A stretch of DNA of 63,704 nucleotides, the filler included, from Globobulimina sp. (Eukaryota), in NCBI GenBank assembly GCA_003354225.1. It is 18 parts of 18 records of this genome, joined end to end, with 100 filler letters (N's around TTAATTAATTAA, not from the genome) between each part and the next. Parts side by side here need not be neighbours in the genome. Positions count along the whole stretch, not along the records: positions 3,548 to 6,994 come from PIVH01002767.1; 17 more parts are not named here. One strand, 5' to 3'. A program made the position numbers and the translations under genes. Below are positions 1 through 63,704 of the stretch, one piece after another (positions within the stretch are counted from its first letter, which is position 1; each line of letters opens with the position of its first letter). Under the pieces are notes generated by a model that was not told the DNA's origin, did no database searches, and saw only the letters and a program-made list of their open reading frames with translations.

Positions 1-1
1 T

Positions 2-1405
2 AGCATATTAGATCCAAATATAAATGACACTAAAATAAAGATTGTCCATATTGGTAAATTAATAAATATTCTTCGAGACATACCACAATCGACAATATAT
101 AAAGTATCCAATAAAGAGAAAATTGTGATTGTTTTATCTGATGAAGAATATAATGCATTAAATAGTATCAGAGATAAAACTGAAGAGATGAAACAATATA
201 AACAAGAGATAACAGGCACGCTATCACAATTAAATAAGAATAGAATACAAAGCAAAGCGGAAATCGATAAACAAACCACATTCATAATACAAGCTGCACA
301 ACAAAAACAGGCGGAATTGACGATTAAATTGGATAATATCATAAAAGATAAAACAAAAAAATTAACAAAACAATTACTTGCTTTACAAAATGAAGAATCG
401 GCAGTCAATAAATGTTACAGTAAATGTCAAGAGCTGGTAAATGATACAACATTAAATTCGATAAAACGAAAACAGAAAATATTAACAAATATCAAATTAT
501 TATCCGATAAAAATATAGCACCATACGATACTTTTAAAGCTATAGAATCAGCACATATTGCTACAAACATTAATATTGATAATGTGCTCAATGCAGTGAG
601 AGTATGCGGAGATGTCACTGGTTACAATAAAGCATTGCCACCGGTGGTCACAATCAAAAATGTAACATCACACTCAGTCGAAGTTAATATGGAAACAGGC
701 GAAGAAAATATCATTGGTTATCGGTTAAGTTATGCGGAATGCAATGGTAATAAAATGGATTTGGATGATATGAAATTACAATGGATAAATGTCGATGTAA
801 ATGAATCGAAATGTAATATTACAGCACTGCAGCCATTAACAAATTATTTATTACATGGATGTTGTAAAAATAACAATGGATTTGGATGTCAATCAAAAGC
901 TATTGCTTTGAAAACAGCAAAACCGTCGTTTGTGTTTAATGTTTGCACCAAAGGCATGAATCATGTGATCCAAAATAGTGGGAAATCGTTCATTAGCACA
1001 ACATCGTTGATTAGCAGGCATATCAATGCTGGCTGTTCCATCGGAATGAAAGCTGGTATTTGTGAGTTAGGGATATGGTCAAAACAAAGTTCAGGCGGGT
1101 TTGGGATTACTAGTGATATTGGAAATTGTACAAGCAACAAATATATGTTTTCCTATCCAAATGGAAAAACATATTATTTATCCAATGGAGGAAATGCACA
1201 TATCGCAGGAAGCAATGGCACATTCTTCAGAAGTCGTAAATGGAAACAAAGAGATATTGTCAAAATGGAATGGGGAAAAGGAACGGTCAATTTTTATATC
1301 AACAACATAAAGATTGGAACAATGAATATTATTGGCGGAGTAATTTATTATCCATGTGTTAGCATAAAGAAAAAAAGCGTAGAATATGAAATTGTTTCAA
1401 CATGA
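2..1405 (+). CDS. Coiled-coil + FN3 + SPRY-like protein (TRIM-like C-terminal architecture), 5' truncated
   Basis: Frame is open from the contig edge. Long coiled coil, FN3 pattern (NVTSHSVEV...GYRLSY...LQPLTNYLLHGCCKNNNGFG), then SPRY-like C-terminus (WKQRDIVKME...VNFYINN...YYPCVS). Confidence 0.7.
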   Translation, partial: SILDPNINDTKIKIVHIGKLINILRDIPQSTIYKVSNKEKIVIVLSDEEYNALNSIRDKTEEMKQYKQEITGTLSQLNKNRIQSKAEIDKQTTFIIQAAQQKQAELTIKLDNIIKDKTKKLTKQLLALQNEESAVNKCYSKCQELVNDTTLNSIKRKQKILTNIKLLSDKNIAPYDTFKAIESAHIATNINIDNVLNAVRVCGDVTGYNKALPPVVTIKNVTSHSVEVNMETGEENIIGYRLSYAECNGNKMDLDDMKLQWINVDVNESKCNITALQPLTNYLLHGCCKNNNGFGCQSKAIALKTAKPSFVFNVCTKGMNHVIQNSGKSFISTTSLISRHINAGCSIGMKAGICELGIWSKQSSGGFGITSDIGNCTSNKYMFSYPNGKTYYLSNGGNAHIAGSNGTFFRSRKWKQRDIVKMEWGKGTVNFYINNIKIGTMNIIGGVIYYPCVSIKKKSVEYEIVST

Positions 1406-1565
1406 ATATTGTGTCGGTCGATCAAGATAACATCACAAAAACCACATTTTAAAAACTTTAAGTCCACAGTCCACAGTCCACTCCTTTGCGCTCCAAACGA
1501 GATTTATCCTCCAAAACGAGATTTAAGTCTTTAACCAACCACACAAATTTTGAACATTACAAATC

Positions 1566-2639
1566 ATGACTGACGAACAAGTAAAAATAGCAGTGATTGG
1601 AGATGAAGAAATTGGTAAAACCTGTTTATTAATGTCATTTCGTCCGAGTGCAGGTTCCGAATGTCCCTCTATATTTAACTCAATTCGAATCGAAAAAGAA
1701 TTAAAAATAAACGGAAACCTAAAACCGGTCCCACTCATCCTTTGCGACACCGGCGCTGACAATAAATATCTCCAATTACGCTGCAAAGCGTACAAAAAAG
1801 TGGATGTCATATTAATATGTTTTGACATTTTAAACCTGTCCTCATTACAATCCGTAGACACAAAATGGATGCAAGAAACGCAAGAGTACGCACCCGATGC
1901 ACTATTAATTTTGGTAGGTTTGAAATCTGATAAACGATCCAAAACCGGCAACGAAAATGACAATGACACCGAATCTGAAAATGAAAATGAAATACCAATG
2001 GATATCATCAATGAATATGTCTCCAAATATAATTTTATTGATTATATTGAGACCTCAGCACTAAAAAAAAAGAACATAAACACTGCTTTTGAAGTAGGCA
2101 TATCTTCATTTATAAGCAGTGGTGGTATCCATAGGCGAAGTACACAAATCCCGCAGACTGAGGATGAGGATGAAGATGATATCGATATTGTTGGTACACA
2201 TCAAAAACAATGGACGCAACATTTAAAAGATACCGGCATGACTGATGAGGATATATTTGCGCAATATAGCAATGGCAATAACACTGCGTCTGCGTCGGCA
2301 AAGCCATCGGCGTCGATGGGAGGGACTATGGCTGCGATGGTGGGCTCCGCACAATACGCAGAATATAATATGAATATGCTACAGCAACAGCAAATGATGG
2401 GAATGTCTTATCAGTCACAACAATATGGTGGCTATGGTGGTATGGCCGCAAATGGCCACGCTGCGAATGTTGTTATTGACGAAGATAAGGAGACTGATTT
2501 GCCGCCGCCACCACCGCAATCGCCTGGATCTATGAAGTTAACTAAATTGAATGATAATCGGTTAGGCGGATCTATTGATTATGGATTGGAAGATATTGAG
2601 AGCGATACGCCGAAAAAAGGGTGTTGTGTTATTTTATAG
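1566..2639 (+). CDS. Atypical Rho-family small GTPase with long low-complexity tail and CaaX box
   Basis: GDEEIGKT P-loop, LCDTG, LILVGLKSD, YIETSAL; C-terminal KKGCCVIL. Confidence 0.88.
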   Translation: MTDEQVKIAVIGDEEIGKTCLLMSFRPSAGSECPSIFNSIRIEKELKINGNLKPVPLILCDTGADNKYLQLRCKAYKKVDVILICFDILNLSSLQSVDTKWMQETQEYAPDALLILVGLKSDKRSKTGNENDNDTESENENEIPMDIINEYVSKYNFIDYIETSALKKKNINTAFEVGISSFISSGGIHRRSTQIPQTEDEDEDDIDIVGTHQKQWTQHLKDTGMTDEDIFAQYSNGNNTASASAKPSASMGGTMAAMVGSAQYAEYNMNMLQQQQMMGMSYQSQQYGGYGGMAANGHAANVVIDEDKETDLPPPPPQSPGSMKLTKLNDNRLGGSIDYGLEDIESDTPKKGCCVIL

Positions 2640-2840
2640 CGCATCTTATCGGAGTGTAGGTATATTGTTTGAATCTCTTTGTAAATGAACAAATGATTTC
2701 GTTTTCCTGTATTTTATGGTCGTTTATATATCCTTGCACAGTAATTTTAAAAACGTTGTTGTGATATTCAGTCATTCAAAAAAGGAAACTCAGAAACGAA
2801 AAATGCTTTACATTTTAACAATTTTGAGCACAATGTCGAC

Positions 2841-3447
2841 TCATTCAGCTTTCACTAAACATTCTTGCAGCACCGGTACGATTCGCGAGATGTCATATTG
2901 CCAGATTTCAATCAATTCTTCATTCACAGACTGATAAATAAAATCTAGCTCATCATCCTCGTCAATAAGCTGGTTGTCCATATCCCTGTTCTCGAGACAA
3001 TATAAAATGGAATGCGTACATTGCACAATAATGTGATCACAAATATTAAATTCATTCTTCTCTTTATCAATCCATGTGTCATATCTCTTTAATCCGAAAT
3101 GTATCAATTTCCATAACCTATCAATTTCTTTTTGCCGCACTTTCTCTGATTCCACATATAAGCCATACAACATTGACGGCGTAGATCCTGCAATGGCACC
3201 CACATAAAAACCTTATTTATCATCAACTTCCCAGTATATTATTAGTCAATTTTTAACCCTCAATGGAATCGATAATTACAACAAAAGTTGACTAATAATA
3301 TACCAAAAGCTGCACCAAACAATGTGCCAACCGGACCGGCCACACTCCCGATTGCAGCGCCCGTAGAACCAAACGCATTGCCACCAATTAACGCGCCAGC
3401 AATCATACTAAACGCTGTCAAATCATCCTCAAAATCGTTGCTAAACA
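2841..3447 (-). CDS. Glycine-zipper membrane protein, 5' truncated, intron 3212-3303
   Basis: A GT..AG intron joins GALIGG..GAAIGSVAGPVGTLFGAAF in frame to GFYVGAIAG. Confidence 0.6.
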
Positions 3448-3547
3448 NNNNNNNNNNNNNNNNNNNNNNNNNNNNNNNNNNNNNNNNNNNNTTAATTAAT
3501 TAANNNNNNNNNNNNNNNNNNNNNNNNNNNNNNNNNNNNNNNNNNNN
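3448..3547. other. Artificial contig spacer (first of 17)
   Basis: N44-TTAATTAATTAA-N44, giving stops in all frames. It recurs at 6995, 10541, 14087, 17633, 21179, 24724, 28269, 31814, 35359, 38903, 42447, 45991, 49535, 53078, 56621 and 60163. Intervening contig lengths fall monotonically from 3447 to 3442 bp. Confidence 0.99.
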
Positions 3548-3549
3548 AA

Positions 3550-4356
3550 TTACTGTTTGTTGCTAGCTGTGCATCATTCAGATGCAATGTATATTTTCCA
3601 ATCCATTTCAATAAATTAAGACAACAATTGTACGGCGATGGTGACTCAGATTTTATTGAATCATTAGCGGGTTGCAGTGAATGCGATATCTGTGGAGGTA
3701 AAAAAGGAACTTTTTGTACCACATTGGACGGTAAATATCTACTAAAATTTGTCAAATCTGACGAATTTACAATGTTTGTAAACAATTTTGCCTCTTATTA
3801 TGATCATATCAGCAACACATTGTACAATAAGACGGCATCATTGTTAGTTCCTATTATTGGAGCGTATGGGATAAGTTACTCAGACTCAGAGTCAATGCGA
3901 TATGTATTGGTGATGCCAAATCTATTTTATTCGTCGAATAAGGATAAGTTGAAAAAATTTGATTTAAAAGGTACTGTAAATACAAATAGATATATCAATG
4001 ATAAATATGATGTAAAATTGGATAAGAATTATATTGAATATATTGGTGAGTCACCAGTGGTATTAAATAGAGGCAGCATTAATTATTTGCGTGATGCAAT
4101 TGATAATAATACGCAGTTTTTAGCAGAATCAAATATTATGGATTATTCATTATTGATTGGCATCGATTCAGAAACAAATGAGATAATTGGCGGAATAATA
4201 GATTATTTGGAAACATATTCATGGAAAAAAAGAGCGGAAAAAACATTTAAATCATTATTTATTACTGATTCAACAATACAAAACCCATCCATTTATAAAC
4301 AAAGATTTGAAAAATCGATTGTTAACAAATATTTTGTTCATTCAATGCTAAATTGA
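3550..4356 (+). CDS. Fab1/PIKfyve-type PI(3)P 5-kinase catalytic domain, 5' truncated
   Basis: GGKKGTF, YLLKFV, FDLKGT, IMDYSLLIGID, GIIDYLETYSWKK, NPSIYKQRF. Confidence 0.88.
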   Translation, partial: LLFVASCASFRCNVYFPIHFNKLRQQLYGDGDSDFIESLAGCSECDICGGKKGTFCTTLDGKYLLKFVKSDEFTMFVNNFASYYDHISNTLYNKTASLLVPIIGAYGISYSDSESMRYVLVMPNLFYSSNKDKLKKFDLKGTVNTNRYINDKYDVKLDKNYIEYIGESPVVLNRGSINYLRDAIDNNTQFLAESNIMDYSLLIGIDSETNEIIGGIIDYLETYSWKKRAEKTFKSLFITDSTIQNPSIYKQRFEKSIVNKYFVHSMLN

Positions 4357-4563
4357 GATTAGTTTGTGTGTTACTTAAATTTGACTGGTTTGATAAGTGA
4401 CTTTTTTCGTGAATTTGTTTGTTTTTGCCTTTGGTATGTACACTTATTTTTATTTGTAAGTTTTGTAACTAAATTAACCATTTTATAATATAGCTGAAAA
4501 CAGCATAAATAAATCTTTTGGTTTATATTTACACGGATTTATTTAAAAAATCATGATCATTCT

Positions 4564-6994
4564 ATGAAAGTTCAACTCAATCATGAGCTCGTCAAATCTT
4601 TGTGTAAACTTCGCCAAAATTCCAATTCAGACAGATATCACACTGTACAAAAAGCATTCGGCATTTACAATACACTCCATCCAATTCAAAGGGATAAATA
4701 TGTACTGAATACATTGATAAAAATATGTATGGAATTTAATTATCCATCTAAAATATTCCAAATTCATCATCATATCATTGAAACGCATGACATATCATAT
4801 GATTCATACCATTTATTGCTAAAATGTTGTCAAAAAATATTAAAAATGAATTCAAATAAAACATCAAAAGAGGAGGCTTTGAAAATGATAGATTTCATTT
4901 CTAAGCATGTTTATCTTACAAATGACACAAATGACAAACATCAGGTATCGATTAAAAATGCATTGATCAATATTTACTCGGAATGTAATGACATTGCAAA
5001 TGCACTTTGCATATTTAACTCCATCCCACCAAATAAAAAAGATGTTGTTTCAATTAATTCGATGATGAAATGCTATGTTTCCCACAAACAATATCGAAAT
5101 GCACTCGATTTGTATGAGAAATATGACGATGGCGCCATAAAACATGATGATATCTCAAATAATTTATATCTCAAAGCATGTGCCAATGCTAATGCTTATG
5201 GCAAAGGACAAACATTGATCGAATCCAAAATCAATTTCAATGAGGTCAGAATTGAACTGCTTAACACTGCGATTGACTTTTATTGCAAAACAAATAATAT
5301 TCGTAAAGCACATCACTTATTTGAGTCTATTCCAAAAAGTAAAAAAGATGTGGTCTCATACAATGTGATGATGACTGGATTCATAAAAAAACACTATTAC
5401 AAGCCAGCAATGGCACTGTTTGAAGAAATTGACAGTAAATGCATTGATAATAATATATCAAAAATATTGTTTCTCAGAGCATGTATGGACAGTGAAGCCA
5501 ATCAGAATCAGTTACATCCAAAGTACAAAGATCTGATTAAAACGAAAATAATTCCACAATATGTCCAAAAGAAAGCAACTCATTCAAGCATGGAATTGAT
5601 TACTATTTTAATTGATTATTGTGGCACAAATAAGGACTTACGAAATGCAACACAAATATTTAAATCTATCCCCAACCCAAAACATGATGGAGCTATTGGT
5701 GCGATGATGAAATGTTTCATTAATCACAAGCTATATCATGATGCAATATCTGTATATGAATGGCATAACAATAAGCTGCAATTGCAAAACAATGATATCT
5801 TGAACTTGTTATATTTGAAAGCTTTGATAAAAACATGCCAATTTGCAAAAGGAAAAACTTTTATAAACCATGTGAACAATCTCTATAATCACACAATTCA
5901 ATTCATTAACACCGTGATTGATTGTTATGGCCGACATGGTGATAGCAACAAAGCACTGCAAGTATTTGAATCGATACCTGATCATAAAAGAGACATAGTT
6001 TCATATAATATAATGATGACATGTTTTATTAATAATCATATGTACGATGATGCCATTTTATTCTATGAAGAGAATGTTAATGATTCAATTGCAATGAAAG
6101 AGAGAGCTGTGTTGGATTTATTGTACCTGAAAGCATGTAGCAGTCTCAATGAATATGACAAAGGAAAAAGATTAATAGAAAAAAGTAACTTTAATATTAG
6201 TTATTTACTGAAACACAACAATGTGGAATTGGTGCATAGTTTGATGCATTTTTATGGCAAATCAGGAAATATAAATGCAGCAATTTCGATTTTTGAATGC
6301 ATTCCAGATTCAAAAAGAAACATTGTGTCATATTGTACGCTGATAAAATGTTTGAATGATTGCACCCAAATAACAGTGGCTGCGGAATTAATAAAAACAA
6401 TGAAACAAAATGTTATTCATAACAATAAGTTTGCAGACTGGGAGAAACTGATTTGTTTTAATCATATACTATTTGCATATGCAAATATCGCAAATTATGA
6501 AAGAATGTGGAAGGAATATAATGAAATGAAAGCTGTTGGAATTGAGCCAAATTGTGTAACGTTGAGCATTTTGTGCTGTGTTACAGATAAAATAAATAAA
6601 AAAAAAGGATTGGAAGAGGTAAAAATATATTACACAAATTGTGAAATGTTTGATACGTTGGACAGTGCGACTTTGATGGGATTTTATCGGACTGCGATAT
6701 GTGTGGAAGATGCAGAGTTAATAAATATTTTAAAACCAATTATTACGCAATTTATTGCTCCACAAAATGTTTTTGCTGAAATACATTATAAAAATAATAC
6801 AATTTATTTTGATAATTTTTGCAATGAGTTGCAGCTGGATCGAGATGGAAATAATACCAACGTGCAACATTTGCATATATTAAAAAAAATTGATGGCTTA
6901 CTCAAGGAAATTAATCATTATGTTGACATATCTCAACATTGTGAGTTACCTAAAGAAAAAGCACGACGTTTAATATCATATCCCGCTGAAAAAA
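4564..6994 (+). CDS. PLS-class pentatricopeptide repeat protein with start of a DYW-like domain, 3' truncated
   Basis: Repeating P (DVVSYNVMMTGF), L (LYLKAC...KGK) and S (NTVIDCYG...A..VFESIP) motifs. C-terminal PQNVFAEIH..NTIYF (PG-box-like), LKEINHYVD and RLISYPAEK. Confidence 0.85.
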
Positions 6995-7094
6995 NNNNNN
7001 NNNNNNNNNNNNNNNNNNNNNNNNNNNNNNNNNNNNNNTTAATTAATTAANNNNNNNNNNNNNNNNNNNNNNNNNNNNNNNNNNNNNNNNNNNN

Positions 7095-8169
7095 CATGTA
7101 GTGTAGATAGATTTAATAATTCTGTAGATAGTCGAGTATGTGGTTCAATATCAGGATGTGTGTATAAGTTAGGGACGGACGGTTGTTGATTATTAATTGC
7201 CGTGATTGTAGATACAGTTGGTATAATATTTTCAAATTCAGGAAATACCGTAGTATTTTCGTCGTAATTTTCGTTACATGTTTTTCGAGTCAAATTTTGC
7301 GAATTTTCGATATCTGAAGATTCCCCCGATAGTACAACAGATTGAGGATATGGTGTAGATACATTTAATAGATCGGTTGAGGTATTTAAAGATGTGGGAT
7401 TATATGGTATTTTTATTTCAATTTTGCTAAATACCGTATCTTTTTCCTCATCCGGTATTTTGATGGAATCTACTATATTATGAGAAATTTCTTGAATTTC
7501 TGATTGGTTATAGTCTGAAGTAGATACTGATGATTGTGTAGAACCATTTAAAAAACTGAGATCTAATTTCTCAGGTTTATAGGGAACCCTTTTTATTTCA
7601 GGGTTTTCGATAGATTTCGATGCAAGTTTTAGTCTTTTTAGGTTGTTTGTTGATTCCGACGGTACACTCTCCTTTGTAGTTATGGAGATGGAGGTACCAT
7701 CGAGATGAGGTATAGATATAGATTTTGTGATAGGTAGAGCACATTTAGTGTTAGAGGCATTTAAAGATATTCGTTTAGTTTTAGATAGGTTTTTCGTTTT
7801 CTCTTCATCGTCGATAGCAGTTTTAAGTATTTTAGCTTTTTTTCGTTCATCCATACTCTTTTTGCGTTCTTCATTTCTTTGATTTCGATCGTCAATATCC
7901 GATTGAAATTTAGATTTAGCCTTTCTATCGTATTTTTGTCTTTCGTTTGGTGGAACCGTCGTAGATAAACCAGTCATAAAATCTGTCGGTAAAATAATAT
8001 TGTTAGTATCAATTGTCGAAGAAATATTGTTAGTGGGTACATAGTTATGGGTACAATCATAAGAACAGTCATCAGAACAATTATTTTTAGATTTTTTAAT
8101 TTTTAAAACAATATCGGTAAAACCTGAGCTTGTGGACGTTTCTTTCGAATTTTCGTTAGATTCACTCAT
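7095..8169 (-). CDS. Ser/Thr/Lys-rich ORF of unknown function, 3' truncated; possibly ORF1/gag of a second element
   Basis: Intronless ORF of >350 codons with an N-terminal CxxxCxxxCxH motif; runs into the spacer. Confidence 0.5.
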
Positions 8170-8373
8170 AATTCCGAGGTTGTGGCACTCGGGGCTATGC
8201 CCCTAGTCGATAGCTTCTTCCAATTATGGTTCTTTCGATATATTGATGGTTTATTGGAAGATATAAAAAATTTATTTTTTATTTATTTTGTCAGGGCCGA
8301 GATTTTCTCTTATAGCGTTAGGGAGCTCCGAGCGACAAAACAACCTCTTTCCGCCAGTCCACTCATAACTTAA

Positions 8374-10524
8374 ACAAATTAGAAATTATCAGAAAATCGA
8401 TCAAGATGCTTTTGTAAATGATTTGGCAAACGCAGATTGGTCAACAGTCATGCAAGCACTAGGAGAGAACGATGCAAACAAAGCAGCATATGCTTTTAGT
8501 ACAATCTTTCAACTGGTATTTGATGCCCATGCTCCCGCCAATGTCGTAAGAGTTAAATATGGTTCATACCCCTGGATAAATGGTGAAATCAGATCATGGA
8601 TGAGTCTCAGAGATGAATATCTCAAAACTGTTATACAATCGAGAACTCAGGATGATTGGACAGATTACAAAAGGATTCGAAACTTCACATATTCACTGGT
8701 GAAGGAAGCAAAAAGGGACTATTACAAAAACAAGTTTCAAGAAGCAGGATTAAACTCTCGTAAGATGTGGCAATCAGTTCGCGCATTGCTTCCAAAGAAT
8801 ACTCAAAACTCATTTTCAATGAGCAGTGACCAGGATCTTCGAAAAGCAACTGAATTTAATGAATTCTTTTCACAAGTGGGACAAAACACAGCACTTGCTG
8901 CTTCTCTGGATGAAAACAATGACATCAACGAAGTTGCAAACAGTGTACCAATGACTGCCACAAAGCTCACCTTCAGACAGATTTCAAAAAGAGAATTCTA
9001 TAAAGTTATGTTTAGCCTTCCAAACTTCAAGTCACCAGGAAAGGATGGTGTCAACGGATTTGTTGCAAAGATGGCATTGCCAGTCATTGGTGAAATGATA
9101 TACAAAATATTTAATCTGTCACTTGAAACGGGCTCCTTTCCTGACATTTGGAAAGAAGCTGTGGTTATTCCAATTCCGAAATCAGGAGACCTTGACTCAC
9201 CTGCAAATCATCGTCCTATTTCCCTACTGTCACTATTTGGAAAAGCCCTTGAAAGACTTGTATATGATCAACTTTACAATCATTTCAAGAATTATGTCAA
9301 TGAAAACCAGTTTGGCTTTTTACGTGGTCGCTCCACAGAAACTGCTATTTTCAAAATAACGAATGCTATCTATTCAGCCATGAACTCTAAAAATCTTACA
9401 TCCTTGGTATTGCTAGACATGTCAAAGGCTTTTGATAGTGTCAATCATCAAATTTTACTTGCAAAAATGGAACGCTATGGCATTTCTAATATTGAACTTA
9501 AATGGTTTAAATCCTATTTGTCAGATCGTAAACAATGTGTCAGAATGGGAATGCAAATTTCTTCTTCTGTTACTATGTCAACAGGTGTGCCACAAGGCTC
9601 TGTATTGGGTCCTTTACTCTTCCTCATCTTCATTAATGATTTACCTGCCATGATTCGAAAATGTCAATGCACCATGTTCGCGGATGACATTCAGCTTCAA
9701 ATTAATTTTCGCCCTGCTAGCCCAGAAAATGCCTATGTTGATTTGCAGTCAGATTTAAATTCCATTGCGGTCTGGTGCACCAAAAATCAACTCAAAATAA
9801 ACCCAACCAAAACTCAAGTTGTAACTATTGGTACTTCTCAAAATCGGCGCCTGTTAGAACATTTGCCAAACATTCTACTCTTCGATCAAAGATTGGAAAC
9901 TGTATCTGAAGCAAAGAATCTTGGTGTAATATTCGATGAAAATTTGAACTTTCTCTCCCATCTAAAGTCAGTAACAAAACGTTGTAAACGCGACTTATTT
10001 GCGATCAGTCGTGTTAAGGATTGTCTGCCAAGAAGCATTCTTTTAAGACTATCGAAACAATTGTTTTCTCTAAACTTTACTACACAGCCTCAGTTATTCA
10101 AGCTGCCCCTGTGTCTTATGTTGATCAAACTTTCCTTCGTGTCATCAATTATGCTGCCAAAATGGTTTATGGACTCAGAAAATTTGACCATGCCAGTGAA
10201 TGCCGGAGAAAACTGAAATGGTTTGAGCCCAACATGGAACTAAAATTTCGAACTCAATTGATGGTTTATAAACTGTTTTTAGAACAAAGCCCAATTGTCA
10301 ATTTCACTTTCAATGACTGTCGGCGATCTAGTCGATTAAACACAATTCCTAAATTTGTCACGCCACCATTCAGAACGGATACAGCAAGAAGAGCTCTCAG
10401 CTACAGAGCACCTGTGCTATTAAATGAAGCATGTCAAAATCTTAACATTGACTGTTCTTCACCGATTTCTTATGCCAACTTCAAATCAATTTTGAAAAAG
10501 TTCTATGACGAAATGTTATTCTAG
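8374..10524 (+). mobile_element. 5'-truncated non-LTR retrotransposon (CR1/L2/Jockey group) ORF2 reverse transcriptase, frameshifted near 10040
   Basis: KSPGKDG, RPISLLS, QFGF..GRSTETA, DMSKAFDSV, GVPQGSVLGPLLF, FADD, KNLGVIFD. The C-terminus continues in the 10021-10524 frame. No endonuclease domain is present. Confidence 0.93.
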
Positions 10525-10640
10525 TCAGCTCTATATTTGTNNNNNNNNNNNNNNNNNNNNNNNNNNNNNNNNNNNNNNNNNNNNTTAATTAATTAANNNN
10601 NNNNNNNNNNNNNNNNNNNNNNNNNNNNNNNNNNNNNNNN

Positions 10641-12241
10641 TGTGTAGATTTATTAAATTCGTTTTGTAATAATGTCAATTCTTTTTGTATTGAATTATTT
10701 CGTTGCTCTTCAATCTCTCTTTCTTTCTCAACACTGAATTTATTGTCTCTCATTTTATCCATTTCCGACTGTTTGCTTTGTAATTCTTGTCTCATTAATT
10801 CCAGCTCGCCCAATAAATCAATATTTCTTTTCGACAGTTCAGCATTTCGTTTTTGCTCATTCTGTGCCCTCTCATTTGCACATTCAATCTCATTTTGTAG
10901 CAAATCAATTTGATTCACAGCATTGCCATTTTTATCGCCATGCCCATGGCCCACCACTTTGATTCCAGCACTTTTTAATAGATGCTCCAACTGAAAAACA
11001 CGTGCTTTTAAGCGCGCATTCTCCGCTTCTAATTCTTGAATTCTTTTAATTAGTTGCGAGCGGGTCAATTCTTTATTAATTTTTGCTTCGTTTTTAACTT
11101 TTTTAGCAGTCATCGCGAATAATAATGTCCGAACGGTTTCACATCTATTCATAATATGTGGTGATGCAGCCACAATCATTGTCGTTTTGCTGTTTCCGCC
11201 CAAGGAATCCTGTAAAATGTACGTTAATTTATTTGTGCGATAGCTTGGCCTCTGTCCTCTGGTTAAAGCATTGATCGATGTGGTCAGTGCTGTCAAAGAG
11301 CTGTTAATCTCAATGGCTTCCCGTTTTCTTTTCGGATCTGGGTTTTTGCCCAATGCTTTTTCTATATTTTCACTGCCGGCCAAATCTCCGAAGTTAAGCT
11401 TTGATTTTTTCACAGAACCGTCACTCATCTGAACCAGCAAAAAAATTGAGTAAGTTTATAAAATTTATAATGACAAACAAACAAAAAACACATACTTTTT
11501 GCTCCACATTAATCATTAACAACATGTGCGAGCGAGAAGACTTAGAATTTAATTTATGTGATGCGGTCTTTCTGTTTGAAAACGCTTGTTTTAAATTAAT
11601 GAGTATGTCGCCCAAGCTATTAACGGGAATAATATTCAAATCCCGAACATACGGCGTATCAGTTTGGAAATCAGTTTTTACACTTAAATTTTTGGCGGAT
11701 GGGTCTAATAAATCGGACAAATTAGATTTGTACAGCTGGATAAATGCGGCAGTTACGTTGAACTCGGTGACCTGAGCCGAAACTCCTTGAGTTGCTTTGC
11801 GTAGTTTGGCAAATAAGTAAGTGCAACATCTTTGCACTAAGCCTAAATCTCTGGGATTCATGTTCTTTGTTTCTGGACCGAACATAGTGTATGTTTTACC
11901 AGAGCCAGTTTGTCCATATGCAAATATTGTGGAATTATATCCTTCCAATACAGCCTGAACCATCGGTAAACCAACACAGTCAAATAACTTCTTCTGTGTT
12001 GTTTCCATATCAAATATTTGGTCTAATGAAGCCTTAAATTGTTGCTGCTGTTTGGGTTTATTTGGTCGTTTCAGTATCACTGTCTGCTGGGTTCTAAATG
12101 TTGGTTGGTCTGAGTCCTTTGATTCGTTTTGTTCAGTTTCGGAGCTTGGTCGAAATCTGTATATTAATAATATTGCACATAACAAGCTAGTGAATATAAA
12201 GAGGACAGCCATTACCTAGCTACAACTCGAATATTTACCAT
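10641..12241 (-). CDS. Kinesin motor protein (kinesin-1-like motor + coiled coil), introns 12157-12215 and 11429-11495, 3' truncated
   Basis: Splicing gives MVNIRVVARFRP; GQTGSGKT, NSKSSRSH, DLAGSE, KLTYILQDSLGGNSKT. Confidence 0.95.
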
Positions 12242-12320
12242 GCTCTTAATGTTGAATTTGGAAGCCATTGGAATCAAAGAATATCTTTTTTGTAGAATAT
12301 CTTTTTTGACAGAAAACAAC

Positions 12321-13886
12321 ATGGAATCATTGAGAAACGCTATAGTTGCGGAGCACAATAAATTAATTCAACAATTAGAAACGAAATATTTGCAATATTT
12401 GAGTGATTTATTAAAACAAAAATCATTGATTCATCAAAAAATCCAAAGAAATATGTATCACAAATTATTTCACATTAATAAAATAGCTCAGTCCCAATCA
12501 AAACCAAATTATGTAACTCCAATGGATATAAATATAGCAACAGACTGCAAAATCGATAAGTTACCACCTCCGTCACTTATTAGTGCTGAACTAAATATTA
12601 ACAATGATGATCATAAATTACATTGCCCAAAATGTGTTTATCACAGCAACATTTTAGCAAAGATGTGTGATTATATTCGAATACAACATCCTAATTTACA
12701 TAAAGAATTTATTCAAAATAAATTGTTTAAAAATTATGTTCAAAATCATCAATGTGATCAGAAACGTTTCCCAATTTCTTCTGCTGCTCCATCAAAATTA
12801 TGGCAATGTACCCGCTGTACTCAACAATTTGGATCTAAAGAAATGCTTTCTTTCCATATCAAAACCCATTCAATTAAAGATTTCCAAGATTTTGCATTAA
12901 CTTTCCAAGATAAAAACACATCACATCCATTTGATGAGAATCAAGAAACGAAAAACGATATTAAGCAATCATCGATATCAGAGACTATAATTAAAATACG
13001 ATTGCCATCGCTAAATGATACAAACAATCCTATGATGTCAATTAAAAACAATGAAAGCAAAGCAGAATTATTGAAAAATGACGGCAATAAATTAGTATCA
13101 GAAAGGAAATATAAAGAAGCAATTATAAAATATACAGCGGCCATTAATTTAAATGGAAGGAAAGCAGTGTATTTTTCAAACCGTGCCGCAGCGTACGCAA
13201 AGCTAAAAAATCATGCTCAAGTTGTGATTGATTCGTATGTTTTGTTCTTGTTTGTTATGTTATATAATAAATGTACATTATTTGTAAATTATAATTTAAT
13301 ATCAATTTACAGTCGCAAAGCGGTGGAGCTTGATCCAAATTATATTAAAGCATATGTTCGTGAGGGATTGGCTGAATATGAAATGAAAAACTACGAAAAA
13401 GCATATGCTGCATATTCCAAAGGTTTAAGCAAAATAATATTAGGAACACAAAATCAGAAAATGCGGCAACAAATCGCACAAAAAATGGAATTATGCCAAA
13501 TGAAAATGAATACAAAAAACGAGATTGATCACTCTGATTATCTTGATTTTATATTTAAATGTAAACATTGTACATTTGAAACAAAATGGAAACAAAATCT
13601 TATCCGGCATAAAAATGTTCATTTAAGTTTTGTAATTTTCTTTGGACATTTCAATTTTTTTTGTTCTAAGCAGTTATTTCATTTTTAAGGAGAAAACGAG
13701 TTTAAATGTGCTGTTTGCGGCAAAATATTTCTCCAGAAATCCGATTTGTCGGTGCATACAAGAATTCATAGAGGAGAGAAACAATATGAATGCAATATAT
13801 GTTTGAAAAGATTTCCTGCGTCTTCAAATTTAAAAACCCACAGAAAAAATAAGCACGGATATCTTTCTGCCTCTGCTTTTTTTTAA
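12321..13886 (+). CDS. C2H2 zinc-finger protein with internal TPR block; introns 13235-13312 and 13627-13689
   Basis: Several CxxC..H..H fingers including HRGEKQYEC. SGT/STI1-like TPRs (AELLKNDGN...YFSNRAAAY...DPNYIKAYVREG). Splicing restores the frame. Confidence 0.85.
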
Positions 13887-14186
13887 TTCTATTATTATTC
13901 AGTTGTTGCCTTAAATTATGACTTCTGATGGAAAATGTAACCTCTTTCTTTGAATATTTTTTTTTTTGCCATTTACATTATTGCCAATACATTTGACTTT
14001 TTAGGCTTAAACTTCTAAACACTTCTTTTGTGATTGGCAAGGTTTTTGGGTTAGCTAGAGTGGTTTTCAACTTTGAATACTAGGATNNNNNNNNNNNNNN
14101 NNNNNNNNNNNNNNNNNNNNNNNNNNNNNNTTAATTAATTAANNNNNNNNNNNNNNNNNNNNNNNNNNNNNNNNNNNNNNNNNNNN

Positions 14187-14341
14187 TACATCAACGCTTT
14201 CAACACTCTTTGAACTGATTTGCATTCATTTACTACGCAGTTCTTACTGTCATTTATCTCTGTGTTTAAAAAAAAATTGAAATCAATGCTTGGTTTGGCT
14301 GTGTTGCTACTGTTATCATCATTTGTTTGCTGATTCTCCAT
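14187..14341 (-). CDS. N-terminus of an uncharacterised protein (C..C.SVQRVLKAL motif), truncated
   Basis: ATG-started ORF running into the spacer; motif resembles the 39003-39381 gene. Confidence 0.5.
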
Positions 14342-14463
14342 TACGAATTAATTAGTGGTTGAACGAAATGATACAAAGTGCGAGTTCATGCACAAAAAAA
14401 AAAGAATTTGTAGCCAGTGATGTTTTATTTTTGTAGTGACGATTTTAACACTGACATTAATAA

Positions 14464-15600
14464 ATGCTAACCAATTTATCAAAGTACTTCTGGAGGTATA
14501 GCATTTTAGTTGTATTAATAACAATGATCCTGCTATTCCAGCTCGTTTCATTCATAATATATGACACGAAAATGTCATTGATATCCGAATTGAAACACAA
14601 AGTATCAAATATATCCCAAGCAACTACTTTTTCGCAGTCAGCACAAAGTATCAATATCTCAAATATATCCCAAGCACAAAGTGTATCATCTGGCAATGCA
14701 ATGGATTTATGGAAGAATTATTTTGAAACAGGATCTAAATTCCAAGTATGGAGCAGTTCAAATTGCAATTATATGCATTACGTGACATTCAAAACGGGAT
14801 CGATGACAACCCGTAAAATGTTAAAGTCAATCAAAGGCTGTAAAATCGCACTATGTTTCCGTTCTGCGACAGGACGAAGTGTCTCAAATAAACGAGTTCC
14901 AGTCTGTGGCGCAGAGACAATACAAAAAATGCAAAACAATGATATAAAGCACTTGATATTTATCAGAAATCCAATATTTCGCTTTGTGTCATTGTATAAT
15001 TTTTTATATAAGAAGGAAATTAGCGGTTTGCCTGGATTTAATTCATCGGCTGGTCCTTTACAGCAAATGTCACTATTTTTTGATTTTGTGTATGCGCATT
15101 TGGATAATTCGTGGAATCGCAGCGCTCCACATTTACATTATATATTCTCGCATATTCAGCCGTGTACATTGTACATTTGCACTAAATATAAGAACCAGAC
15201 ACAATGCGCGAATCCATCATTTGTTGGCAAAGTAGAAACATTAAAGTATGAAATGATTAACCTTCACAAAACAAATTATTTTGAGCACAAATGGAATTTA
15301 AACAGTATTCTTTCGTTAAAACACCAAACAAAGAATCATTTTATTGATTTGTCCGATATTTATAACAACACTCGATATTTACTGCAAATATGCAAGTTAT
15401 ATTGGAATGATTTTTGTTGCGGAAACTATGAAATTCCAAAACAATGTAAAGCAGAAAATAAAAATATTTGGCATTTTGATATGCAGTGCAAAGATATGAA
15501 TGGACAGAATGTAAAATGGAATATTCATCAATACAATGACAGTGAGTTAGGATCATTGGATAAATATTCACAAAACCATAAGCTTCAGCTTCTGAGATAA
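14464..15600 (+). CDS. Golgi-type (type II membrane) carbohydrate sulfotransferase
   Basis: N-terminal TM helix; KTGSMT (5'-PSB), FIRNPIFRFVSLY (3'-PB), FVGKVETL. Confidence 0.85.
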   Translation: MLTNLSKYFWRYSILVVLITMILLFQLVSFIIYDTKMSLISELKHKVSNISQATTFSQSAQSINISNISQAQSVSSGNAMDLWKNYFETGSKFQVWSSSNCNYMHYVTFKTGSMTTRKMLKSIKGCKIALCFRSATGRSVSNKRVPVCGAETIQKMQNNDIKHLIFIRNPIFRFVSLYNFLYKKEISGLPGFNSSAGPLQQMSLFFDFVYAHLDNSWNRSAPHLHYIFSHIQPCTLYICTKYKNQTQCANPSFVGKVETLKYEMINLHKTNYFEHKWNLNSILSLKHQTKNHFIDLSDIYNNTRYLLQICKLYWNDFCCGNYEIPKQCKAENKNIWHFDMQCKDMNGQNVKWNIHQYNDSELGSLDKYSQNHKLQLLR

Positions 15601-16071
15601 ACCTCAATTATAACATTTATCCAATCATATTCGTGATAGTACGCTGTGACTATCAGGAAATGGATTATATTTAATGTTTGTTATGTATTATATCCTTGCA
15701 CTTTCGTTTCGTTTTTATCGGATTGAGATCGTTTTAGTATTACTTCGTTACAATCTTAAAATCACTGTTATCACCTCACAAACTACAAATTAATTTTTAG
15801 TTTTCTTGCCAGTCTCGTCATCGTTTTGATATTATGTGATGTAGGAAAATATTTCTGAACATTTGTCGTTTGTGTCACGGTGATTTTAAGATTTTCACGA
15901 AGTAAGCTAGTCATCGTAATGTCACTATTTTTCTTGAAAAAAAGTGAGTAAACAAGTTCGAAGCAAAACCGTCACATTCTGCTATGTTAAAATATTGCTT
16001 CATATATTTTACATCTGTGAACTAATTTACCTAAATCTGAGACACAAATCCAAACAAAAAACTAGTTACAT

Positions 16072-17181
16072 TTAATTTTTAACATGCTCCCATTTACAAC
16101 CTTGTCCTTTGTTACAGCCAGCAAATGAATTAAATTCCCAACACACATTGAATGAATCACTGGTTGTTGTACATGTTTCCTTTGCTAACAATTCATGTTT
16201 CCACTTACAACTTTCTCCTATCATGCATCCGCCGGATGTATTATACTCCCAACACACATCAAAAGCATCCACACCCACCGACTTAACACCAGCCACACTT
16301 TCTTCCTCTACAACACCTTTATTATTCTGCGCAGTCGCACCCATTGTATTGATCTGAATATTTACTGAATTCGCAGCGGGCATCGATACAGCTCCTGCTC
16401 CGGCTGTATAATTATAATGCTGTCCAGCATAAACTGCTGCTTTCTCCGCCATATTGTCAATATTTAATGCATCTGAATGTGAGCTCGACAGATTGTGATA
16501 GCTTTGTAACCGTTTCTGTTGCCTTTCATATTCAGCTGCCACGGACCGCTGTGCTTTCAGAGTAGCAGCCTCCGCCTCAACCCGCAGGGTCTTGGGAGTA
16601 TGTCGGTGCACACCCAATGCCAATGGAGTCGGAGCAGTGCGGGTCGCAGTATGTGTAGCAGCAGCGGAGCCTGCTGAGGATCCAAAGGCGTACAACTGCT
16701 GCTTTTTGCGCTGTGCTCTCAGTATCTGTTGCTCGACGTGCATATGTTGTAATTGCTGCTGTACTTTTTCGGATTGATTGTTATGCGATTTTTTGCCATG
16801 TATAACATTTTGCGGTTTAGCTTGATTTGAATGTGCCACTGCCACATCATTCTGTTGCTGTATATTTTGGTCGGTTTGCTTTGAAAATGTATGGCCAATT
16901 TTCTTTTGTTGGTAGTTATAAATGGTTCGAAAGGCACGATCCATCATAAACTGCTCGAGCTCCATAGACGCGATTTTCTCGTCTTGTTTGTTTTCGTTTT
17001 TGTCCGCTTGATTCGCCACAGACAGTGACAGTGCCACATCATCAAAGTGCGGCAAATTAAGCGTTGTGCCGAGATCATGCACGTGTACATATGCATGCTT
17101 TTCTTTTTTTTTATGTTTGTGTTTTTTTTTTACAGTTTTTGTTGGTGTTTTATATGCTTTATTTTGAGTATTAACCACCAT
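16072..17181 (-). CDS. Low-complexity protein with two C-terminal CCCH zinc fingers (terminal exon; upstream exon unresolved)
   Basis: CWEYNTSGGCMIGESCKWKH and CWEFNSFAGCNKGQGCKWEH fit C-x8-C-x5-C-x3-H; TTTAG acceptor immediately before 17181. Confidence 0.8.
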   Translation of the reverse strand: MVVNTQNKAYKTPTKTVKKKHKHKKKEKHAYVHVHDLGTTLNLPHFDDVALSLSVANQADKNENKQDEKIASMELEQFMMDRAFRTIYNYQQKKIGHTFSKQTDQNIQQQNDVAVAHSNQAKPQNVIHGKKSHNNQSEKVQQQLQHMHVEQQILRAQRKKQQLYAFGSSAGSAAATHTATRTAPTPLALGVHRHTPKTLRVEAEAATLKAQRSVAAEYERQQKRLQSYHNLSSSHSDALNIDNMAEKAAVYAGQHYNYTAGAGAVSMPAANSVNIQINTMGATAQNNKGVVEEESVAGVKSVGVDAFDVCWEYNTSGGCMIGESCKWKHELLAKETCTTTSDSFNVCWEFNSFAGCNKGQGCKWEHVKN

Positions 17182-17732
17182 CTAAACACACAATTAATTT
17201 CGTGTTTGCTTTGTGGGATATAATGATATTCAAAATGACGTAACTTGTGGTGAGGTTTGCTGTTTTTCAGTGGCAGTTTGCCAGATTTGTCGAACATATT
17301 TCTCGCTGTCTGCCGCTTGCTTGTGTGGTGACGTTGAGGTTTGGGTTACATTTCTTCTCTTTGCTTGATTTATTCTTTTTTTTGGGTGGGAATAGTTGGA
17401 ATAAGCAACGTGATCAAATGCTTGTTGACTGCGACGAAGTGAATATGCGGATGGTGGACGCGAACGGTTTGTATTAGTATACGACCATTGTTCGGATCCG
17501 TTTGCATTTGCTTGATATGATGACGTACGGTCAGTGTTTTTAGAGCGTTTATACGTGCGATTTGCCCCTTGATTGTATGAGGTCCGGTTTGCAGTTTGTT
17601 TGTATGATGATGGAGGGGTTGGACGTTGATTANNNNNNNNNNNNNNNNNNNNNNNNNNNNNNNNNNNNNNNNNNNNTTAATTAATTAANNNNNNNNNNNN
17701 NNNNNNNNNNNNNNNNNNNNNNNNNNNNNNNN

Positions 17733-17885
17733 CATAGTAACATCAGGGTAATAACGTTTGACATATCGATATAACACATGGGGAGTGGAGAAACTGGCGG
17801 ATTTCGAAATATCATAATACACAGTTTTCAAAAATGACTCTAGTTCTGCCTTTCTTTCTTGGGATAGAGCAGGTTTTTTTGGCAT
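17733..17885 (-). CDS. N-terminus of Maverick/Polinton retroviral-type integrase, truncated
   Basis: LKTVYYDISKSASFSTPHVLYRYVK resembles the L..IYYD...P.SF.....LY...K start of Maverick integrases. Confidence 0.65.
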
Positions 17886-18014
17886 GATTTTTCAAGTATT
17901 GTAATACAACAATGATATACTTTTTGTCATGTATTTCGAAAGAATTAAGAAATCATTTTTATCATCACATGACAAATCACCCAAAAAAATCAATTTAGAA
18001 TAAAAAAGTAATAT

Positions 18015-18383
18015 TCAAGAATCGCTTGAGTCATCATCTTCGAATTTTCCAACTTTGTCAAATGCATTCATGACAAATGGTTTCCTTCTTTTCTCTTGGC
18101 TGACTTCAACAGTTCCTGTCACTTCTGTGCTAGACTCGTCTTCATGTTGGGATCTAACAATCAACTTGTTCTGATCTGTGATTTTGTTAGCGATGAATTC
18201 GAACAGTTCAACTTCAGTAACACCTTTGCCAAATTTGATGCGAATCTATAAATTCATAATTATATAAATGAGCAAAGAATAAAAAAAGTAAAGCAGTACA
18301 TGAGGTGATTCATTTTTTTGAATTTCAGGCAATGAACGATCTGTGACAAATGGAGGTCTACCAGGAAAGCAACCGCGAGACAT
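18015..18383 (-). CDS. Small spliced hypothetical protein (intron 18246-18299)
   Basis: A phase-0 GT..AG intron joins MSRGCFPG..SPH to IRIKFGKG..DDDSSDS-stop. Confidence 0.55.
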
Positions 18384-18601
18384 GATTAATATCGAATAAC
18401 AAACAATATAATGTATTCGCACAACCAACAATATACATTCACCTGAGAAGAGAAGAGAAGCAAAGCACGCCTGATAAGGTCATGTGACCTGATGATTAAT
18501 ATAGTCAACATAGTGACAATGCATCGGCGTCAAACTTCAACTGCAACCCAAGCCGTCTTATCAGTTTACTGCTTTGTTTGCATGTGGTATATTCTTTCAT
18601 C

Positions 18602-19144
18602 ATGGATTACGATTTCGAATCTAATACTAAACAATTTTTGAATTTTTTGAAATTCATGGGTAAATTGTCCAAATTGGAACAACGATCCTTCATCGACAAT
18701 GCCACCAACAAACATGTGAATATGTTGGTCAGCTTCATTCGACTCTGTAGCACTGGAAAGGTTTTATGTCGAGATCAGAAACTTTTCCAACAGTTGGCTA
18801 GTCAAAGTGAAATTTTCTTCAATCTCAAAGAGGCAAAGAAATCTAAATGTAAAACCCCCGAAAAAGTGCTCAAATTCAAAGAAATACTCCATGATAAACA
18901 TTCGCTCCTCAACCTTCTTGCTCCCTATCTCGATCAAGCTCTGGTCGAATATGATGCTAACGGTCAAACTGGTATCAATCCAATAATTTTGTTGCCTAAA
19001 ATGTTTGCAAAAAAGAGAAATCGCAAATCTACCATATACAAGGAGAAAAAAGCATACTCAGAAAATCAGAACAATAACAGTGAAATTCAAAAGAATACAG
19101 AAGAGCCAAACTGCTCCAGTTTGATAACCATCAAAACAGAATAA
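18602..19144 (+). CDS. Maverick/Polinton-type small conserved helical protein
   Basis: FLKFMGKLSKLEQRSFIDNATNKHV...G.V....L.....F..L...K..L....LL.LLAPYL pattern; lies beside the integrase fragment. Confidence 0.5.
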   Translation: MDYDFESNTKQFLNFLKFMGKLSKLEQRSFIDNATNKHVNMLVSFIRLCSTGKVLCRDQKLFQQLASQSEIFFNLKEAKKSKCKTPEKVLKFKEILHDKHSLLNLLAPYLDQALVEYDANGQTGINPIILLPKMFAKKRNRKSTIYKEKKAYSENQNNNSEIQKNTEEPNCSSLITIKTE

Positions 19145-19186
19145 TTATTATATGTCATGTTTTTTATATCCATCATCACTACTGTA

Positions 19187-19463
19187 AATTTTCGATATTT
19201 AAATTTTATTTTACTCGCATAAAATTCGGGAATTCATAAGCTGTCGTTTGGTATATTTATCGATTTTTAACATAAATAAATCGAAATGTCGAAAATTAAT
19301 AATTAATTTTCGATATTTAAATTTTATTTTACCCGCATAAAATTGGGGAATTCATAAACTGTCGTTTGGTATATATATCGATGTGTAACATAAATAATTC
19401 AAAAAGTCGAAAATTAATAATTAATTTTCGATATTTAAAATTTATTTCATCCGCATAAAATTC
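19187..19463. repeat. ~2.3 tandem copies of a 118-bp unit with 25-bp palindromes
   Basis: TTTTCGATATTT recurs at 118-bp spacing; TCGAAAATTAAT-A-ATTAATTTTCGA at 19289-19313 and 19407-19431. Confidence 0.95.
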
Positions 19464-19679
19464 AGAGACAGAAAGAAATCGAACAGGACAAGATAATGGT
19501 ATGTAGGTAAATTAATTTCATTTTCATAAATAAAACTTATTATTTTGTTTTCAATGTAATATCGTTCGATTTTTTATTATATATCATTACCCCATAAAAT
19601 TAAACTACAGATTCTCAAAGGTCAATCATTGTAGGTTAAGTAGGTATAGGAAAAATCAATCACTTTCTTCAAAACAATC

Positions 19680-20281
19680 TTAACTTTCGGCAGACCAATT
19701 TATACCACAATCCAAAGAATAGTCCCGACTGTCGATGGAAGCATGATTACTGCAGTAATTTTGAAATTTCTCATATGGTCCAAAACCATCAAATTTCGTA
19801 CTGTCACGATCGTGAAATGACAATGGTGTCGAAGTGCGCTGGATGGCACATTTTTCCTCTGTTTCTAATTCCATCTGTAGAGAGGATGAATGATCCATCT
19901 GTTCATGACCTCCTTCACTGGGAAAACTAATTTTCAAGGATCTCAAAGCACCTTGGATCTTAATAGTACAATTCTTGTGCAATATCACTGCATTTATCTA
20001 AAAATACTACACCAGTTTTCAGACTATTGAAAGTTGTATACATAAGAACCAACTCGATCCAAGCACATACAAAAATTTTTTGTACTCGACAAGATGATAT
20101 CATGTACATGATATATACTGTACAGTTATAGTATACAACCGTACCTATATATATGTACCTTAGTCGGCTCCTGTTCCTTGACTTGGTTAACACTAGTTCT
20201 GGTATTGCCTCTTTGAGTCATCCTTTCAAAACCAGCAGCAGCACCAGCAGGCCTTTTCGACCGTTGTTGAGCAGCCATCAT
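19680..20281 (-). CDS. Small spliced hypothetical protein (intron 19998-20158)
   Basis: AAG|GTACAT..TTTTAG joins the 20126-20308 and 19680-19988 ORFs in phase 0. Confidence 0.55.
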
Positions 20282-20420
20282 CGTTTCGAAAATAGCAAAA
20301 GTGTACAAATATTTGATTGGAAGTGAACAAACGTTTTCTCACAAATTTTTTGAATCTTATATTTTGAAAGATAAGATAAGAAAGCGTCAGTTTTTTATGA
20401 TGACAACCTTTGTTGTGTTC

Positions 20421-20423
<3 letters not shown>

Positions 20424-20453
<30 letters not shown>
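20424..20453. repeat. (GT)15 microsatellite
   Basis: Read directly from the sequence. Confidence 0.97.
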
Positions 20454-20454
<1 letters not shown>

Positions 20455-21557
20455 CATCTAAAATGGAAATCGATCTCCAAGATTGCACAATACTTATGTA
20501 AGTGATGTGTGTATCGAATTTGGGGGGGAACTTAATGTCACATCTGTAATAATTGCAGCGGTGTTTTATATTTGGTTTATATGAAGTATTTATATCCACC
20601 TCGATAAAATATGGATCATTATTCTAGCTTTGATTTATCCCCTGAAAAGTCCCTTCTTCAAAAAATTGCAGTCGAAAACATATAGCCGACATCAACTATT
20701 TTAAAAATGGCGCTCTTGCAAGCTGGACAGAAATTATTATCGGTCGTGAAATGCAAACAAACTTTAGTTTTTGAATAATGTTATCAGATATGTACATACT
20801 AACATAGACATAAAAGTTAAGTTGCTGACTGTTATTTCTTTCTCTCTCTTCCAGAGCCATTATCGTCGTTTTTCTCTATAAACTACTGTTGTCCGGATAC
20901 TAAGAATTCGAATCGCGTATTGTGTATGGGTAGGTATCTATTTTTCTACCCTATCGGATATCGGGTACGGGTAGGTATTGCCAAAAATAGCGGGTATGGG
21001 TATGGGTATTGGGTATTTTTCGAAAAGATTTGTCGCACAGCTAAAAAATCGTATTTTACATATTGAAAATACAAGATTTGTGTATATTATTGTGATCAAT
21101 TCACTCAGTTTTATTAATAGAACTTATATTTCAATTTCAAAACAATGCTACTTGATGGCAAGATGTGATGGAAAACTCNNNNNNNNNNNNNNNNNNNNNN
21201 NNNNNNNNNNNNNNNNNNNNNNTTAATTAATTAANNNNNNNNNNNNNNNNNNNNNNNNNNNNNNNNNNNNNNNNNNNNTATCTTTTTCAAGTCATACACA
21301 GGCAAATATCCTTACCATTGTTTATTGAGCTCATTTGAGTGATTTTGACAGAGGCGAAACCATGAAATGATGACCAAAAACAATGGAGAAAATGCATGCA
21401 ATCAATGCTACAAATATATCCATCCAAATTATACTCCAAAATACCATTGATTGCGTTCATTTTTTCATTAGATTTTTCCTCAAGTTATTCGCAAATAACC
21501 TATTTACGAATTTATTAGAATTCAGAATCGAAATTGTATACCAAACTACCAAACACA

Positions 21558-24500
21558 ATGCAACAGCAATTTATGATTCCATTATTGATACTGATAACAA
21601 TATGTCATTCACAATATGCAGTACCGGACCAATCGGGCACATTAATCACTGGCCTATTCACTGACGATCATGTTATTGTGGGTACTGAATCTGAAGCAAA
21701 TACCGGATGGTATATAGAACATCTCACCAAACAGGACAAGACATACACGTACAGAACAATACCGAGCGACACTAAAGTCAACAGCAGCGGTGTCATATAT
21801 TATGGCTATCTTTATGAAGATTTGCTTAATCCGGACCAGTCTGGAAAAAAATTCCTCTTTACCCGATATTTTCGATGTGCTCAATCTGCATTATCCATAA
21901 CAGGTAGATGTTATATGACACTCTGCAAATTGTGACACATAGCGCATTTTAAGGAAAATAACATTGAAATTTGAAAACGTTTCTTTTGTTTTGTTGTTTG
22001 TTAAAAATAGTGCAATATTGGACCGCTGTATGTGGCGGATACAAAGAGGAAAAAGAATCAACGCTGTTATTTGTAGATTATAATACCGGTGAAGATTATA
22101 AATGGAAATTGGGCTATGATGAGGATGGATTTAATCCGTACACAAATACGAACGAAGCTGGCTATGAGTTGGATGATTCCGCATTGCGGTCACAATGCCG
22201 CTTCTGGGAAGGCAGCGGAGAACGTTTTTGGAGTCAAAGGCACGGCGCAGTATTTATACCACCGCGAGATAATAACGGTGAATACAAATGGTAGGTTATA
22301 TTACTTATATATTTTATTTTTGTTTATAACAATTATCCCTTTCCTACTTAACAAGGCCGGCAAATCGAAATTTTAAGACATATATACAAGTTGAGGCAGA
22401 TAACGGACAGTATGACGACCACTTATTGGTCTATGATATAACCGTTGAATGTGAGATAGAGCCTACGCCATCACCTACAAATGCACCGTCTCTTGCGCCG
22501 TCCGAAGCACCCTCTATGGGATTAACAACGCCTACACAATCTCCTGTGTTCACGGACACCACGTTATATGTTCGCCATGCGGGCTGTGATTTTGGCGTTT
22601 GTTCGCATTCAAGCACCGATTATAACGACAGTGCATGTGATCCATCCGGCACTGTCCAACTAAACTACCCAAATCAAGCTGCAGAGTGTTGTGCCAGGAG
22701 AAGGAGACTTGTGATGCAAAATGATTTTCCAGTCCAGTACTTGAGTAAACATAACCATGGCAACCGAAGACGCTTATTAACCACTGCTGAGCCAACTAAT
22801 GAGCCAACTTTTGAACCTACTTTTTATCCATCCTTAGAACCGACACTTGATCCAACTGATGCGCCGTCACAACCGCCATCCATGGCCCCTTCACAAGCAC
22901 CATCTGTCGCGCCATCACAACCTCCGTCCATGGCACCAACTATAAAACCAACCGAATCTCCCACCAACTCAACCGTTGATCCCACCGATGCACCGACAGG
23001 AGCACCTAGCATCGCACCGAGTATCTCACCAACGCAGACTCCGATTGATACACCGGTTTATCAGCCAACCTGTAGCACTGTAGATTATGCCTATCAATGT
23101 TTGCAAGGCACGGAATGGGGCGGTATACCTGATGCAGATTCGTGCGCAGGATTTAATTATACAGGCTCTGGAACTATTAATTTAGGCGATGGTATATTTG
23201 ATATAGCAACGCGGATTAATTTGGATACGGCGGATATTACGTTTCAAGGCAATGGTAGGGACAAAACTGTATTAAATTTCATTGGTAGTGCTACGCCATC
23301 GGGCTGGTTTGGGTGCAGATGGCATAAATGTTATATAAAAATGGTTGATTTAAGCATAGCCAGTGATAAAGTATCTGGTGTGGCTGCCAATAATTGGGTG
23401 CAATTAGTGATGACAAAAGGAGGTTCCATGCAATTTGATAATGTCTTATTTGATGGCGCTTTTGTCGCTGTCAACTCTGGTATTTTATTTTCTTGTTTAC
23501 ACGTTGGAAACGTTTGACTTAAGTTATTTTTTCAACCATGAAAAGGTACCTCGTTCTGGGATATTTCAGGTGCACAAAGCCAGCTAATTGTGCGAGATTC
23601 AGTGTTCAAACACAATGATGTGAGTTACAGATTTGATGGCGTTGTGGTCCGATTTATTGGTTGTATTTTTGAGAGCAATTCGTTGAGCATAAATGATGTG
23701 ACACTGCCGATGTTCTATGCCATAAATGGCGCAAGTGTCGAATTTGATGGATGTACATTTAGTGGTAACACAAACAGCGGCAGATCATTGATCGGAATAT
23801 ATTCGCGCTCGTCGTTGAGGATAAATAATTGCACTTTTGTAAATAATACAGGCTCTGGCAGTAGCAATGACCATATAATATTTATACAATCATCTGGGAC
23901 CTCTTCGGAAATAAATATTACAAATTCCATATTTGATGGTACCGAGGCATATAATGATATAATTTATGTCAGTGACAGTAGTGTCACAACTGTCGATATT
24001 AACATTAATAATACAGTGTTCCAAGGCGGCGCGAGCAATAAATATGAAATTGTGGGCGATATTGCAGCTAATTTAAGACTTACAAATACGCAATTTTTCA
24101 ACGGTGCTGTGACGTCTTATTCCTTGTGGTTAAAAGATACGAATAATGTGTTTATAGAAGACGTGATATGGGAGAATTATACCACTGCAAACGGACATAT
24201 TATTGATAAAAGTAACAGTGGCGAAACAACTGTGTATATTGATAATATTGACATGAGTAATATCATTGGACGAGGAGTTTATATATCCGCTGCAACTCAA
24301 ACTATCTATATCTCAAATTCACGCTTTTATAACATCGATGCTGCGGATAATAACGGCGCGTGTTTGTATTTAGGTGGATCTGATATAGTTTTTGAAGTTG
24401 AAAATACCGACATGGTACAATGTCATACTAACACCATTGGAGGCGGTATATATGTCAATCGACCGGGAGTAAATTCGAGATTTGGAAATCTAACATTTAT

Positions 24501-24723
24501 TGATAATTCCGCCGGGGATTACAGTGCCGATTGTTATATTTTAAATACAGAGAGAGCCGACGGTGAGATTATCATTGGTGGTAAATGGGAGATATCCGGT
24601 TCTAGCTCAGCCAATATACCATCTTCTACAAAATTCGATAACCAACATAGTGATGAAAATGTGTTATGGACCATAAATATGAATGATTGGAGCATTCGAG
24701 ACACAAAGAAACAGAAAATACAA
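21558..24723 (+). CDS. Large secreted/surface protein with Pro/Thr/Ser repeats and right-handed beta-helix repeats; introns 21904-22010, 22291-22355, 23480-23545; 3' truncated
   Basis: Signal peptide MQQQFMIPLLILITICHS; three GT-AG introns join four ORFs in frame; PTxxP/PSxAP repeats; CxFxxN and GGGIY motifs. Confidence 0.85.
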
Positions 24724-25003
24724 NNNNNNNNNNNNNNNNNNNNNNNNNNNNNNNNNNNNNNNNNNNNTTAATTAATTAANNNNNNNNNNNNNNNNNNNNN
24801 NNNNNNNNNNNNNNNNNNNNNNNTACAGCTCCGCATTTGCAATATAATCTCATCGATTGTGCCATAATTATTGACAGATTTGTTGAAGCGTGTGGCAATA
24901 GTGGAAATGAAGAAAACTGTTATTTTTTTTAGAAAACTCCGCTCGTCGATGCAAAACACGCATTAATTAATAACAAAATAATTAAAAACAAACCAAAATA
25001 AAA

Positions 25004-27520
25004 TCACTTTTGTCCACACAACTTTTTGTATAATATGGAATTCTCAAACAAATATTTATGTGAACCTTGTTTGTGAACAATACCATTCTCCAAAACAATA
25101 ATATGATCCAAATCCGTAAAGCATTCTAAAATATCATGTGATATCATAATCAACGACATATTATATTTCTTAATAAACTCAAACAACGCAGGATAAATAA
25201 ATGTATTTTTTTTAACCATATCCATTGAATTAAAACTTTCATCACAAATGATAATCTTACTATTCTTCCTCAAAAACACTCGGCTCAATGCTATCGACTG
25301 TCGCAGTCCGCCACTTACATTCGAACCATTCCCTTTTATCTCGTAGTTCAATATCTGATGTTTATAATCTATTTTCTTCAAATTATCCTCTATTATTTCC
25401 TTCTTCTTTCCTTTAACATTCCCACCATATAAATCCCTCAAACTGTCACTGTTTCCTATCTGTTTATTATTAACTTGTTTATCATCCACTTTCCTAAAAA
25501 AACTCATCAAATAATTCAAAATGCCTCCATTCGAGTTCGATTTCCCATTCGATAAACCCTCATTATCCTCATTCATAGCCCCATTGTTCTCATCTTTACC
25601 TTTCTTCCATTTTACAATACCTTCCACCATATGTGTGGCAATAGTCCTTTTCCCACCTTTTCTACGACGACCTTTCCAACGCCCTCTCCCTCTATTTCTC
25701 CCTCTATTATTCCCATTCAATATCTTCTCGGATGAATCACTCTGAATTGCCAAGAAAACACCGCCTAATTTAGCCGCAGCAGTAACTTCTTCAATGGATG
25801 CATTTGGATTTGCAATCTGTAAATTTTCACCCACACTCCCTTCAAATAAAAACGGTTTCTGAGCAATATAAGATATTTGTTTTCGAAGCTCCACTCTCGA
25901 CACCAAATCAAATGATATGTCTCCATTCATAACACAGTCCATAAACTGTGGCTTGCGCAGCTTACATAATATCTCCATCAACGTGCTCTTTCCACTCTCA
26001 TTCCGGCCACAGATTCCATACGTTTTACCACGCTCAAACTTGATGCTCTCATTGATGAATAATTTAAATTCATATTTATCTTTCTTTTCCTTTTCTGGTT
26101 GTTTTTTATCATCAAAAACGTAGATTTTTTTATTTTCTTGAATAACTTGTACTTGTTTGTCAATCCATGTTGTTGTAATTGAAACGTTTCCGTTTTCCGC
26201 AGTGTCATTGTCAGTTTTTGCTTTAACGTTTCTGTACTTAAAATAAATATATTTAAATTCAATACATTTAAACTCAATATCACTCTGGAAACCTCTCACT
26301 TGTTTGCATTGTTCCTCTTCCTCCATAAAGCCAGGCAAATATAATAATTTCTTGAGATATAATTGTCGATTTATATTATATCGGATACCATTTATAGATC
26401 GATATAATTTCGTTAATGAATTATACAACGAATTGCATTCTGCTTTGGTTTTATTGTATTCTTTATGTGTTATAATAGTACAATTTGGATCATTGAGTCT
26501 GTCTCTTCTGATTTTAATCTCTAACAAAGTCTCAAACAGAAAGCGTAAAATAGAATGATTCCGCATATCATCAATCAACCCCATATACAGCGCATTGTAC
26601 GAAAAACGAGACTCAAAATATTCATTCATTAAAATATCCAATTTCTCCAATTGGAATTGTGAATAATTCATAATCTGAATCTCATTTAAACCTATCACTG
26701 TATTGGTGATTAACTTGGACATTAATTGCTTGCTTTTGCGTGATTTATAGGATAACTTATCATTCATATCCCAGGTGGTTAACGCGCCGATAATTTCGCG
26801 CGTGAATTGATATAAAAATGGATAAACAATGAGTATATAATCCAACTTATCTCGTTTGATGTACAATTTGTAAATGATTTTCGTGAAACGGGATGAATGC
26901 GTGAATGTGGATGGTATCTGCTCAAATATGACATTAATGGAACTGTTCAAATCTCGCATTATTGTCCTTTCTAAGGCGCGTGCATCGATATTGCGGGAGC
27001 TTAATGATTGTTGATATGCATTTTGTAAACTGTCGATTTCTGAAAATATGATCTTTTCCATTATCAATCTACGCATTAACATTCTCAATTTGAGGTCAAT
27101 TCTTCCGTTGAAGTATCTGGTCACAGTTCTGATGGAGGAATAGTACAATGTTAAACTGACCATTTTATAAATGATGTTTATGGACATTGTGGATAAGTCA
27201 ATTACATTTAATTGCTGGTTCAAGTCTTGTTGCAACACATTGCATTCTGATAAGATTGAATGTGGTGATAAATACCACGGCGCGATCAGTTCAATGATTG
27301 GTGGTAACATCCAATTCGATGCTATCACTGTAAATAATGTCAATGGTTCTTTCTTGTACACATAGCGGACAATGGATGTGAATGGTAGGTCGTAAACAAA
27401 ATTGAATGCGTCGATAAACCACCAAGATTTGGAAGACTTTGTTTCTGCAATTTCTGTGTTAATTCCGTTGCTAATGTCGTCTGCTTTGTTAGATTCATTG
27501 TTTAATGCGATAATTGACAT
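25004..27520 (-). CDS. Divergent ABC half-transporter (ABCB-like TMD-NBD)
   Basis: Walker A GRNESGKST, Q-loop YIAQKPFLFEGSVGENL, signature VSGGLRQ, Walker B IICDE, H-loop ISHD. Confidence 0.88.
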   Translation of the reverse strand: MSIIALNNESNKADDISNGINTEIAETKSSKSWWFIDAFNFVYDLPFTSIVRYVYKKEPLTLFTVIASNWMLPPIIELIAPWYLSPHSILSECNVLQQDLNQQLNVIDLSTMSINIIYKMVSLTLYYSSIRTVTRYFNGRIDLKLRMLMRRLIMEKIIFSEIDSLQNAYQQSLSSRNIDARALERTIMRDLNSSINVIFEQIPSTFTHSSRFTKIIYKLYIKRDKLDYILIVYPFLYQFTREIIGALTTWDMNDKLSYKSRKSKQLMSKLITNTVIGLNEIQIMNYSQFQLEKLDILMNEYFESRFSYNALYMGLIDDMRNHSILRFLFETLLEIKIRRDRLNDPNCTIITHKEYNKTKAECNSLYNSLTKLYRSINGIRYNINRQLYLKKLLYLPGFMEEEEQCKQVRGFQSDIEFKCIEFKYIYFKYRNVKAKTDNDTAENGNVSITTTWIDKQVQVIQENKKIYVFDDKKQPEKEKKDKYEFKLFINESIKFERGKTYGICGRNESGKSTLMEILCKLRKPQFMDCVMNGDISFDLVSRVELRKQISYIAQKPFLFEGSVGENLQIANPNASIEEVTAAAKLGGVFLAIQSDSSEKILNGNNRGRNRGRGRWKGRRRKGGKRTIATHMVEGIVKWKKGKDENNGAMNEDNEGLSNGKSNSNGGILNYLMSFFRKVDDKQVNNKQIGNSDSLRDLYGGNVKGKKKEIIEDNLKKIDYKHQILNYEIKGNGSNVSGGLRQSIALSRVFLRKNSKIIICDESFNSMDMVKKNTFIYPALFEFIKKYNMSLIMISHDILECFTDLDHIIVLENGIVHKQGSHKYLFENSILYKKLCGQK

Positions 27521-27603
27521 AATCAGTTTTGTATGATGACTGAAAAGTTTTTTATAACAAGCATGACAATATTTGAATATAGGCCGGATGAGGTTGTTAC
27601 CTC

Positions 27604-28268
27604 TTATCTTGTTACCAATGACAATATTTCCACCATATTTTGTTCCTTTTCTCCTCGAAATACAACAGCTAATTTGTATCCTGCATTACGAGATATTTTA
27701 TCAGTCGCTGTCCCAATTTTCCTTTCATTTACTTTATAACTCAATGTGCATTCAATTAAATCCAAACATACATCAACAATGTCCCCAACACTGCACCCAA
27801 CTCCATATGAAACATTGTTTGGCTCAAATTTCCTCTGTCCTACGAACCATGCATATCCTTGATACTTCCACCATAAATCTGGATTATTATAACACTTTGA
27901 ACTGTCAATCACTCCAACACCAATACTCACCCCTTGTATTAATTTAATTTTCCACACATATTTACCACCGGGTTCAGCTACATATTGTCCCATAGCTGTC
28001 CTCGATTTGCCATCCTGCACATCAACACACGTCGCACTGTCACCATTTGTCGAAATAATGATTTGTTTATGGCTCAATGCAGTATCAAATTGCTCCGGAA
28101 ATTTTGTAAAGTCAACAATCAATAAAACTAAGTCCAACACAAAATCCTCACGACGTCCATGTATGATTCGCATCCAATATTCAATAATTATTGTACTGAT
28201 TCTTTCAAATTCTATTCTATCCGACAATGATACTTCTAATACGTTTTGAACATCTTTACCTTTCATTA
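27604..28268 (-). CDS. SPRY/B30.2-like protein, probably 5' truncated
   Basis: KYVWKIKL, IGVGVI, YGVGCSVGDIVDVCLDL..CTLSYKVN, YKLAV. Confidence 0.8.
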
Positions 28269-28374
28269 NNNNNNNNNNNNNNNNNNNNNNNNNNNNNNNN
28301 NNNNNNNNNNNNTTAATTAATTAANNNNNNNNNNNNNNNNNNNNNNNNNNNNNNNNNNNNNNNNNNNNAACAAA

Positions 28375-29223
28375 ATGGCTTTCACGAATAACTCGCTGCA
28401 TGCTATGTTAGGTAAGAAAGACGCAGCTCTACAAACTATAGAAAACCAGTATGAATCTGGGATTTTGAAATTATTACACCGCAAAATGCTGATGCATCAG
28501 AAATTGCAATCCGATTTTTTCAAATGTGTGGCAACGCAAATAATTCAATTTGAGATTGCCAAACATAATTACAATAAAATGGCAAACAAATTGGAAGATA
28601 ATTACAAAATGGCATTGACTACGTTGTCAAACGAGAAAAATAAAATGGCCAAACATTGGAATGATAACTTTTCTAAATTACTGTACATGTCACACATAAA
28701 AGAAACAGCACGTCCTAAACAATTGAATATTATGCAAAATAATAATAATTTTATAATTGCATCAAAAGAATGCACTGCAAATATGCCCAAACTTGAGTAT
28801 GAAAGCGATACGGCGTCGGCAGCGGATAATGAAAAGAGATATTTTAAATGTTTGCTATGTCACACTCCATTTGTATCGGAAACTACATTTGGTGATCATG
28901 TAAAAACCTGTAATATGAAATTCAAACATCCGAAAAAAAGGAAATTTGCATGTAATCAATGTTCCAAAGGATTCGAGCAGTTAAATGCGTTAATAATACA
29001 TATTCGGGTCCATACAGGTGATAAACCGTATAAATGCGAGTATTGCACAAAGTCGTTTCGTCAAAGTTGCCATAGAATAAGACATCAGAGATTGCATACT
29101 GGTGAGAAACCATATGAATGCAATTATTGTCGCAAAAGATTTAGTTCATCAACACGACGGAACAGACATCACAGAAAAGAACATATTCAGATCAATAATA
29201 TAATGTATAACCCGAAAATGTAA
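28375..29223 (+). CDS. C2H2 zinc-finger protein with N-terminal helical domain
   Basis: HTGDKPYKC and HTGEKPYEC linkers; three tandem fingers plus one C2HC finger. Confidence 0.93.
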
Positions 29224-29449
29224 TATATTGTACACGTACTTATGCCAATTGTAGTACAATTGTATTTTGATGAGTCACTACAATTATAAAATAACATAAA
29301 ATTGCAATTTGCAAATGACTCAAAAGGGACAGACGTACGTTTGCAAAAGTTTTCAGTTTAGTTGGCTGTCATAATATTTTCTAGTAACTAGCACAAAAAG
29401 ATTTATTTACAGTTTCGTAGAACTCACAAAAAATTGAAACACTCATGAT

Positions 29450-30577
29450 TCATTCACTAAATTTCGCAGCAGGATTATCTTTCATAATTGTGTATCGTGT
29501 ATGTATTTTTGAATTCAATTCAATTACTTTTTTTTCGCCTAAACCCTTTCCAAATCTGTGGCAGGAACGGCAACATTGAATATATCGCTTTGCAGAAGAT
29601 GGTAAGTTCAAAAATAAACAGGTTACATTGACTGCGTAGGATATTACCCAGAAAAAACTGTGAAACCAAAGTATTGCAGCCATTCTGCCTAATTTATCAA
29701 CACCGATACCTGCCCACAATATGAATACAAAAGTGGACATTAAAACAAATACTTGCGTGGATAATAATGCCCAAAATGACAACACCGATAACTTTGTAGA
29801 TATATCACTTAATAATTGCTGATATTTATCCATTTTGGACGATACAGAGTCGTCAAATGAGGAGTTTCCATAATCACTGTCGATACTTATTTGAAGTAAT
29901 GTATATACAAATAAATACACCATAGATACTGATAACAGTATGCTGGAAATTAATTTAATGACAGACTCGATCACTGCAATAATCACAAATGCATAAAGAT
30001 TCATAATATGGGCAGATTGTAATAATATGGTGGCACTTAATATTATTTCACATGTTGCAAACAAAATTATTGAAGAATATAAGTATTTGTAATATTTTGA
30101 AGGGATTTCATATTCTGTGTTTTCAAAAACACTTTTTAGTTTTTGAGTGAATATTAAGTAACAAAATAATTGTCCAAAAACCCAGGATTGCTGAGCTATG
30201 ACATCGAATATGTTTTGTGCTGCTTCATCCATTGGAGGGCTTAATGGCAAACTTGATATAACAGAGAAAAATAAACAATTTGTATATAATATGATTGATG
30301 TTATACTATATTGAACAAATTGTTGATTAATTTTTAGCTCGTTTTGTTCTTCTGGACTAATACTTTGTTGCTTATCCATATTTATAGAAACTTCAGCAAT
30401 ATCCGGGGGCAATGTTAATTGCTGAGAGCTAAGTTTTGTTAAATGCAGTGATTGCGCACAAATAGTATTTCTTTTTAAGACTGCAATAACAAGAATGGGG
30501 ATGCAATACAACATTCCTACCATATGTATAACCATTGTAGCCTCTGAATAAGCTGTATTATTGTAAGAGTACGGCAT
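29450..30577 (-). CDS. Seven-transmembrane GPCR-like protein
   Basis: About seven hydrophobic helices, N-terminal NNT sequon, and helix-8-like RYIQCCRSCH after the last TM. Confidence 0.72.
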   Translation of the reverse strand: MPYSYNNTAYSEATMVIHMVGMLYCIPILVIAVLKRNTICAQSLHLTKLSSQQLTLPPDIAEVSINMDKQQSISPEEQNELKINQQFVQYSITSIILYTNCLFFSVISSLPLSPPMDEAAQNIFDVIAQQSWVFGQLFCYLIFTQKLKSVFENTEYEIPSKYYKYLYSSIILFATCEIILSATILLQSAHIMNLYAFVIIAVIESVIKLISSILLSVSMVYLFVYTLLQISIDSDYGNSSFDDSVSSKMDKYQQLLSDISTKLSVLSFWALLSTQVFVLMSTFVFILWAGIGVDKLGRMAAILWFHSFFWVISYAVNVTCLFLNLPSSAKRYIQCCRSCHRFGKGLGEKKVIELNSKIHTRYTIMKDNPAAKFSE

Positions 30578-30624
30578 GGTGTTTTTTATTTTATTTTACT
30601 TCTTCAAAAATCATATCATTCTCC

Positions 30625-31283
30625 ATGTCGTTGTCTCTACAGTTGTTGGTTTTTGTTTCATCGTTATTTGTTATATCATTATCATACAAAATGGGAGACA
30701 CCATTACATGTTGGGAGCAAAACAAAGAAGACCCAGAAGGATATGCCGATCCAATCTGGTCAAATCAAGACAGCACAGAATGCCAAAGTCCTGACACGGC
30801 CCATTTATGCGACATTTATCAAACTCAGGGAATATATGCAGGAAAGGGAGATGTTTGTGGTATGCCACAATATCTATACATCATACAACACAAATACAAA
30901 AACATAAATGCACAGAACAGGACAACAGGAATAACGGAGCAGTCCAAAACATGTGTTATTTTAACGTGATATTTGGTGCAGCAGTCAACGCAGAAAAAAC
31001 TTGGTCATACAAATGTTGGGTTGGCGCATTTTGTCCATTGAAAGATGCGAATGGTGCGGCAAGACCAGGCTGCATGATTAGGGGCAACAGAATAACATGT
31101 TGTTGTAATGACGCTGATTATTGCAATGGACAAGAATTATATCGACAATATGCTGAATGGGGAAGAGATGATTCCTTACATTATCCTCCAGATTTAGTTG
31201 AAATATTAGGTTATGACACAGGTGATGTATATACGGAATATCAACCAAGTTCTAGATCTGGCAAAACCTTAATACTTCATTGA
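30625..31283 (+). CDS. Secreted Cys-rich three-finger (Ly6/uPAR-like) protein, intron 30860-30915
   Basis: Signal peptide; ITCW start; 12 Cys after splicing; domain ends with TCCCNDADYCN. Confidence 0.7.
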
Positions 31284-31579
31284 TGATACAAATCATGCAA
31301 TCCCTAAACTTTTTTTATAGTTTTTTTTTTCAATAATGTTATAGTTTTTTTGTGTAGTTAATGTGTAGTTAATTTAGTTTAGTCATTTAATTTTAATTTA
31401 TAGCATCAATAATATTTTTTCTGCAAATTCTGTGTCAGTAATTCAGTATTACCAACAGCTAATTGTCCGGTTGTGTACATGTGCGTATTTTGGTGATTGG
31501 AGTAACGACTGAGTTTGTGACAAATTTAAACAAAAAGATTTATTCATTCATCTAAAAAAAGATCTAAATTTTCGATGTA

Positions 31580-31813
31580 TTATAAACGCATAACTTTGAT
31601 CCAAAAATGGCGAGTATCAATATTAATTGCTGATGTTTGTAATTTAAGTAAAATATATTGCGCTTTGACCCATGGCCAGTACGTATGTGATTTGTTTGTA
31701 TCGTCCACAATGTCCTCGTTAAAATATTGTTCAATCTCCTTTTTATTCCTTCCATCCATTTTCATTCTATTTCTGATGGAATGCTCCGAGAGTCCAATTT
31801 GTTTCATTTTATC
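31580..31813 (-). CDS. 3' end of a hypothetical gene
   Basis: Open from the spacer; MKQIGLSEHSIRNRMKMDG helical motif. Confidence 0.45.
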   Translation of the reverse strand, partial: DKMKQIGLSEHSIRNRMKMDGRNKKEIEQYFNEDIVDDTNKSHTYWPWVKAQYILLKLQTSAINIDTRHFWIKVMRL

Positions 31814-31928
31814 NNNNNNNNNNNNNNNNNNNNNNNNNNNNNNNNNNNNNNNNNNNNTTAATTAATTAANNNNNNNNNNNNNNNNNNNNNNNNNNNNNNN
31901 NNNNNNNNNNNNNAAATAAAACAAAAAA

Positions 31929-34900
31929 TCATTTAATACATAAAAATTGCAAGCAAGCTTTTTTTGTTTTTAATTTTCCTGCTTTTTTTATCCATTTTAG
32001 CACAGCTTTATGATATGCATTTTTATAGCTCCAATGTGTTGGTTTATCCGGTGATATCATATGTAATACATGACTATTCATTGTCATTTCACTGCAATTT
32101 GCAAACAATGATAATGATTTCTTGTGCGAGAATTCCATTAAACTTCTTCTAATAATTTTATGGTCAATTTCTGACATATTTGCTAACATTTTTAGTTTCC
32201 CAACAGTTCCTACCATCAATCTATTTATTTTTTTTTCATTATCATCCATTAAATACATTCCTCTCTTCATTTTATATCCAGCAGTGATAACCAACATTTT
32301 TCCGATATCTTCAGACACTGCACACCTTGCTGCAGGAAATAAAATTGCAATCCTTTGCTCCATTATTACTTTAACATCAGCAGTGTATATACTGACAGAA
32401 GGAACAACATTTTTTTTCTGCAACTGAAACCTACGAAAACCATTTCCCTTTTCTCCTCTTCCATTATCAGTTACATTCCCAGCAAACCTATTTAATATCA
32501 AAGGCGAATAAGAGCCTAACCATTTAAAATGAGTAGGATATGCATAATCAAATATATTTCGTTTCTCTAACGATAACATGATTGATTTCCATTCATCTGA
32601 AGTTTGATATGAAATTACTGTTTGTGATAAGCCAAAATTAATTGTTGCACAATTATTATTTTTGTCAACAACCATCCAAATATTTTCTGAACCTTTCACT
32701 GGGAAAATCTTTACCAAATCATTGCTTGCTGCATAATTTGAATATAAATCATCTGCAACACACATTTCAATTGTGTCGTTTTTATTTTGTTTCTTCTTTT
32801 CCCATTTTTTTAGTTCTTCTTCAAATAATAAATTCATATCATATTGTTCATTAATAAAAGGATCAATTATATCCATTGTATTCGATTCAAGCAAAATATG
32901 TTCGTTAAATGAAACAAAATAAAGAAAAGAAATTACTTCCAACCATAGTGAATGCTTTGTGGTTTTTCTCAACGTATTCCAAATAGCTTTGGCCAATGCT
33001 TTCGAATTTGGTGCTTTTCGTTTATCATAATAATCACAAATATCATGAATGGTATGATTTTGACATCGACTGACCAATGTTCGTGGCAATTTCGTCACAG
33101 CTCCTAATATATATTGTAAACATTGATAATAATATTGTTCCACAGTTATTCCATTCCGAACTTTAATAATATGTTTAATAAATCCAGCATAATTATCGAT
33201 AACAATTACATCCAAAGATACTCTTCCATCTCTCTCCAAGTATTCATTAAATCTGTACACAAACACAAACACAAACATGAACATGAACATCATAGTGAAC
33301 CTCAAACTTCACTTAAAAACATCATGCAAAGCCAACATCAAACAACATGACAAACACAAAACACATACTGCTGAAATGCAACACCAAAATAATCACTTTT
33401 CCAAATACCACATATGAACTCTGCTAAAGGTACAGGAGGACCACCTGAAGGGTCACGCATCCAAATAATAGAATGCAATAAGCGCTGTCCGCGCAACAAA
33501 GCCACCAAATTACTAATATCATCCAAGTATAATGGAATTGATTTAATTGATGTGAATTTTTTCAATATTTTCAAGGCAGAAAAATGATAAATTGCAAACG
33601 AAGGAATAGAAGGCATTAACGAATGAATCCAACCTACCTCAACAACTTCAACACAGTCAGCTTTTGGCCCCAATTTAAACATATCTTCATTCTGCCATTT
33701 ACGCTCTAAACCCATAACTTCTGTGATTGCAATTGGATATAAACCACAGTCATCGATATCATATTTACATTCAAGTTTCTGTTTATCATTTCTATGTTTT
33801 ATCATTCTTGCTTGTTTTACAGAATACACAGAGCCATTGTAATTGCCATAATTATGACATGGATTACTGATATTTTTATGTAATTCATCGTTAAATTGTA
33901 ATCTCGGTGGTTGATGCGATATAAATTTGGATCTTTCAATGGAACGGACACATCCTCCAATTCTGCGTTTAATATGAACACATGGACTATTCTGTGGAAT
34001 CAATAATATCTCAGTTATTGTTTCATAAATTACATGGTCAAAATCAATGTATCCATTGAATTCAGTCAAACATCGATCCTTTTTATGCATACAATAATAA
34101 TACAATGATAAATCAAAACGGGATTTCTCAGAATTAAAATAAGCGCCTGTTCTAATACCTAATGGAATATGAGGATACATTGCAGCAAACATTGTGGAAT
34201 TTTGTATTTCAATCAATAATAATTGAGCTGAATTTGTTTCTGGTGATTTGAAATCATATACATATTGATTGTCTCTCTCAATAATATCAAAAACATTCTC
34301 AGTCAGCCATTGACTGGAGATTGGTATTAAAATTGTTTTATATTTCCATTGCGTTCCTTGATAATATTGTATAATATGTGACCCTTCAGCTTTCTCTTTA
34401 GGTAACCTAGAAAAACGTTCTTGTTCGTTTGACAAAGCGTTAACCACATCACTTACACACAACTGTGATTTGAATCTCTCCACATCCGCATCAAAATCTC
34501 TGTATAAACTATTTTCACTGTTTTCAACATTCATTTCCTGAAATGATTTGCTTATGCAAGCTCCGGGAGACTGCACATTAATTGTATTGTTATTTACGTT
34601 AAGCGATGGCAATATATTTATTTTAAATGGAATACTATCAACGACAGATATTCTTTTAATAACAGTAGGTACATGCCACTGTGATATTATTGTTGTATTT
34701 GGTATTGTTATTTGTTTGGATTCATTTAAAAATTGTAAGGTAATGTTTTGTTCTTTATGTTTGACATAGTGGGAGGGATAATATACTGTAGAAAAACCAG
34801 TTGTGATTGGGAATAAAGAATAATATGTTTCATAAGTATCGTAGCTGGAAACAGGAACACAACCTTCTAAGCAATACGCATCCAAAGCAGACCATCTTAT

Positions 34901-35204
34901 GTCTAATCCTGTAGTTATAACTGGAGCAATCAAATATAACTTATCCCACTGTAAATCTAATGTACTGGTTGATTCATCGAAATATTTATCAATATCAACA
35001 ACACCAACTTTCATTCTAAACAAAACAAAACAATATATTGCATATTTATTTGCATTCGCAGAGAAACGTTTATGTACACCCTAACTCTGAATGTTTCATA
35101 TATTTAATGACAGCTAATGTCATCGAATTTAATCCAGAATGAGAACTGTCATAACCAATTAACCTGCCTTTTTCTAATAACAATGGATTTAGTTTAAGCG
35201 CCAT
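31929..35204 (-). CDS. ~1030-aa hypothetical protein; introns 35016-35079 and 33253-33368
   Basis: Two GT-AG introns join three exons in frame starting MALKLNPLL; no domain recognised. Confidence 0.75.
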
Positions 35205-35458
35205 TTTTCACAATTTTCACAAAAAAACTTGTTCACTAAATTTTTAAGTACTATTTCATGACACTCACCATCGTACGGTTTGTTTTTCATGATCAAGAGA
35301 GAAACGGCTGCAACAACCACAAATCTCAAATCCACTAACGATTTTCATAATCCTCTAANNNNNNNNNNNNNNNNNNNNNNNNNNNNNNNNNNNNNNNNNN
35401 NNTTAATTAATTAANNNNNNNNNNNNNNNNNNNNNNNNNNNNNNNNNNNNNNNNNNNN

Positions 35459-35629
35459 TGTAACGATTATAATTTGTCCTGTTAAATCTGAATTAGTTGC
35501 AGCAACATCTGCTGTGGTGTTGAAGTTGAACTCTCTTTGATCTCCGTATCTTGTATACAATTGTAATCCGACAGCTAGAAAAACCACGATTGTCGTGCAA
35601 TATCCACACGCTTTGAAACAAGACACCAT
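35459..35629 (-). CDS. Short-chain dehydrogenase (retinol dehydrogenase-like) N-terminus, truncated
   Basis: N-terminal TM, then TTADVA...DLTGQIIIVT leading into the expected TGxxxG motif, cut by the spacer. Confidence 0.75.
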
Positions 35630-35694
35630 TCTGCCAGATACAACTGACCGCTATTTATCACTGTTGACAGGTTTTGAGTTTGATTCAAAGCATC

Positions 35695-36432
35695 ATGTCG
35701 CAGACGGCAATCAACCGAATAAACAAACTAATCTCACAATTCACTGTGTCGAAGCATATACGTTCTGATAGCAAAATAAATGAATGCGCTGCAAGTGATT
35801 TTAAATCCAAACAATTCCGAAGTTTGTACTATTGTTTTTTTAACATATATTGCATGCTCTAGATCTTATATAATTATTTTTAAGATGAGTTAATTATTTT
35901 TGATGAGAATGATGCAAAGAATGTCAAAGGTAAATATAGAAATTATAATGATATTTCACGAGAATTGGAATCGCGAGGTTTAGGATATGAGAAATGGCAT
36001 ACATTGGATAGTTATGATGATAATTTAAGTAATGATGATATTTTAAAATATTATTCAAAAGAGATTGATATTATAATGAAAAGATTTAATTTTAAGACCA
36101 AGGATATCATTCAAATTAAGCCTGATAATCCAAAAAAAGATATGTTTCGTAAGAAATTTCTTGATGAACATACACATTGCGATGAAGAAGTAAGATATTT
36201 TGTAGATGGAGCTGCATGTTTTTATATTCATTTAGCAGAAAAAAAGGAAGTGTTAAGAATGGAATGTGCGAAGGGACATTTATTGGTTGTTCCCGCATTG
36301 ACAAAACATTGGTTTGATATGGGACCAAATCCATATTTTAAATGTATTCGATTTTTTGGAATTGACGAAGGATGGCTTGCTAAGTATACAAAAGATACAA
36401 TTTCAAATCGATTTCCATTGTATAACAACTGA
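35695..36432 (+). CDS. mtnD: Acireductone dioxygenase, bacterial MtnD type, intron 35822-35884
   Basis: EHTHCDEEVRYFVDG, VPALTKHWFDMG, IRFF...EGW. Splicing adds an N-terminal leader and the ELIIFD start of the core. Confidence 0.9.
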
Positions 36433-36614
36433 TAAAAGGCGTATATGCTTTGAATAATTTGAATTGTAAATTATTTATTTTTTATTATAAATTTTGAATC
36501 CGATTACCGGTGACAGCCAATCTCAATTCTCAAAGTGTAGTTTGATCTCTTCTCTACTCGAAAAATATTTCACTGAAGCAGAAATTCCTTATATATTTAA
36601 CCATTTTTTTTTGA

Positions 36615-37822
36615 ATGTGTCAGTTTCAATATAAAGTTGTTAAATTATGCTGGTTATTTTTTGTGTTTTGTGGTTGCTTTGCATCAATTGCCTGTGTAAT
36701 TTATTTTATCATACCATATTCATTTATGAACATTCGGACATTAAATCAACAATCCTCATCATCATTGATTGCAAACAATCCTATAATCTATGCACATAAT
36801 GATGACACAATAAAATACAGATCGACGCATTTTGAGTTTATGTGCGATTTTAACAAAACAAGAGTATTAATTGGAGCTAATCATAAAACTGGATCACTAT
36901 TATTTTGCTTCCGTCTGCCACGAAAAGTGTATTCATATTGGATGTCAAATTGTGTTTTAAATAAAAGTATCCCTAAAGTATGGACTCAGAAGAAGGATAT
37001 ATTATATTTTCAAAACACAAATCATATCAATCAAAGAAATATAACCACATTTATGAAATCAAAGTATATGCACATTTCAGACAATTATCACACAGTGATC
37101 CTAAACTTGATTCGAGATCCAGTTGACACCATTTTGTCTGGTTATAATTATCACAAAGTAACCACTGAGCAATGGCTTAATATTACAATCAAAACAGCCC
37201 CCACCGATGATCACAATTTATGCCAGTCAATGTTAACAAAATTAAGGTAACAATAGATTCAAAAATATCTTTGCGTACAAGTCGGTTTATCGGATTTATC
37301 CAAAGAAGACAGACAAAGATATTTTTGAATTTTGTAAGAAAAAATGGGAATTTTGCAAACCAAACACTGTCGCAAATCTACAATGCATTGGATTCCTCCA
37401 ATGGTCTTAGTTTGGAATATAATCGATATGAGGAATGTGTTTATGATGAAATAAATTCAAGTTACCATGCTATTAATAATTTAATTAAATTGCATAAGGA
37501 CAACAATTTTATGCATTTTAAAAATTTTAGATTTGAAAATATAATGAACAATTTTACGGAAACAATGAACCAAATATTTGACATGTTTGGTATATTGAAT
37601 GTTAAACATAAAATCAAACTGCTTGAAGATATGAGAGAATTTGATATTTCTCATAAATTGGGAAATGTGTCAAACAGTAAAACTGCTGAACATATTACCA
37701 ATGGTAAATATGACAAACAATATCAAATGAATATTTTGTTACAAAATGGGGAACGATGTAATGCATTGAAAAAACAAACACTATCATTGGATTATAAGTG
37801 GATGCATAGTAAATATTGTTAA
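36615..37822 (+). CDS. Membrane-anchored sulfotransferase-like protein, intron 37247-37338
   Basis: TM anchor, HKTGS, LIRDPVDTILSGYNYH, FRFE; the intron joins the two ORFs in frame. Confidence 0.82.
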
Positions 37823-37868
37823 TATTTTACAGACACCTTTGACCTTTTTCTGTCACACTATTGCTTTT

Positions 37869-38902
37869 TTAGTGTGCTTCAACAAAGAGTTTAAATTTTG
37901 TGAAATTTGGTTTATAACCAAAACAAACAAAATCTTGCCAAAAATAATTGACTAATTCATCGTATAAAGTCTTGTTATTTGCAAGAATATAATATGCCGC
38001 CGATAATAATTTACTATCATTCAATTGTAAAATTTGAGCATATTCTCTGTCAAATTCTCGATTCCCCCATTGATTCATGACATGCATGACTGGCACACTT
38101 ATATTATTCACGGATTTTAAATGTTTTTTAAACCATAAACAATGATCTAATAAAATATGCCAATGTTTATCCAAATATTCCACTTTCCCAATAAAATGCA
38201 AATCACTTTCATCGAAATTAAAAACCGTAAAAGATTTGGAAAGAACGGAGTTAATATGACTCATTGGTTCATGCAAACTAAACCTATACGAATTGAGTAA
38301 CATTTCATTCACAAAAGTTACAAATCTGTCCGGTTCATTCAATTTAGTTAGAAAATGCCAGTTTTCATTCCATGTTTCATTCTCAAATAAGTCACTCTTT
38401 GACAATGTTTTATAGAGTTCATATATTTTCCTATTTACTGTGTAATAGCCTGAAATAAATCTGTCAATGGGATTGCGAACAAATGTAAAACCGCATTCTG
38501 TTTTTACTACATATGAATCTCCGATTTTTCTGACGATAAATGAATTATGTACAATAGCATCGTGCTTCCATTTGCCTCCAAATGAGTTCCTTAATTCGCC
38601 CATAATGGAAGAAGATGCACATTTGGCAATCATATAATATATAGGAACACGCACATTTATTGCTTCTTTTTTCGATGAATGTGTGTGTGATATCGATGGG
38701 TATCGTATTGCTTCTTTTTTTAAAAATGTTTTCGAATTTCTTTGTGTCATAAAATCAATCATTTCACGACTCCAAATAATATCATCTTTGTTTATAGAAT
38801 TATTTGTAAAGCAACGGGGACAAAATTCTTTTGTTTCAAATAGTAATGTGTCGATATCAATCTTTTCTTTGTATATAATTGCATTCCTACATTGATCGTT
38901 TA
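37869..38902 (-). CDS. Carbohydrate sulfotransferase, 5' truncated
   Basis: KCASSSI, FTFVRNPIDRFISGY, FIGKVE, YFWQDFVCFGY. Confidence 0.87.
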
Positions 38903-39002
38903 NNNNNNNNNNNNNNNNNNNNNNNNNNNNNNNNNNNNNNNNNNNNTTAATTAATTAANNNNNNNNNNNNNNNNNNNNNNNNNNNNNNNNNNNNNNNNNN
39001 NN

Positions 39003-39381
39003 TCCATTTACAGTCATTCATATTTGCACATATTTCCATATTATGACATTTTTGCAAATCATAACTAATTTTATTTAATGTTTCAGTCTCAGAATGTTTT
39101 GTCATTAAATGAATATAATCTTACAGACACATTAAATATGAATTACTGCAAAACTCAATCAATATTTGTTGCGCATTCAAGTCACTCTCTTTCGCACATA
39201 ATAATTGATAATATCGGAAACAATATGCAATTCGTAATAAATGGTCGCAATTCTTTATCACTTCATCTTCGTTATCATCAACATTACAGTTTGTTGTGTC
39301 TGTTTTGAATATTTCAAAATCAGCCTTCTCTGTTTTAGTCACTGTGGCGTCGGCTTTTATCATTGTTTCTTTGTTTGCCAT
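39003..39381 (-). pseudogene. N-terminus of an uncharacterised family member with in-frame TAA at 39121-39123
   Basis: CDHLLRI...YYQ...YLMCL*DYIHLMTKH; the frame stays open after the stop to the contig edge. Confidence 0.5.
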
Positions 39382-39996
39382 TTTAAAATGTAAATCCTCG
39401 CTATTTCTGTATAACAAAACAAAAAATCAAATGTGGTGAACGAAAGTGTTTTAACTGAGAAAGCTCTGATATTATCAATGGTTGTTTGTGCTTATTATTT
39501 TGAGTGAGTTTATTAATGTTTTTGAGGTAGATAGCAATGTAAAAAGTGAACACGTTCTTTGTATATTGGCTGCCTCAAAACCGAAAATAAAACGCATTCA
39601 TATCATTGGATAAATTATTTGCTTTGTGAACGACGCATATTTTTAGCTGTGCAGCGGCACATATTAACTAACTCACAAATAAAATCCACAAACAATCATT
39701 GGAATGTATCTGTGATGGATATTATTATTATATTTATAATACATTTCATAAAATACGCAACACCATCTCGTTCATGACTTATTTTATGAAATGCTCGTTC
39801 TTTGCATGCATGATGCGACTAAATCTGATAAATATAATATTAAATCATATATCAAAGTATTTGTTAACCAGTTATTTTGATTCTGTGTTGGAATTTGATT
39901 GTTTTTGGGGACTGTGTTGTGTTGTACCAATATGGGATGACCTATGGTCCAAATACTTAGTCGTAGTTTTTGAGAGTATCTTCATTAACTTTAAAC

Positions 39997-41717
39997 ATGT
40001 CTTCTTCAAAGCAGCTAGCGACATTAGAACAACTTTTAAACACAGGAGCTCCTAATCCCAATGCTCCAGATACGCACCAACGCATTCTTGACGAAGACGC
40101 TTACATAGACACCTTACAACATATTATCACAAGAGATTTCTATCCTGATCTCCATAAATTAAACAAGCAAAACCAAAATATTGAACTGTTTGTAAGCATC
40201 CATTTCCATCCTCGCACCAATAATAGAACAAAAAAACATAATTCAGATTCGGCTCACCCGGCAAAGATGCCACACCAACACCAATTAAACAACACAAACA
40301 CCAACAAAACAACAACAACAAAGCATCATCACCAAAACCTAAAACATTTGAAAATGATATAACACCAACACCCAATCAACAAAGCAGCCATAACCACAAC
40401 AAACAGCAAAACGACGATGTAATGCACTACGTAAATGGCCAACTATTAAGCAACGGAGAGACCCAAACTATGAAAGATTTGACTTTGAAACAGTTTCAAA
40501 ACGTATATACATCCGAAGACAACTATAGTTTTTCAGAAATAATGTACAAAAATCAACTGCAACATTACAGCAAATATTCATGGATTTATCAACAACAAAA
40601 ACACGCAGATGACAGACAAAAATATTTATCCATTTTACAGTCGCAAAATACAAACAATGCAACAAACACTGTCACCGCTAACACCTCACCAAAAGCAGTT
40701 ACTTTGCCATCCATTTCAACCGCAAACAACACGAAATTAACAAACGTCACCGCTCGAATTCAACAAACCGACGAAAAAAAGCATCGCGACGAACAAGCTC
40801 TGATTGAAAAGGTAGATTTATACCGCGGCGAGTTGCAATTTTGGAAATTCAAAGCTGTGAACAAATTGATGTTTTTCCCAGAAGCTGACCGTGAACAAAA
40901 CCTGCAATTAATGAAAAAGTTGCACGCTGAATATGGAAAACCAGAGTGTGTGTATAACAATACGCGGTTACCTGCCACCTTCAAATTGCCTGCAGCCCAG
41001 CCCAAGCTATCCGAAATGGAGCAGAATCTGAAAGGATATTCAATGGTTTTAACGCCAAATGTGACCATGGAACTGCAGCAGGACGCAGCCATTGTGCTGG
41101 ATGCTGATAACAAACCGGTAACGCCGCTGTTTCATATTGCAAAAGTACCCAAAAAGGACAAGATTGTGCATGCTTTGAACAAGAGGAATGCGGATAAATT
41201 GCGTAAGAAACAAGAGCGCAAACTGAGGAATGCTACGCCCGGTACACAGAGTGTGTATACTCCGTACAGTACGAGGCAGATATTGACGCCTTCGGGGCAT
41301 CATATTGATACTCCATTGGTCGGATTGGGTGCCATCAACGATAGGAATCGGAATCGGAAATATAAGCATAATGAATATGGACGAGGTTCGTCGCGGAGGG
41401 TTGAAATGTTGTCGCCGGCGGCGAGGAAGTTGATGGAGAAAAATATCGGAATGAATGGAAAGTGCACGCCGTTGTCTTCTGTGCTGCGGGACGCGTACTC
41501 ATCGACACCGAGAGCTGGGACTGGGAGGGGTAGGAAGCGAAGGAGGAAGGAGCTGACATGTACACCAAAGCTAATTGTCGATGCATGCACACCCAACGCC
41601 AGCAAGAAAAGGAAATTGGATGAGAATGTGTTTAAGAAACCTACGCATTCGATACGGCATGGAAGTCGAAAGGGAAAATCCGAGGATTTGTCGAATATTA
41701 CTGATGGTTTATTGTAA
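39997..41717 (+). CDS. ESS2: Splicing factor ESS2/DGCR14, intron 40188-40246
   Basis: LDEDAYIDTLQHIITRDFYPDL, YTSEDNYSF, NKLMFFPE, LSPAARKL. Confidence 0.9.
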
Positions 41718-41844
41718 TGCGTGCTTTTATTTATGTTCCGTGTAACATTCTCACTGTTTCGTATACTGTTTAGAAAAAACGTTGCCATGATTCAAACTCT
41801 GATGATAGTTATAGATAGTTTTTTTTTAGTTGGGAACTTGTTGT

Positions 41845-42446
41845 ATGATGGCTGCCAACGCTGAAGCTTTGGATGGTGGGTTCAATAAACAATTGTATCA
41901 CAACAAACAAACCGTAGTTAAAGATTGGTGGAAGGAACACGATGACATGGAAGCAAAGAAATTGCGGCGACAAACAAATAGGGAACAAAATCAAAACTTC
42001 AGTAAACAAAATAGAGTGATCATAGGCAAAGGTGTTAAGAAACGATTTTATACAAAACCAGTGATTTCGTGGAGTCAGTTAGTTTCAAAAGATACACTTC
42101 CAGTCACTTACAATAATGACGCTGACCAAATGGATGAAGAGGAATTGTCGGGGGGTGATATTACAAATTTTGATGGAAAGAATACCAATTATGAGAAATT
42201 TACAAGTTTTGATTACGCTGAAATTGATGAATATGATGATGATGAAAAAGAGGGATTTAATGATACTTATGATGAGGACATCGAATGTGAGGAAACTGAA
42301 CAAAATGAGGAAGAAAATGAGCAGTTCGAAATATGGGATATTGAGAAATTTGAAAAGGATATAAATGATAAGACTAAAATTGAAATGGATATAGATATGG
42401 ATTTGGATGAAAAGGAGGATAAAAAATTTGATATTTTTGATGCTGA
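41845..42446 (+). CDS. Hypothetical protein, basic N-terminus and acidic tract, 3' truncated
   Basis: Open ORF running into the spacer. Confidence 0.55.
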
Positions 42447-42783
42447 NNNNNNNNNNNNNNNNNNNNNNNNNNNNNNNNNNNNNNNNNNNNTTAATTAATT
42501 AANNNNNNNNNNNNNNNNNNNNNNNNNNNNNNNNNNNNNNNNNNNNTTTCTTATGCTTCTTATAGGTTTTTATAAGTACAATAATTTTATGCAAGAGATA
42601 TTTTTCAAATGACTTTTTGATTTTATATTCATGTAAAGGGAGGAGAGGCATGAGTACTTTTAATTAATCGACGCTCCTTGCATGCAATTCACTAAGTGTT
42701 TTTCAAAGATTTAAGTATTAGTACTTAGAAAAAAGTTAGTTAGCACTAGTCAATTGGGAGATAACTCAGATAAGATAACATAT

Positions 42784-43203
42784 TTATATATCATTCACTG
42801 AGTATAACAAATCCAATTGCAATTGAATGAAATGTAGACAAAGGTGGGTTATCCCGTTGGATTCCATGCTTAGACACTTTAATTTCGATAAGATTTTGTC
42901 TTTTTGCATTTTTTCAATCTCAATATCGATTCTGGCAGCAAACACAAACTCTGCAATTCTTAAACAATCCATTTTATGTCCATATAGATCGACTGTTATT
43001 CTTTCAACACCATTTATTAAAATATTTGGATGGTAATTTGATCTTTTTGAAATTTGGAATATTGCACCAGAAATACCCTTTAATTGTTTTAAAATCTTTG
43101 TCTCAAACTCTCGTTTTAAATGCCATTTAGTATCAATTTTCTCGACCTTCCAATTATGATGCAATACATGCAAATATTTTTTCATTTCATTCTCAGAATT
43201 CAT
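42784..43203 (-). CDS. Pterin-4a-carbinolamine dehydratase-like protein (divergent; exon limits uncertain)
   Basis: NWKV...LKREF...NYHPNI...ITVDLYGHKMDCL...FVFAARID follows the PCD/DCoH pattern, with HHP changed to YHP. Confidence 0.65.
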   Translation of the reverse strand: MNSENEMKKYLHVLHHNWKVEKIDTKWHLKREFETKILKQLKGISGAIFQISKRSNYHPNILINGVERITVDLYGHKMDCLRIAEFVFAARIDIEIEKMQKDKILSKLKCLSMESNGITHLCLHFIQLQLDLLYSVNDI

Positions 43204-43836
43204 ATTTTCTGGTGTTCTGGTTGACGCACACTCTGCTTTCGTGCAATTTATTCTCGTGTTTGCCAATTCACTCCTTTTTTGTATTGTATTTACTAGTATA
43301 TACATGTTACAATTCATACACATGTCGTGTTAACGTTGCCATATTAGCTATGCAGTTGTTGATATTGGTTGAATTCCTTTTGTAATTTTTTAAGATAAAT
43401 GAAACATGGCGTTCGGAATCGAGGTTCACAAGTTAGAAAACATTTTTTTGCTTCCTATATTAAAATTGCTATAAATTATATTCCGTAATTTCCGTTTTCC
43501 TGAGCTATCCTCTGTTCTCTGACGATGTGGCGTTCGTAGTAGACGTCTAAATGTAATATAGTGTACAAAAAAAACATAAAATTTACATAAATTAATACAC
43601 GCAACAACCAGAACAAAAAAAAGCAAAGCAAACGAAAAAAAAAAGGAAATAAAGAATATATATTTACATAATAGAAAAGTATTAAACATAAAAGTAATAA
43701 AAAAGGTCATGCAAAAATAATATAGCTAGCTATATCACGTGAGCTATATGCATGGAACAAAAAACATAAAAAACAGAATTTTATTTATATATTACAAAAA
43801 AAAACAACATAAAAAAAGGAAATAAATAGTGTTATT

Positions 43837-45990
43837 TCATTGAGAATATTCTTGTTTTGATTCTTGTGTTTTATACGATTTAATAGTTTCAACTTTAAAC
43901 TCAACCATATGGTTAATATCAAATTGAAATAAATAATTGATTTGCACATTTTTCGTGATTTTTTGAAATCGTTTAATGGTTTTTTCAAGAATTACATTGA
44001 GTTTCGAATGCGGCAAATCTTTGGTTTTAAATGTTACTAATTTTAATCTTTTATATTTATTTTGCTTCTCATTTTCTGAATATTCTTTGATTGAAAAGCA
44101 AAACTTATTTAAATGTTGGAATAAATATTGATACGATAGCTGCGTAAAAGCAATATGCTGAACATTGCTAAATAAATCTGTACATTTCGAGAATGAAAAG
44201 TTTCCGCTTTCATTCACAAACAACGTGTTTGCTAAAATAGATGGCATTTCATGGATGGATTGGAAACAGATATAATTTCTTTGTGAGATACAAAAGTAAT
44301 GCCATAATTTTTGATAATATTCGACATCATATTTTTGAGTATTTTGCTTCTCGGTATTCTCGATTGTTTCTCTTATATTTTTATCATAAGCCTTGATTTG
44401 TTGCAATATTTCAGCAAACATTGAATAAATAACATGCGAAGCCACAGCAAATTTTTTCATTATCCAATCACTCATTTGTTTGCGAACAATATTTATAAAC
44501 TGTTTGCCAGCGATTGCATTCTCTCCTAAATATTGCACAAAAGCATTAATCTCATTCTTTTCAAATAATTTTGTGTCGACCAACATATTGGAGATAAATT
44601 GCAAAAATTGAGTTGAATCCATATTTTGAGTTAACGTGGATTTTAAATATATGATTTGTTCAACATTGGTAAAATAAAAATGTTTCTCTACAATTGGCAT
44701 CAAGTCGGTTTGCATTAATTGCCGATATATATTACTGTTGTTTTGATAATATTCATTCTGATTATCATCAGTTTCATCATTGATTACGTCCAGATATACG
44801 CCGTCTGACTCATATTCTTCATCACATAAATATTTCTCAAATGCACTCAATTGTTTTTGTGATACGTTATTCATTGCCAATAAAGCCGCCAATCCCTCCA
44901 TTCCATGTAAACTATTCCCATTTATCTCAATGTTCATTATTCTCGTTTTTTCAATCATATTTGCTAAATTTTCCAATGTTTTTCCATTTTGACCGCGCAC
45001 CACTTTCCAGTCCATACTTTTATTTTTGATTATTCTTTGTAATATATTTAATTTTTTGATGGAGTTTTTATGGATTTCCTTATGTCGAATATCAACAATC
45101 TCAAATAACACGTTGTCGCCGAAAAATAATAACTCAGATTCGTCGGGGAAAGGCGATATAAAATGTACCGCCATATATCGTGGTTGATGCGCTTTATATT
45201 TTGCTAAGCGATGATGTTTAATGTCAATGTCTTTGTTTCCATTTCGTAGTTTTAAAATTATTCCTCTATCTCCGTCAGCAAAACTGTTTGCGACTGACCT
45301 CACAGAACTCGTCGAAGTCGGCGCGTTAAAATGCGTTGAAAAATGGCTGAACAAAAATGGTTGATCTAAACCGTGATAAACCACCATATCTTTATCCAAC
45401 ACCGATCCATAAAATTCTATGCTTTCATACAGAAATCTGCTCAAAAAATAGAATCTCGAATGTCGACTTATAATCTCTTCGTTTGTTTCCTTGTCATGTA
45501 TTGCCCGAAAACAGGCTCGATATTCGGTGCAGAGTTTGGTATTCCCGGTATACATCAAAATGGCCACAATATGATGGACGCACAGGCGATCACCGCGAGA
45601 TATATTATAATCGGAACTGAACTGTTTGCTTAGATATCTTTTATTATTCTTGTATTTATTCAGTGCAGTATTTAGCGCCTTCTCCCATTGTTCCTCAGTC
45701 ACAAAACCAGTGCAAAGTAATTCTGTTTTGAAGCAATTATTATCACGATGCGGCCCAAGATGTTTGTGACTAAAATCTGATCCAAATCCAAATAAACCAA
45801 TTGTACATTTCGTCACATATCGATCATTTTGATCTTCTTCTTCTTCTTCTTCTTCTGCTTCCTCATCAATGTCTGCTTTCTCATCATTTTCATACTTTGT
45901 TAATTGCTTCATTTCCGTTAATTCGATATGTTCGTCGAGGCTGCAATAACCCTTCAAACTCATCTGTACTCCGTAAGTATAACCTCCCAT
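43837..45990 (-). CDS. Multidomain protein with ADP-ribosyltransferase-like domain, probably 5' truncated
   Basis: AILMYT, VVYHGL, APTSTSS..VA..F, GIILKL, ISPFPDESELLF. Confidence 0.72.
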   Translation of the reverse strand: MGGYTYGVQMSLKGYCSLDEHIELTEMKQLTKYENDEKADIDEEAEEEEEEEDQNDRYVTKCTIGLFGFGSDFSHKHLGPHRDNNCFKTELLCTGFVTEEQWEKALNTALNKYKNNKRYLSKQFSSDYNISRGDRLCVHHIVAILMYTGNTKLCTEYRACFRAIHDKETNEEIISRHSRFYFLSRFLYESIEFYGSVLDKDMVVYHGLDQPFLFSHFSTHFNAPTSTSSVRSVANSFADGDRGIILKLRNGNKDIDIKHHRLAKYKAHQPRYMAVHFISPFPDESELLFFGDNVLFEIVDIRHKEIHKNSIKKLNILQRIIKNKSMDWKVVRGQNGKTLENLANMIEKTRIMNIEINGNSLHGMEGLAALLAMNNVSQKQLSAFEKYLCDEEYESDGVYLDVINDETDDNQNEYYQNNSNIYRQLMQTDLMPIVEKHFYFTNVEQIIYLKSTLTQNMDSTQFLQFISNMLVDTKLFEKNEINAFVQYLGENAIAGKQFINIVRKQMSDWIMKKFAVASHVIYSMFAEILQQIKAYDKNIRETIENTEKQNTQKYDVEYYQKLWHYFCISQRNYICFQSIHEMPSILANTLFVNESGNFSFSKCTDLFSNVQHIAFTQLSYQYLFQHLNKFCFSIKEYSENEKQNKYKRLKLVTFKTKDLPHSKLNVILEKTIKRFQKITKNVQINYLFQFDINHMVEFKVETIKSYKTQESKQEYSQ

Positions 45991-46090
45991 NNNNNNNNNN
46001 NNNNNNNNNNNNNNNNNNNNNNNNNNNNNNNNNNTTAATTAATTAANNNNNNNNNNNNNNNNNNNNNNNNNNNNNNNNNNNNNNNNNNNN

Positions 46091-47671
46091 TTTGAAGTGG
46101 TTGGCGACAAATGCAAATTCTTAGATATCCAGAAATTAAAATTACAAGAATCGCCCGAAGACATTCCAACGGGCGAAATGCCACGCCATATCTGGCTATT
46201 TTGTGAACGAAATTTAGTAAACATGGTGAAACCCGGCGGCCGCGTCAACATCATCGGTATTTACAAAATATTCTCACAGAACAACAACCGCAACAATAAG
46301 GACAACAGAGATCGATATTCGGCGAGTGTACGAAAGCCATATATCGAAGTAATCGGCATTGAACAGGTTAACTTAACTCAGAGCCGTGGCAGATTTACTG
46401 CGGAGGAAGAGGAGGAAATTCGTGACTTGTCGCGCTTGCCCAATATACATACTATCATTCAAAATTCCATCTCGCCGGCGATTTGGGGCAATCACAATAT
46501 CAAATTAGCGATCGCAGCTTTGTTGTTTGGTGGTTCTCGCAAAGCGTTGCCAGGTAATATGAAGTTACGTGGCGATATAAACGTGTTGTTGTTGGGTGAT
46601 CCGTCTGTTGCGAAGTCGCAATTTCTTAAATTCGTTTCTCAAGTGGCACCCATTGCAGTGTATACGAGTGGTAAAGGCTCGTCCGCTGCGGGTCTGACTG
46701 CCTCAGTCATTAAAGACCCCGGAACCGGCGAGTTCCACTTGGCTGCCGGCGCCATGGTATTGGCGGACGGCGGCGTTGTATGTATTGATGAATTTGATAA
46801 GATGCGCGAGTCGGATCGTGTCGCTATCCATGAAGCTATGGAACAGCAAACGATCTCGATTGCAAAAGCCGGGATAACGACGATATTAAACAGCCGATCG
46901 TCGGTCTTAGCGGCAGCAAATCCGATATTTGGCCGTTACGATGAAATGCGGACAACGTCGGAAAACATTGATTTTGAGACTACTATTTTGTCGCGCTTCG
47001 ATTTGATATTTATTATTCGCGATATAAAAGACATAAATCGGGACACTCGCTTAGCGCATCATATCATGGGTTTGCATATTAACGTGAATGGCAATAAAAA
47101 GGACGAGGATGAAGAGAATGAGCATATATCGCCAGACTTATTAGGCAAATATGTGTCTTATGCACGACACAAAGTGCATCCCCGAATAACCAGGAAAGCG
47201 GCGGACGTGTTGCAAAATCATTATGTTACGTTTCGAAGAGAGACGAAATTGTTGGCGCAGCAAACTGGAGAGTTGTCTGCCATTCCTTTGACAGTGCGAC
47301 AGTTGGAGTCGTTGATCCGGATCGCGGAGAGCTTGGCAAAGATGCAGTTGTCGCCAGAGGCGAATGAGGAGCACGTTAAAGAGGCCGTGCGTTTGTTTAA
47401 AGTGTCGACGTTGAAAGCCGCAAAGGAAGGGGTTGGCGGCGCCGATATGGGCGGCGGGAATGGCGAAATTGCTGAAAAAGTGCAGAAAGCGGAAAGAAAT
47501 ATTAAAAGGAGGTTGCCGATTGGTTCGAAAACAAATGTTCAGAAATTAACACAGGAAATGGGGCGGAGGAATTTAAGCGAAGCTGTCATTAAGAAAGCAT
47601 TGAATATTATGCATGCGAGAGGAGAGATTGAATTTAGGGCGAGGAGGAGACAAATTTATAGATTAAAATGA
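46091..47671 (+). CDS. MCM5: DNA replication licensing factor MCM5, 5' truncated
   Basis: QESPEDIPTGEMPRH, LRGDINVLLLGDP, IDEFDKM, AMEQQTISIAKAG, ILSRFD. Confidence 0.95.
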   Translation, partial: FEVVGDKCKFLDIQKLKLQESPEDIPTGEMPRHIWLFCERNLVNMVKPGGRVNIIGIYKIFSQNNNRNNKDNRDRYSASVRKPYIEVIGIEQVNLTQSRGRFTAEEEEEIRDLSRLPNIHTIIQNSISPAIWGNHNIKLAIAALLFGGSRKALPGNMKLRGDINVLLLGDPSVAKSQFLKFVSQVAPIAVYTSGKGSSAAGLTASVIKDPGTGEFHLAAGAMVLADGGVVCIDEFDKMRESDRVAIHEAMEQQTISIAKAGITTILNSRSSVLAAANPIFGRYDEMRTTSENIDFETTILSRFDLIFIIRDIKDINRDTRLAHHIMGLHINVNGNKKDEDEENEHISPDLLGKYVSYARHKVHPRITRKAADVLQNHYVTFRRETKLLAQQTGELSAIPLTVRQLESLIRIAESLAKMQLSPEANEEHVKEAVRLFKVSTLKAAKEGVGGADMGGGNGEIAEKVQKAERNIKRRLPIGSKTNVQKLTQEMGRRNLSEAVIKKALNIMHARGEIEFRARRRQIYRLK

Positions 47672-47775
47672 TACATACAATTTATAGATATTCTTGACTA
47701 TTTCTCTGTTTTTGGGTTATTTATTCGTTATAAAAATTAAACTTCTTTTTTTCTCACTTCACTTTACTTAAAACC

Positions 47776-49534
47776 ATGGATGACGCCGACGGCATTATTA
47801 TCCCTATTTTGCGTAGTATCGGCTGTCAAATTGCCCAAAATATTAAATCCGCAGCACAATTTGATGCGCAACTGTTAGTCTATGCATTGGCAAAATGTTT
47901 GCATAGAATCGACGAGCAAAAATATGACAAAATCTCTGACAAATTACCCACTTCGATTGCTAAAAGAGTGCAAACCGGCACCTTAATCGCCAATGCCTTC
48001 AAAAGTCTAAACTATCGCGGCGAGGTTGGCTATGATAAGATAATATATCCAAACGAGAAGGACACGCGCTCCTTATTACGTTTCATGGTCCAACGACTGC
48101 CCAAAGCGGGCGATAAGAAACGCGGTGGTCACGATGACGATGATCCGGATGAAGTTATGGAAGAGGGACAAGCCTTGAATATTCGCATAAGGGATAGCTT
48201 AAAAGATTGGATCAAAAGTAAATATTCCTTCTTGTCGTTAGCCAGCAAAGCCTCCCAATTCAGAACCACGCCCTTAGATTATCCGCATGCTCCCATTCAC
48301 GAAGCCAGCAGCAAATCGCGCGTGAAATACTGCAAAAGTTCCTGTTTGAATTATATCCCTTCGCAGTTGGCCGACTATGAATGGTTTATCCCCTCCATTT
48401 TAGCAGACAATCACAAGGAATTTCTGGTGGAACAGTCCAAAACATACATTTTTGACGAACAAGACTCTGATTTGATTGGCGAGATATTCGGTGACATGAA
48501 AGAATATGAGGATGACATGAGTTTGTCCGCTATTTTTGGTAAATGCATTTCTGCGGAAATGTCCACTGCCAAACAGGAGATGAAAAAAAATGCACATGTT
48601 CGCGGCCAAAATGAGCGCTTTGAAAAGGCGAAAAACAATCAGTTGAACTCTGCGTTTATTTTGCAGAAAAATTATACGCAGCAACAAGCGGAACATGCAC
48701 AAGCTGTGGACGACAGTGGCAAACTTGTGCGGGTCGACATTACTGGAGCTGAGGTGGAACATTTTGACGAGGAACAAAAGGAAGAGAATCGGAAACAGGA
48801 ACTGGATCACGCCAAGTCGCAGATTGTCAAATTGCAGCAACGTTTGAAAAACATGGACGTTGAGATTGAAAAACAAGAAGAATCGTTTGTGAGTAAAGCG
48901 AGAGAATTGGAAGAAAACAAGAAGGAATGTCTCGAGTTGCAGAAAACGTGCATTACAAAGAAGAAAACACTCGATTTGATACCCAATGCACAGGAAAACC
49001 TGAAGAAATTGGCGAAAATTGTAGTGAGTTCGCAGCAGAGATACGACAAAATTGCGGCAGCGTGGCAGGACAAAAAAAATGAGTTTTTGGAAGAGTTTAA
49101 TTTGAAAAAAGATGAGATGGAGCTGCGGAAACAGAGAGCGAATGATTTGCTGTCGGATATCAAAAATATGAGGAAGGAAATGAGAGAGTGTGCCAATGAG
49201 ATCAGAGAGAAGGAGCAGATGGTCAATAAAATGGTGTCCAAATTGAATAAATTGCCAAAGACCATCGACAGACAAGTTTATGTGGACCGCATTTTGGGCG
49301 TTGTGCAAAACTTAGAAAATCAGAATAAACAAATCAAGCAGATATTGGATGATGTGGCGGAGTTTCAGAGAGCGTCTAATTTGGTGTTGGATAAATCGAA
49401 AAGGACATTTGGTGTGGTCGACAATTTGGTATTTACGGCTGCTTCCAATCAAAAAGAAATGTCAGCCAAACGACAGTTAAATCAGATCTATCGACAAGTC
49501 ATTTCAATGAGGGAGTATTTTGATAGTTTGGTGG
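47776..49534 (+). CDS. CCDC22: CCDC22 (CCC/Commander complex), 3' truncated
   Basis: MDDADGIII..LRSIG, LNYRGEVGYDKIIYPNEKDTRSLLRFMVQRLP, long coiled coil, DRQVYVDRILGVVQNL. Confidence 0.88.
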
Positions 49535-49931
49535 NNNNNNNNNNNNNNNNNNNNNNNNNNNNNNNNNNNNNNNNNNNNTTAATTAATTAANNNNNNNNNN
49601 NNNNNNNNNNNNNNNNNNNNNNNNNNNNNNNNNNTATTACGTCTTCAAAATATTGTCAGATGTATACAAATGGAAAGAATAAATAATTAAGTTTCTTGTC
49701 AAGAACCGCGAAAATATGATTAAAGTGTTTAAATATGCATTGCTAATCGATTCATGACATAATATTTGGTATTTCCATTTTTTTTGACAATTTTTGACAA
49801 TTTGACAATCTTGGTCGTCTAAAAACGCCTTTCTAGTATGTTCAAAAGTACTTCAAAGTAGATGGTCAAATTATGCTGTTTTTCCCAACTGTGAGGCAGT
49901 ACACGGAATGTTGGAAAAGTAAAAATCAGAT

Positions 49932-50049
49932 TCACTGCGCAGACACAACTATTGAGCTAATTTTCATTGTGGCGATCAGACTTCACTTTTGGAGTTAATC
50001 GCTCTCCACAATAAATTAGCTCAATAGTTGTGTCTGCGCTCTGCAGTGA
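49932..50049. repeat. 118-nt fold-back inverted repeat (MITE- or pre-miRNA-like)
   Basis: Perfect 27-bp arms at 49937-49963 and 50013-50039, plus inner and outer pairing. Confidence 0.9.
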
Positions 50050-50133
50050 GTGATCTGCAGAAAAAACACCATTAAATGCATGATCTGTCCTTATAGATTT
50101 TCATAATGTGTTTTGAATTATGGTTCATTCCGA

Positions 50134-50715
50134 TTACAACTTTGAATATTCAGCATTGACTGGCAATTTATCAGCAAATCTAGGATCTAACCATCCTTTG
50201 CTAGGAACATAATTGCATTCCCATCGAATACCATCAAAATCCTCAAATAAAATGGAATAATATCCAGGAGCCCAAATTCCGTTTTCCGGTCCACGGATTA
50301 TGTTAATTTTTGTTTTATTATTTACATCGCAATTAAAATCCATCAAAAAATTATATGTTTTAACTACATCCTCATTTGATCTCAATCTGAAACAACTGTG
50401 ATGTAAACCAATTCTCCTTTGATTAAATTGCTCATTTTCAAATTGTGCACCACATCTTGACAAAGCAACACCTGTTCTACCTCCGACCTGATACAATGTA
50501 TCTTTGTTATCAAAGACAATGGTCATTCCGAACAATCCATTCAACCATTTCTTATAAAATATCACTGACTCATTCCAATGTTTACAGGATACTGACAATT
50601 GAATATGCGCCATGCCATTGGGATCTACCCCACCATTGCTACAATGAGCAACATGCAATGAATTTAATGGCTTCATTGGCTTCGACATGCGGCCAAATGT
50701 TAACAAACGAGACAT
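50134..50715 (-). CDS. VOC/glyoxalase-family protein with C-terminal PTS1 (SKL)
   Basis: GMAHIQLSV, FNQRRIGLHHSCFR, WAPGYYSILFEDFDGIRWE, terminal YSKL. Confidence 0.88.
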   Translation of the reverse strand: MSRLLTFGRMSKPMKPLNSLHVAHCSNGGVDPNGMAHIQLSVSCKHWNESVIFYKKWLNGLFGMTIVFDNKDTLYQVGGRTGVALSRCGAQFENEQFNQRRIGLHHSCFRLRSNEDVVKTYNFLMDFNCDVNNKTKINIIRGPENGIWAPGYYSILFEDFDGIRWECNYVPSKGWLDPRFADKLPVNAEYSKL

Positions 50716-50838
50716 TTTTTCTTAAGAACAATATAGAATCAACAACTTAAACGACACACAAGTGACACAAATCCATTCTCCAATTATTGCTTGCATGGTC
50801 CATGAATGTAACAGAAAACTCAACGACAACAACAAACT

Positions 50839-51552
50839 TCATCGATATCGTTCAGAGTATTTCACCAAATGAACACAACAATTACCAGCTCTCCCATCCA
50901 TAGAAACAGCCATTTTATATTTTGTATCACTTGGAATTTGATCAAAGGCAATTTTATATTTATATTCATTTTCATGATCATCACTTGCTGACTCAATCCA
51001 CTCTGAATCAATCACAAAATAAGATAATATGCCATATGCTGTCTTTTTTGAGAAATCTAGTTTCATATAAACATAATCGCCGCGCCAATACATTGTACTG
51101 TATTGTTCTCCTAACATCGATTTATGTGAATATATCCTACCATTCCCGCCACAAAATGAATAATTTTTAGCCTGCGACTTTCCAGAAAAATCAGTGTTGA
51201 GCAGCAATGAGTCATATTCATTAATTCCGATGCAAATACTTCCTTTTTTATTTTTAATAAGAAACTTCCAAATATACACTTTGTTGAATATTGGATTTAA
51301 TATAACTTCGCCGTATGCTGTATTCCATGAGTTTTGCCTAACATTATTTTTTAAAATCGCCCTATTATTTGATTGAATTTTAATTTGATTGCCATAACAT
51401 TCAAAATAATCCTCACGTTGAATCAATCCAAAAAATAATGCACATAAAGTTTTAATTACATTTGGAATTGTTTTATCTGCACTGATATGCTTACCATCCT
51501 TTAGGTTTTTAATGTATCCAAATATTAAATATGTGGTATCATCGGCTGACAT
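50839..51552 (-). CDS. SPRY/B30.2-like protein with N-terminal LIFGYI..IPxxI motif
   Basis: YIWKFLI, ICIGI, GDYVYMKLDF, YKMAVSM. Confidence 0.82.
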   Translation of the reverse strand: MSADDTTYLIFGYIKNLKDGKHISADKTIPNVIKTLCALFFGLIQREDYFECYGNQIKIQSNNRAILKNNVRQNSWNTAYGEVILNPIFNKVYIWKFLIKNKKGSICIGINEYDSLLLNTDFSGKSQAKNYSFCGGNGRIYSHKSMLGEQYSTMYWRGDYVYMKLDFSKKTAYGILSYFVIDSEWIESASDDHENEYKYKIAFDQIPSDTKYKMAVSMDGRAGNCCVHLVKYSERYR

Positions 51553-51607
51553 TGTCTATGTTCAGAGGTTTTTTTAAATCCAAAAAAAAAGTCTTTTAAT
51601 AGCAACA

Positions 51608-52937
51608 ATGCCACCTTATACCAATAGATGTAAATCAACACTTGATACATCAGCATATTATTCGAAAAAACTATTGTCCGCCTTCTGGGATCCATATATA
51701 ATTAACATATTAGCATTTCTATTCCTATTCTGTCCCATATTCATTTGTGCAATAATATTCTTCCCCATTTACTTAACAGCATGCAAAGTAATAATAAATT
51801 CTTGGACATTTTGCTTAAAACAACACAGATTAGTTTTAATCTCAAATTACAGATTAAAAGGTATCCGTGGCGTCATATTGGATTCAACTTTAATTTACGG
51901 ACTGCAGTCATTTATGATAATATTCCTCTCAATTGATTTATTATTGTTTCCTAAAATCACTTCCATCAAAGTGAAATCACCCGTATTTATCACCGGATGC
52001 GCCCGCAGTGGGACCACATTCACGCATCGAATATTAACCACACCAGCACCAAACAAACGGATCTCTTCCAATTTAATGGCAGATTCGCCATTTGTTATTC
52101 ATGCGTTATGGGAAATATTATGTCCATCCCTCACCTTAAAATATGCACTGTCTCCCATCGTGCACATCATTGATAAAATAATCCCATATTTTTATGGTGC
52201 AGATGTGTTGCGAGGTGCTTATGATTTGAAGCTAAATTCTGAAGCAGCTGAAGAAGGTTTATTTGCAATGCATTGCATGGCTGGCGATTTTTGGGTGGAA
52301 TTTCTAGCGGTTGGTTTCTGGCCAGATTTGAGCACCAAATATATTGGAATTGGCGTGAAACGACATTGGCGAAACACGCACGTTGTGTTATTAAAAGCGT
52401 TGCTACAAAGACAAATACATTGGACTGGGAAGACACAAATTGTTGCAAAATCGCCATCGTTATGTTGGTTTTTGCCAGATATTTTGTATGCTTTTCCCGA
52501 CTGTAAAATATTATTATTAGTACGGGATCCGTATGAGATGATATGTAGTAATTTATCATTGTTTGACGAAACATGGAGCACAATATATGGCAACAAATAT
52601 ATGGCGAAGCGGTATATGGCTGCGTATAAAGCAGTCAAACAGATATCTCAAAGTGTTGAATGACGGGAATAACAAAAATAGAAATATATTGGTTGTGCGC
52701 TATGATGATATTAAAAATAATTTGTTGCGTTGTTTTGAGAAATGTATGGAACACTGTGAATTGAAGGCATGCCATGAGACTCGAAAATGGATCAAAGAGA
52801 AAGAAAGTAAACAAATATCTCGCAAACGGAGACATAAAATACGTACAATTGCTTCCTATGATCTTGATCCACGCCAAACAAAGCAAAACTTTATGCAAGT
52901 GATTAAACGATGGAATTTTCAAACAGAATGGAAATAG
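51608..52937 (+). CDS. Membrane-associated P-loop sulfotransferase; frame change near 52610-52645
   Basis: PVFITGCARSGTTFTHRIL, KSPSL, LVRDPYEMICS; C-terminal ILVVRYDDI lies in the next frame. Confidence 0.82.
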
Positions 52938-53595
52938 ACTATTATTTAATAGACACAGTGTAGTAGGTCGAGCCTGGTTCTAGGGTTGAACTAAGGGTTT
53001 TTAAGTAAAGTTTTAAAGTAAGGAGTACCTAATAAGTTAGATACAATAAATCAAGAGGATTTAGGATAAAAGGTCAGNNNNNNNNNNNNNNNNNNNNNNN
53101 NNNNNNNNNNNNNNNNNNNNNTTAATTAATTAANNNNNNNNNNNNNNNNNNNNNNNNNNNNNNNNNNNNNNNNNNNNCGAAATTGGGGTCATGCCTATTC
53201 GTCTCTTTATAACCCAGTGCCTGACCGGTTCCTAATTCGGCTGGGGCTGTCTCGGCAATGTATTTTATGGATTGATTTGGTTGGATATTATTTATTCTTT
53301 ATTAAAAATTGGTATATGGATTTTTATCTATCTATTTTCCTCTTAATTCCTCTCTTTCTCAAATCTTATATATTTAAATAAAAAAACAAAAATAGCGCGA
53401 GCTGCTGGCCTGCCTTTTTGCTGCTGCTAGCTACAATTAATTGCAATTTCATAATCATCAAATTATAATTCCCTTTTGTTTGTACATGTTATATAAATAA
53501 GCCACAAAATCTTAAATCAGATACGTTTTGATTGTGTTTTTTTTGTTTTTTTTTGTGTTTTGTAATGTAAAATATAATATTATCAGAACGATGGC

Positions 53596-54453
53596 GTGCG
53601 ATGGATCGAATTGGTCGATAATAATAACAATAATAAATCATATATCCAGTGCGGACACGACGAAATTGTGTCATTATTATTTTGCACAATTTTAACAGAA
53701 CATGATGCACAAATTAAAAATCTAAAAACTAAATTACATCGCAATAATCTATCAATGCAGTCATTACAATCTGAAAATATTAACATTAAACAACAAAATG
53801 ATAAATTCCGAAATGTGTTAGAAAACAATATTGAACAAAAACAAATTGATAACCATGCATTAATTGCAAATAATGACTATATTAAGTCTCTGGAAACAGA
53901 GATACAAAGATTGCTTAATTTAATTAACGAGCTTCAAACACTCAAAAGTATAAACAATAACAATTCATATCCACCAACCACTGATATTGCAGTGGTAGAA
54001 CCAGACTCAATTGAGACCCTTTGTTTTATTAAAACAATTGAAGCATCGCTATTAGCCTCAAATTACAGCGATAATATGTATCAAATTACAGAAACTGCGC
54101 AATTTGTGGACAATGTAGATGTATATGAGAATGTTAATGAATTAACAGCGGAGATACAAAGATTAGAGATAGAAAATGCTGCATTGAGACACCAATTAAG
54201 CATGAAAAAAGAAAGAAATCCACATAATCAGGATACGGATAATGAAGTTGATGAAAAATGTGATACGGTAAATGAGAATGCAGAACCAATGTTGATTTAT
54301 GATGAATTTGATGAAGATGAGATAAACGAAATGGAACAATTATTTGAGAAATGTAACGCAGAGATATTGTGCCAAGAATCTGTTACTGACAAAAAAACTA
54401 AAGATTTGATGTGTATAAATCTGTTATCATGTTTTGCCAATGTGTATAAATAA
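53596..54453 (+). CDS. Coiled-coil hypothetical protein (start uncertain)
   Basis: Heptad-rich; repeated EIQRL motif. Confidence 0.55.
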   Translation: MRWIELVDNNNNNKSYIQCGHDEIVSLLFCTILTEHDAQIKNLKTKLHRNNLSMQSLQSENINIKQQNDKFRNVLENNIEQKQIDNHALIANNDYIKSLETEIQRLLNLINELQTLKSINNNNSYPPTTDIAVVEPDSIETLCFIKTIEASLLASNYSDNMYQITETAQFVDNVDVYENVNELTAEIQRLEIENAALRHQLSMKKERNPHNQDTDNEVDEKCDTVNENAEPMLIYDEFDEDEINEMEQLFEKCNAEILCQESVTDKKTKDLMCINLLSCFANVYK

Positions 54454-54685
54454 TGTGTACGTGTGACAGTGACTGCAGTGTGTAGTTGTTTTTGATTTAT
54501 ATGTTTTCACTTATTCTACTAGCTCGCATCAATTTAAAAGTTTCATGAAGCCATGCCCTCAGTGGAAATAAAATGTTTTTTTACTCGAGTCAGATCAGAT
54601 AATCATTCACGTGTCCCATAGTTCGCACAATCGCTCAACTTTAAACTAAACAAATTCATCTTACAATCAAGTATAGCAAATACAA

Positions 54686-55600
54686 ATGAATTATTCTTTA
54701 GCATTTATTGTGATGACTACATTTGCTATTCAATATTGCAATACCTCTGAATCTGATGATAAAGTATCGGAATTTAGTGACTGTACAGATTTTAGTTGTA
54801 ATTCGTATCATTCTGATTTTGGTGATGCTCGATTGAGCGTAGAATGTACTTTGGAAAAAGCACGGAATGAATCCAATATTACTGAATTTACCAGAATCCA
54901 TTACATGGTCGTTTCCGGACTCACTTCTTTTCATAAAGCAGTTCTGCTGAGACATGAAGTTTACCAGCATTGGCTCAAATGGATCGTGCAAAATAATTGG
55001 ATACGTCAGCTGGATGGTGATCGACATTCTGTGGATTTCCTAGCAATGTTCTGTTGTGCGATGAGGAGACAAAGCGGGCCGGCAATGAGAAGGAGGTATA
55101 GACGAATTCAGCATTACAAAGAAGATAGGCTGCAATCATTGGTGGCTAATTCTTCTTTACTGTCTGATCTGCATTGTATTTGCATGCAATCAAATCAAAC
55201 TTTTGTTGTTAAAGCAATACAATATTTTTTACATTATTTGTTTCGAGCATCTGATTTGGGTTTCAATTCCGATCAAATTTATGCAATATATCTAAGAATG
55301 TATGGAATACTGCAGGATCGAGAAAAAATATTGGCTGATGAGAAATGGATACATTTATGTTTCTGGCTTTCTTGTTTCGATCAAATCAAATCGGAAAATG
55401 GTTTTTGTGTTGCAATTCCAGCAAGTATTCACAAGCAACTTATGGTTAATGTTGTAACTCTCGGTGTGAACAGATCCATAATACACCGATTAATAGCACG
55501 CGATGAGAAACGCCACTTAACAACATCGATGCGATTGGTAGCACATGTTCACTTTTACAAACAGCTCAGAGAGCATCCTCTGCTCCAACTGATCCACTGA
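54686..55600 (+). CDS. Hypothetical secreted protein
   Basis: Signal-peptide-like MNYSLAFIVMTTFAIQYCNT; 304 aa, intronless. Confidence 0.6.
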   Translation: MNYSLAFIVMTTFAIQYCNTSESDDKVSEFSDCTDFSCNSYHSDFGDARLSVECTLEKARNESNITEFTRIHYMVVSGLTSFHKAVLLRHEVYQHWLKWIVQNNWIRQLDGDRHSVDFLAMFCCAMRRQSGPAMRRRYRRIQHYKEDRLQSLVANSSLLSDLHCICMQSNQTFVVKAIQYFLHYLFRASDLGFNSDQIYAIYLRMYGILQDREKILADEKWIHLCFWLSCFDQIKSENGFCVAIPASIHKQLMVNVVTLGVNRSIIHRLIARDEKRHLTTSMRLVAHVHFYKQLREHPLLQLIH

Positions 55601-56109
55601 TCCAATATATCATTTATAAGATATCATTCAATGTCTCAAATTCTCTAGCTCAGTAGTTCAGTACATCCCTTCTGATCCACTGATCACCACCAACAGCGTA
55701 ATAATATACCTACCTTAAATATCAATATATTATGCTGTGTTATGGAATTCCCATGCTTTTTATGGGTATTTATGGGTGTTTATGAGTATAATAATTTTAT
55801 GTAAGAGGTGATTTTGAAATGAATTTTTGGATATGTATATCTTGATAAATGTTTCGAAGGGACGTGAATCACTTTTTAGAACGCTTGCAGCTAAAGCCCT
55901 TCGGTAGTAAACACCTCCGAACTTAGTTAGTCTTTCTCTAATGTCTCATCTCTTCTCTAAGTCCACAAGATCAGTACATCCCTTCTGATCCACTGATCCA
56001 CCCCTTAAATATCAACTGATCAACTGATCAACTGATCCACTGAACCACTGAGCTAATGTTTCACATTCGCTAGCTCAGTAGTTCCGTATATCCCTTCTGA
56101 TCCACTGAT
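55586..56109. repeat. Dispersed direct repeats (TCAGTACATCCCTTCTGATCCACTGAT-like x3) and 8-bp ACTGATCM units
   Basis: Copies near 55645, 55971 and 56070; CAACTGAT tandem at ~56013-56050. Confidence 0.85.
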
Positions 56110-56180
56110 TTGCTTGGTTTGCTACAGCTGTACCTTGCTTTGAGTTTTTCAGTCTTTTGCAAAAAACCTTTAGACTTAGC

Positions 56181-56620
56181 ATGGGTGCTTGTTGTTCCAC
56201 AAAAGAGGAGACCTACGAAGTGATCCCATTAGACATATTAGAATTATCCAAACATCAATGCGAATATGACCTATCATCAAGTTGTTCTGTGACCTTCTAC
56301 CCGTCGCCACACATCAAAGAGGCCGAAGACTATGGCTCTGAAATGTTACCGCACGAATTATTCACTTCATCATCGCGTTTACACAATGTCTTATCAGAAA
56401 TAAAATGTAACAATTTAATCTCCTGTAACGACGATGATTTAATGATAATCCAACAAGAAAGCAAAATAAATCCATTCATCGAATGTGCCATCCGAGCCTG
56501 GACTGAACATTTCCCGCTGTCCATCTCGCCACAATCCATTTGGTTATTGATATTGCAGTCTGTGTCCATCTATATTTACAATAAAAAAGCCACCAATCCG
56601 TTACTCAAGAAAGATAAATC
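56181..56620 (+). CDS. DUF4419-like protein with MGxCC acylation motif, 3' truncated
   Basis: NPFIECAIRAWTEHFPLSISPQSIWLLILQ; N-terminal MGACCS. Confidence 0.72.
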
Positions 56621-57314
56621 NNNNNNNNNNNNNNNNNNNNNNNNNNNNNNNNNNNNNNNNNNNNTTAATTAATTAANNNNNNNNNNNNNNNNNNNNNNNN
56701 NNNNNNNNNNNNNNNNNNNNAATTTGATCCCGCACCACGGAGAGGCAAACCTTTGGTTCAGAAGAGAGTCCCGGACTATTTCTTATAAAATACCATTTAG
56801 TTACTTGTTTTTTGTTGTCAATTAAATTAAATAGTCCGTCAGTTAATTCATTTATTACTATTACTATTACTAATTACTAAAGTCGACATTACTAAAAACA
56901 CGTACTTTTTAGCACATTTTAGATCCTATGTATTGTTATCTCCTGATGTGCGAGGATAAATCTAAAAGATAATCCGTTTTCCACAAAACCGCATCTTTTA
57001 TATACAAACTGTGACATGTTTACAGATGTAAAAAAAAAAGCAATCCTTAATATGACCGCAGGAATCATATATCGGTAATATATATATGATCGGAGCATAC
57101 CGGTATATCTTATGATAATTTTGGAAAATGGGTATGAATTTTGAAAAAAAATTGTAAGTTGATCATGATAAGTACCAGATGCCAAAGTTTTATATTGTAG
57201 GCCAAACAGAAAAAAGTTGTTTTTCCTATTACAAGAACTTCAGTGTTGGATCATACTATCGGAAATATAAAATTGATGTACAATTTGTAAACACTGAACA
57301 TTAAATATCAGATA

Positions 57315-58436
57315 TTATTGTCTTGAACGTGATCTAGACCGTGATCGTGATCTTGACCTTGCCACACGGTGTTTTGAGTGCTTTTTATCATCTAATTGTT
57401 CAATACCAAATATGGATATCATTGAAGACACAATATTTGTATCATTCTCAATTGTTACAAATTTTGAATTTGAATCGAATGAAAATTCAATTTTTCCATC
57501 ATAATATCCTCTGTGTCTTCTATCTCTATCCATATCTCTCTCCCTCTCCATATCTCTGTCTCTGTGTCTAGCTCTATATCTATCTCTATCTTGCCCTCTT
57601 TCATTCGAATTCCTTCGGATTTCAGAATTAAAATATCTAAATTTACCTCTCCCTTTCCTAGTGGTACCACCTTCATCCACGTAATTTACTGAATTCATTT
57701 TAAACTCTGCCTTTGATTTTTTTTTCTTTCCTTTTCCTTTCTTATCCCTGTAATCATCATCACTTTCACTCTCACTCTCACTCTCTGACTCCGCCTCTGA
57801 CTCTGATGGAGAATGAGAATGAGAATCGTTCTCCGCAACAGAACCATCTCTATGTTCATTATCATCGTTTTTGTTGTTTGTAGGTACACTTTTTTTGACA
57901 AGCATTAATTGGCCACATTTGGAGACACAGATTGGAATTAATGGTCGATCATTTGTGTCTGTTTGAAGTGATTCTATTTTATTAACAACCTCTTTCCCAT
58001 CAATAACTTTCCCAAACACAACATGTTTATTATTTAAATGATCGCAGTTTGACGTACAAATAAAAAATTGTGAACCATTTGTGTTTTTGCCTGCATTTGC
58101 CATGGATAAATAATATTTGTTGTGTTTAATTTTAAAGTTTTCATCATCAAAATGTCGGCCATAAATAGATAGACCTCCGGTACCATCACCTTTTGTAAAA
58201 TCACCCAATTGAATCATAAAACCATTTATCACACGATGTACAATTGAATTTTTATAATATAATCTCTTCTTTCGATTATTTATTGGAAGACTTGATTCTC
58301 CTTTACATAACGAAATAAAATTAATGGCGGTGCGAGGCACGATATCCGCGAATAATTCAATAATAACTCGACCTAAGGCTTCCGTTCCTTGTTTGAAATC
58401 TAGATAACATCGAGGATTTACTGGTTTTTGTGACAT
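57315..58436 (-). CDS. Cyclophilin with RS/RD-rich tail (PPIG-like)
   Basis: HRVINGFMIQLGDF, SIYG..FDDENF, SMANAGKNTNGSQFFI, HVVFGKV; terminal RS repeats. Confidence 0.93.
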   Translation of the reverse strand: MSQKPVNPRCYLDFKQGTEALGRVIIELFADIVPRTAINFISLCKGESSLPINNRKKRLYYKNSIVHRVINGFMIQLGDFTKGDGTGGLSIYGRHFDDENFKIKHNKYYLSMANAGKNTNGSQFFICTSNCDHLNNKHVVFGKVIDGKEVVNKIESLQTDTNDRPLIPICVSKCGQLMLVKKSVPTNNKNDDNEHRDGSVAENDSHSHSPSESEAESESESESESDDDYRDKKGKGKKKKSKAEFKMNSVNYVDEGGTTRKGRGKFRYFNSEIRRNSNERGQDRDRYRARHRDRDMERERDMDRDRRHRGYYDGKIEFSFDSNSKFVTIENDTNIVSSMISIFGIEQLDDKKHSKHRVARSRSRSRSRSRSRQ

Positions 58437-58563
58437 GATGTGGCAGAGCGTACAGTTTTTTCTTAGATCATCAACAAATACTGTTAGTACCTTGAATTTT
58501 TTTGTTTTATTTAAGAAAGCTTAAATTGATAATTTCAAATTGATAATTACTCAAATGTGACGG

Positions 58564-59793
58564 TTAAAAGATGGATTGTTTAAAAGTATTCGATTTATAT
58601 ACATCACCAACCAATATCTCCAATTGTCGAATTGTTTTATGTTTACGCATTGCTTTGATTTGCTGCAGTTGTTTATATTTACTTTGTTTCTCATTCACCG
58701 CCATCACTTTCCCTTCAATCAATGCATCATTATCCTTGTCAATAAAATTTAATATTGGCTCACCATAAAAGGAGGAATCATTTATTTTCAATATATCCCC
58801 TTCAGCCAACAATGGATGATAATAATAATTTGTCTCAATCTGTTTATATAACCAATCCTTGTAATCCCTAAATACTTTCACCATAATGGTTGGTCGCAAA
58901 CGTAATATTTCATGCAACAGTATGCCATCATTATTTATTTGATTTTTAATCAATTCTAAATTATTTTTGTCAATGTTTACATCATTCAAATTCACTTTAG
59001 TAAGCTCCACATTTCTTGAAATTTCTATCAAATTCTTTGGTTGCTGTTTCTTACTCATTTGTTGGATAAATACAATACGAATTAACCTATGGAAGGACAT
59101 CACAATTATGGACGATAAATTCAATAATAATTGGGTCAATTGATATGGATTTAATAATTGTTTTAGAAATAAGATCCTTGGAATAACATCGCCGTCGATA
59201 TTTTGTATTAATACAGTTGGCTGTCTCCGAATTATATCCAATACAAATTCCATTCTTTCCGCTTTGTTTATTTCGCCATTTGCATCATCAATCACATGAT
59301 CACATAAATGTTGCACAATTTCAGTAATTTGATGTTGTAAATATAAAATATCACAGTCCAATGTTAATGGTTGCCGCATTATCATTGTTCTCATATATGA
59401 CTCTCCTCCGAATGTCTCCGATAAAAAATCACTTATTTCTTGTATGTTCTTTTCTGTGTTTGTTATGTCAGTTATTTGTGGATAGTCTTCCAATACTTTG
59501 GCTAGTTTGTCTTTGGATATTTTTAATATATTTGATAATCGGATTGCGAATGGCAATTCATACTGTTCCACACGCCTTAGTTTATTGAAATGAACATAGG
59601 GATTTGGATCAGCATTGCCACGATACATTGGATCTAAAATAGACTTTGCTGATATTTCTTGAGCTTTTATTTTAGGTGATTTCGGCAACAAATGGCGAGG
59701 CAATGTATCCACTATAAAACATTTTTGGATATAATAACTGTATGTTTGATGATGGAAATGTTTCATATAACCGTGATTGACTGAGTTCAACAT
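58564..59793 (-). CDS. mTERF-repeat-like protein
   Basis: VLEDYPQI, MIMRQPLTL and IIRRQPTVLIQNIDGDVIPRILFLKQL resemble mTERF motifs. Confidence 0.62.
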   Translation of the reverse strand: MLNSVNHGYMKHFHHQTYSYYIQKCFIVDTLPRHLLPKSPKIKAQEISAKSILDPMYRGNADPNPYVHFNKLRRVEQYELPFAIRLSNILKISKDKLAKVLEDYPQITDITNTEKNIQEISDFLSETFGGESYMRTMIMRQPLTLDCDILYLQHQITEIVQHLCDHVIDDANGEINKAERMEFVLDIIRRQPTVLIQNIDGDVIPRILFLKQLLNPYQLTQLLLNLSSIIVMSFHRLIRIVFIQQMSKKQQPKNLIEISRNVELTKVNLNDVNIDKNNLELIKNQINNDGILLHEILRLRPTIMVKVFRDYKDWLYKQIETNYYYHPLLAEGDILKINDSSFYGEPILNFIDKDNDALIEGKVMAVNEKQSKYKQLQQIKAMRKHKTIRQLEILVGDVYKSNTFKQSIF

Positions 59794-60689
59794 AACGCGC
59801 TTATTAAAGTCTCAGATGAAAAACTTTTAACTTTCGGAAAAACAATGATCATTCAATTCATTCAACACAATATGCAAATAATCGTCATCTGTTCAGTCGA
59901 AAATAAGAAGTGCTACATTTGCACACCGTGCTATCGCTCATTGGCCCAAACAACGGAAATTTTCAAATCATTTGGTTTTCTATCAATATTTATTACATAT
60001 TTAGTATAGATTCCCGATGTCAAATAATGAGGATACTCTCACAGTGAGTGATACAAACAAATTTGTGACCTCATTCTTTTTTTCCGTAACAATAGGTTTT
60101 CTTATTATTGGTTGTTATATATAATATTGTTACAATTATTCTCAACTAAAACGAAAGCGGTGNNNNNNNNNNNNNNNNNNNNNNNNNNNNNNNNNNNNNN
60201 NNNNNNTTAATTAATTAANNNNNNNNNNNNNNNNNNNNNNNNNNNNNNNNNNNNNNNNNNNNTTACAACCTATACCCAAGAGGATATTGAATTAAATGAT
60301 GAACGTAAAATGAAGAAATTATTAAAATTAAGATTGCAAGAAATTGCAAAAGCAGAAAATTGGGCAAATGAGATGAGTGCTACCAAAACAAATTCAAATA
60401 ATTCCTCAAATTATAGTTCCAATATGGTTGAAAACTAATTACTGTGAAAACAAAACATGGTCTTCTCAGCTCAGCTGACACCAATTCAAAATGTTGTTGA
60501 ATGATATCGATGGCACAACTGCTAATTCGATTCATTGATCAATTCGATTGTTTGCAGCTATGAATTCATAATGTGATAAAATATTTGGCTAACAGTGTTT
60601 CAGAATAAAAAACAGATTCAAAGCATTTTTTGCTTTTTTCATTAACTGAAGAAGCGTCACCAGTTTGCATTGTGCCCCCTCAGTTTGAG

Positions 60690-61556
60690 ATGGCAACTCA
60701 ATTGGAAGAGAAATTGTTTTTTGAAGGTAAATACCAGCAATGTCTGGATTTAATAAGGAATAACATTCCGAAATTGTCAGGCTATGATGACACCAAAGAG
60801 CATTTAGCTATTTTAGGATCACAATGCTTATTTGAAACTGGCAAAGGCTCAGAAATACAGTCATTTTTTGAGACATCATATCAACGACAATTATTGTTGT
60901 TGCCACCAACAGTATTCTTTGTTTATATAAATTATTTATTTCATAACAATGATTATAAATTAGCTATAGATTTATTACAACAATTCCATGCAAAAGGAAA
61001 ACCAATGAGTAATGATGAATATATCCAATGGGTGAAATTAATAATTTATGACGGATTTATCAATCATAGAAAATATAAAAAAGCAATCAAATTTTTAAAA
61101 AAACAGCATCGATTAAATAAAAAAAATAGAAATGCTTTAATGGATCAGATAAACATTAAAATGGAACAAGATTCAGCATTTATTAAAATGGAACAAGACT
61201 GTGATTCTGATTCTGTTTCCGTTTCCGATCATAATGCAAATTTTGATATTGAGGAAAAAGACTTGAGTGACAATGATAATATTGACATTATTGACGACAT
61301 TGATGATGATAGAAAATTAGCCTTAAAGCAAAATAAAAAACAAAATGGAGTGCAAACAATATATGAAATAATATCTGTGTTAAAACAGCATACAAATATT
61401 AATGGAAAAACAATATTTAAAATGTTTTGTATTGCTATCATTATATGGATATTGGTTAAAATCGCAAAGAGAAATAAAAAAATAATAACAGAGTATATCG
61501 CTGATTTCAGGAACTTATTGATTCTGAGCATCGGTAAATCGCGGATCACTGTTTAA
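60690..61556 (+). CDS. PEX26/APEM9-like tail-anchored peroxin
   Basis: LAILGSQCLFE, Y....LLPPTVF, EY..WVKLII, and a C-terminal TM followed by KRNKK. Confidence 0.62.
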   Translation: MATQLEEKLFFEGKYQQCLDLIRNNIPKLSGYDDTKEHLAILGSQCLFETGKGSEIQSFFETSYQRQLLLLPPTVFFVYINYLFHNNDYKLAIDLLQQFHAKGKPMSNDEYIQWVKLIIYDGFINHRKYKKAIKFLKKQHRLNKKNRNALMDQINIKMEQDSAFIKMEQDCDSDSVSVSDHNANFDIEEKDLSDNDNIDIIDDIDDDRKLALKQNKKQNGVQTIYEIISVLKQHTNINGKTIFKMFCIAIIIWILVKIAKRNKKIITEYIADFRNLLILSIGKSRITV

Positions 61557-61846
61557 CTGCTTTAGCCTTGCACTGAATTGAATGCACTCACTCACTCACT
61601 TTGTTTTTTTAACAATTGTATTTTCCCTGTCGAGCATGCCAAACTTATCAAAAAAAAAAAGGACGGAGAGGATTCAATCCCCAGCGCGAGGTTGCAAAGG
61701 CTCAAAGAATTCTACAAAAACACAAATCTGACAAATTCCTTAAACGTATGTTGTAATCAAATATTAAATAATCAATAAATAATAAACACATTTAATCAGA
61801 ACAAGGTGCCTCATGGAAATACGGTCATTTAACGCAAAATCAAGTA

Positions 61847-63330
61847 ATGACCGGTGCAGACAAATTATTTCACGCAAAAGAAATAAAAATATCCAAATCA
61901 CGTGGATTGGCTGATGACGCGAATGAGGAAAATCCATACTTCAAATCGCAATACAATGATGATAGAAATTTAAGCAACTTTGAAGATGATCAACTATTTA
62001 GACATCAAGTACGAATCGTTAATGATACTTCAGACATTATTGATCCATCTGACTCCGACTTGGAAAACGATACTGATTTAATAAAAGGTCTTACTAACAA
62101 TGATGAAATATCATGGTCAAGAAAGAAAAAAAAAATGGATGAGGACGAAGAAGAGGCCTTCTTGGAATCGAGTGGTGATGATTTAGATCGAGATTATGAT
62201 GATCTGCTTATTCAACAAAATGAAGATGATGCCATTGATATTGACACACAAATATTGCAAGCAACAGAAACAACAGAAACAACAGCACCAATTTTCGATA
62301 AAAGAAGCACTAAACGACGGAGAGCAAATAAATTGAAAAATGAAATTGAAAGACAAATTATGAATGATAATGATGAAAATAAGAAACGATTATTAAATTT
62401 AAGCAAACAATTTAATGAAAATTATAAAAACAATAATAATAATAATAAGAGATTATATGACAATGAGAGTGATGGTTCATCGTATTATCATTCATCGGAT
62501 TCAGATTCAGATCGAGAGGAATATAAATATGATAATGATAATGATAACGATGTAGATGGCGATGGTGAGTTGCTAGCGGAGGAAGGAGTGGGTAAAGTAT
62601 TTTGGGGCGAAAAGCAGGATATTTATTATGGTGCGGACGGAATGAATAAAGTTTTTAACAGTAAATCAGAGAAAGAACAATATACACAATTGAGAGATGA
62701 GGAAGACATTGCCCTTCAAATGCAAAAAGATGAGGTTATACATGAGAGACACAAAGATTTTATTGATTTAGAAATGGAAGAAATGATGATTCAACAAATG
62801 GAGAAAGAAAAAAAACATAAACAACCTAAAAAACAGGAAAAACATGAAAAAGAGGAAAAGCAGGAAAGGCAGAAAAAAGAGGATGAGATAATTGAGATTG
62901 ATGTGATTGAGAAAATGGACATTGATAAAGCCAATGTAGAGGTAATAAGAAAGGAGAAGGTGACCAGAGGAGAGAGAGTGGATCGAATCGACAAAGATCA
63001 TCCAGAGTTATTTGGAATGATTAAGGAGTTAAAAGAAATTATCTCCGAAATGAAAATGGTTTATCAATTTCGACAAAAAGCAATACAGAAACGATTTGAC
63101 GATGGCATTGAAGATAGCACATTATTTATTGAATTATTACGGACATATTCAAGTACAATTTGTTTTTATTTACAATTAAAAGCAAAGAAAATGGATCGGA
63201 ATAAATTAAAAAAACATGGAATTTATAGTATTTTGTTGAAATTAAAACACAGAGTGTCAAGTTTTCGAAAGATTTATAAAAATTCGATGCAATTTCTCCA
63301 GGGTTTGGGTGATAATTGGGATCGAAGCAA
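61847..63330 (+). CDS. SAS10: SAS10/UTP3 (SSU processome), interrupted at ~63330
   Basis: WGEKQDIYYGAD, EEDIALQMQK, DHPELFGMIKEL, TYSSTICFYLQLKA..KKHGI. The C-terminal Sas10 domain is absent. Confidence 0.85.
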
Positions 63331-63704
63331 ATATTTACAAGAAAAGACGGCATTGTCATTGATAGTTTTAATGTTTCTGATTTTAGAACAGAGAAGTTCG
63401 TTAATGAAAGTAGATATAAACTAATTGAAAAGGCTGTTGCAAATTCGATATCCGACGATTTAAATATTGAAAAAGAATTTAAAAAAGTTAGATCAAAATG
63501 GAAACGACTTATTAATAATTCTGCTGGTTTATCGGATAAGGTTGAAATTGATTTTGAAGAGCATGATAAATATTCGATTATAGATGTGTCTGCTCCGGAT
63601 AAAATTGGATTATTATATACAATCACAAATAAAATGGCTCAACTTGGTCTAACGGTCGCATTTGCTAAAATATCAACCAAGGTAGATGGTGTTCCAGATC
63701 CATT
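63331..63704 (+). CDS. glnD: Fragment of bacterial PII uridylyltransferase (tandem ACT domains)
   Basis: Frame not in the ORF track: IFTRKDGIVIDSFNV...YSIIDVSAPDKIGLLYTIT...AFAKISTKVDG. Confidence 0.82.
   Translation, partial: MFTRKDGIVIDSFNVSDFRTEKFVNESRYKLIEKAVANSISDDLNIEKEFKKVRSKWKRLINNSAGLSDKVEIDFEEHDKYSIIDVSAPDKIGLLYTITNKMAQLGLTVAFAKISTKVDGVPDP

Follow-up and report, generated by a model that had tools for sequence, protein, structure and literature searches.

Does a PLS-type PPR protein with a DYW-like C-terminus, encoded in an assembly of Globobulimina sp., point to a C-to-U editing system in the organelles of this lineage, or is it a non-catalytic derivative in which the zinc-ligand histidine of the deaminase has become proline? 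The preliminary description of the locus offered these as its two options. The family proves to be of the editing type, with intact active sites in the relatives of this protein, but the two options are not mutually exclusive. Here we consider the gene and its host contig, the repeat array and deaminase, the family to which they belong and the status of the proline codon, within a window of 63,704 nucleotides that comprises 18 contigs of about 3.45 kb apiece with N spacers between them.

A PPR-DYW gene beside PIP5K on a contig of probable foraminiferal origin

The contig of interest occupies positions 3548-6994 and carries two features, the PPR-DYW open reading frame (ORF) being located 3′ of part of a PIP5K gene:

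3550..4356, + strand: PIP5K, 3′ part of the gene (Pfam PIP5K, 3e-32), a taxonomic marker outside the editing system
4564..6993, + strand: PLS-type PPR-DYW protein with its 3′ end absent (about 65-75 aa more expected from relatives)

The closest relative of the PIP5K neighbour, among two matches at E ≤ 1e-20, is from the foraminifer Bolivina argentea (57% identity). When contigs of four sequencing runs (X1-X4) were compared to the window, a single X1 contig across 3906-5327 linked PIP5K with the PPR-DYW ORF. Since the neighbouring gene is nearest to that of B. argentea and the X1 contig joins both genes, the contig is most likely foraminiferal nuclear DNA. The ORF encodes 810 aa, is stop-free and intronless, and runs open into the contig end at 6994.

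Several observations concern the region between the two genes. Deep contigs of X2, X3 and X4 end at 4479-4503, behind PIP5K, while X1 continues; these steps in depth look RNA-like, from which no conclusion on expression is drawn. A uORF of four codons in another frame is present at 4554-4568, its stop overlapping the start codon at 4564. A GT...AG stretch upstream (4456-4493) was rejected as an intron, because no exon in frame results from it and no junction was observed.

Other contigs of the window hold ordinary eukaryotic genes, encoding a Ras-family GTPase (1554-2639), a kinesin recognised by eye (10592-12215), MCM5 (46094-47668), CCDC22 (47734-49533) and a cyclophilin (57318-58520). A reverse transcriptase of the non-LTR retrotransposon type (8369-10524, + strand; Pfam RVT_1, 9e-42) shifts frame near 10018-10216 and has a GC content of 37% against about 30% around it; it could be an element of the genome or a contaminant contig. 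An ORF at 58567-59811 (− strand) has a weak mTERF match (3.8e-06, barely above the cut-off), which would represent a second organellar repeat family that binds RNA or DNA.

The ORF contains an array of PLS-type PPR repeats

PPR repeats were recognised in the 810-aa ORF by Pfam (PPR_2, 2e-37), and the top match in a sequence search of the PDB was the synthetic PPR-DYW protein 9kfx (4e-34), whose P, L and S motifs line up with those of the ORF. An AF2 model of the ORF (mean pLDDT 89.4) consists of helical hairpins along its whole length and likewise has 9kfx as its top fold match (E 1e-12). Pfam matches to NifW and PYRIN scored under the cut-off and were rejected. Motif borders, placed by hand from the 9kfx alignment and the AF2 helices, divide the protein upstream of the deaminase as follows:

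4564..4641, + strand: N-terminal stretch, basic and acid-poor (net +3 in aa 2-26), a putative weak mitochondrial presequence
4633..4944, + strand: degenerate helical hairpins, aa 24-127, before the regular repeats (AF2)
4945..6222, + strand: four S-P-L PPR triplets, aa 128-553 (9kfx alignment and AF2 helices)
6223..6552, + strand: fifth S motif and two P-like motifs, the last of which is NN (Pfam, AF2 and hand placement)
6553..6759, + strand: two helical hairpins (37 and 32 aa) where plant factors have E1/E2, conserved across the foraminiferal family (AF2)

The degenerate hairpins are formed by helices at aa 24-36, 45-57, 61-74, 79-94 and 99-118. Within the triplets, the S motifs have 32-33 aa, the P motifs 34-37 aa and the L motifs 34-46 aa, giving a period of 101-114 aa. 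Comparison of triplet with triplet yielded scores of 99-191 for all six pairs, against a shuffle maximum of 48-56, and the P-L-S triplets claimed in the preliminary description are thus borne out as four S-P-L triplets in the register of 9kfx.

Canonical PPR code pairs are present in 7 of the 17 motifs in the ORF. The pairs at residues 5 and last are ND in S1, P1, S2 and S4 and NN in P2, the other triplet motifs being non-canonical. In the plant PPR code, ND or NN pairs at these residues prefer U or C/U. With six P and S motifs reading ND or NN, the RNA target of this protein would be pyrimidine-rich.

At the end of the array, no terminal P2-L2-S2 triplet was recognised by hand placement, and the motifs instead finish S-P-P. 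No match to the Pfam E_motif was found on the 810-aa ORF. The two hairpins that follow are putative equivalents of E1/E2, judging from their position and from the end-to-end match to 9kfx (Z 23.9, rmsd 13.8 over 566 residues) of an AF2 model of P0002, the nearest complete relative.

The C-terminal region is the first half of a DYW-family deaminase

The ORF finishes inside the deaminase, where three features matter:

6760..6993, + strand: N-terminal half (78 aa) of a DYW-family deaminase (family profile and AF2)
6982..6984, + strand: codon 807, CCC (Pro) as read in a single assembly, aligned with the histidine that is the Zn1 ligand of OTP86 (H892)
6988..6990, + strand: Glu809, GAA, in the catalytic glutamate column (OTP86 E894), retained

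The motifs from which a DYW-like domain had been proposed are all in the ORF translation, namely PQNVFAEIHYKNNTIYF from position 6760, ILKKIDGLLKEINHYVD and RRLISYPAEK, and the catalytic Glu is kept, as had been claimed. This half comprises a PG-box-like beta hairpin (aa 737-750), a gating helix (aa 770-782), the sequence NHYVD as the equivalent of GYVPD, and a helix in the AF2 model (aa 797-805) that leads to the HxE site. The likeness to the PG box holds for the predicted beta hairpin but not for the PG dipeptide itself, which is PQ in the ORF and variable in relatives.

The contig end cuts the ORF within the most conserved motif of the family, and Pfam gave no DYW_deaminase match on the truncated ORF itself. 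An unindexed search with its last 198 aa, which bear the Pro, returned 134 matches, of which 19, selected for matching into the C-terminal part, were scanned; DYW_deaminase was above the cut-off in 18 of these, the remaining one being truncated. The HMM check advised in the preliminary description is therefore negative for the fragment, but positive for its relatives and for the family profile. The relatives extend about 65-75 aa beyond the end of the ORF, through H(A/S)EKKALA, (R)MCxDCH and H-x-F-x-x-G-x-C and one more Cys. A profile built from 15 relatives matches the DYW domain of OTP86 (7o4e, 1.5e-20), DYW1 (7w86) and 9kfx; aa 735-810 of the ORF align to positions 1-66 of this profile with 45.2 bits (the best of 1000 shuffles reached 7.7), placing Pro807 in the His column. 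The AF2 model of P0002 (pLDDT 93.7) superimposes on 7o4f with Z 16.9 and rmsd 2.4 over 124 residues. With relatives that run into a complete deaminase with CxxC and this match to the family profile, the DYW-like reading is upheld, and by homology the ORF is a member of the PPR-DYW family (PF14432).

Extension of the contig toward the CxxC motif was unsuccessful, no sequence beyond 6995 being found among the listed pieces of runs X1-X4, and an exact probe of 21 bases had no match in the metagenome contigs. A word-indexed search with aa 540-810 gave 0 of 1405 candidates and missed relatives that the unindexed search recovered. The run of A with which the contig ends needs no poly(A) tail to explain it, being accounted for by the E-K-K codons.

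The protein belongs to an expanded clade whose other members retain the zinc ligand

A family profile search identified 71 proteins and 46 loci. In the deaminase tree (113 rows and 149 columns, built with no outgroup after removal of 7 loci that were short or frameshifted), the ORF, whose row fills 46% of the columns, has P0002 and P0144 as its neighbours within a 45-row clade supported at 100/94. Outside this clade are algal-type proteins (Pavlovales, Aureococcus, dinoflagellate), and plant-type rows, mostly without species names, are placed beyond a split supported at 100/97. Because the tree is unrooted, the row of the ORF is partial and the plant-type rows are mostly unnamed, we make no claim as to donor, origin or direction of transfer. 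The label 'plant-style' given in the preliminary description thus suits the repeats but not the deaminase, which is in a clade of its own away from the plant-type rows sampled.

Among 27 clade members that were looked up, 11 are named, all from Nonionella stella (a count that may include alleles or isoforms; P0144 and P0007 are N. stella proteins), and 16 are metagenome proteins. A direct indication of close paralogues in the organism of the ORF itself comes from runs X1-X4, in which paralogous contigs match the ORF over 5693-5729, 6248-6283 and 6758-6817. One such contig (X4 record 30, 5904-6089) has 26 differences over 186 bases; 16 of these are listed, and 11 of the 16 are silent.

The His of HxE is present in all 43 other clade proteins and in locus L002, hence in 44/44 other rows, in searches seeded with words bearing His and CxxC that would under-sample degenerate copies. 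CxxCH is present in 42 of the 43 proteins, the exception being truncated. A DYW tail at the C-terminus is found in 0/43, a few of which are truncated, and the column of OTP86 K915 is mostly Val. Judged from these sequences, the clade represents PPR-DYW proteins of a known kind in a tail-less form, and falls outside the plant DYW:PG subgroup, for which PG and the tail are the defining features.

Members of the family have two forms, a short P-type form of about 480-540 aa and a long form with S-P-L triplets. At least two S motifs, spaced at about 100 aa or a multiple of this, occur in 9/44 proteins, and S-motif matches are lacking in 32/44, several being fragments. By its repeat composition the ORF is the long form with added S-P-L triplets.

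Some further observations were made on the family. P0074 (N. stella) contains a tandem duplication of about 43 aa including HAEK, which is either real or an assembly artefact. L001 (328-1918) is a PPR-DYW gene split across two frames (328 and 917) by an intron or a frameshift. The large algal-type group adjoining the foraminiferal clade comprises P0167-P0173, P0176, P0180 and P0193 and loci L003, L005, L010, L018 and L030. No match named Reticulomyxa appeared in the word-limited protein search with the family profile, and an Atlas look-up returned generic families only.

Codon 807 reads proline in a gene under purifying selection

The assembly has CCC at codon 807, one base from CAC, as the preliminary description had noted in reporting that the zinc-ligand His is Pro. 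This codon is 12 bases from the contig end. CCC is rare among the Pro codons of the ORF (2/17), and this rarity, together with the single step from CAC, counts for a real Pro, although a base error would look identical. All 19 scanned relatives have His at this site, though the query carried Pro. X1 contigs end at 6906, short of the codon. The codon is spanned by a short X3 contig (about 97 bases, c. 6898-6995 as estimated from bin depth, 95-99% identity), which neither supports nor contradicts Pro807 because differences within 30 bases of contig ends are apparently unlisted (the listed rows are all at least 31 bases from an end) and the site falls inside this zone. The end of the X3 contig is within one base of that of the window contig, inside the A run of the E-K-K motif.

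The near-identical contigs show that the ORF is under purifying selection. Their 22 listed differences, from contigs of depth 2-5 that could include errors or a close paralogue, are 12 amino-acid-changing to 10 silent, compared with an expectation of 76-80% amino-acid-changing (p 0.006-0.02), and pN/pS is about 0.3-0.37. Half of the 22 differences between the ORF and these low-depth contigs are A/C or G/T changes, which counts against a real Pro807, as do the closeness of the codon to the contig end, the stop of the X1 contigs at 6906 and the retention of His in every other clade row. The DYW half of the ORF is 31-51% identical to seven near members, which are 39-71% identical among themselves, so that its identities are a few points under their mutual identities, and its branch in the tree (0.36) compares with 0.27 and 0.38 for its neighbours.

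A genuine Pro807 would almost certainly leave the enzyme inactive, since His is required in OTP86, in which H892A and H892C are both inactive in the published assays described (PMC7611903). While it reads Pro, the ORF should not be filed as an active deaminase. A derivative in which His807Pro is fixed, and which would guide an intact paralogue in trans or stabilise or process an organellar transcript, draws support from that requirement, from the codon itself and from the purifying selection on the PPR part, and has precedents in maize PPR103 and moss PpPPR_43, which are described as having degenerate DYW domains (PMC4872118). The His is, however, lost in 0/44 other rows of the clade, codon 807 rests on a single assembly, and elsewhere in the DYW half, Glu809 included, there is no clear acceleration of the kind that an old loss should permit. 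We consider a fixed derivative unlikely. For Pro807 itself, a base error is the foremost candidate, with not quite an even chance of being right, a recent or individual variant is a serious second, and a fixed old loss is improbable; the C at 6983 has somewhat better than an even chance of really being in the DNA. Two observations favour a recent variant or an error over an old specialisation: the ORF is constrained, and the divergence of its DYW half hardly exceeds that of its relatives, whereas a domain long inactive would be expected to show more drift. The non-catalytic derivative originally suggested keeps the Pro read in the assembly, but this is one base near a contig end, and the constraint on the gene argues against an old loss.

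Comparison with known PPR-DYW systems

The ORF resembles the PLS-E1-E2-DYW factors of land plants in its P, L and S triplets, two E-like hairpins, PG-box beta hairpin and gating helix, and its relatives resemble land-plant DYW domains in carrying HxE, CxxC and the second-zinc set of His and Cys, as well as in the fold of P0002 (Z 16.9, rmsd 2.4). Unlike land-plant DYW factors, the clade stands on its own, has no DYW tail, has Val for K915 and is missing the PG dipeptide; the S motifs of the ORF are 33 aa, the array ends S-P-P and the Pfam E_motif is absent. Many members of the family also have no PLS triplets, and the ORF reads Pro for the zinc His.

Lineage-specific expansion of non-plant PPR-DYW proteins is a likeness to Naegleria, Acrasis, Physarum, paradinid Ascetosporea and Diplonema PPRD1, with which the comparison was made by description, as protist PPR-DYW sequences (Naegleria, paradinids etc.) are not named rows in the tree. 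Physarum differs in having mostly LS arrays and Diplonema in having a single P-type protein, and the foraminifera are another lineage. The PPR-DYW-like proteins of algae (Pavlovales P0183, Aureococcus P0193, dinoflagellate TGD P0181) share HAEKKALA and, like the foraminiferal clade, lie opposite the plant-type rows across the 100/97 split, but their clade is separate, several have an RRM (PF00076) and many have a W-R-W-like tail. Maize PPR103/EMB175 and moss PpPPR_43 also combine a PLS array with a DYW domain missing a catalytic residue; in contrast to the ORF, where a single base is concerned and the half-domain is conserved, their losses are shared by orthologues and accompanied by wider decay.

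Proposed function

With the balance tipping slightly in its favour, the explanation that best accounts for the whole is a nuclear gene of a foraminifer, belonging to a PPR-DYW clade that is specific to this lineage and has expanded in it. The proteins of this clade would most likely enter the mitochondrion. Each of their PPR repeats would recognise a single base of a U-rich RNA segment via residues 5 and last, and the E-like hairpins would position the deaminase, in which zinc held by His and two Cys (HxE...CxxC) would activate water, with Glu acting as the base. A C a few bases downstream would be turned into U, as by plant PPR-DYW factors; repeat reading, deaminase placement and the zinc mechanism are taken from accounts of plant work (PMC7611903; bioRxiv 10.64898/2026.09.04.749523). 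His807Pro would then most likely have one of two causes, a loss-of-function variant that is recent or confined to an individual, or a wrong base where the tail of the contig has low cover.

Entry into the mitochondrion is suggested by the N-termini of 31 full-length members, which have a mean net charge of +2.5 compared with +0.1 for 763 internal windows of the same family (p 1e-7), the control being these windows rather than a set of non-mitochondrial foraminiferal proteins. Such basic, acid-poor N-termini are consistent with mitochondrial presequences. The N-terminus of the ORF itself is weakly presequence-like, with helices in the AF2 model from residue 5.

Mitochondrial C-to-U editing is reported as shown or inferred for the PPR-DYW systems of Naegleria, Acrasis, Physarum, paradinids and Diplonema; the reports include PPR-DYW proteins together with mitochondrial C-to-U editing in paradinid Rhizaria (PMC11946409) and knock-down evidence for PPR-DYW editing in Diplonema (bioRxiv 10.64898/2026.09.04.749523). 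The substrate is likely to be mitochondrial RNA, as in Naegleria, paradinids and Diplonema, and mitochondrial C-to-U editing in foraminifera is plausible. The lack of the DYW tripeptide in the clade, the Val at the K915 column and the non-canonical code pairs in all but 7 of the 17 motifs of the ORF count against an editing role; in OTP86, the Asp and Trp of the tripeptide are reported to support activity (PMC7611903). In the sections available, the study of retarian mitochondrial genomes describes a frameshift in miliolid cox1 and a split nad1 and does not mention C-to-U changes (PMC10127745), and the foraminiferal mitogenome and COI papers describe no RNA comparison (PMC10127745, PMC8589990).

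The clade may instead have no editing role left, or act on another substrate, be it mitochondrial rRNA fragments, imported tRNAs, foreign nucleic acid or the RNA of plastids that were stolen or belong to symbionts. Nonionella stella keeps diatom plastids, and the nearest rows outside the clade are of algal type (Pavlovales, Aureococcus, dinoflagellate). Retarian mitogenomes are described as having no tRNAs and fragmented rRNAs (PMC10127745), and the function of such algal-type proteins in dinoflagellates has been called an open question (PMC12787238). Nevertheless, in the non-plant groups for which organellar RNA was studied alongside PPR-DYW proteins (Naegleria, paradinids and Diplonema), mitochondrial transcripts proved to be C-to-U edited; the basic N-termini fit mitochondrial import, and a multi-copy family with varied repeat arrays suits editing with one factor per site. 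Another substrate, or none, is accordingly an improbable explanation. We hold as more doubtful still a plant-like C-to-U system of foraminifera, based on this non-plant, tail-less DYW clade that also lacks the inhibitory lysine, in which a division of labour would have arisen independently between catalytic paralogues and zinc-dead PLS guides, this gene among them, that recruit an active partner in trans. That the gene is a decaying pseudogene, or that its 3′ tail is chimeric with a paralogue, would fit the loss of His, the stretches shared with paralogous contigs and a contig end falling in a motif common to most paralogues, but is very unlikely in view of 2430 stop-free bases, the low pN/pS, X1 contigs over 3569-5327 and 6158-6906 and the X3 contig over the tail.

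Significance of a foraminiferal PPR-DYW family

PPR-DYW proteins outside plants are already documented, Rhizaria included (PMC11946409), and 31 rhizarian DYW domains have been counted in NR, the species of which are not named in the text concerned and may include foraminifera (PMC13386178). No description of a foraminiferal PPR-DYW family was found in a search of the largely open-access literature on foraminifera and Rhizaria. Another protist lineage with these proteins is only mildly surprising, Rhizaria having them, and the change of His to Pro is known from one assembly.

The first foraminiferal mitochondrial genomes, published in 2021-2023, are reported to have divergent genes. At least 11 PPR-DYW proteins with intact sites in one foraminifer predict C-to-U sites in mitochondrial transcripts. 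If this is true, COI barcodes and the mitochondrial protein sequences deduced from foraminiferal DNA would call for re-examination, and the tail-less DYW variant would provide a natural test of the DYW tail and the K915 lock.
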